DNA from: a virus
Lineage: Duplodnaviria > Caudoviricetes
Reading direction: 5' to 3' (one strand)
DNA: 41,563 bases
Virus record (IMG/VR): IMGVR_UViG_3300037450_000099
Coordinates: 1 to 41,563 of that record
Shown: positions 1-41,563 of the stretch, piece by piece
Position numbering within the stretch: the first letter of the stretch is position 1
Layout of the letters: each line of letters starts with the position of its first letter
Made by a program: the position numbers and the translations under genes
Notes under the pieces: model-generated
Databases searched by the model: none
Seen by the model: the letters and a program-made list of their open reading frames with translations, nothing else
Told to the model about the DNA's origin: nothing

Positions 1-127
1 GGAGCAGGAGCTGGAGCAGGAGCAGGAGCAAGTAATGCACATCTACATAGACGCAAGCGCGTTGCCGCTAGTCGCCCTCTCACAATGGGCGAAAGAGCGC
101 GGCTATCGGATCAAGCAAGACGGGAAA
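1..127. repeat. 127-bp exact terminal direct repeat (copy of 41437-41563); probable circular-assembly overlap
   Basis: Bases 1-127 (ggagcaggagctgg...caagacgggaaa) match the last 127 bases. 127 is a common maximum assembler k-mer, and ORFs read continuously across the junction. Confidence 0.95.
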
Positions 128-163
128 GGGCGCGTGTATTTCGAGGCGGTGCCCCGTGGCTGA
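35..163 (+). CDS. small hypothetical protein (42 aa, MHIYIDASALPLVALSQWAKERGYRIKQDGKGRVYFEAVPRG)
   Basis: Not in the ORF track. Its ATG overlaps the stop of the Ser-X repeat ORF (TAATG), and its end overlaps the GTG start of 156..371. Confidence 0.7.
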   Translation: MHIYIDASALPLVALSQWAKERGYRIKQDGKGRVYFEAVPRG

Positions 164-371
164 CGCGAGCGCGAAAATCATTGCCCGCATACAGACACAA
201 TGTGAGGCCGAAGATAAATCCTCCCGCACACCCGAAGGGATGCGCCGCAACGTGCAAGGATACGCTGACGAGTTGTGGGGTATCGCGTGGGATTTGCGAG
301 AGGACGGCTGCGATCAGATCGCTTGCGAGCTTGAGCGGATCGCTGAGAATATGAAGGATGACTTCAGATGA
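156..371 (+). CDS. hypothetical protein
   Basis: 71-aa ORF with GAGG upstream and ATGA coupling to the next gene. Confidence 0.7.
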   Translation: MADASAKIIARIQTQCEAEDKSSRTPEGMRRNVQGYADELWGIAWDLREDGCDQIACELERIAENMKDDFR

Positions 372-1084
372 TTGATCAAGATACCAAGTCGGCAAACCTT
401 GCGCTTTGGCACGAGGTGGAAAAAACCGATCCTGCCTACACCAAGGGATTCAAGGGTAAAGGCGGATTCCAGGGGACTGCGATTTGTGCGCAGTGGCAGC
501 GGAAAAAGGCAACCGAGCTTTGGGGGCCATATGGTGGCGCATGGAAAATGGAAAACCCGACATATCATGTAATGGATTTCGGCGAAGACTTCCACTTGTC
601 AACGTTGGTTTTCACTGGAAATTTTATTGCCCCTGGTATCTGGTTTATCGTCGATGCCGATATCGACCTATGGAACTACAGCGTCAAATATAAAAGCTGG
701 AGCAAGAACAACGACGTACACAAAAAAGTTGCCACGGATGCGCTAACAAAGGCCCTATCCATGCTCGGCTTTTCGGCCGATGTCTTCATGGGATTATTCG
801 ACGACAACAAATATGTGACAGAGGTAGGGGCCGAGTTTGCTGCTGAAAAGGCGGAGGCGGCAAAAGAGCAAGAGAAGATTGCGAAGGCACGCGAAACCAA
901 AGCTGCCGAGGAGCGCCGCGATCGATTGGCTAACTGGACTTCTAAGATGGATGAATGCACCGACAAGGATTCGCTGCGCGCGACTCTGGTTGATGCCAAG
1001 AAAACTCTATTCCGCGATGACTGGAGCGAGCTCGCTCGCTGGTCAGCCATCAAAGCAAAAGAATTTGATGAGGCAAAAACATGA
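368..1084 (+). CDS. Rad52/Rad22-like (Sak-type) single-strand annealing protein
   Basis: Motif KKVATDALTKALSMLGFSADVFMGLFDD resembles the Rad52/22 core. It has a charged helical C-terminus and lies next to an exonuclease. Confidence 0.7.
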   Translation: MIDQDTKSANLALWHEVEKTDPAYTKGFKGKGGFQGTAICAQWQRKKATELWGPYGGAWKMENPTYHVMDFGEDFHLSTLVFTGNFIAPGIWFIVDADIDLWNYSVKYKSWSKNNDVHKKVATDALTKALSMLGFSADVFMGLFDDNKYVTEVGAEFAAEKAEAAKEQEKIAKARETKAAEERRDRLANWTSKMDECTDKDSLRATLVDAKKTLFRDDWSELARWSAIKAKEFDEAKT

Positions 1085-1782
1085 CTGTTTTAACGCAACC
1101 CTATCTGGTTATCGACATCGAAACCGCGCCGGCCAGCCAGCAACATATCGACGCGCTAATGGAGGCATGGAAGCCGCCCGGCAATATCAAAGACCCGGCA
1201 AAGATCGCGGCCAAACGCGACGAAGCCGCCGCGCGAGCGGTGGACAAAGCAAGCCTGCTTGATGCCGCGCCGATCATCTGTATTGGGTACGGACACCTCG
1301 ATGGAGATGACACATTCAATGTCGTACTCCATACGCTAGACCGGTTGCCGGATCGTTACGATAACGAATCGCAAATGCTAGCCGGATTCGCCGAATTCCT
1401 GGCCAATAGTTGCAGCGCAGCTACTGAGCTGGTGGGCCACAATATCCAGTCCTTCGATCTGCCGAAACTGCGCCACGCCTACATTCGCAACGCGCTACCC
1501 ATCCCCGGGGTTTTGAAAGTATCGCCGCCAAGGTTTCAACCTTGCTTCGACACCATGCGCAACTTCCGGTATTTCTCAACAGAGAACTACGACAACCGCT
1601 TCGTCAGTTTGGAAACTGTCTGCCGGACTCTCGGCATCCCGCAGGACTTCGGCGACATCAAGGGCAAAGACATTGCCGAGGCTTACGAACTCGGTTGGCA
1701 CGAGGAGATTTTGAAGCACGCCTATGCAGATATCGTCACGACTTTGGTGGTTTATCAAACCATGATCGGAGCACCATCATGA
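1081..1782 (+). CDS. DEDD-family 3'-5' exonuclease (PolB exonuclease-like)
   Basis: ExoI VIDIET, ExoII GHNIQSFDLP and ExoIII-like HAYADIV motifs. Confidence 0.85.
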   Translation: MTVLTQPYLVIDIETAPASQQHIDALMEAWKPPGNIKDPAKIAAKRDEAAARAVDKASLLDAAPIICIGYGHLDGDDTFNVVLHTLDRLPDRYDNESQMLAGFAEFLANSCSAATELVGHNIQSFDLPKLRHAYIRNALPIPGVLKVSPPRFQPCFDTMRNFRYFSTENYDNRFVSLETVCRTLGIPQDFGDIKGKDIAEAYELGWHEEILKHAYADIVTTLVVYQTMIGAPS

Positions 1783-2228
1783 ATGACAACGAGCTTTTAA
1801 TCGCAGTCGAAGTGGAGTCACTTGCCAGCGCACTACGAACGGGTGATGGCATAGAGGCAATGATTGATCTGGCAAAAAAGACTGTCCGCAGCTTCGAGCA
1901 TGATCTCAGTACAGTGACCGGCAGAAAGAAAACAGCGGGACTTGCTTACAAAGTCGCCCGCGTCAAATCAAAGGTAACTGAAATTCAGAAAGGCGAAACG
2001 GAGGCATTGAAAAAAGCCTCTGGCATCATCGATGGCAACGGGCGCCGATTACGTAACGAATTGGATGCGCTAAAAATCGAGGCTCGACAACCGCCGAAGG
2101 CTCACGTCGAGAGAATAGAAGCGGAAGCGCTCACGGCTTGCATCGAAATATTAGGGCACGAGAGCGGCGTAAGCGCATTGAAAGCTATCAAGGCCGGCAA
2201 TATTCCGCACGTTTCCATCACCTATTGA
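1779..2228 (+). CDS. conserved phage coiled-coil protein
   Basis: The start is best placed at the ATGA overlap at 1779. DLSTVTGRKKTAGLAYKVARVK and the C-terminal AIKAGNIPHVSITY resemble a lambdoid early-region family, from memory. Confidence 0.7.
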   Translation: MNDNELLIAVEVESLASALRTGDGIEAMIDLAKKTVRSFEHDLSTVTGRKKTAGLAYKVARVKSKVTEIQKGETEALKKASGIIDGNGRRLRNELDALKIEARQPPKAHVERIEAEALTACIEILGHESGVSALKAIKAGNIPHVSITY

Positions 2229-2665
2229 TGAGTCGCGTGATGAAATTTTTAATTCGCCAAGGCGAGCCGGTGCCGCTGGCTCGCCTCATGGAATGCTTAG
2301 CCGACAACGTCAAGCGAGCGCCGCAGTCGGTTACTGTCACCGACTACAAATCAACACGCCGGCTTGAGCAAAACGCCTACTATTGGGTGATGCTCACTCA
2401 GGTTGCGGATTGGATCTATGAGCACGAAGGCGAGCCGAAAGATGCCGCGAGAATCCACTGGGAAATGAAGTCGTTATTTCAGCCCGTCGAGGGCATGTAC
2501 ACGACAGAGATCGTGCTTGACGGCCGAGTCCTTGAAGTCGAATTAACGCGGCACAAATCAACGACGAAAAACAGCGTTTCCGAGATGGCGGAATACACTG
2601 AAAAAGTCATAGCCTACTGGGCGCTGCGAGGCTGTCAATTTACCGTAGGAGGCGAGCGTGGCTAA
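2228..2665 (+). CDS. ninB: NinB/YbcN-like recombination protein
   Basis: Motifs RRLEQNAYYW and STTKNSVSEMAEYTEKVIAY; TGATG coupling at 2226-2230. Confidence 0.75.
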   Translation: MSRVMKFLIRQGEPVPLARLMECLADNVKRAPQSVTVTDYKSTRRLEQNAYYWVMLTQVADWIYEHEGEPKDAARIHWEMKSLFQPVEGMYTTEIVLDGRVLEVELTRHKSTTKNSVSEMAEYTEKVIAYWALRGCQFTVGGERG

Positions 2666-3005
2666 ACACATTCCGATCCCCATTGGCTCAAAATTTGGGC
2701 AATGGACAGTTGTTGGCGTTGACGGCAAAACCCACAATACGGCGCACACCTATTATTCCTGCCAATGCGCATGCGGAAATACAGGAAGTATTACAGCGGA
2801 CAGGTTGCGCAGGGGTCATGCGACTAAATGCCACGATTGCGCAAATCTGGACAACGGAAAAAATAGAACAAACGCTCATCGTGAAAAATACCCAAACGCT
2901 CCTCATATGGTTCCGCACGACTCAAAGGATAGCCTGCATCGTAAGACTAGCGATGGAGAAGCCACCTATCGGCACCTAAAAGAATCCGGCTACTTGGACG
3001 AATAG
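2658..3005 (+). CDS. Zn-ribbon protein resembling the N-terminal domain of phage HNH/AP2 endonucleases, with no nuclease domain seen
   Basis: IGSKFGQWTVV...CQCACGN...LRRGHATKCHDC; no HNH motif follows. Confidence 0.65.
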   Translation: MAKHIPIPIGSKFGQWTVVGVDGKTHNTAHTYYSCQCACGNTGSITADRLRRGHATKCHDCANLDNGKNRTNAHREKYPNAPHMVPHDSKDSLHRKTSDGEATYRHLKESGYLDE

Positions 3006-3006
3006 C

Positions 3007-3411
3007 ATGAAACGCCAAAACCTCGAACACCGAGAACAGGTGGCTTACATGTCGTGGCTTCGGATAGCCTACCCCACCCAATGGATGGCAACTACCGCCG
3101 TCCCGTTAGGCGGGCTCCGCAGTGATAAGACTGGCGCGCTGCTCAAAGCGGAAGGCGTTAAAGCTGGCTACCCGGATATTCTGATCGATGTTGCGCGGGG
3201 TGATTGGCACGGGCTGCGAATCGAGATGAAACGAAAAGGCGCGACTCAATCGAGCGTTAGCAAACCACAGCGCGAATGGCTGCTCCGACTGCTCTATCAA
3301 GGATACGCGGCAGGGTGGGCCGCTGGATTTGATGAGGCGCGGCAGCTCACAGAAGACTATTTTCGAGGCAATTATTCCCCACGCGATTGGATACCGGAGG
3401 CATGGCTGTGA
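3007..3411 (+). CDS. VRR-NUC domain nuclease (putative Holliday junction resolvase)
   Basis: LKAEGVKAGYPD...GLRIEMK...SKPQREW, a PD-(D/E)xK VRR-NUC pattern. Confidence 0.88.
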   Translation: MKRQNLEHREQVAYMSWLRIAYPTQWMATTAVPLGGLRSDKTGALLKAEGVKAGYPDILIDVARGDWHGLRIEMKRKGATQSSVSKPQREWLLRLLYQGYAAGWAAGFDEARQLTEDYFRGNYSPRDWIPEAWL

Positions 3412-3851
3412 TGATCGCTCTACTACTCGCCCTGCTAATCCCCATCGCCGCGGCCGAAAATATGCGTGTGTCTATCCTCGACGGGGACACGATCGATACA
3501 AACGGGCAAAGATACCGACTGTATGGAATTGACGCGCCGGAGATAAAACAACCCCACGGGGTTGACGCTGCGCACGCACTCCGCGCTGCAATGGACGATA
3601 GGGATATCAATGTACAGAGCCACGGCAAAGGCAAATACGGGCGGGTGATTGCCCTGCTGCAATACCGCGACCGTGGCACGACTGTGCAGGCGCGCCTAGT
3701 CTCCGAGGGCTGGGCGTGGGTGTATCCTCAATACTGTGACATTCCGGCCTGTGATTCATGGGAGCGTTTAGAGCGTATCGCCCGCGAGCAGGGGCGAGGC
3801 TTGTGGGCGAATGACGATCCGATGCCACCCTGGGAATGGAGAAGACAATGA
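3411..3851 (+). CDS. thermonuclease (SNase family) with N-terminal signal or anchor
   Basis: ILDGDTI, RLYGIDAPE, GKYGRVIA, LVSEGWAWVY, AREQGRGLW, PPWEWR; hydrophobic N-terminus ending AAA. Confidence 0.93.
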   Translation: MIALLLALLIPIAAAENMRVSILDGDTIDTNGQRYRLYGIDAPEIKQPHGVDAAHALRAAMDDRDINVQSHGKGKYGRVIALLQYRDRGTTVQARLVSEGWAWVYPQYCDIPACDSWERLERIAREQGRGLWANDDPMPPWEWRRQ

Positions 3852-4099
3852 AAATACCCGACCTAGGCCCATACGGCACATCGTGGGAACATCGGCAGAA
3901 TTCCGACAAATTGCTGATCGCATGCCTGGATTTTTTGATCGAGTGCAGAAAGCATCCCAACACGCTGGACACTACAGTGTTCTATGACGACGCCGCTCGG
4001 AGCGGCCACGATCTCATGAACGACATTGCGAAAGAGTTTGCCTTGCCCTGGATGCCGTCAGGGGACTTGCCCACCTGGGCGTCGGTCATCAATGGATAA
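3848..4099 (+). CDS. hypothetical protein
   Basis: ATGA coupling to the SNase gene, with GGAG upstream. Confidence 0.65.
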   Translation: MKIPDLGPYGTSWEHRQNSDKLLIACLDFLIECRKHPNTLDTTVFYDDAARSGHDLMNDIAKEFALPWMPSGDLPTWASVING

Positions 4100-4289
4100 G
4101 ACAATGAACAAGCACACAAGCGATAACGCCATGATCGAATTCTGCATCGACGATTTGTTAAAGGATTTTATAATCCGGCGAAAGTGGACCCGAGACGCAG
4201 ATGAGACACAACCCGCCGTCCGCAAATACCTGAAAGCCCATTTGGCATCGCTGGTGTCTGTGGTGCGAGAAACGGAGGGAACAGAGTAG
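4092..4289 (+). CDS. hypothetical protein
   Basis: ATG at 4092 (or 4104) overlaps the previous gene and continues the operon. Confidence 0.6.
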   Translation: MDKTMNKHTSDNAMIEFCIDDLLKDFIIRRKWTRDADETQPAVRKYLKAHLASLVSVVRETEGTE

Positions 4290-4381
4290 TGGCCGCCTAT
4301 CGAGATTACCCGAAAGTTGAGACCTGGCGCCGCCTAGTCCGCTGGTGGCGTAGGTTTAAACGGCGTTATCATTTTTGTTAA
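4289..4381 (+). CDS. putative 30-aa Arg/Trp-rich peptide (MAAYRDYPKVETWRRLVRWWRRFKRRYHFC)
   Basis: GTG overlaps the previous TAG, with GGAGG upstream. Its stop overlaps the convergent holin stop (TTAA). Confidence 0.45.
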   Translation: MAAYRDYPKVETWRRLVRWWRRFKRRYHFC

Positions 4382-4641
4382 GCCTCGTCATTTGAACTGC
4401 CGCCGAATAGATAATCAACAATGGTGCTGGCGTTTTTGACGAGCATCCCGGCAATGGTGCCGAGCAAACCGATGACGGCCGCGACGTTGGTTGTATCAGG
4501 CCCCCATATCGCAAGAGCCACCGAGACGCCCACCACGACAGCCAAAGACGCGGTGTTATTCCATGACACTCGCGTCCGTAGACGCTTGCCGTAGTCCTCG
4601 CCGTAGCCTGCCGACTCCGGTTGTAATTGCTCGTCAGTCAT
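4378..4641 (-). CDS. putative holin (two TM segments)
   Basis: Two hydrophobic segments and a C-terminal YLFGGSS resembling the YFFGSS holin motif; last gene of the late unit. Confidence 0.6.
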   Translation of the reverse strand: MTDEQLQPESAGYGEDYGKRLRTRVSWNNTASLAVVVGVSVALAIWGPDTTNVAAVIGLLGTIAGMLVKNASTIVDYLFGGSSNDEA

Positions 4642-5060
4642 TGACCAACCTCCGCGCGCTTTTGTTGCTGATTAAATCGATTCCTGAGCGTGTCGAGTTG
4701 TTGCTCGAGGTTTTCGATCTCGGCAATTATGCGGGCCGTGTCGCGGCATTGGCTATCGTGGCATGGCTGGTTGTAGTGCCGTTGGGTTGCTAGCAACAAC
4801 CCTGCGTCGTCCTTTTCGCTCGCGAGAATTTTTCTCTTCCACAACTCCGACTCGACATTGTGCTGCGCCTGCTTCAATGCCAAAATCTGATGAGTCTCCA
4901 CTAAATCGTCGAGCTTCCACTCTATTTTCATCAGCCACACGTAGCCGCCCAGGGCGAGCAAAAATAGCACGCCCAGCCCGCGGCCGATGGCCAGAATGTT
5001 TGAAGGATCAAGCCACCGCCGCCAGGTGGGGTCGGTGTCTCCGTTTCGATTTGGCGCCAT
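4638..5060 (-). CDS. single-TM plus coiled-coil protein, possibly a lysis accessory
   Basis: TM segment LGVLFLLALGGYVWL followed by heptad-rich helices; coupled to the holin. Confidence 0.6.
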   Translation of the reverse strand: MAPNRNGDTDPTWRRWLDPSNILAIGRGLGVLFLLALGGYVWLMKIEWKLDDLVETHQILALKQAQHNVESELWKRKILASEKDDAGLLLATQRHYNQPCHDSQCRDTARIIAEIENLEQQLDTLRNRFNQQQKRAEVGQ

Positions 5061-5092
5061 CCTGTCAGATTACCAACTCACCAAATTTGGCG

Positions 5093-6238
5093 CTATGGCA
5101 AACCTCCTACATCGGCCCAACGCACCCGCACGACATCAACGCCCGGAGGTCCGCAGCGATTGAGCGCGGTATTGTCAATTTTCATTAGGCCCGCCTTGAC
5201 GAATTCATGGATCGAATAACCGCGACGGTGCCACTCGGCCAGCCGCACCATCTCGTCGCCCATGGGGTCAATCATCACGGTTTTATAGCGATGCTCGAAG
5301 GGGGTTGGAATTTCCGGCATATCGTAGTTTTTCATCGTCTGTTCGTCGTCGCTAACGGGCTCTAGCTTGTCTTGTATCGCGAGCTCTAGCCAGTTTTCGC
5401 GAAAGGCGACATCGCGCAGATTATCGATCGATGGCAGTTGCACGCCTGTATGGATATCCGTTGGGCCGTTAAGCGCCCACGGCGGCTCAGGCGCTTCATA
5501 ACTCCCAGCCAGCTCCCCATCGATGTACGCAAAAAACAAAAACAGTGGAATCTCGCCATCTCCTAAATCATACGGCGGGCTCGATTGGACATATGTCTGG
5601 CGGGCTTCGCCTTGGCCGAAGTCGTGCTCAAACCCGATTGTCGTGCGAAACGAGTTGTTAAGCGACCCACTGATGTATGTTGCCAGCACCGAGTCGCCTG
5701 ATTGCTGCCGCACTTGCGGATAGAATCCGAATTTACCACCGGGCAACACGATTGTCTGAGGCGGGCTATTCCCGCCGATCACTGTGCCGCTTGCCGTTTT
5801 AAGCATGGCTTGCGTTATCCACCCGGCACTGGAAGGATACGGTGCCGCCCAATTTCCGTTTGCAAATTGCACGTATGAATTGGGCGCAGCAGCAGCGCCT
5901 TTCCCCAGCTCGCGCAATTCGCCGTCGCTATTGAGCCGCGCCACCCCGCCCGCACCGCCGTATGTTTTTGTCGCCGTGCTGGTGATGCCCCAACCCGATC
6001 GGTTGGCGCTCGGCGTTGTGCCGCCTCCGCCCCCGCGAGTGACATCGACGACCGGGACTGCTGACAGCGGAATGTTTGCCGACCCGTCCAGGCCGGCCAC
6101 GCCATTTGCGCCGTCTTTGGAGACGATCATGGCGGACACAAGCTGCGCCAGCTCCAACAGATCCGCGCGAGCATTAGAGGGCAGATCGGTAGGCTGATCG
6201 AGATTGCCAAGATTTGGGATCGTTGTTGGCCAGGCCAT
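5093..6238 (-). CDS. putative tail fibre / receptor-binding-associated protein
   Basis: Follows the tail tip gene; Gly-rich fibre-like motifs GANGVAGLDGSANIP and GGVARLNSDGEL. Confidence 0.65.
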   Translation of the reverse strand: MAWPTTIPNLGNLDQPTDLPSNARADLLELAQLVSAMIVSKDGANGVAGLDGSANIPLSAVPVVDVTRGGGGGTTPSANRSGWGITSTATKTYGGAGGVARLNSDGELRELGKGAAAAPNSYVQFANGNWAAPYPSSAGWITQAMLKTASGTVIGGNSPPQTIVLPGGKFGFYPQVRQQSGDSVLATYISGSLNNSFRTTIGFEHDFGQGEARQTYVQSSPPYDLGDGEIPLFLFFAYIDGELAGSYEAPEPPWALNGPTDIHTGVQLPSIDNLRDVAFRENWLELAIQDKLEPVSDDEQTMKNYDMPEIPTPFEHRYKTVMIDPMGDEMVRLAEWHRRGYSIHEFVKAGLMKIDNTALNRCGPPGVDVVRVRWADVGGLP

Positions 6239-6241
6239 TGT

Positions 6242-8725
6242 TTATTCCACCAGGAAAAAGGTTGCCGAATTGATATACGCCACCGAGCTCGCCACCGTCG
6301 CAGCCGTGATCCGAAATTGGAAATGCCGATCTGTTTCTTGTCCGCCCGGCACGGCCCATGCCGACCATGCCGCGCCGTCCGCGGAATGCCGCACCTCGAT
6401 AGTCAAATCATCCGAGCCCTCGGCGAATGCCGAAGACGCGACAGTCTGCGAGCTCCCAAGATCGACGGCGGGGTGGGTATAGATAAAACTCGACGCCGGG
6501 TTATATCCCCAGAAATCCCAGTTTGCCCACGTCACAGAATCGGTTGCCAGGTCAGCCCATGTGCCGGTGTCGATCGCCACGACAATATTCCCCGAAATCT
6601 CGCCGCCGCTCAACGTACCGGGCCAGCCCAGCGCGCGAGCATCGGACTGATATAGAGAATTCCCGATCTGGACGCCAACTAGATTCACCGGGCCAATCTG
6701 CCGAGGCTCAGACTCATTGCCGGACGTATCTACCTGGGTGATCCAAAAATACCAGATCCCCGAATAGGGTAGGTCGGCGAGATAGGGCGAGTCGGTAACG
6801 AGCCCTTGATTTAGTTTGAGCGCTGCGGAAAAGGTCGATCCTCCCGAATAATAAAGCTGCCAGCCCGACCAGTCCTTATCGCGCTCGGTATCATTCCACT
6901 CATACGATTTGCGCCCGTCCGGCTCCGCGACCACCCGGAAACCGGTTGGCTTTCTTGGCGGCGCTGTCTTGCCCTCGACTAGCACCCGTTCAACACTTGT
7001 CCACTGCGAAGGCATCCCTGCAATGTTGTAGCTGCGGGCTTGCACATCATAGGATTGCAAATCCGCCACGGGTTGCAGATAAACGCTCAGGTCATCGGTC
7101 TGTATATAAACCCACGCTTGATCATTAGGATTGCGCCACCGCACCTCGGTATACAAAACGCTCGCGGTTTTTTCATCGTTATAGTCCCAGGTCGCCAGCA
7201 TTCGCGAAAGTATCGAGCCATCGCCGGCAATCAATAATTCATCAGTTGCCGCGGTAATGGTTAGATTCTTAGGCTTTGTCGTTTTGAATGGGTCGTGAAA
7301 TTCAGTCTCTGGGAAGTCGTCATTATCATCAACGTTGAGTGTATAAACTGATGTGTCGTATTCGACGCATTCCATGCTAACCGTATCATCACCGTTTAGA
7401 TCCATGCGATTGACGCGGAAGGGTTTTCCATTCCAGCCGTTAAGAGCTGAATCGACTTGCACCACCGACCCCACGGCATAATCGAGTGCGGCGAGTGTGC
7501 AGCGTCCGCTAATCATTTTTGATTGCCGAAACTGCTTGAGTTCCTGGCTAGCGATTCGCCGCGCGTCTCTCCGGCTTGTCGTCCCCGGCAAAGGCAACTC
7601 GATAGAATTCACCACGCCAGAATCTTCTGAGAGCATGGCTCCGGATTTAACAATCACCTGATATGGCTCGTATTTCCGCTTCTCGTCGAGATACGAAACA
7701 ATGACCTTATTGACGCGGTTCGCTTTCTGGCCCAATTCAATTTGCCAATTCCCGACCATCACATCATCGTCTAAACGCAACGAGTGAAACGTCCCGGGCC
7801 GATCAATATGAAAGTACCAAACGCCACCTTGGTATACGGGAATGCCACGGCATGATGATGCGATGGCCAATGCATTTTGGCGCAACGTCTTTGTGGGATT
7901 TATGGCGATATTACAGCTATACCGCGTGTATTGCTTGCCGTTGGGGTACGTGACTTTTTCGTCACAATAATTCGCGGACGCAATAAAACTGGGCTCATCG
8001 ATTTTTGAAAAAGGCACCCCGCGGCCGTAGCGCTCTGACATCAAATAATCGAGCAATATTAGGCTAGGGTTGGCTGTCCAGCGTGTGACGCCGTCCCGCG
8101 GGTCATAGCATTTGACGCCCTTAATGATTGCTGAAATAACCGGCAAGCCCGTCTTCCATGTGTTTACGTCGTAGCGCAACTTGATGCCCGAATAGGCAAT
8201 GCCTTGTAGTCGATGTTCTGCTGACCATTCAGGAATCTGGGTAACCATTTTTGTATCGGCAAATTGATCATCGGCTCCCATGTGATGCAGGAGTTGTTCT
8301 ATGTTTTTATCGTCATCTTCATCCATCTCAGAATATCGGCGAGTATCGAAATAGATATCGTCGATTGATTCTATTTCGCCCTCGCTCCAACAGATGACCA
8401 TCCATAGGGATTGGTTTTTACCGCCGAAGGCGTTACGGTAAGCCAACGGGCCTGCCGCGCGCATCTCTCCGTAAATAATTGGAATCGGCTCGTCGGCTTT
8501 GCCGGCGTTGATTCGCAGGCCGCCGTAAAGCTCGTCGATAGATGAGGATCGATCATTTAATCCCACGACCTCGCTGGCCGCGTAAGCCGCCGCCGCGCTG
8601 GCCGCTGCGCTGGCTACCGCTGCGGCAAACGCGCTTCCACCAATCGTACCGCCCGTGGCTCCTGCAACAGCGGAGCCTGCAATACTCGCGGCAACTATCG
8701 GGGCAGCCGCCGGCATAGCGCCCAC
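6242..8725 (-). CDS. tail tip/central fibre protein (lambda gpJ-like) with Fn3-like domain
   Basis: PIPIIYGE, SEGEIESI, HRLQGIAY, GVKCYDPR, WTANPSLILLDYL, YDVQARSYN, GKTAPP. Confidence 0.9.
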   Translation of the reverse strand: MGAMPAAAPIVAASIAGSAVAGATGGTIGGSAFAAAVASAAASAAAAYAASEVVGLNDRSSSIDELYGGLRINAGKADEPIPIIYGEMRAAGPLAYRNAFGGKNQSLWMVICWSEGEIESIDDIYFDTRRYSEMDEDDDKNIEQLLHHMGADDQFADTKMVTQIPEWSAEHRLQGIAYSGIKLRYDVNTWKTGLPVISAIIKGVKCYDPRDGVTRWTANPSLILLDYLMSERYGRGVPFSKIDEPSFIASANYCDEKVTYPNGKQYTRYSCNIAINPTKTLRQNALAIASSCRGIPVYQGGVWYFHIDRPGTFHSLRLDDDVMVGNWQIELGQKANRVNKVIVSYLDEKRKYEPYQVIVKSGAMLSEDSGVVNSIELPLPGTTSRRDARRIASQELKQFRQSKMISGRCTLAALDYAVGSVVQVDSALNGWNGKPFRVNRMDLNGDDTVSMECVEYDTSVYTLNVDDNDDFPETEFHDPFKTTKPKNLTITAATDELLIAGDGSILSRMLATWDYNDEKTASVLYTEVRWRNPNDQAWVYIQTDDLSVYLQPVADLQSYDVQARSYNIAGMPSQWTSVERVLVEGKTAPPRKPTGFRVVAEPDGRKSYEWNDTERDKDWSGWQLYYSGGSTFSAALKLNQGLVTDSPYLADLPYSGIWYFWITQVDTSGNESEPRQIGPVNLVGVQIGNSLYQSDARALGWPGTLSGGEISGNIVVAIDTGTWADLATDSVTWANWDFWGYNPASSFIYTHPAVDLGSSQTVASSAFAEGSDDLTIEVRHSADGAAWSAWAVPGGQETDRHFQFRITAATVASSVAYINSATFFLVE

Positions 8726-9102
8726 CCCATATTTAGTTTATGCAATCGCATCAACGGCACCGAAAACACCCCATGCGATTCGGCGCTCGACCAGACCTCG
8801 CCTCTCCACACAAACCCCATGCTGGGCATGATTCCGTGGCGTCCGATAAAACAATCACCTGACCGCGCAGGATATGCAGCGAAATCGTCATAGCCAATAC
8901 CCCGCAGCAATTCAACGGGATCGATTTCCTTTTGTCGCAAATACGCGCTTTCGGGATTGTCGTACTGACCCACCGCGAGTTTAGACAAGTCCGTTTTCCA
9001 CACACGATCGACCCAACGCAGCACCAGGCAGACGCAATCCGTTTGCCCCCACACAAAGGGCTCACCCAATTCGGGCGTCAAATGTTGTCCTTGCGTCCCC
9101 AT
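8695..9102 (-). CDS. NlpC/P60-like tail assembly protein (gpK position)
   Basis: PFVWGQTDC catalytic-Cys motif; lies between the gpL-like and gpJ-like genes. Confidence 0.75.
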   Translation of the reverse strand: MGTQGQHLTPELGEPFVWGQTDCVCLVLRWVDRVWKTDLSKLAVGQYDNPESAYLRQKEIDPVELLRGIGYDDFAAYPARSGDCFIGRHGIMPSMGFVWRGEVWSSAESHGVFSVPLMRLHKLNMGWALCRRLPR

Positions 9103-9662
9103 ACCACCGGCTCGACTAAGTCCGTGACGAATTCAAAGCCCTTGTCCCCTGGGAAAATATCCTTCTGGCTGGAGTCGTTGGTATAGCGCCCGCGCTTTTG
9201 ATCCAAGTCTCCGAAATGGCTCGCCGCTTCCATTTGCGCAATAGGCGCAGGCGCTGATTCTGAAGGGGCCGCATCGAGCATGGTTGCCGATGTCGTTAAT
9301 CCGTCAAATAGAGTCACCACCCCGACAAGATCACCATCGGCTCGCAGCACAGCGCGCGACAGCGTCAGCACTCGATTGATATGCGAATACAGATAGAACG
9401 CCGCAACGATGCCTTCATTTAAGCCGGACAACTCGACAACAATAGGTGATGTTTCAATGTCGCCGGTTTCGGTGACGGTGGAAATCGTCAACATATTATT
9501 TGCGCGGAGGTAGGTTTTTCCGTCAAATTCAATATTGTATGCGTAATCAGTAAAGCGCACCGTGCCGGATGGATACTCGATGGCGAGCAGGTAGGCTGTA
9601 TAGATGCCGCCGCTTCTGATTTGGTTTCGGTAGCTGTTCGGGAGACTGCGCTCGATAGCCAC
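9078..9662 (-). CDS. minor tail / baseplate hub protein (gpL position, DUF2163-like)
   Basis: VRFTD...FDGKTY and C-terminal QKDIFPGDKGFEFV...VVWG; synteny. Confidence 0.8.
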   Translation of the reverse strand: MAIERSLPNSYRNQIRSGGIYTAYLLAIEYPSGTVRFTDYAYNIEFDGKTYLRANNMLTISTVTETGDIETSPIVVELSGLNEGIVAAFYLYSHINRVLTLSRAVLRADGDLVGVVTLFDGLTTSATMLDAAPSESAPAPIAQMEAASHFGDLDQKRGRYTNDSSQKDIFPGDKGFEFVTDLVEPVVWGRKDNI

Positions 9663-10261
9663 TAAAAAGCGTCCTCACGCAGCACAGCCCGCGTCTGGTA
9701 AAGAATGCCCGAGGCGCTCTGGATATAGACAGTCTCTAGCGATGGAGTCAGGAGATAGACTCTGAAAGACATCCCTCGCGCCACAACCCCTTCCCCGTCG
9801 CTTGCGTCTTGATACAGGCCGGGGTGAATTTTTAGATTGCTTTGCCCGCTGCTGTTACTACGGACGCCCGATGTCAGCGTATAAACTTTCTGCTTGATCC
9901 GAATCAAATCGCCGGCAAACAATACGCGTGAATTCTTGTACCAGCCTCGGCTGCCGATTGTCGTTGCGCCCTTTGTGTGGGCACCGTCAAGGACGGGCGT
10001 GCCCGCGGCCGTGCCGATGGGCTCCATTCCCGGGATCACAATTTCAAACGGTTCGACGATGCCATCACGCGCCGCAATAAAAGCTTTTAGCCTTCGGTGA
10101 TTGCGCAGTTGATACGGTGGCCAAACAACGTCGAATTCAAAAAACTGCGCACCCCTGGAGATTCGCTGTGAGAATCCGCTGCGCGCCTCAACCGCATTCG
10201 CGGGCTTAACGTCTCGCTCGGTGATCTGCTGCGGGACAAGGTATTCCGGAAAGGTGCTCAC
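9662..10261 (-). CDS. distal tail protein (Dit-like)
   Basis: Directly after the tape measure gene; SGFSQRISRGAQFFEFDV, FAGDLI, LKIHPGL. Confidence 0.75.
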   Translation of the reverse strand: MSTFPEYLVPQQITERDVKPANAVEARSGFSQRISRGAQFFEFDVVWPPYQLRNHRRLKAFIAARDGIVEPFEIVIPGMEPIGTAAGTPVLDGAHTKGATTIGSRGWYKNSRVLFAGDLIRIKQKVYTLTSGVRSNSSGQSNLKIHPGLYQDASDGEGVVARGMSFRVYLLTPSLETVYIQSASGILYQTRAVLREDAF

Positions 10262-11985
10262 AAGTCCACCCGGCTCCCGCGTCGTGCGAATCCCTTGCGG
10301 ACCATGCCAGTGATCTGACGCTCATGCTGGGCAAGCGCTCCTTGAAAGCTCTGCGCGTCAATCGCGTTGACGGTGAAACTGATGTTGGCTGACTGCCCGC
10401 CCAACGCCCCATTAGACACAATATTTCCCGCGCTACCCGGCACAAAAAGCTCCGGGCCTCGCTCCCCGACGAGAGCCATCTTTCCCGCGGATACGGGCCC
10501 CCCCGAGGCGTAAGTCCCTTGAAAAAATCCAGGGTAGTTGTTTGTCGATCCCACTCCGCCAGAACTCGCACCCGTTCCGATGCCCGACAGCAATCCCGAT
10601 ATTCCGCGCCCAAGTGGCTCGGTCACCGTCAGGCGTAGAACGATCCGAGCAATGTCGGCAAGTATCCCTTCGAGCACTTGGCGCAACCCTTGGCCCTCGA
10701 TAACCGCATCCTCAAATGCGCTTTCAAAGGTAAACCCAAGTTGATTGGCGGCTCTATCCAGACGTTGCGTTTCTTCGGTAATCGGCTGGATCTGGCTCGG
10801 TACAGTATCCATGTTGAATGACAGGTTGGCGTAGGCATCAGCTACCGCTTCGGTCGCCACCTCTAGCTGCTGAGTCTCCGCGACGGCTTGAGATGTGGCG
10901 GACGTGGCTCCGGCTCCGGCTCCGGCCCCACCAAGTTGGCCGCGAATCGGAATGGTGAGCGATGGTGGCGCATTAACTTCCAGCTCACGTCTTTTTTTCA
11001 GCAACACATCATAAGTAGCTTCAAGCGATTTAAGCTCTTTCTCCAAAACAACTAATGTCGATTCGCCGAGAAGCGTTGTATCTCCCGGTTGAATATCCGC
11101 TATCTCATCTTTAAGCTTTTTAATGATGCCGGCTTGACGCTCCAGCGCCGCATTCATTACGTCGAGTTTTTCGGTGCTCGATTCACCTTGCAACAAAGCC
11201 TGGATTTCTTCAAAACTGCTTACCATTTGAGGCAAGCTCTCATTCATCGTGAATTTTTCTTGTGCCTGTATCCACGCCACCGCTTGTGCCGTTGCTAGCT
11301 TTATCGATACAGCTATATTGTCGAACGTCGTTTGCAGATTCGCCAGGCTATCTACTTGTTCCTTTGTCAAAAGCATGTCGTCGAATTGGTCGCCGACTTC
11401 CTTGGCCGCCTTCGCCACATTAATTGCGCCCTGCGCGAATTCAGAATCGAAAAATTTGAACGAAAGGCGCAACGAATCAGCCGCGGTGCCTGACTTCAAG
11501 AGCGCTTCGGTGATAACTTCAAACTGCGTGGCAGCGTCAAGTCTCTCAAGCCTCTGGACATCAATGCCCAGCTCCTGAAAAGCCGCTCTTGCTTCACCTG
11601 TACCCGATGCCGCCTCAGACAACCGGCGCACCATCCGTTGCAAACCTTTCTCAAGCTGTTGGCTTGAAACGCCGGCAAAGTCCGCCGCGATCTGTAGCTT
11701 TTGAAATCCCTCGACCGTGACGTTTAGGTTTTGGGTGACTTGCTGCAATGATTGAGCATTGGCCGCCACATCCTGAAAGACGCGAGCGATACCGCCCACA
11801 CCCACGGCCGCGACAAAACCAACGACGCTGGCTTTTAGCCCGGCGAACATTTTATCCATGCGCTTACCGGACGCTTCGATGCGCTTGGATTGTGTATCCA
11901 TAGCGCGGGCCGCCTTGCCCATGTCCGATTTGAATCGGGCCGTATCCGCGGCAAGCTCGATTAACAGCTTGCCCATATTAGCCAC
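10258..11985 (-). CDS. tail tape measure protein (575 aa)
   Basis: LLIELAADTARF N-terminus, long helical body, C-terminal ASGGPV...LVGERGPELFVP. Confidence 0.92.
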   Translation of the reverse strand: MANMGKLLIELAADTARFKSDMGKAARAMDTQSKRIEASGKRMDKMFAGLKASVVGFVAAVGVGGIARVFQDVAANAQSLQQVTQNLNVTVEGFQKLQIAADFAGVSSQQLEKGLQRMVRRLSEAASGTGEARAAFQELGIDVQRLERLDAATQFEVITEALLKSGTAADSLRLSFKFFDSEFAQGAINVAKAAKEVGDQFDDMLLTKEQVDSLANLQTTFDNIAVSIKLATAQAVAWIQAQEKFTMNESLPQMVSSFEEIQALLQGESSTEKLDVMNAALERQAGIIKKLKDEIADIQPGDTTLLGESTLVVLEKELKSLEATYDVLLKKRRELEVNAPPSLTIPIRGQLGGAGAGAGATSATSQAVAETQQLEVATEAVADAYANLSFNMDTVPSQIQPITEETQRLDRAANQLGFTFESAFEDAVIEGQGLRQVLEGILADIARIVLRLTVTEPLGRGISGLLSGIGTGASSGGVGSTNNYPGFFQGTYASGGPVSAGKMALVGERGPELFVPGSAGNIVSNGALGGQSANISFTVNAIDAQSFQGALAQHERQITGMVRKGFARRGSRVDL

Positions 11986-12292
11986 GGCTGGCCTCCAGCA
12001 TGTTGGCTAGCTTTTCAAAGCGCTGCTCGTCGCTCATGTCGTCCCTTTTCTCGAAAGGCATGAAGTCCATTGGGCTTGCATCTTTATTGCCCGCGCACCG
12101 TGCCACCGTCGAGGCAATAATCCCGGCTTGCAGATCGCCCCGCGAATCATCGATAGGCGATATTTTGTGATACGCCCAAAGCAAATGCAGCCACCTCGCA
12201 GACAGACTCTCCAGTAACTCTTTTGGCGGCCGACCGTAACGCAGCGAAAGCGCTAGGATGAAACAGAGTTCCGGTCGGCTTCTAAGTTTTTT
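11978..12292 (-). CDS. tail assembly chaperone gpT-like frame, reached by -1 frameshift
   Basis: The -1 frame is open from the slippery site: KLRSRPELCFILALSLRYGRPPKELLESLSARWLHLLWAYHKISPIDDSRGDLQAGIIAS...DFMP. Confidence 0.85.
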   Translation of the reverse strand, partial: KKLRSRPELCFILALSLRYGRPPKELLESLSARWLHLLWAYHKISPIDDSRGDLQAGIIASTVARCAGNKDASPMDFMPFEKRDDMSDEQRFEKLANMLEASRG

Positions 12293-12576
12293 TCCGTGGT
12301 CCCGATCCCATTGAGTTTCGAGGCTTCGTCAAATAAGGCATCCAGCCATTTCTTTGGAAGTTTCCGGATATCCTTCTCCGTCGCCAGTGGCCGCCCGTCG
12401 GGATCGCACACCGCACGGGTGAGCAACTGCACCACAAGCCCTGTGCCCGATCGCCCGGCCTTTTCGTAAACCTCGTAAATCTCGACGCCCGAAAGCTCGC
12501 GCACATGCTTCGTTTTGCCGTTAATCGCCACGGGCGCAATGGTCGCTTCCTCAAAGAGATCGGCAATTCCGCTCAT
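12253..12576 (-). CDS. tail assembly chaperone gpG-like
   Basis: HVRELSG and AVCDPDG...LFDEASKLNG; lies between the tail tube and tape measure genes. Confidence 0.85.
   Translation of the reverse strand: MSGIADLFEEATIAPVAINGKTKHVRELSGVEIYEVYEKAGRSGTGLVVQLLTRAVCDPDGRPLATEKDIRKLPKKWLDALFDEASKLNGIGTTEKNLEADRNSVSS
12286..12292 (-). promoter_or_regulatory. programmed -1 ribosomal frameshift site A-AAA-AAC
   Basis: The minus strand reads GAA AAA AAC TTA near the end of the gpG-like gene, the canonical G/GT position. Confidence 0.85.
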
Positions 12577-12983
12577 GACGTGGCGCGGGTGATTGCCCCT
12601 GTCACTTTGATCGTTGCCGACGCACGCAATGCATCATCAACACCGGCTGACTCACCGTAACTTTTCACTCTCGCGGTAAATCCAAGATTCCATGCATTCG
12701 CAAAAGTAATCAGAAACGTACCCAACGCGCCGGAAGCGTACAAGTCCCGGATCTCGTCTTGAGCCGCGTCGGCGTAATCGGCGAGCATGTCAAACGAGAA
12801 TTCGCCTTCCTCTTTGAGCCCGAGCAGAAACTCTTTGCCGGTGCTGACAAAGTCCGTTACGTCGATTTCTGTCGATTCGCCTGGAGATTGGGAATAGCTC
12901 TGGACGTTTTTGATCGTGGTTGGAGTTGCGGCGACTTCCACTTGAAAAGTCAGCCCTTGTGCGCTTATCGCTGTAGAGGCCAT
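12573..12983 (-). CDS. major tail (tube) protein
   Basis: AISAQG, EIDVTDF, KEFLLGL, ATIKVTG; synteny. Confidence 0.88.
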   Translation of the reverse strand: MASTAISAQGLTFQVEVAATPTTIKNVQSYSQSPGESTEIDVTDFVSTGKEFLLGLKEEGEFSFDMLADYADAAQDEIRDLYASGALGTFLITFANAWNLGFTARVKSYGESAGVDDALRASATIKVTGAITRATS

Positions 12984-12987
12984 GTGT

Positions 12988-13347
12988 TTATCCTATGTCA
13001 TGCCAAAGTGAGAAATCGCCGGAAGCCCGGTGGACGTTTTCATCCAATGATCGTTCTGGGAATTCGCCCACCACATTGATGGCACCGCAAGCAAAATCGT
13101 TGCCGGGTGGTTCCATAAGGGTGCGAGCGGATCGCCACAACGCATCGGCCGCAGTCGGTGTGCTGGCGTAGGCGTCCACCTGTACGCGGGAGTTGGTTAA
13201 CTCGGTTGAGCCTTCAAAATCAAACTCTTCGACGCCAGAAACCATTTGATAAATCAAATAGGGCAACGGCTCTGATTGTGGGGCGCGCAAGTAATACACA
13301 GACCCCAGTCCTTGCAGTCGCGCGTAAACGGATTCTTGCACCGTCAC
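12988..13347 (-). CDS. tail terminator / completion protein (DUF3168-like)
   Basis: APQSEPLPYLIY and RVQVDAYA; synteny. Confidence 0.85.
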   Translation of the reverse strand: MTVQESVYARLQGLGSVYYLRAPQSEPLPYLIYQMVSGVEEFDFEGSTELTNSRVQVDAYASTPTAADALWRSARTLMEPPGNDFACGAINVVGEFPERSLDENVHRASGDFSLWHDIG

Positions 13348-13829
13348 AGCTTCCGAGCCTCGGCCTGGATGCGCTTGCCAAGCTCGCGGGCAATGACGCC
13401 CACCGCGCGCTTTTTGTTGGCCTCATAGGCCGGCCGGAGGAAAGGACGAGCCGATTGGTGCCGTGTCCCGAATTCTACGAAAGTCCAATAGTAAGCATTT
13501 TTTGGATCTTCCTTTGCCCCCTTGCTATGCCAGTTGCCATCGCTGCCGATAAAAATGCCCTTACTGCGGACGGACACCCCATAGCTCACAGTGTTAGTCG
13601 TGGACCGCGCGCGCCGTTTGAAATAAATCACATTCCGCTGTAGCTTGCCGCTGTCCATGCGGGCGAAATCAAAAGCAGCGTCGGAGACAGGCGCTCGCCG
13701 TTTCGCGTCCTTGGCAATCAACTGGGCTCCCTTTCGGACCGCTCCGCTCAAGTGCTTCTTAGCCACGCGCCGCGGGAGTTCGCTCAGCGCTCTGTCGAGT
13801 TCCTTCAGCCCTCTAACCTTGATCGGCAT
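13344..13829 (-). CDS. HK97 gp10-family tail component
   Basis: VRGLKEL, AKRRAPV, YYWTFVEFGT, ARPFLRPA. Confidence 0.92.
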   Translation of the reverse strand: MPIKVRGLKELDRALSELPRRVAKKHLSGAVRKGAQLIAKDAKRRAPVSDAAFDFARMDSGKLQRNVIYFKRRARSTTNTVSYGVSVRSKGIFIGSDGNWHSKGAKEDPKNAYYWTFVEFGTRHQSARPFLRPAYEANKKRAVGVIARELGKRIQAEARKL

Positions 13830-14155
13830 CACACCACCTCCCGACACATCAGCTCAAATTCGCGCCGACGCTCTTGGATGTTGTGCACCGACTGAATATT
13901 AAAGATGCGACCCCCTAACGACAGTCGATCTTTTGGTGACAAGTCGGCAATGTCCGCGTCGTAACGCATCTTGATTCGGTGCGACACCTCGCCGATGTCT
14001 TGTTGATTGCCGAAAAATTCGCGCCCACTGATCGGCCGCACATCCACCCGACGCTTTGCCAGGGTCGCCCATGTCTGAATGACTGCGCCACTGCTGTCCT
14101 GCGTCTCAGTCGGTCGCTGTAGGATCGCTGTCTGACGCAACATCCCCGCTCTCAT
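13829..14155 (-). CDS. head closure protein (SPP1 gp16-like)
   Basis: MRAGMLR, PISGREF, IKMRY, FNIQSV. Confidence 0.9.
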   Translation of the reverse strand: MRAGMLRQTAILQRPTETQDSSGAVIQTWATLAKRRVDVRPISGREFFGNQQDIGEVSHRIKMRYDADIADLSPKDRLSLGGRIFNIQSVHNIQERRREFELMCREVV

Positions 14156-14721
14156 AGCGTGTGCACCCGATACAAACCGATTAAATAATTTCCGGCCTCT
14201 GTGTTTTTCTCAATCGCCCCGACAATCTGCGCGCCGCGCTGCTCGTAAAGATCGTTGATGTTGATCAACATACCGTGCCGAATGGGGTCGGGCACATCGC
14301 TACCCGCGTCCCCATAGCCTGCCACGTAGGCAATGGTTACGGCGTTGTAGACTTCACCCGTGCTGGGCCATGATGCCCCGGAGACGGGGCGTACCTTGCC
14401 GACAAACCCGGCCGTGTCCACTTCGTAGTCGCTGCTCGACACCGTTTGCTCTGCGCCGTCCGTGTCAATGTATTTAACAGAGGTCACCGACTGCAACGGT
14501 GGGCGCGGCAACTCAATCTCAAGCTGAAAACACGGCAAAGACACTTCCCACGTCTGCGAGATAAACGCCCGCCCGGTGTAGCTCTCTGCGCGTTGCCGCT
14601 CCGCCTGAATCAACCCATACAGCAACGCATCATCCTCGCTATGCTCGACAACAAGGTGCTGCTTCACCCCCGAAAGGCTCAAGGGCTCCGTCGCGGGTTT
14701 GATGGTTTGGTTAAGGCTCAC
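14152..14721 (-). CDS. head-tail connector (adaptor) protein
   Basis: PATEPLSL..VKQHL, AESYTGRAFISQTW, YVAGYG...VPDPIRHGML...LYEQR; start most likely the GTG at 14721. Confidence 0.9.
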   Translation of the reverse strand: MSLNQTIKPATEPLSLSGVKQHLVVEHSEDDALLYGLIQAERQRAESYTGRAFISQTWEVSLPCFQLEIELPRPPLQSVTSVKYIDTDGAEQTVSSSDYEVDTAGFVGKVRPVSGASWPSTGEVYNAVTIAYVAGYGDAGSDVPDPIRHGMLININDLYEQRGAQIVGAIEKNTEAGNYLIGLYRVHTL

Positions 14722-14887
14722 TTTTCGCCTTTCGATATCCCTGCGGTGCCACCACGGCGGCTCGCCGACTGATGAAATGGTTGGCGCTTGCCGCCGACAA
14801 TTCCACGACCTGCCCTTTTTCGTAGCGGGTACCCGTGCCGTCCTTGACCGTGTATTCACGAACGAACTTAATTTTTAGCTTTTCCAT
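14711..14887 (-). CDS. small post-capsid protein (58 aa, MEKLKIKFVREYTVKDGTGTRYEKGQVVELSAASANHFISRRAAV...)
   Basis: Not in the ORF track. It fills the capsid-connector gap, has GAGG upstream and overlaps the connector start. Confidence 0.75.
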   Translation of the reverse strand: MEKLKIKFVREYTVKDGTGTRYEKGQVVELSAASANHFISRRAAVVAPQGYRKAKSEP

Positions 14888-14898
14888 CTTTGGCCCTC

Positions 14899-14929
14899 GC
14901 CGGGCGCGACCTAATGAGCCGCGCCCGGC
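14899..14929. promoter_or_regulatory. GC-rich stem-loop downstream of the capsid gene (mRNA stabiliser or attenuator)
   Basis: gccgggcgcg (14899-14908) pairs with cgcgcccggc (14920-14929); no U-tract on the coding strand. Confidence 0.6.
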
Positions 14930-14943
14930 TTGCTCACCTCGGT

Positions 14944-16314
14944 TTAAGCCCGCTCTGCCAACTCGACAGCCGCACCATAAACACCGCTACCGTTAAGGGC
15001 GGCAATGGTGCTGCCGTGCCACGGTTTCCCACCGATGCGCAGGATGAATCGGAACGCCAGAGTGTCATAGTCAAACCACAAGTGCATGCTGACATCAGCC
15101 CGCAGCCCGGTGGTTTTGGTGACGCTCATGTACTGGCTGAGATTGACAAACACGATGTCGCCCAAATCGCCCAGAGTTTGCGCGCCCTGAGTCGGAATCA
15201 CCGGACGCCCAAGCAAAGTAGCGAAAGGCGCCTGCGAGAAACCGCCCACCGGGACATACAGCGGAATGCTGCTGCTGGTGAGCTCTAGCGACATATCCCA
15301 AAGCTGCGTTTCGAGATCCTGGTTGATGAGCCACACCGCACCCTGACGCCACTGGCCATACATGCCGAGATACATCTTCTTGATGTTGGTTGCGTTGACC
15401 GTGTCGGCTGTCTGAGCGGTTTCCTTTGCCACCGTAACGGTGGCCGCATGCCCCACAATCCCCGTGGGTTGCCCGGAGCCCGTGCCATTCAAAATCGCAT
15501 CAGTGATCTTGAAGTTCATCTTGTCCGGCACCTTGGTGGAAAGGTACCGATCGATGGCAGGGGCATCCGACATAAGCTCTTCAGTCACCGGGCAAAGCGC
15601 CGTCAGTTTATGCAGGGGCACAACATTCGTTCCAAGCGCCACCTTGGTCTGCGCCATCTGCGCATTCTCGCCGGTCCAAGCCGCCAACACACCGCCCGAA
15701 GACTGCCACGGCGTGGTTTCATCCGTTGGCATAGTGATGCTGTTGCTAGAGGTCACAAGCTGGTCCGTCTGCCCGATGATGGTGTCTTCGCCCATCACTT
15801 TGACGAGAATCTGCTCACGAAAGTCGGGCGGTACAGCGTACCCACCGTCGGCGTCAGTGCCCCCGGTTGAAACGGTTGTCGGCGCATTCGCAATCAAGCG
15901 TGGGTCAACGGCCCCGGATCGGTGCGACGCCTGAGCAGAAGCGAGCGCAAATTCGCCAAACGACTTCCAACCCCAGCGCCCACGGTCCAAAGTGGAGCGA
16001 TCGGTGACCTGCACATTCAGCGGACGCCTTTCCGGCTGCCTCGAATCTTCCCGATTCTGCGGGGCGATATCTTCGGGCTCGGTGCGTCGGCCAACGCTTA
16101 CGGCCAAGCTCTCGCGCTGGGCCTCGATGCGCTCACGGCGCGCAATGGCCACCTCGGTGTCCTTGAATTCGGCGAAAATCTGCGTGCAGCGCTCGCTTTC
16201 CTCCTCATTCATGTCCCGGCTTTCCGAGTCCGCAAAGGCTTGCAGAGAAGTAGCCTGCTCATTCAGATCAAGCAGCTTGTCGCGCAGATCCTGGAGAATT
16301 TCGTTAGTATCCAT
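14944..16314 (-). CDS. HK97-fold major capsid protein with N-terminal delta domain
   Basis: N-terminal coiled coil, ADGGYAVPPDF, ILNGTGSGQPTGI, TLLGRPV. Confidence 0.95.
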   Translation of the reverse strand: MDTNEILQDLRDKLLDLNEQATSLQAFADSESRDMNEEESERCTQIFAEFKDTEVAIARRERIEAQRESLAVSVGRRTEPEDIAPQNREDSRQPERRPLNVQVTDRSTLDRGRWGWKSFGEFALASAQASHRSGAVDPRLIANAPTTVSTGGTDADGGYAVPPDFREQILVKVMGEDTIIGQTDQLVTSSNSITMPTDETTPWQSSGGVLAAWTGENAQMAQTKVALGTNVVPLHKLTALCPVTEELMSDAPAIDRYLSTKVPDKMNFKITDAILNGTGSGQPTGIVGHAATVTVAKETAQTADTVNATNIKKMYLGMYGQWRQGAVWLINQDLETQLWDMSLELTSSSIPLYVPVGGFSQAPFATLLGRPVIPTQGAQTLGDLGDIVFVNLSQYMSVTKTTGLRADVSMHLWFDYDTLAFRFILRIGGKPWHGSTIAALNGSGVYGAAVELAERA

Positions 16315-16334
16315 AAGTTTAGCCCTATGTTGAG

Positions 16335-17009
16335 TTAAAGATTCTGTGAGCGCAGTGCTTGCTGCATATGCGCAAAATTCAGTTGTTGCCCGTCACGTTT
16401 TGGCGTTTCCGGTGTCCGGCATGCCTCGGGTACGTGGCGGTAGTGAAATTTGGAGAAGTCCCCCTGTGCGGCAATGGCTGACGCGGCAGCTACGTTGGCA
16501 GCCAAACCAAATGCCACAGCCTCGTCTGCGTCAAACCAAGTCTCAACAGCCATGGCTTCTAGAATTTCATCCATGGGCTTGTCTGTGTGGCGCATATAGC
16601 TCTTGGCTATAGCGCCTTCCACTTTGTCGAGTCGATCCGCCATCGCTCTATGCTCGTCGGCATCCCCGATAACTGTCACCCACGGTTTGTGAATCATCAT
16701 AAAGGCGTTTTCCGCAATGGTGATCTCATCGCCAGCCATCGCTACCATGGAAGCAATCGATGCAGCCATGCCATCAATATGCACCCGCACCTTGGCCGCG
16801 TTGTCCACCAACAGGGTATGCATGGCCACTCCATCAAAGACTGATCCACCCATCGAGTTGATGCGCAAATCAATGGCAGTTAGAGCCCCGAGGCTTCGCA
16901 ATTCATCAGCAAACGCCTTGGCACTGATCCCGCCAAAGAAATCGTCGCCAATGTCATCATAAAGCAGAATCTCCGCCTCTTTATTGCCGCGCGCTTTAAT
17001 CTCAATCAT
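16335..17009 (-). CDS. ClpP-type (S14) prohead maturation protease
   Basis: RINSMGGSVFDG, GMAASIAS, MMIHKPW, ETWFDADEAVAFGLA. Confidence 0.95.
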   Translation of the reverse strand: MIEIKARGNKEAEILLYDDIGDDFFGGISAKAFADELRSLGALTAIDLRINSMGGSVFDGVAMHTLLVDNAAKVRVHIDGMAASIASMVAMAGDEITIAENAFMMIHKPWVTVIGDADEHRAMADRLDKVEGAIAKSYMRHTDKPMDEILEAMAVETWFDADEAVAFGLAANVAAASAIAAQGDFSKFHYRHVPEACRTPETPKRDGQQLNFAHMQQALRSQNL

Positions 17010-18516
17010 GGGCCACCGCCAGTTGCTGTAAAGTACTCACGGGCTCACTGCCTTCATAAATCTGCAACAAGCGCCGTTTTGTAATATGTCGCATCCTATC
17101 AAAATCGACGCGGTTGCGAATCGGTGCCGTATGCTTTGCAAGATACCGATCTAGGTACATTTCGCGCCAAGTGAAAAACTCAGCCCGGTCGTAATGGGTT
17201 GCGGCCAATGATGCGTGCTTATGCTGGTGCGAATCAAAGCACCGTAACGCGACCACTACCTCAGCATCCTGATTGTCTGGCACAATCGGCGCGGGTAGCG
17301 GCTCCGGCTCTTCGCCGATTTTATCTAGCGTTGTCATGTTCAATGGCGCGATACGCTTGTCGCCTTCGGCCCCGATAGGGTTGCGATCCTCAAGTTCCAG
17401 AATGTCATTGACGGAATACACGCCAATATTCCGCATTTCGCGGTAGTGATCTGTCCGCGCTGCCAGGTCTCCGCGCAGCAAGCCCTTGAGCTCTAGCTTG
17501 GTATAGATCCCACGCGAGGTGCGAGCATTAAAAAGTTTGTAATTGGCTTCTTGCTCAAGCCGAATTGCCCACGGCAGCAAGGCATCCGTGACGAATTCGA
17601 TGGACTGGTGTTCTATATTGGAAAACGTTGCATGTTCCAGGTCGCCCAGCTTATGCGGTGGCACACGAAACCAACGCGCAATCTCCGAGACTGAGAATTG
17701 TCGAGACCCTAGGAATTGAGCATCGTCCGGTTTAACGCCAATTTCTTGATAAGAGAGCCCGCCGTCTAGGTATTCGACTTTGTGAGCGTTGGCGCTGCCT
17801 TTGTGCGATCGATTAAAGGTGGCCATGAGATTCTTGACGCCTTCAGGATCGAGCACCGCGGCGCCGTCCTTTTGCGAAATGATCCCGCCCAACTGCGCCC
17901 CGTTACCGTAGAAGCTCGCACCAAACTCTTCAGACGCAATCGACATGCCGATAGACCGAGCCGCCAGTGCGACGACGCTATAGCCTAGCAATCCATCCGA
18001 TCCAAGCCCGTGAAGATGAAACATGTCACCGGGCGGGATAGAAACAAGGCCCCCGCCTCGCTGCCTGACTTCATAAAACAAACCGCGGTTGTCGTCGCGC
18101 TTTACCTCGACATTCGCAGGGTGCAACGGCCACAAACCCACCGGGCGCCCTGCCGAATCGCGATCGATCTCAGAATAATGATTGCCCCACAGCAGCGCGT
18201 GGCCTAGCGCCGTCTCCCGCCAAGAAAATGCGCCCATGTCCGTATTGGCTCGACGATTCAACAACGTAGCCACACTGTGATCCGCGAGCCGCTTGCGCTT
18301 GTTGTCGCCGTCCGGTTGCAGGACGAGCCAAGGGAGCGTCGATATGCCTTCGGCAATCACCCGCACCGCGGCATAAACAGCGGCTACAGATAGCGCCGTG
18401 TCATGATTAACTAGCTTCCCCGCCTCAAACCTCGGCACCCAAAAATAAGTCCGCTCGCCAGGCGTCTCCGGTGTGGCTTTGGGAAAGTTGAATAGCCTCG
18501 ACAGCAGGTTAACCAT
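17002..18516 (-). CDS. HK97-family portal protein
   Basis: AVYAAVRVIA, LLWGNHY, LWPLHP, FYGNGAQ, EIARWFRVPPHKLG, TFSNIEHQ; start probably the ATG at 18516. Confidence 0.96.
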   Translation of the reverse strand: MVNLLSRLFNFPKATPETPGERTYFWVPRFEAGKLVNHDTALSVAAVYAAVRVIAEGISTLPWLVLQPDGDNKRKRLADHSVATLLNRRANTDMGAFSWRETALGHALLWGNHYSEIDRDSAGRPVGLWPLHPANVEVKRDDNRGLFYEVRQRGGGLVSIPPGDMFHLHGLGSDGLLGYSVVALAARSIGMSIASEEFGASFYGNGAQLGGIISQKDGAAVLDPEGVKNLMATFNRSHKGSANAHKVEYLDGGLSYQEIGVKPDDAQFLGSRQFSVSEIARWFRVPPHKLGDLEHATFSNIEHQSIEFVTDALLPWAIRLEQEANYKLFNARTSRGIYTKLELKGLLRGDLAARTDHYREMRNIGVYSVNDILELEDRNPIGAEGDKRIAPLNMTTLDKIGEEPEPLPAPIVPDNQDAEVVVALRCFDSHQHKHASLAATHYDRAEFFTWREMYLDRYLAKHTAPIRNRVDFDRMRHITKRRLLQIYEGSEPVSTLQQLAVAHD

Positions 18517-20188
18517 GATTGAGGGCCGTGCTGTTATAGATAGATTGGGGGATTTGCGGGGCTTCATGAACCATGGCGCGTGATAGAGCCATCACTAGCG
18601 CCACAATGCCATCGATTCGCTCCATTGAATGCTTTTTGTCGGGCATAAAGTTTTCATTCCCATCTGTCCGCACCGTTACATTCGCCGCATTCCAACGTAA
18701 AACCGGCTGGCCATTGTGGCTGAGTTTTCCCGATCGAACCAAGCTCTCAAGCTGCTTGCTGGGCTCGCTCATTGTCTTGTAACCCTGGCGGGTTTCGACC
18801 ATTTCTATGCCGGCACTCTGCAATTCTATTGCCGTTTGCGTCGCATTCCATGGATCATAACCAACTTCCTGCAATCCAAACATTCCCACCAGCACTAAGA
18901 TTTGATCAATTATATACTGAAAATCAATTACATTGCCCGGTGTCGCTTCGATGTGCCCATCGCGCACCCACGCATCGTAAGGCACGCGATCAGTCTTGAC
19001 CCGCTCCATGATTCGATCTTCTGGCACCCAAAACCGAGAGATAACGCACCAGTCTTGATTTTCAGTAGGCGGAAAAACGAGAACAAACGCCGTCAAATCT
19101 AGCTTAGTTGAAAGATCGAGGCCCCCATAGCAAGCCCGGCCTTCAAGCTCTTCGGTGTCAAACGGCGCCCCGGATCGATCCCATTCGTTAAGATCCAACC
19201 ACCGCACCTCTTGATTCGTCCACACATTAAGCCGCTTGCATAAAAAGTTGTTCTGCGCCGCTGGAATGTTTTGCGCTTTGATCGCTAGCCGGTGCATGTC
19301 CGAAGGTAGTACAGATACCCCATAGTTTGGGTTGGCTTTTATCCAGCTCGACTCTTCGCGCCAATCGTCCTCTTCGTCGATGGTGTAGATGATTCCCCAG
19401 TAATTGTCGTCGAATAAAACCTTTTTAAGGATTTGCTGGAGGTAAGTGCGTTGCTCGTAACAGATTCCGAAACGATCGAAACCCGCCGTCGTGATAGTGG
19501 CCAACAACGGCTGTCTTCTAGACCCCATCCCCGTTTCCAAAACATCGTAAGTCCCCCGTGTTTTGTGCGCGTGCAACTCATCGACTAGCGCCATATGGAT
19601 GTTTAGGCCATCCATGTTGTCAGCGTCAGCCCCCAACGGCTCAAATTTCGATGCTGTCTGTTCAATGCTCATGTTGTGGCGGAATACATTGATTCGCGCC
19701 CTAAGATCTGGCGATGCTTTGGCCATCCGCTGCGCGGCAGTAAAGACAATCTTTGCTTGCTCGCGGTGAGTCGCCGCCGAGTAAATCTCTGCCCCGGCTT
19801 CGCCATCCATTAGGAACCCGTAAAGGCCCCACGGCGCAATTCCCGTCGATTTTCCATTTTTGCGCGGGACTTCAATGTAAGCAGTCCGGAATCGTCTGAG
19901 TTTTGTCTCTTTATGTAGCCAGCCAAAAACCATGCATGTTGCGAACGTCTGCCAGGGCTGGGGCTCGAAAACTTCCCCTGCCCACTGCCCTTTTGAATGT
20001 CGGCAGAAGCGAAAAAAATCAAGGACATGCTGCGCGCGGGCTTTGTCGAATCGGTAGGGCCAATCGGTTTTGCTGCGTTTGACATCGTCAAAGTGGCGTT
20101 GGCAGGCTAATCGAACCCACTCACAAGCGGGAATCTTCTCCGATAGAACCTGGCGCGCGTATCGAATCCCATCGGCGACAACAGCCAT
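18509..20188 (-). CDS. terL: terminase large subunit (Terminase_1 type)
   Basis: Walker A VPRKNGKST, Walker B LVDELH, nuclease motifs GGLDLS and RIDGIVAL. Confidence 0.97.
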   Translation of the reverse strand: MAVVADGIRYARQVLSEKIPACEWVRLACQRHFDDVKRSKTDWPYRFDKARAQHVLDFFRFCRHSKGQWAGEVFEPQPWQTFATCMVFGWLHKETKLRRFRTAYIEVPRKNGKSTGIAPWGLYGFLMDGEAGAEIYSAATHREQAKIVFTAAQRMAKASPDLRARINVFRHNMSIEQTASKFEPLGADADNMDGLNIHMALVDELHAHKTRGTYDVLETGMGSRRQPLLATITTAGFDRFGICYEQRTYLQQILKKVLFDDNYWGIIYTIDEEDDWREESSWIKANPNYGVSVLPSDMHRLAIKAQNIPAAQNNFLCKRLNVWTNQEVRWLDLNEWDRSGAPFDTEELEGRACYGGLDLSTKLDLTAFVLVFPPTENQDWCVISRFWVPEDRIMERVKTDRVPYDAWVRDGHIEATPGNVIDFQYIIDQILVLVGMFGLQEVGYDPWNATQTAIELQSAGIEMVETRQGYKTMSEPSKQLESLVRSGKLSHNGQPVLRWNAANVTVRTDGNENFMPDKKHSMERIDGIVALVMALSRAMVHEAPQIPQSIYNSTALNHG

Positions 20189-20191
20189 ACA

Positions 20192-20611
20192 TCAGGCGAC
20201 TTCCTGCGCCTTCCTTCGCTTCATCAATTCGTCGAAGGGATCAACATCGGCGGACTTTGGCGGCCCCGGCATCCGATAACGGCTGTCTGGCGTATTGCCA
20301 AACTCTCGGGACAGTAATCGGAACGGCGTTACATCGGTCATTTTCAATTCGCGGCGGGCGAGTTTCATGTGTAGGTGAGCGAGCAACGCCAAAGATTCCG
20401 TGTCATCCATGGTAAGAAATCCCACGCCCTTGCGGGACACGATCAGGCGAAACTGCGCCGCCTCATCTTCTGGCAACCAGTCGGGAGGGCCATCAATTGG
20501 CTGCTGGCCTATCTGTGTCGGCTTGGCCCGTTTAGCGTGTCTATATTTCAAATATGTCCCCGCTAATTTATGTTCCGCTACCGTTTTTGGCGGCTTCCCT
20601 TTTCCTGGCAT
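20192..20611 (-). CDS. terS: terminase small subunit (P27-like)
   Basis: Between HNH and terL; HKLAGTY, PPDWL, REFGNTPDSR; start probably MPGKGK at 20611. Confidence 0.82.
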   Translation of the reverse strand: MPGKGKPPKTVAEHKLAGTYLKYRHAKRAKPTQIGQQPIDGPPDWLPEDEAAQFRLIVSRKGVGFLTMDDTESLALLAHLHMKLARRELKMTDVTPFRLLSREFGNTPDSRYRMPGPPKSADVDPFDELMKRRKAQEVA

Positions 20612-20734
20612 TGTGTTACCTATCGTAACCCTTTGAAATGATTGCGCGTGCAAATAACGGGTGTCCGTTGTCCGCTTGACCTACCTCGCAGAGATTTAGC
20701 CCACCCATCCCCCTATATGTTACCAACAGTAACA
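20612..20734. other. probable cos/packaging-initiation region
   Basis: Intergenic gap between HNH and terS, where HK97-like phages carry cos. The minus strand has a G-rich run followed by AAATCTCT. The exact cut site cannot be read from sequence. Confidence 0.5.
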
Positions 20735-21091
20735 CTAGAGCCCGCGCCGTGTCTTAGCTGTATGGCAAGACGTACACAGAGGCTGCCAGTTGGACACGTC
20801 CCAGAACAACACCGTGTTTCCTTTATGTGGTGTCACATGATCCACAACCCGAGCTTCCCTAATCAATCCTTTATCCTTGCACTCGATGCACAGAGGGTGA
20901 CGCACTAAGAAAGATTTGCGCGCCTTATTCCACCTTCGCCCATACAGCACATTAGACCAGGCAGGACGTGCCGCGTTCTCTCGTCGCGTTTCCGCCCGCT
21001 TGTGCTCTGGGCAGTAGCTAGTACCCACCTCGACTAGAGCAGGACACAGCGGCTTGCTACAAGCTTTGCGGGGTCTTGTTGGCATCGCCAC
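20735..21091 (-). CDS. terminase-associated HNH endonuclease (HK97 gp74-like)
   Basis: HPLCIEC...VVDHVTPHKG...FWDVSNWQPLCTSCHTAKT, immediately upstream of terS. Confidence 0.93.
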   Translation of the reverse strand: MAMPTRPRKACSKPLCPALVEVGTSYCPEHKRAETRRENAARPAWSNVLYGRRWNKARKSFLVRHPLCIECKDKGLIREARVVDHVTPHKGNTVLFWDVSNWQPLCTSCHTAKTRRGL

Positions 21092-21135
21092 TCACCGGCC
21101 TACGATCCATCGACACGATATGATATCCTGTCAGT

Positions 21136-21206
21136 GCTGGTGTAGTTCAATGGTAGAACCTCAGCGTGCCAAGCTGATGATGTGGGTTCGATTCCCATCA
21201 CCCGCT
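21136..21206 (+). tRNA. tRNA-Gly (anticodon GCC), atypical
   Basis: Cloverleaf: acceptor GCTGGTG/CACCCGC, D arm GTTC/GAAC, anticodon arm TCAGC-GTGCCAA-GCTGA, T arm GTGGG-TTCGATT-CCCAT, discriminator T. CCA is not encoded. Confidence 0.85.
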
Positions 21207-21382
21207 CATTGTCTCCCCGCCACAAAATGCCCAAGCACCACAAATCCAATACCCGCCAGCCAGTAAGGTGCCCCGGCCACCAGTGCATGTCCCTCAGTCA
21301 AGTCTATGGTATGCAAACGGCCATAGACAAGGCAGAGCACTCCCGCAACGACGATGCACCAACCGGCGCAACGAGCACTCAC
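21206..21382 (-). CDS. small two-TM membrane protein (58 aa, MSARCAGWCIVVAGVLCLVYG...PYWLAGIGFVVLGHFVAGRQ)
   Basis: Not in the ORF track. GTGA coupling to an upstream 28-codon ORF (21379..21465); two hydrophobic segments. Confidence 0.6.
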   Translation of the reverse strand: MSARCAGWCIVVAGVLCLVYGRLHTIDLTEGHALVAGAPYWLAGIGFVVLGHFVAGRQ

Positions 21383-21461
21383 TTGCTCACCGGCCTACGA
21401 TCCATTGACACGATCCGCACCCAGCGCAGGCGCACTCTATCGAATATCCAGTAGTGATCGC

Positions 21462-21899
21462 TCACGGCACTGTCACCGTAATAGATATCGTAATCTCCGT
21501 TGCCCCTGATGGCGCGGTGAGATCCACGTCAGGCACCACCACCGTGTCACTCTGTGCCCAATCCGAGCAGTTGGCGAACGGCGCGCCCGTCTGCGGATGC
21601 GTCGCGTTATCACAGGCGCGTGCCAACACAAAGACGCGCTCGCCCCCCGTCAACGGAAGCACGGGAAAGGCATGCTGTAGTGTGCTGCCCTGAGCAGGTG
21701 ATGCGCTAGGCGCGGGGATGGTTGCCGTTTGTATTGCGCCCTGCCCATCGACATGCACTTCTAGATCGTATCGGCCAAGATCGGTAAGCGCTGATCCGTC
21801 CATGCTCGTCGTCGGCTCTGTCCACTGGACTTCTCCGGAATAGGTGGCCGCATGGGCAGGGATTGCCAGCAGCAACACGAGTACCGGGATAATTCTCAT
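21462..21899 (-). CDS. secreted Fn3-like single-domain protein
   Basis: Signal peptide MRIIPVLVLLLAIPAHA; WTEPTTSMDGSALTDLGRY Fn3-like motif; GAGGTAGG RBS. Confidence 0.75.
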   Translation of the reverse strand: MRIIPVLVLLLAIPAHAATYSGEVQWTEPTTSMDGSALTDLGRYDLEVHVDGQGAIQTATIPAPSASPAQGSTLQHAFPVLPLTGGERVFVLARACDNATHPQTGAPFANCSDWAQSDTVVVPDVDLTAPSGATEITISITVTVP

Positions 21900-21926
21900 G
21901 GTCCTACCTCTTGTTCCGTTCGTTGC

Positions 21927-22157
21927 TTAAAGCTTTTTCGGGGGTGGGTTTGGATGCGGTCTAAATCCAGTAGGCTGATAGCCTGGTTTTTCACAGAGCC
22001 TGCCTTTGCGGATTTCCTCGTTGTAAAGCCGCTTCAATCGAAGTAGCTCGGCTCGTCGATTTTCCAACACCATCCCGAACCCTGCCTCGCCATATCGAAA
22101 TCCATACCAGACACATATCCACCAATCGCGCAGCCACCACAATCGGCCGCGATTCAC
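21927..22157 (-). CDS. hypothetical Trp/Arg-rich protein
   Basis: GTGA coupling to the DHH gene; 76 aa. Confidence 0.55.
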   Translation of the reverse strand: MNRGRLWWLRDWWICVWYGFRYGEAGFGMVLENRRAELLRLKRLYNEEIRKGRLCEKPGYQPTGFRPHPNPPPKKL

Positions 22158-23000
22158 GACGCCGCCCCGTGGTTGATTCGATACCCGGCCGCATGTTTGT
22201 GACCACCCCCTCCGAATTGTTTGGCTATCTCGGACACATCTATTCCGTCATCTTGTGACCTTAGCGAAAACACCCGGCCTGCCGGTGTATCCCAGTAGCA
22301 GGCCGCAAAAGGTTCGTTTTCAGCCATGATGTGGCCCGCGTCCGAGGACCAGAAATAGGGCGCGTTCAGCACAGGAACATTGTGCCCAGCCACGTCCATT
22401 CTGTAGGCTGCCGCTGTAATAAATTCCCGTATGTCCTTAAAGTGCTTGCGCTCAATTGACGACCCTTCGCGCCGCAACTGCGCCATATCTGCATCCATAA
22501 GGTCATCCCAGACATCGAATTCATATGGATAGGAAAACACCGCCGCCTGTATCTCTCGTGTCCCATCAAGCTCAAACCGCCACAAATCCCGGTCCTGGAT
22601 ATGCCGCAATAGCGTAGGCGGACACTCGCCCGGAATGCCTTGATTCGTAAAAAAATAGTCCCATGTCAGCATGGCGCCACTACGACATAAGTCAAAATTT
22701 ACTTCAACGTTTTCGGGTAAGTCCACAAGATCGATCTGCGCCGTCTTATGGTGGTCTATAACCACGATTTGCTTTGCCTTTGATGCCATCTCAAGCAGCA
22801 CTGGGCGCTTGTAGCTGAAATCGACAATATAAACCGTCCGCCCTCCAACGTCAGGGGGGGGGTCTTGGTGGATACCCGCATAAAAATCCACCTTATCCTT
22901 ACCGAAATATTTGCGCACAGCCCACGCCGCAGCGAACCCATCGGCACAATTTCCGTGATAGATACACAGTGGTTTTTGCGAGATATTCACGACGCCGCCC
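22152..23000. repeat. 16-bp exact direct repeat flanking the DHH gene (22152-22167 and 22985-23000)
   Basis: attcacgacgccgccc at both gene junctions; both upstream genes end in AAS-stop. Confidence 0.85.
22154..22990 (-). CDS. DHH/DHHA1 phosphoesterase (NrnA-like)
   Basis: YHGNCADG, IVDFSY, IDHHKT, DRDLW, FSLRS, GGGGHKHAAG. Confidence 0.93.
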   Translation of the reverse strand: MNISQKPLCIYHGNCADGFAAAWAVRKYFGKDKVDFYAGIHQDPPPDVGGRTVYIVDFSYKRPVLLEMASKAKQIVVIDHHKTAQIDLVDLPENVEVNFDLCRSGAMLTWDYFFTNQGIPGECPPTLLRHIQDRDLWRFELDGTREIQAAVFSYPYEFDVWDDLMDADMAQLRREGSSIERKHFKDIREFITAAAYRMDVAGHNVPVLNAPYFWSSDAGHIMAENEPFAACYWDTPAGRVFSLRSQDDGIDVSEIAKQFGGGGHKHAAGYRINHGAAS

Positions 23001-25050
23001 GATGATCAATCAAGAAAGTGTCCCTAACCTGCCGCCCATCGGTGAAAGTAGCGTCCACACCGTACATCGTTGCCTGATATCGCCCCGCAGGGATATTGCC
23101 CGTATAGCGTCCGAAGTAAACGCCTACCGCGTCCGGGTCCGTCAGGTCAAAATAGGTTGGGTCAGCGGTGCTATCGAGCGTGTAGTCTGGTGTGCCGTCG
23201 GGTGTGTCGGTAAATAATTCGACGACCCATTGGCTATACAGCGTGATGTCTTCGAGCTCATTCTCATTCTCGTCAGATTCTTTCACGACACTCAATCGCG
23301 TTAGATTGCCCCGATTCTGGAAGGTAACGAAATTCTCCATTCTGACAGCCCCCGCTGTTGCTGGATCTTGGCCATAGCGCAGGATACGCAAATATTCGGA
23401 TAGATCCCCTACGGCTGCAAGCTGGAAGGGCTCGGGCGTTACAGCCGCCAGCGTTGTCACCTCCAGCGCTGCGGATATCGGCCCTTCATAGCCGAAGGCG
23501 TCGATAGTCAGGACTGTTATATCATAGGCAGTGGCTGGCAAAACGCCCGAGAAAAACGCGCTCGTTTGCGTTTGAGTGATAAACACGCCGTCTCTATACC
23601 AATGATAAAACACCGCGCCCGGAACGGCCGTACAGGACACGCGGAAAGATGTCTCAGCAATCAGAGAGGACACCAGCCCGAGCGGCGTATCGAGCACCGG
23701 CAGCACCTCAAGCGCCGATACATAGCCTATGCCGACCACGCCCGAAAAAGTGGCGGTGAATACCCCATCGGAGACGAAAACGTAATCTTTCAGAAGCGCC
23801 GTCTCAAGGCCGGCTTCGTCGAGAACATCCAGCCCCGCCTCGACCGTCACACCGGCAACGCCAATGCCTATGATGCGCTCGCCAATTTCCACACCCGGAT
23901 CGAATTCGGCGAAATGACACACAGCGCGCCAATCCCCTACGGGCAGCGGAAATTCATAGCCAAATGAGTTTCCGGCAATGGCTTCTAGCGCAATGGACTG
24001 ATAGAGAAGCGGGTCGGCTGTGCCTGATATTTGTGCCGTGGTGACGTTGCCGTTAAGCACAGCGCCGTTAATTGCCGTGTCCCCATACCAGCGGAACCCC
24101 GTGCTAGCGTCATAATCGACAAGCTGCCCACTATCAATCCGAATGTCACTAGCTGTTATTGCCGACTGCTGGATGCTCTCTGAGCTATTGCCCGCCGCAT
24201 CCGTATCCCGCACTACATAGTTGTAGGCTGTATCGAGCGTCAGATTCGAGATTTTTTGCGACGTCGTTTCCGGTGGAATCGTCGAGATTTCAACGCCGTC
24301 TTGATACAGCGTGCGAGTAACAACGCCCACGTTGTCCGCAGGTGCCGAAATTGCCAACACCACTTCGTGAAAATTCAGGGGCGAGGCTTGCAAGATGGGC
24401 ACGGTCGGCGCTTCAACGTCGGCGCCTTGGCCCAGCACCAACCGCAGCGCCACGATGTTTGGAAAATCAACCACGGCGTTGACATCGAGCCGAAAAGTCC
24501 CGATGCCGCCGCCCTCGTCAGTGACGGTGATGTCCACGTTTCGCACGATGGCATCATTGCCGCCGACTGATATATCGACGTTGCCGTCAACCACGGCGCC
24601 TTGCATCCAAGACAGCTCAACCACGCGCTGCCCAGGAGTCGTGAATACCGAATCGCTGGCCCAATAGGACGCCGTGTAGTCGCCCGATGCCACGCCAGGG
24701 ATTACGATATTGACTGCAATTGCTTTGTACGCTTCCGTCGCAAAAAGCAGGCTGTCGGATGCGTCGAGCCCTAGCAGCGTCAGGTCATTGCTGGGCAGTG
24801 TGCGTGTGTCTCCGCCCCATGTGATCGGCGTATCGACATAATAGGGCGCCAGGGTCAGCCAGGTTTCGCCAGTCGTGCCGTTGACGATGTTGGAAACGCC
24901 TGCTGTGTAGCGGTAGACGGTTGGAGTTGCGCCGCCCGTGGCACTAAATGTGGACGCAGATGCCGCGCCCTCGTTGACGCTATCGGCTAGCGCATTCTGT
25001 GCGCCTGGCTCCAGGAATCCAACGGTTGACCCGCCGTGATAGGTGGCCAC
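22987..25050 (-). CDS. acidic multidomain protein: Fn3 - malectin-like - Fn3
   Basis: Fn3 DVEAPTVP...DNVGV...YVVRDTDAAGN; malectin-like IRIDSG...TADPLLYQS...HFAE...GLDVLDEAG...VSALEV; second Fn3 PATAYDITV. Confidence 0.8.
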   Translation of the reverse strand: MATYHGGSTVGFLEPGAQNALADSVNEGAASASTFSATGGATPTVYRYTAGVSNIVNGTTGETWLTLAPYYVDTPITWGGDTRTLPSNDLTLLGLDASDSLLFATEAYKAIAVNIVIPGVASGDYTASYWASDSVFTTPGQRVVELSWMQGAVVDGNVDISVGGNDAIVRNVDITVTDEGGGIGTFRLDVNAVVDFPNIVALRLVLGQGADVEAPTVPILQASPLNFHEVVLAISAPADNVGVVTRTLYQDGVEISTIPPETTSQKISNLTLDTAYNYVVRDTDAAGNSSESIQQSAITASDIRIDSGQLVDYDASTGFRWYGDTAINGAVLNGNVTTAQISGTADPLLYQSIALEAIAGNSFGYEFPLPVGDWRAVCHFAEFDPGVEIGERIIGIGVAGVTVEAGLDVLDEAGLETALLKDYVFVSDGVFTATFSGVVGIGYVSALEVLPVLDTPLGLVSSLIAETSFRVSCTAVPGAVFYHWYRDGVFITQTQTSAFFSGVLPATAYDITVLTIDAFGYEGPISAALEVTTLAAVTPEPFQLAAVGDLSEYLRILRYGQDPATAGAVRMENFVTFQNRGNLTRLSVVKESDENENELEDITLYSQWVVELFTDTPDGTPDYTLDSTADPTYFDLTDPDAVGVYFGRYTGNIPAGRYQATMYGVDATFTDGRQVRDTFLIDHRAAS

Positions 25051-26685
25051 TTAGATCTCCGGGCCCTGCGCCACCGCGTTAGCGAGGCACCCATAGCCGC
25101 TCAAATGCGTGGCGCTTGATCCATAATCGACCATCGACGAGCCCACGGGCGGAACACATTCGTTGATCGTGTAGAGCTCTGGACCAGTTAGCAGCTTGCG
25201 GTAAAAAGTATAGTCAAGCAGGCCCGCCGTTGCGCGGTCTGGGAATGTGAGCTTGTTGGTTTCGCTCTGGTCCGGCGTATTGACGTACGCATTATAGTCT
25301 GTCCGCCCGCCCATCGATCCCGCAAAGCCTTGATCGCAATCGATGATCAAATTCGCCTGAAAATCATGCTGGTAGCCGCGGTTGACTGCATACGGGTCGT
25401 AGTTCCCTGCGCTTTCCTTGCCCTCAAACACAAGCGTGTTGAAAAGAAATTGATTCGTGCTGGTTGAGATCAAAAACGTATTGTGATTGTTAGACTGGAA
25501 GTGCAGCGCATCCGGGTCGTCATAGGTCTCCATCACCAGCAAATTGCGGTTTATGGAATTATTGCCGGCCGCATTAGCCGCGGCATTGTAATTTGCGTGA
25601 TTGATGCACATGGCAGATGGGCCAATGATATTTTCAACGACAACGATATAGCGGGCGCCGATGTACGGTGATCCTCCCTGACTCAGTATCATTGCGGCCG
25701 TGCCATAGGCGCCTGAGCCGGTGCCGTTGTTCGGCCGCTTGCGCTTACCCCACAATCTATTTTTCATGAATATCGCCGGGTTGCCTTGGCTGGCAAATCC
25801 TTTGATATCAATATTTTGCTCGCCCTGCACATAGGGGTAATCTGCAATCGGAGACACCTGATCCCACAATGTGCCGTCACCCTTCGCCCGCATTTTGTCC
25901 GATTTGTAGCAGCAGTTATTCTCGACAACCAGCCCGCTCGTATCTGCATTCGTGACGATTTCGTCGCCGCCCCCGTCGAAAAACTCGTTACACGAAACCC
26001 AACTGTCTTGTGTGCTGAACATCTCGCAAGGCTCAGAATCGACGCCCGCCGCAAGTACGCAATCAAACCCGACGTTATATTGCACCGACAGGCCGTAGCT
26101 GGTCCAACCTCCGGCAAATATGCCTTTAAGAGCAAACTGTTGCATGCAATGGGAGACGGTAATGTCCTGTGCCAGATCACCGGTTGACGCGTTGCGCTCG
26201 ATATAAACCGTGCGATTGGCCGAGGACGTGGTGTTGTCCCCCTCAAACGCCAGCCGATACAAGCAAAAACCAGCCCCGCCCTGGAATCGAATACGCCGCA
26301 ACCGCACCCGATTCCCCTCTGCTAAATCGTAGGGATGCGTCTGCGCCCCATCAGTGGACCCCAAAAAAATCGGTGCGCCCGAGAGCTTGCGACGATAGAT
26401 CGTGATTTGGCCAAGGGATCGATAGTCGCCCGGCGCAAACCCAATATTGATGTTGTTGGTGTTAGCAATCGCGGCTTCGATTGTCGCGAGACTGTCAGAC
26501 GCCGTTAAAACCACGTCCCAAGACGCGGGGAATGTAATAGGGCTATAAGCGCCCAGCGTCCCCCCGCCGATGTGGTCGGTGACTGCCGTGCGATAGGCAT
26601 CCGCCACCGTATCCCCGGAGTGGACAATGGGACGGACATAAAGCGGACGGTAGCCGTTAGCGTCAATCAGGGGCAGCAGCGCCAT
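25051..26685 (-). CDS. right-handed beta-helix (pectin lyase-like) protein, putative depolymerase or adhesin
   Basis: FAPGDY, Asn-ladder repeats VSCNEF, VVENNC, NIDIKG, FMKNRLW, VVENII. Confidence 0.7.
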   Translation of the reverse strand: MALLPLIDANGYRPLYVRPIVHSGDTVADAYRTAVTDHIGGGTLGAYSPITFPASWDVVLTASDSLATIEAAIANTNNINIGFAPGDYRSLGQITIYRRKLSGAPIFLGSTDGAQTHPYDLAEGNRVRLRRIRFQGGAGFCLYRLAFEGDNTTSSANRTVYIERNASTGDLAQDITVSHCMQQFALKGIFAGGWTSYGLSVQYNVGFDCVLAAGVDSEPCEMFSTQDSWVSCNEFFDGGGDEIVTNADTSGLVVENNCCYKSDKMRAKGDGTLWDQVSPIADYPYVQGEQNIDIKGFASQGNPAIFMKNRLWGKRKRPNNGTGSGAYGTAAMILSQGGSPYIGARYIVVVENIIGPSAMCINHANYNAAANAAGNNSINRNLLVMETYDDPDALHFQSNNHNTFLISTSTNQFLFNTLVFEGKESAGNYDPYAVNRGYQHDFQANLIIDCDQGFAGSMGGRTDYNAYVNTPDQSETNKLTFPDRATAGLLDYTFYRKLLTGPELYTINECVPPVGSSMVDYGSSATHLSGYGCLANAVAQGPEI

Positions 26686-26688
26686 GCA

Positions 26689-26961
26689 TCAAACCTCCGG
26701 GTAGTCGATTAAATCGGTGTCAATATCGCTGATATCTTGATCGATTTCCGTCAGCTCTGCCGCCGCATCGGCAACGGTTTCCCTCGAATTCACCCGATTG
26801 CGCCGCGTCTCAATCAAAGACGCTCGGACCGCTTGTCGAATCCGCCGCGCTACGTAGAGACTCGGCCCCGTCGCTGTTAAACCGCCCAAATCGTCATAGA
26901 CAGCCTTCCACTGCTGCGGGGTACCTTCGAAGATGATTTCGACTTTGTGACTAAAGGCCAT
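26689..26961 (-). CDS. hypothetical protein with C-terminal acidic coiled coil
   Basis: ATG at 26961 (TGATG overlap) with a GGAGG RBS. Confidence 0.7.
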   Translation of the reverse strand: MAFSHKVEIIFEGTPQQWKAVYDDLGGLTATGPSLYVARRIRQAVRASLIETRRNRVNSRETVADAAAELTEIDQDISDIDTDLIDYPEV

Positions 26962-27299
26962 CAGTCCTCCCGATCCACAACCGTTACCGGGACATGCCAA
27001 TCAGCTTTTAGCCCGCCGCCAGCGTCCAGTGTCACCAACAGCTTATAGCCAGGCCCATTGGTCACAGACAAATTCGCCGAAATCAAGGCGTTGTAGTATC
27101 CGGGCGTTAATGATTCAGCAAGCGCAACGGGCCACGTTTCACCCGTCACAACCTGGCCGCTCGGGTCAAGCATTGACACCACCTCGCCCGTGGCCCCCGT
27201 CACTGTCAGCCCGTCGAGTGCATTAGTGACCGGGGTGCCATTCGGGCCGCTAACCCGGACTAGCCCCGTGTTGCGGTTATACCAGGCTTCAATCGCCAT
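26961..27299 (-). CDS. small beta-rich (Ig-like) putative virion protein
   Basis: ETWPVAL...PGYYNAL...YKLLVTLDAG; coupled within the operon. Confidence 0.65.
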   Translation of the reverse strand: MAIEAWYNRNTGLVRVSGPNGTPVTNALDGLTVTGATGEVVSMLDPSGQVVTGETWPVALAESLTPGYYNALISANLSVTNGPGYKLLVTLDAGGGLKADWHVPVTVVDRED

Positions 27300-27803
27300 T
27301 TAGGCGGTGAAAGTGGCAGTCACATCGATGGTCTCACCGTTATCGAGCGCTTTATTGCCGCCAGTGAAGGCACCGGCGCTATAGAGCACGCCCGTCGTAC
27401 CGCCCTTGGTGGAAATATCGCACAGAAAGGCGCCGCCGATCGTTTGGGTGTCGGTGTCAATCGAAAAAGTGGCCACTGCGCCGGAATTGTCCACACTGCC
27501 CGCGGCTACTGCGCCATCGGTCCAGACTTCGCGCGTTGCTTCGGTGTAGTTCTCGTTCTCGGTCCACCCACCATGAGACGCCATGGTATCGGCCACGTTT
27601 GGTGTAGGCGTGGCGTTGGTGAGCCCCAAATACCAAGCCGCTTTGGGTGTGCCGTTGGTCAGCCCCATGGTCAACAGCTCGTTTTTGCCGACAGTCGTCA
27701 CCAAGTTTTCAATGGTGTCAGTCCACTTTACAGTTCCGTCCGGGCGTCGGCACACGATCAGATAGTGCCCATGCACCTCGACGCCTTGATTCAAGTCAGT
27801 CAT
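27300..27803 (-). CDS. conserved phage structural protein (fibre- or collar-associated)
   Basis: IENLVTTVGKN, WYLGL, DTMASHGGWTE, GVLYSAGAF; a family I recall next to LamG fibre genes. Confidence 0.7.
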   Translation of the reverse strand: MTDLNQGVEVHGHYLIVCRRPDGTVKWTDTIENLVTTVGKNELLTMGLTNGTPKAAWYLGLTNATPTPNVADTMASHGGWTENENYTEATREVWTDGAVAAGSVDNSGAVATFSIDTDTQTIGGAFLCDISTKGGTTGVLYSAGAFTGGNKALDNGETIDVTATFTA

Positions 27804-30186
27804 CTTCGTTCACCTCAATTCGCGCACTCAGGGCGCTAACAATGGACACAGCAGCGATCAGAAAGCCCACGCCGCCCCGGTAATCATACACCGCCCCGGC
27901 ACTTGCCGCTTCGGTTAGGGTCGATTGTAACTGCGCGGCAGCATTGAAAAAAGCAATTGCCGATGCCGCGTCAAGAATGGAATCCACGAATTGCCCCGCA
28001 AGGGCAAACGTCGCCGCCAGGCTCGCAGACTCAGAAACGCCTGCGGTGAGCCCTCGCAAAGCACTCAAAACGGCCGCGCTGGCCGCTGCTTCCGTCACCG
28101 CATCGCTAAAACCCGTTACAGTCTGCGCTGCAAATAGACTGCCCGCGCTGACGCTGGAGCTCATGGCTGCAAGGGTGGCCGCCAACGCCCCCACAACCTC
28201 TTGAGCGCTGGCCGCATCAATGACATTGGCAACCACTGCGCCGCTGGCCAGGTACCCGTCTTGCGCCGATGCGGACGAAACCAAAACCGACAGGCCATCA
28301 ATAGCCGCAATAAATGCCGCCGCCGCGGTGCTCGGCTCAGTCACCACCCCCAGGCGATCGACCCGAGAGATAAAAGCAGCTAATGCTGTTGCCGCTTCAG
28401 TCGTGCCCCCCGACAGAGTTAGGACGCCCGTGATCGTGTCCGTGGTAGTCGCCGCGCTTAGCAAAACCGCCAGCTTTTGGATGGTCGCCGCATAGGCTTC
28501 GGCGGGACTTGCCGCCGCCGCGTAATCAACTCCCAATGCCGCCACTGCAAACATAGCGTCAGCGCTGGCCGTTGCATTTTCGATTAACCCAACATTCATC
28601 CCGATATTGATGTATTGCGAGTCTGATGCCACCGTCGATTGATTGTTGCTGGTGTCGTAGGCGTACACGGTGACGTTGACAGTGCCCGCAGTCAGTGTGC
28701 CAAGTGGCACCTGGTAGGTGACATCGATGTGTCCGCCCCCGCTGGAGCTCGTTGCCGCGTTAGTGTGAATAACGTCGTCGCCCGCTATTTCTTCAACTTC
28801 TATCGTAACCTCAGTACGATCGAGGTCGTTTTGAGCCGGACTGGGCTCGTCGTATTGCACCCGAATATAAGCCCAATTTGATGGGGTCCACGTCTCGGCG
28901 GCCGTTGCAGCTTCCGTCAACAACCCGCTGATACCTAGCGAACTGGTCCAGGTTTCCGCTGCGCTTGCCGCTGCCACCAAGGCCCCGAGTTTTTGGATTG
29001 CCGCCGTAACTTGCTCGGTCGGCGCGGCCGATGCCAACAATTGACTGATGCCGCTTAACTGTGCGGTCCACGCTTCGTCTGCGCTAGCCCCTGCGCTATA
29101 AGCACCCAAGGCCGCAATCAAGGCGCTGGTCTGATCGCTGGCGGTGCTGGATTCGAGCACCGATTCGGCCCGCTTCAGAATCGCTGCAATCGTTTCGGCA
29201 GGCGTCGCGGCGGCAGGAATAGCGGCCAATAAATCCGCTCGCTTCAGGCGTGTATCGCCGGCCGTTGCCGCGGCCGTCATTGCCATACCGTAATGGCCTG
29301 CCCCCACATGCGAAAAACCGGCACTAGCCGATTCGGTCAGTGCGCCGCTAAATCCTCTCAGCCCTAAAAACGTATCGGCCGCTGTTGCCGCTTCGGTCAC
29401 TGCGCCAGTAATCGGAGTAGGCAACACCGCCGCGTAATCGAATCCGGCACTAGCCGATTCGGTCAACGACCCAACCAACCTCTGCAAACCTAAGAATGTT
29501 TCTGCCGCCGTTGCGGCTTCGGTCACTGCTCCCGTTATTGCGGGCGCTGAAACAGGCGGCTCAAGCGCTTCATAGGTAACGGTGCCGTTTGCCGTCCAGG
29601 TGTTAATTTCGTTGTCGGTGGCATCATCCGTGAAAGGGCAATCGTTGCGCAGATTCGTCGTGATGACGGGAGACGATGCCGCCTTTTCTGCCAGCAGCTC
29701 AGCCGTGGTTAACGTGTCATTCCAGGCCCGGAAGTAGCCGATATTTCCGTTTAGTCCCTCGTCGTAAAGGGAATCGCCGCCGATTAAATAAGAGGTTGGG
29801 GTGAATGAAGCACCCCGCGCCGTGCCGGTATACGTAAATCCACTATCATCCGCAGGAGAGACGCCCATCCAGATATCGGCTGCGCCTGTGCCCTGGCAGT
29901 ATCCAGCAACGAAATACCATTCGGCATCGGTATAGCTGCCAACATCCGAGGAATCCCAATTGCCGTCATAGCCCGTCACGTCAAAACGCTGGGCGCCATC
30001 ATCGATAACCTGCCACTCTACAAGTCCAGATGGGTTGCCCGCGAAAAGCGCTAAAATGTTTCCCCAGTTGGCCGGAGGCGCACCCCGGTTATAGACCCAG
30101 CAGGAAAAGCTAAAATTAGTGGGGGTCGGCAGCGCGCCAGCCGTTGCCGCTAGGCGTGCCGTATTTGAATTAAATCGGACGCTCAC
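27796..30186 (-). CDS. LamG/ConA-like domain plus long Ala-rich repeat stalk with an inserted Fn3-like domain
   Basis: FSFSCWV, WYFVAG, LNGNIGYFRAWNDTLT (LamG-like); ~19-21-aa repeats of the (V/L)TEAATAAET type. Confidence 0.8.
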   Translation of the reverse strand: MSVRFNSNTARLAATAGALPTPTNFSFSCWVYNRGAPPANWGNILALFAGNPSGLVEWQVIDDGAQRFDVTGYDGNWDSSDVGSYTDAEWYFVAGYCQGTGAADIWMGVSPADDSGFTYTGTARGASFTPTSYLIGGDSLYDEGLNGNIGYFRAWNDTLTTAELLAEKAASSPVITTNLRNDCPFTDDATDNEINTWTANGTVTYEALEPPVSAPAITGAVTEAATAAETFLGLQRLVGSLTESASAGFDYAAVLPTPITGAVTEAATAADTFLGLRGFSGALTESASAGFSHVGAGHYGMAMTAAATAGDTRLKRADLLAAIPAAATPAETIAAILKRAESVLESSTASDQTSALIAALGAYSAGASADEAWTAQLSGISQLLASAAPTEQVTAAIQKLGALVAAASAAETWTSSLGISGLLTEAATAAETWTPSNWAYIRVQYDEPSPAQNDLDRTEVTIEVEEIAGDDVIHTNAATSSSGGGHIDVTYQVPLGTLTAGTVNVTVYAYDTSNNQSTVASDSQYINIGMNVGLIENATASADAMFAVAALGVDYAAAASPAEAYAATIQKLAVLLSAATTTDTITGVLTLSGGTTEAATALAAFISRVDRLGVVTEPSTAAAAFIAAIDGLSVLVSSASAQDGYLASGAVVANVIDAASAQEVVGALAATLAAMSSSVSAGSLFAAQTVTGFSDAVTEAAASAAVLSALRGLTAGVSESASLAATFALAGQFVDSILDAASAIAFFNAAAQLQSTLTEAASAGAVYDYRGGVGFLIAAVSIVSALSARIEVNEDD

Positions 30187-32747
30187 GGCGCGACTTGTTC
30201 GATTTGGAGATTTAGCACCGGGCCAGGTGCGGTAGTGTCGGCGCCCGTAAATACTGGCCCAATATACTCAGTCGCGACCACAACATTGTCATACCATTTG
30301 TCGTTTTGCTGTGATGAGCCTTGCCCCCCGTTCTCAAGCTGAATCTCATCCAATTTTACCGTATCGGCTACGCGCCAGCGCACATTATGCCAATCAGCCG
30401 CCAGCACCCCATCTTTCCAGAAAGCTATTCGACCGTCACTCTGTCCGACCGTGTTGAGCTTTATATAAATCTCTAGAGAAACCCATTGATCCAAGATCGG
30501 CACTTGATTTGACCTGGACACAAACTCTCCACCAAATCCCCCATCCGGCCCATCACCGTTCGACGTTAGGCCACTCGGGTACCAATGCTCTCCATAGGCG
30601 TCATTTTGCTCTGAATGGTACACATAGGCGTTAATGTATCCCGGCTGCGTTTCGCCTTGATATTGCGACGACTCAATACCGACAAACGCAAACGCCGTGC
30701 TTGGTCCTTGTCCTGGCCCCGGGTAATCCGCAGTGACGCGTGTACCATTGTGCGCAGAATTTACACCCGCATAACCAGCCTGGTAGCGCTCCATCACGCG
30801 AATATAGATTTCGTCGCGATCTGGAGTGAGCGTCTTTACAATAGCGTTTGATACTTCCGAACCCGTGCTTGGCATCCGAAGACGCACGGCTTTAGACCCG
30901 CCATAAAAAGTACCCGTGTCTATTGCGATGTTTCCCGATTGATAAAAGTTGTCCCAATTTGCAGAAAGATCAGCAGTAACAGTATAGGATTCGAAATCAT
31001 CGACAAATAAAACTGCCAAGTCTGTGCCTATATTGGTGTCGCTTGGATACCCGGCAGCAATCCCGTTGTCCCCCTCGGGCAGCGCCGGGTAATTGGCACC
31101 TGACACAGTAACCTGAGCCGTGTCGTTAACGTCACCGCCCGCGCCGGTGCAATCAACCTCATAGACTGTCGTGACTGTCGGCGACACGCTGACAGGCCCA
31201 CCCGATGTTGCGCCACCCGTGGAAAACCCAGTACCTGTGCAACTCGTCGCGTCCGTGCTGGTCCATGACAAATCGGATGAATCACCGGAATCGATGGTTG
31301 TGGGGTCCGCCGTCAGGCTTGCAGTGGGCGCTGTCGGGCTCCCTGTGACCGTGACCAATACCGTGTCATTTGCCGAGCCACCGGGTCCGGTGCAATCGAC
31401 TTCGTAGGTCAGCGTAGAAACGGGAGAATCCGAGACCGGGCCGCCAGACGTGGCACCGCCCGTCGAAAAGTTGGTGCCCGTGCAACTCGTCGCGTCTGTG
31501 CTGCTCCAAGTCAGATCGGTTGATCCAGGGTATGCGACTGTCGTCGGGTTAGCGTTGATTGTTGCGGTGGGAGTAGGACCAGAAGCAAGTGCAGGGTGCG
31601 GATAAGTGTAGGCGGTATAGCCAGGCTTGGCGCCGCCGTCGATAATGTAGTCCCGACCCGACTGGTAGAAATCCGTCCAGGTGAATCCGCACGGGTTGCC
31701 GTAATTCCAGCCCGCATTGATCGCCTGACCGCCCCCGGTGTTGTTATAAATTCTTATGGGGTCGGTGAAATAGCTGGTGCCGTTGTGGTTCTGCCCTAGC
31801 TGCTGCTCAACGGGGTAAGATGTATTGCCGCAACTGCCCTCGACCAGCGGAGATTCAGCTCCGCGAATGGTGAATTTTAGCTCTGCCTTATCTCCCCAAA
31901 AGCCGCCCGCCATGTCGTCAATGTCGTTATTGTAGAAAAACCCGGTGCCGCCACGAATCCAGATTGCCCAGTTCTGGTTGCCTATCTGCTCTGTAGAGCC
32001 GTTGTGGATAAAGTTGTTATTGTAAACCTCGAAATGCCGCACAGAGCTGGGCGAGGTCGCATAGCCGTGAGTGTTAAAAGATGAATAGGTTAGGTCGTTG
32101 TACCGATAGACGCAGCGGCTTTGCTCGTCGCAGTCTATGCCCTGATTCGTCCCTCCGTAAAAAGTATTATCTTCAACGTAGATATTACTACGCCCATCCG
32201 TATCCCTATCGCCTAGGGTGTCGGCTGTTGTCCAGGAGTTAGTATCCCCCTGATATTTCGGCTGGATGAAGGAATCGTCCCATGCCCCCGTAAAATCATT
32301 GTTGGCGATAACCACACCGCCAGGTGTCGATATGATAAAGAGCCCGGTGCCCGAAATATCAAACTCGTTGCCGTCGAAGACAATCGGCTGACCACTGGGC
32401 CAAGGGCCGCTGAGTGTCCACCCCTTTGAGCTATTGCCGCCCCCGGATTTGCTGAAAGAAAACGCCTTGATGCGCGTGACGCCGCCCGTCTGCTTGGTGA
32501 CAGAATTGCCAGCGCCGAGAGTGATATTTGTGACACCAATACCAGCCCCGATAATGTCCACGGCTTTGGCGATAGATAGAGAAGACCAAGTACATGAGCC
32601 CGCGGGCACGGCAACAGTGTCGCCTGCATTCGCGGTGCCGATTGCGGTATTTACGTCACCTTCAGAGCAAGACGATGCGTTGACCGTAGCGGCTTCCGCC
32701 TGCCCAAATCCTAGGGCAAGCAGCAGAAGCCATAGAAAACGAATCAT
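30183..32747 (-). CDS. secreted multidomain glycan-active protein: beta-helix, two Ig-like repeats, jelly-roll polysaccharide-lyase-like domain
   Basis: Signal peptide MIRFLWLLLLALGFGQAEA; AGDTVAVPAG and Asn ladders; two WxSTDATSCTG repeats; LFVDDFE...QWVSLEIYIKLN...DGRIAFWKDG...WYDNVVVATEYIGP. Confidence 0.8.
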   Translation of the reverse strand: MIRFLWLLLLALGFGQAEAATVNASSCSEGDVNTAIGTANAGDTVAVPAGSCTWSSLSIAKAVDIIGAGIGVTNITLGAGNSVTKQTGGVTRIKAFSFSKSGGGNSSKGWTLSGPWPSGQPIVFDGNEFDISGTGLFIISTPGGVVIANNDFTGAWDDSFIQPKYQGDTNSWTTADTLGDRDTDGRSNIYVEDNTFYGGTNQGIDCDEQSRCVYRYNDLTYSSFNTHGYATSPSSVRHFEVYNNNFIHNGSTEQIGNQNWAIWIRGGTGFFYNNDIDDMAGGFWGDKAELKFTIRGAESPLVEGSCGNTSYPVEQQLGQNHNGTSYFTDPIRIYNNTGGGQAINAGWNYGNPCGFTWTDFYQSGRDYIIDGGAKPGYTAYTYPHPALASGPTPTATINANPTTVAYPGSTDLTWSSTDATSCTGTNFSTGGATSGGPVSDSPVSTLTYEVDCTGPGGSANDTVLVTVTGSPTAPTASLTADPTTIDSGDSSDLSWTSTDATSCTGTGFSTGGATSGGPVSVSPTVTTVYEVDCTGAGGDVNDTAQVTVSGANYPALPEGDNGIAAGYPSDTNIGTDLAVLFVDDFESYTVTADLSANWDNFYQSGNIAIDTGTFYGGSKAVRLRMPSTGSEVSNAIVKTLTPDRDEIYIRVMERYQAGYAGVNSAHNGTRVTADYPGPGQGPSTAFAFVGIESSQYQGETQPGYINAYVYHSEQNDAYGEHWYPSGLTSNGDGPDGGFGGEFVSRSNQVPILDQWVSLEIYIKLNTVGQSDGRIAFWKDGVLAADWHNVRWRVADTVKLDEIQLENGGQGSSQQNDKWYDNVVVATEYIGPVFTGADTTAPGPVLNLQIEQVAP
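31100..31575 (-). repeat. tandem duplication of an ~78-aa Ig-like domain
   Basis: PTATINANPTT...WSSTDATSCTGTNFSTGGATSGGPVS...YEVDCTG repeats as PTASLTADPTT...WTSTDATSCTGTGFSTGGATSGGPVS...YEVDCTG. Bounds are approximate. Confidence 0.85.
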
Positions 32748-33229
32748 GCTTGTCGGTCAATCCATGTGGGCAGTCCCGCCACGAACGTGTCGAGCACGGT
32801 CCTAAGTCCTGCCGTTTGCGCTACGGTAAAGGGCCGGTCTGTCCACTGCCCGTCAGTCTCCATGCTGACAACGCTGGCATACTGCCCCGTTTTGGGCACC
32901 AGCGCATACACGTCAGCGATCACCGTATCGATGGCAGCAACGATGGCGGCATAGTCAGCCGCAATATCATTGCCAGGAAGATTTGTTGCCGCTTTGGCAT
33001 GCGCCCCGATCCCTGGAGTCTGCCGCAAAACATCTAGCTTGGTTTTGCCGTCAGCAAATTGCTCGGTTAGCCGGCGAATGGGGGACACGGTGATATCGGC
33101 AATGGCTGACGCGGCGCTAAGCTGAGCCGCTCGCCCTCTAAGCTGTCGGACGGTCCCGACAAAATCGCCGAATTCTTCATTAAGATTCATACGCTTCGCT
33201 CGCTTTGGGCTTGCGTCATTGTAGAGCAA
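32744..33229 (-). CDS. hypothetical helical protein heading the fibre/glycan block
   Basis: 161-aa ORF (alternative start at MNLNEE) with ATGA coupling to the next gene. Confidence 0.7.
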   Translation of the reverse strand: MLYNDASPKRAKRMNLNEEFGDFVGTVRQLRGRAAQLSAASAIADITVSPIRRLTEQFADGKTKLDVLRQTPGIGAHAKAATNLPGNDIAADYAAIVAAIDTVIADVYALVPKTGQYASVVSMETDGQWTDRPFTVAQTAGLRTVLDTFVAGLPTWIDRQA

Positions 33230-33400
33230 TCACCAATAAAGGCCCACTAGAAACCCCAGCGGAAACCAAAACGCGCCCAAAACCGCCACCGCCACCCAAA
33301 ACATGACGCTGATCAAACGATCCGGGCGGTCCTCAGCAACCGGCGCATAGTCCCGCGGAATTCCGCGATCAAGCCCGAATGGCCTAGGTTGATTGATCAT
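33230..33400 (-). CDS. small protein with C-terminal TM segment
   Basis: GGAGG RBS before MINQPR; hydrophobic LISVMFWVAVAVLGAFWFPLGFLVGLYW. Confidence 0.6.
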   Translation of the reverse strand: MINQPRPFGLDRGIPRDYAPVAEDRPDRLISVMFWVAVAVLGAFWFPLGFLVGLYW

Positions 33401-33641
33401 TTTCATCCCTCCAAATTGCTCTCGCCAATGGGCGCACGACATCGGCCAGCGCGCCCGCGTGAGCGTCTAGCCACGACTTCGCAAAGCCCGGATTTATCCG
33501 GTCCTCGTCAACGATTTGCTGCGCCACAATGTTGAGGCTCGTCTGTCTCTCGGCCCTAAAATAGTCTTGAGCCTCGGCTTCTGACAGATCTCCACACACT
33601 GCCATAATAGCCGCCCGCTCTTCGAGGTCTTCGCCGATCAT
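33384..33641 (-). CDS. hypothetical protein with EERAAI motif
   Basis: DLEERAAIMAVCGDLSEAEAQ resembles a short motif common in phage replication regions. Confidence 0.65.
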   Translation of the reverse strand: MIGEDLEERAAIMAVCGDLSEAEAQDYFRAERQTSLNIVAQQIVDEDRINPGFAKSWLDAHAGALADVVRPLARAIWRDENDQST

Positions 33642-33646
33642 GATAT

Positions 33647-33844
33647 TTACCCATGCTCAAAATTTCTGGTGAGATCGTCTAGTGTCTTTGCGATCCTCCG
33701 CGAATCTTCCCATTCGATATAAGCTACATCGAAGGCTTCATCATCATCAGCCTCGATTGCCGCGAAGACTGCTTGCCTTGCCGCTTCCGCTAGTCTGTAG
33801 GCTTCAATGATTTTGAGGTCGATTTTTTCGTATACGTCGCTCAT
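33647..33844 (-). CDS. hypothetical acidic helical protein
   Basis: ATGA coupling; 65 aa. Confidence 0.65.
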   Translation of the reverse strand: MSDVYEKIDLKIIEAYRLAEAARQAVFAAIEADDDEAFDVAYIEWEDSRRIAKTLDDLTRNFEHG

Positions 33845-34236
33845 TTCGCGTACCCCACGTAGGTGTCACCGTTACGAAATCTGATTTTAATTTTGTCGGG
33901 CGATCGGTTGGTATCCAGCCACATGTATTGCGTGGCGCTGCCGCCAGATTTGACGTTGGATTCCATCTTGCAGCGGCCTCGGCTGTCCTTCGCGCCCGTC
34001 ACCCACACGGCCCCGCCCAAGGTGCGCCAAGATCCATTCTTAACGCACTCAACCAGGAAATAGGGATTGATTGGCACGATGAGATTGCGGGTAACTGTGC
34101 ATTTTTTGCCGTTGAGCGTGCCGCTCCACTGCTTTGATACTTCCCTCCCAGGCCCGTTGGACTTGCCGATGAAGTCCCCGTTATCGCAGCCTGCATAAGC
34201 CATGCCCGGCAAACAGGCCAGCGCCAACACCATCAT
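33841..34236 (-). CDS. putative exported Cys-containing beta protein (131 aa)
   Basis: The start is best placed at the ATGA overlap at 34236. Signal-like MMVLALACLPGMAYA-G; four Cys in the mature part. Confidence 0.65.
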   Translation of the reverse strand: MMVLALACLPGMAYAGCDNGDFIGKSNGPGREVSKQWSGTLNGKKCTVTRNLIVPINPYFLVECVKNGSWRTLGGAVWVTGAKDSRGRCKMESNVKSGGSATQYMWLDTNRSPDKIKIRFRNGDTYVGYAK

Positions 34237-34460
34237 GATCTGTCTCGCTGCCGAGCGGCCGACGCCTCTACGTCCATGCACCCGCCCGGAATCGGCACCG
34301 GGTAAACTCGCTGCTTGCGTCGAGTCTCGCCCACTGGCGTTGATACCTGCGCCTTGATCTCTTCCTTGTACGATTCTTGCCATTTTTCCAGCCTCCGTAT
34401 TTCGGTTTTGAGTGTCTTCACTTCGAGCTGCGTTGCAAGCAATAGCTGATTGCGGTCCAT
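34233..34460 (-). CDS. small coiled-coil protein
   Basis: 75 aa; heptads LEVKTLKTEIRRLEKW; sits between two coupled genes. Confidence 0.6.
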   Translation of the reverse strand: MDRNQLLLATQLEVKTLKTEIRRLEKWQESYKEEIKAQVSTPVGETRRKQRVYPVPIPGGCMDVEASAARQRDRS

Positions 34461-34465
34461 GGTAA

Positions 34466-35212
34466 CTACCCACGTTTCCTATCCTCTGCGTCCGCCGCAC
34501 GAATGTAGTGCTCAATCGCATGATCGTCGAGTCCGTCAGTCAATCGCCCCTCGCTGATGGCGAGCACGCGCCCCTTGAATCGGTCACCGAGCACCAGCGA
34601 GCTTTCCGGGTTGTGGTGGACTAATCCGGCGTGATCGATATACCGCCATTGCCCAACGTGGCTGTATCCCCAGTCGGCAGGAGGCAAGCGCGGGACAATG
34701 TCGTTATTGTGGCTCCAACTTGTAGACTCGTAATGCACCGCGCTGATGAGCTCAGCACACAACGGATTGCCGACCCGTGGCGCAGCGAATGTATGAAATT
34801 CGTGAATCAGGCGGTCGAAGGCTAGCAACCGGCAAAGCGCATGGGCCACCGCACCACCCAGACTATGCCCCGTGACGATGACCCGCTCCGCACCGGAAAA
34901 GTTAATAGTTTGCACGATATCATCAGCGATGGATTCCGCCGCTTCAGCAAACCCACGCCGGATGCCATTCTCCGCGCACGTCCCCGGCGTCAGATTGGTG
35001 ACCCAGTCGCGAATTTGCTGGGTGCCACGGATGGCAATCACGAGCTCGCGGTCAACACCGCACACCAATGCCTCGGTGCTGGTGACTTTCTTGACCAGGC
35101 TATTTATATGCACATAGCCGAGTGCTTCAAGGTCAATCTCCCAGTAAGGCTGGATACCATAAGTCACAAGACACAGCCGGGCCAGGCGGCCAAACGAAAA
35201 CGGGCGGTCCAT
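34466..35212 (-). CDS. class 3 lipase (alpha/beta hydrolase)
   Basis: IAIRGT...DWVTNL, IVTGHSLGGAVA (Ser), TFAAPRVGN, NNDIVPRLP (Asp), DHAIEHY (His); TGATG start at 35212. Confidence 0.93.
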   Translation of the reverse strand: MDRPFSFGRLARLCLVTYGIQPYWEIDLEALGYVHINSLVKKVTSTEALVCGVDRELVIAIRGTQQIRDWVTNLTPGTCAENGIRRGFAEAAESIADDIVQTINFSGAERVIVTGHSLGGAVAHALCRLLAFDRLIHEFHTFAAPRVGNPLCAELISAVHYESTSWSHNNDIVPRLPPADWGYSHVGQWRYIDHAGLVHHNPESSLVLGDRFKGRVLAISEGRLTDGLDDHAIEHYIRAADAEDRKRG

Positions 35213-35457
35213 CACAACCACCCCCACTCGGGCGCGCTAAACCGCTCTCTCGCAAAATACCTTACGCGGCTTCTGCCCTTCGTTGAAAACTGGTGCCGCT
35301 CGCAGAGCTCATCCCGCCGCAACCCACCGAGCGCCGCTTCAATCTGCTGAGTCGTCGCCCATTTCATTCTCTGCCTTGCCTCTGTCGATGTGAGCCCTTC
35401 GCCGCCGCGCTCTTTCAGAAAAGTCAGCAGCGTCTGGCGGATGTTTGTGTCAGTCAT
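35212..35457 (-). CDS. putative winged-helix DNA-binding protein
   Basis: LLTFLKERGGEGLTSTEA...IEAALGGL...KGRSRVRYF; ATGA coupling. Confidence 0.6.
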   Translation of the reverse strand: MTDTNIRQTLLTFLKERGGEGLTSTEARQRMKWATTQQIEAALGGLRRDELCERHQFSTKGRSRVRYFARERFSAPEWGWL

Positions 35458-35876
35458 CGCTGCAACCTCGGTGCGTCCATATTCGGCAGCCCCAACTTGC
35501 GCGCCGTCTCGCGGTCCATCTTTCGCCACTCTTCACGGCGCTTGTCGTCTTCCGCTTTGGTGTCTGCCTCTGTCTGTTTCTGAGTCACAACTTCCGCGTG
35601 TAAATGCGCCGACATCTTGCGAGCCAATGCCACCGCATGCTGTGCCGGCGTCACCCCGTCCGGTGGTGTCTCCGCCGCTTCGCGCGCCCCGCGCATCATG
35701 TCTTGATAGAGGGGATTCATCAGGCAGGGCAGCTCGATCGTCGCACGGTCCTCCGGCACAACAGGCGTCGAGCCCATCGGCCGTGGCACTTTGCAGATCG
35801 GGCAAGCGCTTTTATAGGTATTGGGCACTGGGTTTTCGCAGTCCGCGCAGATCCAGGAGTCTTTGTAGTCACTCAC
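35454..35876 (-). CDS. Zn-finger (RanBP2-like) protein
   Basis: WICADCEN...ACPICKVPRP; the GTG at 35876 overlaps the replication gene stop. Confidence 0.65.
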   Translation of the reverse strand: MSDYKDSWICADCENPVPNTYKSACPICKVPRPMGSTPVVPEDRATIELPCLMNPLYQDMMRGAREAAETPPDGVTPAQHAVALARKMSAHLHAEVVTQKQTEADTKAEDDKRREEWRKMDRETARKLGLPNMDAPRLQR

Positions 35877-36369
35877 TGCCGAGCCCCTCGACGTAGGCCG
35901 CAAATTTCGACGGGCGAAAAAGCGTTTGAGGGCGGAAATAATCCCGCATCTTGTCGTCGGCACCCCATTCGCGCCAGCGTTGGGCGATAACCCCTTTACA
36001 CTGTTCAACGGTGTAACCCTCCCGCAATCGGGCGGCCAACTGCAGCGCGGCCGCCGTGCGCTTGCCGTTTGGACAACATACTTGATAGTTATTGCCGGAC
36101 TTTTTTCGCATAAGTTGATAAACTTCCTCAAGTTCTTGCGTGGTTACCTGTCTCGAACTGGCCCGGCCGCCACCGGGCTTTTTCTTTTTCGGCATCCGTT
36201 CTTGTAGCTCTGCAAATTCATCTTTCACATCCCGCGCCCATCCACGTATTTTGGCTATCGTCTCTTTTAGCTCCGCTATTTCTGCCGCTTGACTCTGCAC
36301 TGTCTGATTCAAGGCACCAACCATTGCGGTGAGTGTTGAGATTGGGTCTAGCTGTGTTTGCAGTGACAT
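35869..36369 (-). CDS. replication-region protein with Phg_2220_C-like C-terminal domain
   Basis: ARLREGYTVEQCKGVI...W...KMRDYFRPQTLFRPSKFAAY; GAGGAG RBS; N-terminal coiled coil. Confidence 0.82.
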   Translation of the reverse strand: MSLQTQLDPISTLTAMVGALNQTVQSQAAEIAELKETIAKIRGWARDVKDEFAELQERMPKKKKPGGGRASSRQVTTQELEEVYQLMRKKSGNNYQVCCPNGKRTAAALQLAARLREGYTVEQCKGVIAQRWREWGADDKMRDYFRPQTLFRPSKFAAYVEGLGSE

Positions 36370-36399
36370 TTCATAGCTCCTCTATTTTCTCTGGGCCAG

Positions 36400-36560
36400 A
36401 GTCGCCCCCCTTCCCATGGTCTAAAGCTCCGAGCCTTGACTCACACGTTGGTGATCCACTCACAGTCATCGAGCAATGTAGGCTCTCATCTGACTGCTAG
36501 GTCCAGATCTAAACCTGGCCCATGGCGCCTGTTGACGGGGGTGGGTCAGCGCAGGCGACT
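36400..36560. ncRNA. candidate multi-stem structured element (RNA or origin)
   Basis: Nested pairings agtcgcc/ggcgact, ccatgg/ccatgg, gagcct/aggctc, tgact/agtca and ccag/ctgg, plus an alternative cgcctg/caggcg hairpin, all in a non-coding gap. Confidence 0.5.
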
Positions 36561-36660
36561 TTTCATATCTATCTGTATTTATCCAGCCGATTAAGATGAT
36601 GTGCTGGTGTCATTTTTTGCAGACTATTAGCCGGGCGGGCACCTGCAAGACCCCACAGAC

Positions 36661-36978
36661 TCACTTGCCATCCATGATTCCGGTGCGGCGGACCGTTATT
36701 TTTTGTGGGGCATCCTTTCGACCCACAACCAAGGGAACACCCTTGGATTTTAGAAACGATTTAGCCTCGGCATCACAGCCGGGGCCGCGAAATACTTTCC
36801 AACCTTCCGAGATCAGCACAAGCGCCCACTCTCGATGCAGTGGAATCGCAGGCTTTTCTGGCGTCGGTTTTGTCGGACTTGTCCAGTGGTATTCTTGATC
36901 GCCGTAGCCCGTCCAGAAATTCGGACGCGGGCCGGAGAACTGAAACCACGGGTGAACATCCATCACTTCCACCACCAA
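36661..36978 (-). CDS. hypothetical protein
   Basis: ORF coupled to 36963..37166; the start may be the ATG at 36963. Confidence 0.55.
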   Translation of the reverse strand: MVVEVMDVHPWFQFSGPRPNFWTGYGDQEYHWTSPTKPTPEKPAIPLHREWALVLISEGWKVFRGPGCDAEAKSFLKSKGVPLVVGRKDAPQKITVRRTGIMDGK

Positions 36979-37166
36979 GACATCGTCTCAGCCTTAACGG
37001 TGCTCAGCATACACGCCCGCCCCTGCCAATCGTGGGCAGCCTGGCGCGGTGATAATTTGGGAGGTTGGTAGTCGCGCATGGGTGGCAAGTCGTGGATCTT
37101 GCGGTTCATGTCGTCGGGAATGAGGGCGAAGCCGAGGTTTTGGGTTACGCCTTTAGGTGGGCTCAT
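36963..37166 (-). CDS. hypothetical protein
   Basis: GGAG upstream; 67 aa. Confidence 0.55.
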   Translation of the reverse strand: MSPPKGVTQNLGFALIPDDMNRKIHDLPPMRDYQPPKLSPRQAAHDWQGRACMLSTVKAETMSWWWK

Positions 37167-37222
37167 GATAAGATTCGCTCCGTGATGTGTGTTTGTCGGT
37201 ACGAGCTAGTCACTCTGCCGAC

Positions 37223-37257
37223 CTGAACGGCCCCGCAATGGGGCCGTCTTCAGTTTT
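37223..37257 (+). terminator. stem-loop with + strand U-tract (terminator-like, antisense to local genes)
   Basis: acggcccc-gcaat-ggggccgt followed by cttcagtttt. Confidence 0.5.
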
Positions 37258-37281
37258 ACGCTTGTCTCATGGCGAGGTCAA
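37253..37281 (-). promoter_or_regulatory. possible sigma70 promoter TTGACC-N17-TAAAAC
   Basis: Minus-strand hexamers at 17-bp spacing in an intergenic gap upstream of the replication genes. Confidence 0.4.
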
Positions 37282-37292
37282 GAGGCATTCTC

Positions 37293-37562
37293 TTACTCCG
37301 ATGCCAAGCGCCGGTCTTCGAGATCCACAAGCAACTGCACAGCATCCAGAATGGTGACACCCTGCGTCCGATCTCCCAACGCCTCGGAAATCTCCCACAG
37401 TCGCTGGCTAGCATGTCCACCGTGGCCCCACTGATTCCCGCAGTTGCAAGCGGGAATGTCGCAAGTACGCCGAAACCCGTTGCTCTCTAGCGCCCACTCT
37501 GCTTTTTCGAGTCTATCTTCAAGCTCCGTCCGCGTCAGTTGACTAATTTTGTTGGTCATCAC
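37293..37562 (-). CDS. hypothetical Cys/His-containing protein
   Basis: CDIPACNCG...HGGH, a possible metal site; GTGA coupling. Confidence 0.7.
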   Translation of the reverse strand: MMTNKISQLTRTELEDRLEKAEWALESNGFRRTCDIPACNCGNQWGHGGHASQRLWEISEALGDRTQGVTILDAVQLLVDLEDRRLASE

Positions 37563-37774
37563 TGTAACCTCGTCGCCCCGTCCCGCTCAGCCAGCCCCAC
37601 CAGCCCGCCTTGCGTCTCATAGCTCCACATGCCGTGGTCGCTCGGCTCCAGCGGCTCAAGGTGTAGGGACTGACACTCGGGACAGCCCACAACGGCATAG
37701 CCGTGCTCGTCCATGATTTTCTGGAGATAGGCGGCAATTTCTGTGGCGAGTTGGTCTTCAGATTTTTGGGTCAC
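37559..37774 (-). CDS. hypothetical protein (CxxC)
   Basis: AGGAGGAG RBS before the GTG; CPEC motif. Confidence 0.65.
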   Translation of the reverse strand: MTQKSEDQLATEIAAYLQKIMDEHGYAVVGCPECQSLHLEPLEPSDHGMWSYETQGGLVGLAERDGATRLQ

Positions 37775-37789
37775 GGCTCCTCCTGATTG

Positions 37790-37835
37790 GTAGATTAATA
37801 TATTGCATCATATATAGCAATCGCGTAAATTGATC
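37790..37835. promoter_or_regulatory. AT-rich divergent promoter region with inverted repeat attgc-N10-gcaat (37802-37821)
   Basis: A strongly AT-rich patch between divergent genes in a GC-rich genome. Confidence 0.55.
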
Positions 37836-37891
37836 CACGAGGGCCAGCCAGCCCCCGTGAACCCGCAACACAACCATGATGGAGAAAGATC

Positions 37892-39034
37892 ATGCCCATG
37901 CTACCTCTCAACAAGCTCGACAAGAGCCCACATCGAGACTTTGAAGTGTACGGCATACGCCCGGAACACGTCGAACGCCTGAAAGACTCAATTCTCACCG
38001 ACCCCGCACAGCCCCACTTTTGGGTGGGCATCATGGCGCGTCCGCATCCTGAGAAAAAAGGAAGCTACCAGATCAGCCACGGCCACCACCGCATCGAAGC
38101 GGCCAAAGCCGCCGGCCTTAAAGAAATACCCGTAGATGTTCAAGACCTGACCGACGACCAGATGCTCAGCATCATGGTTCACGAGAACGCCATACAGGGC
38201 GGGCAGAATATCCAGGCCGATGCGGATTCGGTGCTGGCGATCTGCAAGCAGCTTTGGCGGGCGGCGGTGAACCCTCCTGACAATTGTCAGGAGGGTTCCA
38301 AACATGCCGCACCCGCCGAAAGCCGAACAGGGATGGCACAGAAAGGCTACGCCATGGACCCGCAAACAATCTTAAAGTCGAGCCATGAAGCACAACACCT
38401 CAGCGAGCGCCGTGTTCGCACAGCCATCGAGTACCTGCAATCGACCAAACAATGGCCCCCCGTCTACGCGCCACAACCTGACTTTGACGAGGACGCCACG
38501 GCTCTTTCCCTGGAGGTTGTCGAAGTGCAGCGCACAAAAGATCAGACACTGAACCCGAAAGCGTTCTCTGTCTTCAACCTGGACAAGCCCGCCCAGGGTA
38601 AAGCCTTTATGGAGGCCATGGGAAAGTATTGGACGTACATCACGCTGGATGATCAGGTGATTCTGGCCCAAGAAACCTTTGATGCGCTGAAGATGGAAGA
38701 CGAATCTGGAGGCGGCATCAATGGCACGGACATCACTCGATACATCGACAAAAAGTATCAACAAGCGAAGAACCGCAACGTCGTAAGGCGAGGTAAAACG
38801 CTCGAAGCCCGACGCAAACAGGTTGATGACACGCTGACCAAAATCAAGGGACTCATCTTATCAGTCGTTAAAAAAATTGAATGGATCTCGATCCAGTCCG
38901 ACGAGGTGAAAGACGTCATTGGTGCTTCCCAGGTGGCGATGATGCGAGCACGAGCAAAACAACTCGATCACCTAAACGCCATGGTGGCTGAACTGGCAGA
39001 AGCATGGACCAACCTTCTAGAAGAGGACAACTAA
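37892..39034 (+). CDS. ParB N-terminal (ParB/Srx) domain protein
   Basis: VERLKDSI...IMARP...YQISHGHHRIEAAKAAGLKEIPVDV...MVHEN; C-terminal coiled coil. Confidence 0.85.
   Translation: MPMLPLNKLDKSPHRDFEVYGIRPEHVERLKDSILTDPAQPHFWVGIMARPHPEKKGSYQISHGHHRIEAAKAAGLKEIPVDVQDLTDDQMLSIMVHENAIQGGQNIQADADSVLAICKQLWRAAVNPPDNCQEGSKHAAPAESRTGMAQKGYAMDPQTILKSSHEAQHLSERRVRTAIEYLQSTKQWPPVYAPQPDFDEDATALSLEVVEVQRTKDQTLNPKAFSVFNLDKPAQGKAFMEAMGKYWTYITLDDQVILAQETFDALKMEDESGGGINGTDITRYIDKKYQQAKNRNVVRRGKTLEARRKQVDDTLTKIKGLILSVVKKIEWISIQSDEVKDVIGASQVAMMRARAKQLDHLNAMVAELAEAWTNLLEEDN
38269..38298. repeat. perfect 30-bp palindrome inside the ParB-like gene
   Basis: gaaccctcctgacaattgtcaggagggttc is its own reverse complement; both strands translate NPPDNCQEGS. 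Confidence 0.95.
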
Positions 39035-39035
39035 C

Positions 39036-39848
39036 ATGATTGCTGACAATGAAACGATTAAGGTTGCCATTGCTTTTGTAACCCATTTTGGGCTTTGCAG
39101 TGACATAGAAAGCATTGACCAAGACTTTACAGTTATCGACCTCGATGAATTTCTGATCGATAACCTTTGTATAAAAGGAAACAAAGCCCTCGACCCCGAT
39201 GACAATGCCTACACACAACGGCTCAGGGATCGGCAGGACTGGCGGCGTAGATTGAACAACGCGGGACTGGCGGAGAATATGCCCAAGGATCTGCGCTATC
39301 AAATCCGCAGCACTCGCAAGGGGAACGCTAGCCGCCGCGATGCAGACGGCAACTATGATGCAAGCCGTTTTGTTTTAATCCGCAAGATTGACGCAGGTTT
39401 ACTTGTCGCGGGTGAGACCATGGAAAAGGTCGATAATAAATTGGAGGGTCTCCTCCGGTTGTTTAAGACTTGTTTCGAGTTGGGTGACGTGTCAGCGATA
39501 ACAGCCAAACACCAACTACCGCCCCAGTTTATTGTTGAGAACAACGCAGCGCGGAGCGAAGTGGAAGACCTGGAAGAAGAGCTGCGAACGGTGGTCGCCG
39601 AGAAAGCAAGAAAGATGGCCCTCGCTTTCGATTCAATGCTAAACATGATTGCTAGTCTCAATGGTGATTGCACTGTGCCAATCCATTACCAAAACTCACT
39701 GATGGCTGCATCTGAATTCTCCTGGAAGACTTACAGGAACGAATTAACCCGCCGAGAAAAGGAAGCTAAAGCCAAGGAAAAGACAACAGAAAAGCTCAAG
39801 GCAAAAATGCTGACCAGCCAAAAGAGGATAAGCCATGTCTCAGAGTAG
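39036..39848 (+). CDS. hypothetical protein (270 aa) cotranscribed with the ParB-like gene
   Basis: GAGGA RBS; starts 2 nt after the ParB stop; helical C-terminus. Confidence 0.8.
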   Translation: MIADNETIKVAIAFVTHFGLCSDIESIDQDFTVIDLDEFLIDNLCIKGNKALDPDDNAYTQRLRDRQDWRRRLNNAGLAENMPKDLRYQIRSTRKGNASRRDADGNYDASRFVLIRKIDAGLLVAGETMEKVDNKLEGLLRLFKTCFELGDVSAITAKHQLPPQFIVENNAARSEVEDLEEELRTVVAEKARKMALAFDSMLNMIASLNGDCTVPIHYQNSLMAASEFSWKTYRNELTRREKEAKAKEKTTEKLKAKMLTSQKRISHVSE

Positions 39849-40185
39849 GATGGATCAGTTGGATTTCTTGGCTGACAGGTTCCACATGGACAACCCAAAA
39901 GTCTGGAGTAACTTTGTCCGATTCACAAATGACAGAATTCGGAAAGGTTTTCCCCACTTCGGGGCCAAAGCTGTATGGGAGCGGATAAGGTGGGAGATGG
40001 CGACGCCCTACGATTTGGACCCGAAGCACTCGTTCAAGCTTAACAACAATTATCCCGCAGTCTACGCTCGCTGGTTCATGGAAGAGTACCCAGAGCACGA
40101 GGGATTTTTTAGGACACGGATGCGAATCAGCGAGTTTGGGCCACCCGTGACGGGAAACCAACTAGGCCCGCGAGACTTCGACTAG
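39835..40185 (+). CDS. conserved phage protein
   Basis: GAKAVWERIRWE...FKLNNNY...YARWF...GFFRTR, a family recognisable from environmental phages; GAGGA RBS. Confidence 0.8.
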   Translation: MSQSRMDQLDFLADRFHMDNPKVWSNFVRFTNDRIRKGFPHFGAKAVWERIRWEMATPYDLDPKHSFKLNNNYPAVYARWFMEEYPEHEGFFRTRMRISEFGPPVTGNQLGPRDFD

Positions 40186-40187
40186 CC

Positions 40188-40224
40188 AAAAAAAGCCCGC
40201 CAGCGAAACAACACACTGGCGGGC
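40188..40224 (-). terminator. rho-independent terminator for the leftward HTH gene
   Basis: gcccgccag/ctggcgggc stem with an adjacent A7 on + (U7 on -), between convergent genes. Confidence 0.75.
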
Positions 40225-40300
40225 CAACACCACCCCGAGTCACGCTTGCGGCAGTAGGCCAGCGCAGGCCAGGAGGAGCCGAGCTGCCGCTCTCGATGAA

Positions 40301-40495
40301 TTATTTTGCGCGGTGCTCAACCGGCAATCCGTCCAGGTAAATCCGCCACATTTTCTTGCCCATGGGGCTGATCTCGCAGCCATGTAGCCAGCGGTCCACC
40401 GTGCCATGTGATACGCCAATATCAGCAGCGAGCCTTCGTAGGCTTCCGACTGATTCCAGGCGCTGTTTCAAAATCTCTAGGTCCAAATCTTTCAT
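40301..40495 (-). CDS. small Cro/CI-like HTH regulator
   Basis: SLRRLAADIGVSHGTVDRWLHG; no peptidase domain; divergent from the early operon. Confidence 0.85.
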   Translation of the reverse strand: MKDLDLEILKQRLESVGSLRRLAADIGVSHGTVDRWLHGCEISPMGKKMWRIYLDGLPVEHRAK

Positions 40496-40533
40496 GCTCG
40501 AAGCGTACACCCAATTTTCTTTGCTGTCTAGTA

Positions 40534-40562
40534 TTGACTTATAGTCTCGGTAGGTGTCTAAT
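40534..40562 (+). promoter_or_regulatory. possible early promoter TTGACT-N17-TCTAAT
   Basis: Hexamers in the divergent gap, overlapped by a repeated tgtcta (40525, 40555) that could be operator half-sites. Confidence 0.5.
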
Positions 40563-40602
40563 AGTAGCCATAGAGAGACACCACACCAACGGAGCAGCAG
40601 AC

Positions 40603-40800
40603 ATGAACAGCAAGCAAGCCGTGTTTTGCATTGGTCGGCAGATATTCAGGAATGCAGCCGATGAAAATCTTGATAAGAGATTCCGTCTAGACCATTTGCT
40701 TGGATCGCTTTTGAAAAAGCGGCCGAACTCAGCCTGTCTGGTGGTGGACGCCATGTACACGGTTGATTCATTGGGGCATTACGGCGGCGGCGAAATCTGA
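40603..40800 (+). CDS. hypothetical protein (65 aa)
   Basis: GGAG RBS before the ATG at 40603; first gene of the rightward operon. Confidence 0.6.
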   Translation: MNSKQAVFCIGRQIFRNAADENLDKRFRLDHLLGSLLKKRPNSACLVVDAMYTVDSLGHYGGGEI

Positions 40801-40875
40801 GTAACGCAGACCGAGCCCCCTCTGACGAGGCTCGAACGGCGCCACACCAACCACGACAACCAAGGACACGCAGAC

Positions 40876-41211
40876 ATGAATATCAACAACTTGACGATCG
40901 GACAGGCAAAGGAACTCGTAGACATGATCGGGCGGTGCGAAGACACCAACGCCCACCCGTTCAAAATTGGCGAAGCCTACCTATTCCGCACTGTTACCTA
41001 CATTGACGTGGGGCGCGTTGTCGCAATTACAGGGAAATTCCTTACGTTAGCGGATGCCTCTTGGATTGCGGACACTGGACGCTATGCCGATTGCCTAACA
41101 TCGGGTGTATTCGATGAGATTGAGCCATATCCGGGATTCGCATACCTCAACATCGAAACAATAGTAGACGCCGCACCGTGGCAGCACATACTGCCGAGCG
41201 CACAAAAATGA
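40876..41211 (+). CDS. conserved small beta-barrel-like (Sm/SH3-like) phage protein
   Basis: PFKIGEAYLFRTVTYIDVGRVVAI...LTLADASWIADTGR...AYLNIETIVDA; AAGGA RBS. The fold call is an inference from the strand pattern. Confidence 0.75.
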   Translation: MNINNLTIGQAKELVDMIGRCEDTNAHPFKIGEAYLFRTVTYIDVGRVVAITGKFLTLADASWIADTGRYADCLTSGVFDEIEPYPGFAYLNIETIVDAAPWQHILPSAQK

Positions 41212-41471
41212 TTGCGCCATTATCAGTCGATGCACACAGGAGCGGGAGCTGGAGCGGGAGCAGGAGCGGGAGCTGGAGCGGGAGCTGGAGCAGGAGCTGG
41301 AGCGGGAGCTGGAGCTGGAGCTGGAGCAGGAACAGGAGCTGGAGCAGGAGCTGGAGCGGGAGCAGGAGCTGGAGCAGGAGCTGGAGCGGGAGCAGGAGCT
41401 GGAGCAGGAGCAGGAGCAGGAGCTGGAGCTGGAGCTGGAGCAGGAGCTGGAGCAGGAGCAGGAGCAAGTAA
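41208..41471 (+). CDS. Ser-(Arg/Trp/Gly) dipeptide-repeat protein (87 aa)
   Basis: ATGA overlap with the upstream gene and TAATG overlap with the downstream gene both select this frame. Confidence 0.75.
   Translation: MIAPLSVDAHRSGSWSGSRSGSWSGSWSRSWSGSWSWSWSRNRSWSRSWSGSRSWSRSWSGSRSWSRSRSRSWSWSWSRSWSRSRSK
41238..41465 (+). repeat. tandem hexamer array (D-GGAGC) x38
   Basis: Units are AGGAGC, TGGAGC or GGGAGC, with one AGGAAC variant; 228 bp. Confidence 0.95.
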
Positions 41472-41563
41472 TGCACATCTACATAGACGCAAGCGCGTTG
41501 CCGCTAGTCGCCCTCTCACAATGGGCGAAAGAGCGCGGCTATCGGATCAAGCAAGACGGGAAA
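41437..41563. repeat. second copy of the 127-bp terminal overlap
   Basis: Identical to 1-127. Confidence 0.95.

What the first reader, a model, noticed from the sequence alone, without database searches (positions are those of the whole stretch)
21462..32747. Candidate donor-strand-complemented Fn3 fibre system with three matching parts
Seen: two signal-peptide proteins end in a lone motif resembling the first (A) strand of an Fn3 domain. The 145-aa protein (21462..21899) ends DLTAPSGATEITISITVTVP and the 854-aa protein (30183..32747) ends DTTAPGPVLNLQIEQVAP. Both genes also end in the same 10-bp junction, cgctcacggc (21459 and 30180). The 145-aa protein starts directly at the Trp-bearing B strand (EVQWTEP...TDLGRYDLEVHV...SASPAQG...FPVLPLTGG..VFVLARACD). 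A similar domain with no evident A strand interrupts the Ala-rich stalk of the 796-aa LamG protein (~28600-28880: RVQYDEP...NDLDRTEVTIEV...TSSSGGG...YQVPLGTLTAGTVNVTVYAYD). Established: chaperone-usher and type V pili polymerise by strand donation into incomplete beta-sandwich domains. Inference: the 145-aa protein has both acceptor and donor and could polymerise, the 854-aa glycan-binding protein (donor only) could be the tip, and the LamG stalk protein (acceptor only, no signal peptide) could be the anchor. Exported and cytoplasmic parts would meet only at lysis. I know of no such described phage appendage.
Basis: partly seen in the sequence, partly recalled or inferred. Interest (0 to 1): 0.85.

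Follow-up and report, generated by a model that had tools for sequence, protein, structure and literature searches.

The report
Strand-tag socket in phage rope fibre
An uncultured phage has a likely bead-on-a-rope fibre whose rope carries an inserted domain predicted to lack one strand, and two likely exported proteins of the same phage end in a look-alike of that strand, so they would clip onto the fibre after the cell bursts, a still untested way to add exported parts to a virus particle.

Summary
The three parts are real. The 145-aa protein is a predicted Fn3 core (strands B-G) with an A-strand-like tail. The 854-aa protein ends in the same tail. The 796-aa protein carries a homologous A-less domain. 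The shared 10-bp junction means little. The fibre itself is probably not an Fn3 polymer: the 796-aa 'stalk' has a 20-residue period and lies beside a homologue of phage A1002 fibre protein gp41, so it is likely the rope of a chain-like fibre, with the A-less domain inserted mid-rope, in register. Best reading (0.4): a tag-and-socket joint that hangs exported proteins on that rope. For: tag-only micro-genes in other phages, adjacent tag/socket gene pairs, and tags kept on homologues of the 854-aa protein. Against: the single-chain model folds the tail back on itself, tail-less A-less domains are common in bacteria, and the three gene types were not found together in any other genome. The scan noted the same split-Fn3 idea before on other DNA (several bacteria, one phage). 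A split-domain joint is known in the Tuc2009 virion.

The parts
21462..21899 (-). 145-aa protein: likely Sec signal peptide, predicted Fn3 strands B-G with a Cys96-Cys111 pair, then an A-strand-like tail (socket plus tag)
21465..21524 (-). Tail of the 145-aa protein (residues 126-145), A-strand-like tag
30183..32747 (-). 854-aa protein: likely signal peptide, beta-helix region, two short repeats, PL14-like C-terminal domain, ten cysteines, terminal tag; stop codon overlaps the start of the 796-aa gene
30186..30239 (-). Terminal tag of the 854-aa protein (residues 837-854); no domain of its own to complete
   Evidence: kept in 7 of the 11 best homologues by eye
27796..30186 (-). 796-aa protein without signal peptide: N-terminal LamG domain plus Ala-rich 20-residue repeats, likely the rope of a chain-like fibre
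28600..28875 (-). About 92-residue A-less Fn3-like domain inserted in register between two rope repeats (candidate socket)
27300..27803 (-). 167-aa homologue of chain-like fibre subunits (A1002 gp41; weak Pfam Gp80), the likely 'bead' on the rope
   Evidence: (26LA/44NX chain, E 2.1e-17)

Best explanation
The 796-aa protein is likely the rope of a bead-on-a-rope phage fibre and carries an in-register 92-residue insert predicted to be an Fn3 domain without its first strand, and the likely exported 854-aa protein ends in a look-alike of that strand, which would complete the insert and so clip this predicted glycan-binding protein onto the fibre after lysis. Shown: the genes, their overlap, the 20-residue period, the insert's homology to the 145-aa family, the 167-aa protein's homology to A1002 gp41. 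Inferred: dimers of the 167-aa protein thread along the rope; export lets the cysteine-rich 854-aa protein fold with disulphides; tag and socket meet at lysis. The 145-aa protein has both socket and tag and would serve as a spacer or short extender between cargo and rope, not as the fibre shaft.
For: Rope: lag 20 is the top autocorrelation on both sides of the insert, and 23 of 76 non-duplicate loci with a 167-aa homologue have a period-20 neighbour; A1002 binds 11 dimers on a rope of about 226 residues (PMC13730344 sections 9 and 11; about 20 per dimer is my arithmetic). Insert in register: repeat spacing 132 = 20+92+20. Strand acting on another molecule: a 37-46-aa ORF made only of an amphipathic helix and the tag follows the exported family gene in 8 of 8 loci found by a pattern for the helix (6 distinct sequences), and in L333-L335 the exported protein shows no tail of its own; a tail-less domain gene directly precedes a tagged secreted protein in L250 and L121; 7 of the 11 best homologues of the 854-aa C-terminal domain end in the tag by eye. 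A second fusion of this domain to a period-20 rope exists in L149, with a signal peptide; L132 has a signal-peptide-bearing homologue of the 167-aa protein beside an exported family gene. Spacing from strand G to the tail (median 12.5, 12 of 32 rows measurable) is near that of true tandems (8-11, n=3). A contig from another study spans 27854-32625 without a difference. Precedent: Tuc2009 BppU hairpin completes BppA domain 2 (PMC4742702 passages).
Against: The single-chain model makes residues 135-142 a strand paired within the chain (pLDDT 65-69) and aligns over 17-145 with ExsB (2yjl_A, Z 7.4, rmsd 2.9, 93 residues), so fold-back is possible for the 145-aa protein. In bacteria 49 of 85 domain hits are A-less last domains with no tail; genome G040 has 3 such domains and 2.8 of its 3.86 Mb (1973 ORFs) show no excess of terminal tags, only one plausible tagged secreted protein. 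Several members stop before the strand part of the tail (P0011, P0012, P0018, L328, L329, L519). No relative of the 854- or 796-aa protein in viral contigs; 0 of 80 loci with a 167-aa homologue hold the domain; 2 of 39 phage records have a second domain match, a lower bound because known second copies were missed. Tag and socket are made in different compartments.
Confidence: 0.4

Rival explanations
1. No joint between chains. The six-stranded domain is stable alone, or its tail folds back as a last strand (ExsB-like). The three genes are separate acquisitions from host secreted proteins, the insert is a small adhesion or spacer domain, and the 854-aa tail is a passenger from its bacterial source.
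For: fold-back in the model; 49 of 85 bacterial hits tail-less; no tag excess in 72% of G040; short tails; no three-gene co-occurrence; most family genes in phages sit alone in varied contexts.
Against: Tag-only micro-ORFs and tag-only tails have no domain to fold back on; adjacent tag/socket pairs; some tails begin 2-4 residues after strand G (L130, L133), too short to reach back in the native direction (Fn3 geometry recalled); single-chain models tend to fill an open groove with any available strand (general knowledge).
Confidence: 0.3
2. The tag-and-socket joint is real but works only outside the cytoplasm of the infected cell: the 854-aa protein docks on the 145-aa protein or on host sockets at the cell envelope, and never joins the virion.
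For: Both tagged proteins share a compartment; bacterial lipoproteins carry lone A-less domains (L214, L250, L255, L258); family genes often lie near lysis or other late genes rather than fibre genes.
Against: The 854-aa gene overlaps the rope gene that holds the only other family domain of this genome. No integrase was seen among the 50 ORFs scanned with Pfam, so a lysogenic-conversion role has no direct support.
Confidence: 0.18
3. One reading: the 145-aa protein polymerises head to tail into a pilus-like shaft, capped by the 854-aa protein and rooted in the 796-aa insert.
For: Socket and tag in one small exported protein, an architecture common in phages (28 of 62 viral hits have a signal peptide directly before strand B); tandem-like spacing; all three logical parts are present in one genome.
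Against: The phage already encodes a likely chain-like fibre; the 145-aa gene is about 6 kb from the other two; fold-back in the model; no chaperone, usher or processing protease recognised; no co-occurrence elsewhere.
Confidence: 0.12

Closest known systems
Chain-like fibres of phages GP4 and A1002 (PMC13730344, sections 9 and 11 and passages read)
   Same: Small subunit homologous to A1002 gp41 beside a long repeat protein whose 20-residue period fits about 20 rope residues per dimer
   Different: Siphophage-type head and tail genes here; the rope begins with a LamG domain and is interrupted by an Fn3-like insert; the words signal peptide, donor and fibronectin do not occur in that paper
Lactococcus phage Tuc2009 BppU extension with BppA domain 2 (PMC4742702, passages read)
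   Same: A C-terminal extension of one virion protein completes the beta-sandwich of another, giving a titin-like composite domain and attaching a carbohydrate-binding module
   Different: There a 25-residue hairpin on the scaffold; here a single A strand on the cargo, which has a likely signal peptide, and the socket is on the scaffold; homology not tested
Donor-strand pili: chaperone-usher and type V (recalled); CPR Pam pili (PMC13278184, passages read)
   Same: Incomplete beta-sandwich, donated strand, acceptor-only and donor-only end pieces
   Different: Fn3 fold with strand A missing; no chaperone, usher or processing protease recognised; polymer not shown
ExsB pilotin fold (2yjl)
   Same: Whole mature 145-aa model, tail included, aligns at Z 7.4: a natural sandwich in which the last strand folds back
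   Different: 11% identity; tied with Fn3 hits; shared fold only

Membership tests
Fibronectin type III domain | Beta-sandwich core B-C-C'-E-F-G with Trp in strand B | tested here: met
   Model strands 19-27, 41-50, 55-62, 73-81, 88-97; most of the top 50 VIA rows are Fn3 chains, Z 6.6-7.5, middling; insert similar at Z 6-6.9 with mixed sandwiches
Fibronectin type III domain | Strand A in the same chain before strand B | tested here: not met
   Signal peptide directly before B in the 145-aa protein; rope repeat directly before the insert
Fibronectin type III domain | Pfam fn3 match | tested here: inconclusive
   No family at E 0.05 for the 145-aa protein or the insert; family profile hits titin and FN3con weakly, E 0.001-0.55
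Donor-strand pilus (chaperone-usher, type V, Pam) | Subunit with an incomplete sandwich and a terminal donor strand | tested here: met
   Predicted for the 145-aa protein
Donor-strand pilus (chaperone-usher, type V, Pam) | Strand inserts into the next subunit, giving a polymer | not testable with these tools
Donor-strand pilus (chaperone-usher, type V, Pam) | Dedicated chaperone, usher or processing protease encoded with the pilins | tested here: not met
   None among 50 window ORFs scanned with Pfam; a host factor is not excluded
Chain-like (bead-on-a-rope) phage fibre | gp80/gp40/gp41-type subunit | tested here: met
   E 2.1e-17 to the 171-aa chain of 26LA/44NX, identified as A1002 gp41 from length and figure legend
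Chain-like (bead-on-a-rope) phage fibre | Rope protein with repeated docking sites | tested here: inconclusive
   Period 20 fits, but no sequence match to a solved rope
Chain-like (bead-on-a-rope) phage fibre | Present on the virion | not testable with these tools
   Uncultured phage; no proteomics
Tuc2009 BppU/BppA split-domain joint | C-terminal extension completes the partner's sandwich on the virion | not testable with these tools
   Analogy only; binding untested, homology not tested

The most novel reading that the evidence does not exclude
Tailed phages export disulphide-bonded glycan-binding proteins through the host Sec route and snap them onto cytoplasm-built virion fibres at lysis through a natural split-Fn3 tag; small socket-plus-tag proteins, found in hundreds of phage contigs, chain up as extenders, making a modular appendage assembled across two compartments.
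Probability: 0.2. Interest if true: 0.85.

Novelty: new variant of a known kind. Interest (0 to 1): 0.55.

Why it matters
If right, a tailed phage finishes its particle outside the cytoplasm, using a short tag to add an oxidatively folded, exchangeable host-binding protein to a fibre. It would give a role to a widespread unnamed family of small exported phage proteins and supply a natural tag/catcher pair that two peptides and one 92-residue domain can test directly. If the rival holds, the lasting result is smaller: a chain-like fibre operon in a siphophage-type genome and a family of six-stranded Fn3 domains.

Tried and rejected
Junction 10-mer as evidence: rejected. Word-based homologue searches for the 145-aa protein and the insert returned only self; peptide-pattern scans found no relative of any of the three proteins in viral contigs; tblastn of the 145-aa protein against 50,697 cultured-phage records found nothing, and a relative hit only Microbacterium phage minor tail proteins weakly; a pattern for the closest subfamily found nothing in metagenome contigs. 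Foldseek gave no hit at E 0.001; the Atlas gave no usable hit for the insert; NCBIfam and PHROGs name no family for the 145-aa protein. Pfam on 112 of 132 listed neighbours of family genes found Gp80 once and LamG once; my profile of the 167-aa family hit 2 viral loci (L107, L132) and one bacterial locus; Gp80-like calls for L099, L140 and L149 made by eye were not confirmed (L140 E 0.004). Regex linker counts were small and noisy (one value of 6 is a mis-pick). Strict terminal tags near bacterial domains: 3 of 138 signal-peptide ORFs against 1 of 414 shifted controls, weak. Frameshift or read-through joining of the 854- and 796-aa genes would not help, since the insert lies 440 residues from the junction. 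Promoter and terminator counts were at shuffle level. No RNA holder listed. Literature: 8 searches listed no paper on an Fn3 strand-A tag in phages; the library lacks most subscription journals, the GP4 paper itself was not seen, and no supplements were opened.

Full report
Setting. The window is a whole virus record with direct terminal repeats and HK97-type terminase, portal, protease, capsid, neck, tail tube and tail genes. The finding lies in a minus-strand block upstream of the terminase genes. One public run holds it fully and may be its source; a contig from another study covers 27854-32625 with no difference, so the 854/796 junction and the insert are not an assembly artefact.

Observation. 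The three ORFs and both tails are as described. Scored with a matrix from 11 of 31 relatives' tails, the two tails rank first and second among 50 window ORFs; 1 of 376 internal blocks beats the lower one. The 145-aa model (17-row alignment, mean pLDDT 83) begins its sandwich at residue 19 and matches Fn3 chains from that point at Z about 7. The insert is homologous to the family by profile though not by pairwise BLAST; its flanks hold no A-like motif, and a low-confidence model shows no flanking strand. The 10-bp junction occurs four times and reflects a Pro codon, the stop and an overlapping GTG; it carries no weight.

The family. The 145-aa protein has 27 relatives among 50%-identity representatives, a first Atlas hit to a 276-member viral cluster, and its motif is in about 180 viral and about 1000 genome stretches (estimates). 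Of 62 distinct hits in 80 viral loci, 28 have a signal peptide directly before strand B, 21 are ordinary Fn3 domains with strand A in front, 6 are tail-less last domains and 7 other; of 85 hits in 80 bacterial loci, 49 are tail-less last domains (regex classes with some misfiling). So the A-less form is an established architecture, not an oddity of this phage.

What the stalk is. The 167-aa gene after the 796-aa gene matches a 171-aa chain of PDB 26LA/44NX at E 2.1e-17, which the A1002 paper identifies with gp41, a subunit of a chain-like fibre whose 11 dimers dock on a rope of about 226 residues (PMC13730344, sections 9 and 11). The Ala-rich region has period 20 on both sides of the insert, and 23 of 76 non-duplicate loci with a 167-aa homologue have a period-20 neighbour (41 had no periodic ORF, 12 another period). 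The insert adds 92 residues without breaking the register. I infer a LamG-tipped rope with room for about 23 dimers and a branch point in its middle. No solved rope matches by sequence, so this is homology plus period, not proof.

Does the tail act on another chain? For: in other phages a 37-46-residue ORF of an amphipathic helix plus the tag overlaps the stop of the exported family gene (8 of 8 loci retrieved by the helix pattern, 6 distinct); it has no domain to fold onto. L250 and L121 pair a tail-less domain gene with an adjacent tagged secreted protein, the same layout as the 854/796 pair. Seven of the 11 best homologues of the 854-aa C-terminal domain end in the tag by eye; three have that domain elsewhere in the chain and one has no tail. 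L149 fuses signal peptide, domain, tail and a period-20 rope, and L132 has a signal peptide on a 44%-identical homologue of the 167-aa protein (0 of 35 other homologues had one), so fibre parts can be exported. Against: the single-chain model pairs residues 135-142 within the chain and aligns whole with ExsB; several members end before the strand part of the tail; genome G040 has three tail-less domains yet 72% of it (1973 ORFs) shows no excess of terminal tags, with one plausible tagged secreted protein, L507. An A-less domain is therefore not a socket by definition. The complex prediction that would have weighed fold-back against donation was not available.

Co-occurrence. No relative of the 854- or 796-aa protein was found in viral contigs. 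Among 39 phage records chosen for a family gene, 2 had a second match (a lower bound, since known second copies were missed) and 8 a LamG match; the two second matches were an exported domain-plus-LamG protein and an ordinary Fn3. None of 80 loci with the 167-aa homologue holds the domain. The three-part set is so far unique to this genome, with no close relative to test it on.

Mechanism and odds. Most likely (0.4): the 854-aa protein is exported, folds with disulphides, and after lysis its tail completes the insert on the rope, hanging a glycan-binding module on the fibre; the 145-aa protein can sit between them as a spacer.

Known systems. Strand donation is known from pili (chaperone-usher and type V, recalled; CPR Pam pili, PMC13278184, passages). 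In a virion, the Tuc2009 BppU hairpin completes BppA domain 2 to a titin-like domain and attaches a carbohydrate-binding module (PMC4742702, passages). This locus would work like that joint but is not a member of any pilus family on the features tested. Eight literature searches (listings and abstract starts only, apart from the three papers named) listed no description of an Fn3 strand-A tag in phages. Earlier notes of this scan describe the same split-Fn3 idea in bacteria and one other phage and a rope module; they are unchecked leads, not evidence, and I reuse their 'tag and socket' wording. What this window adds is the socket inside a chain-fibre rope and the compartment mismatch.

Verdict. 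Real anatomy, a plausible but unproven joint, a different fibre from the one proposed. New variant of a known kind; interest 0.55.

Noticed in passing
L110, L126, L155, L330-L337 (fused forms in L088, L108): Three-gene cassette in other phages: exported Fn3 B-G protein with an extra small domain, a tag-only micro-ORF with a Trp/Cys-rich amphipathic helix, and a non-exported B-G-plus-tag protein
   Followed up: partly
L132 (6332-13493, minus strand): A fibre-type gene block in which the 167-aa homologue and most neighbours have signal-peptide-like N-termini
   Followed up: partly
L149:8368-10125: Single chain of signal peptide, A-less Fn3, tag, a further domain and a period-20 rope ending in an Arg run
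   Followed up: partly
L521:2861-3539: Two adjacent family genes without evident signal peptide (tail-less, then tagged) among phage morphogenesis-type genes
   Followed up: no
window 21136-21207 (+): tRNA-Gly(GCC) on the strand opposite the late genes, between the 145-aa gene and the HNH gene
   Followed up: no
window 22987-26685 (-): Two more carbohydrate-binding-type genes without signal peptide: 687 aa (malectin and ordinary Fn3 matches) and 544 aa (beta-helix-like by eye, 11 cysteines, no Pfam match)
   Followed up: no
window 26689-27299 and 32744-33229 (-): Small unannotated genes (103, 112 and 161 aa) coupled to the rope operon; possible adaptors, untested
   Followed up: no
window 22154-22990 and 34466-35227 (-): DHH/DHHA1 phosphoesterase and class 3 lipase genes flank the block
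   Followed up: no
window about 41180-41520: Long six-base tandem repeat that reads as Ser-Arg-Trp, Ala-Pro or Leu-Gln runs by frame
   Followed up: no
window 2128, 16130, 21459, 30180: The same 10-mer occurs four times against 0.23 expected; the two copies outside the finding were not examined
   Followed up: no
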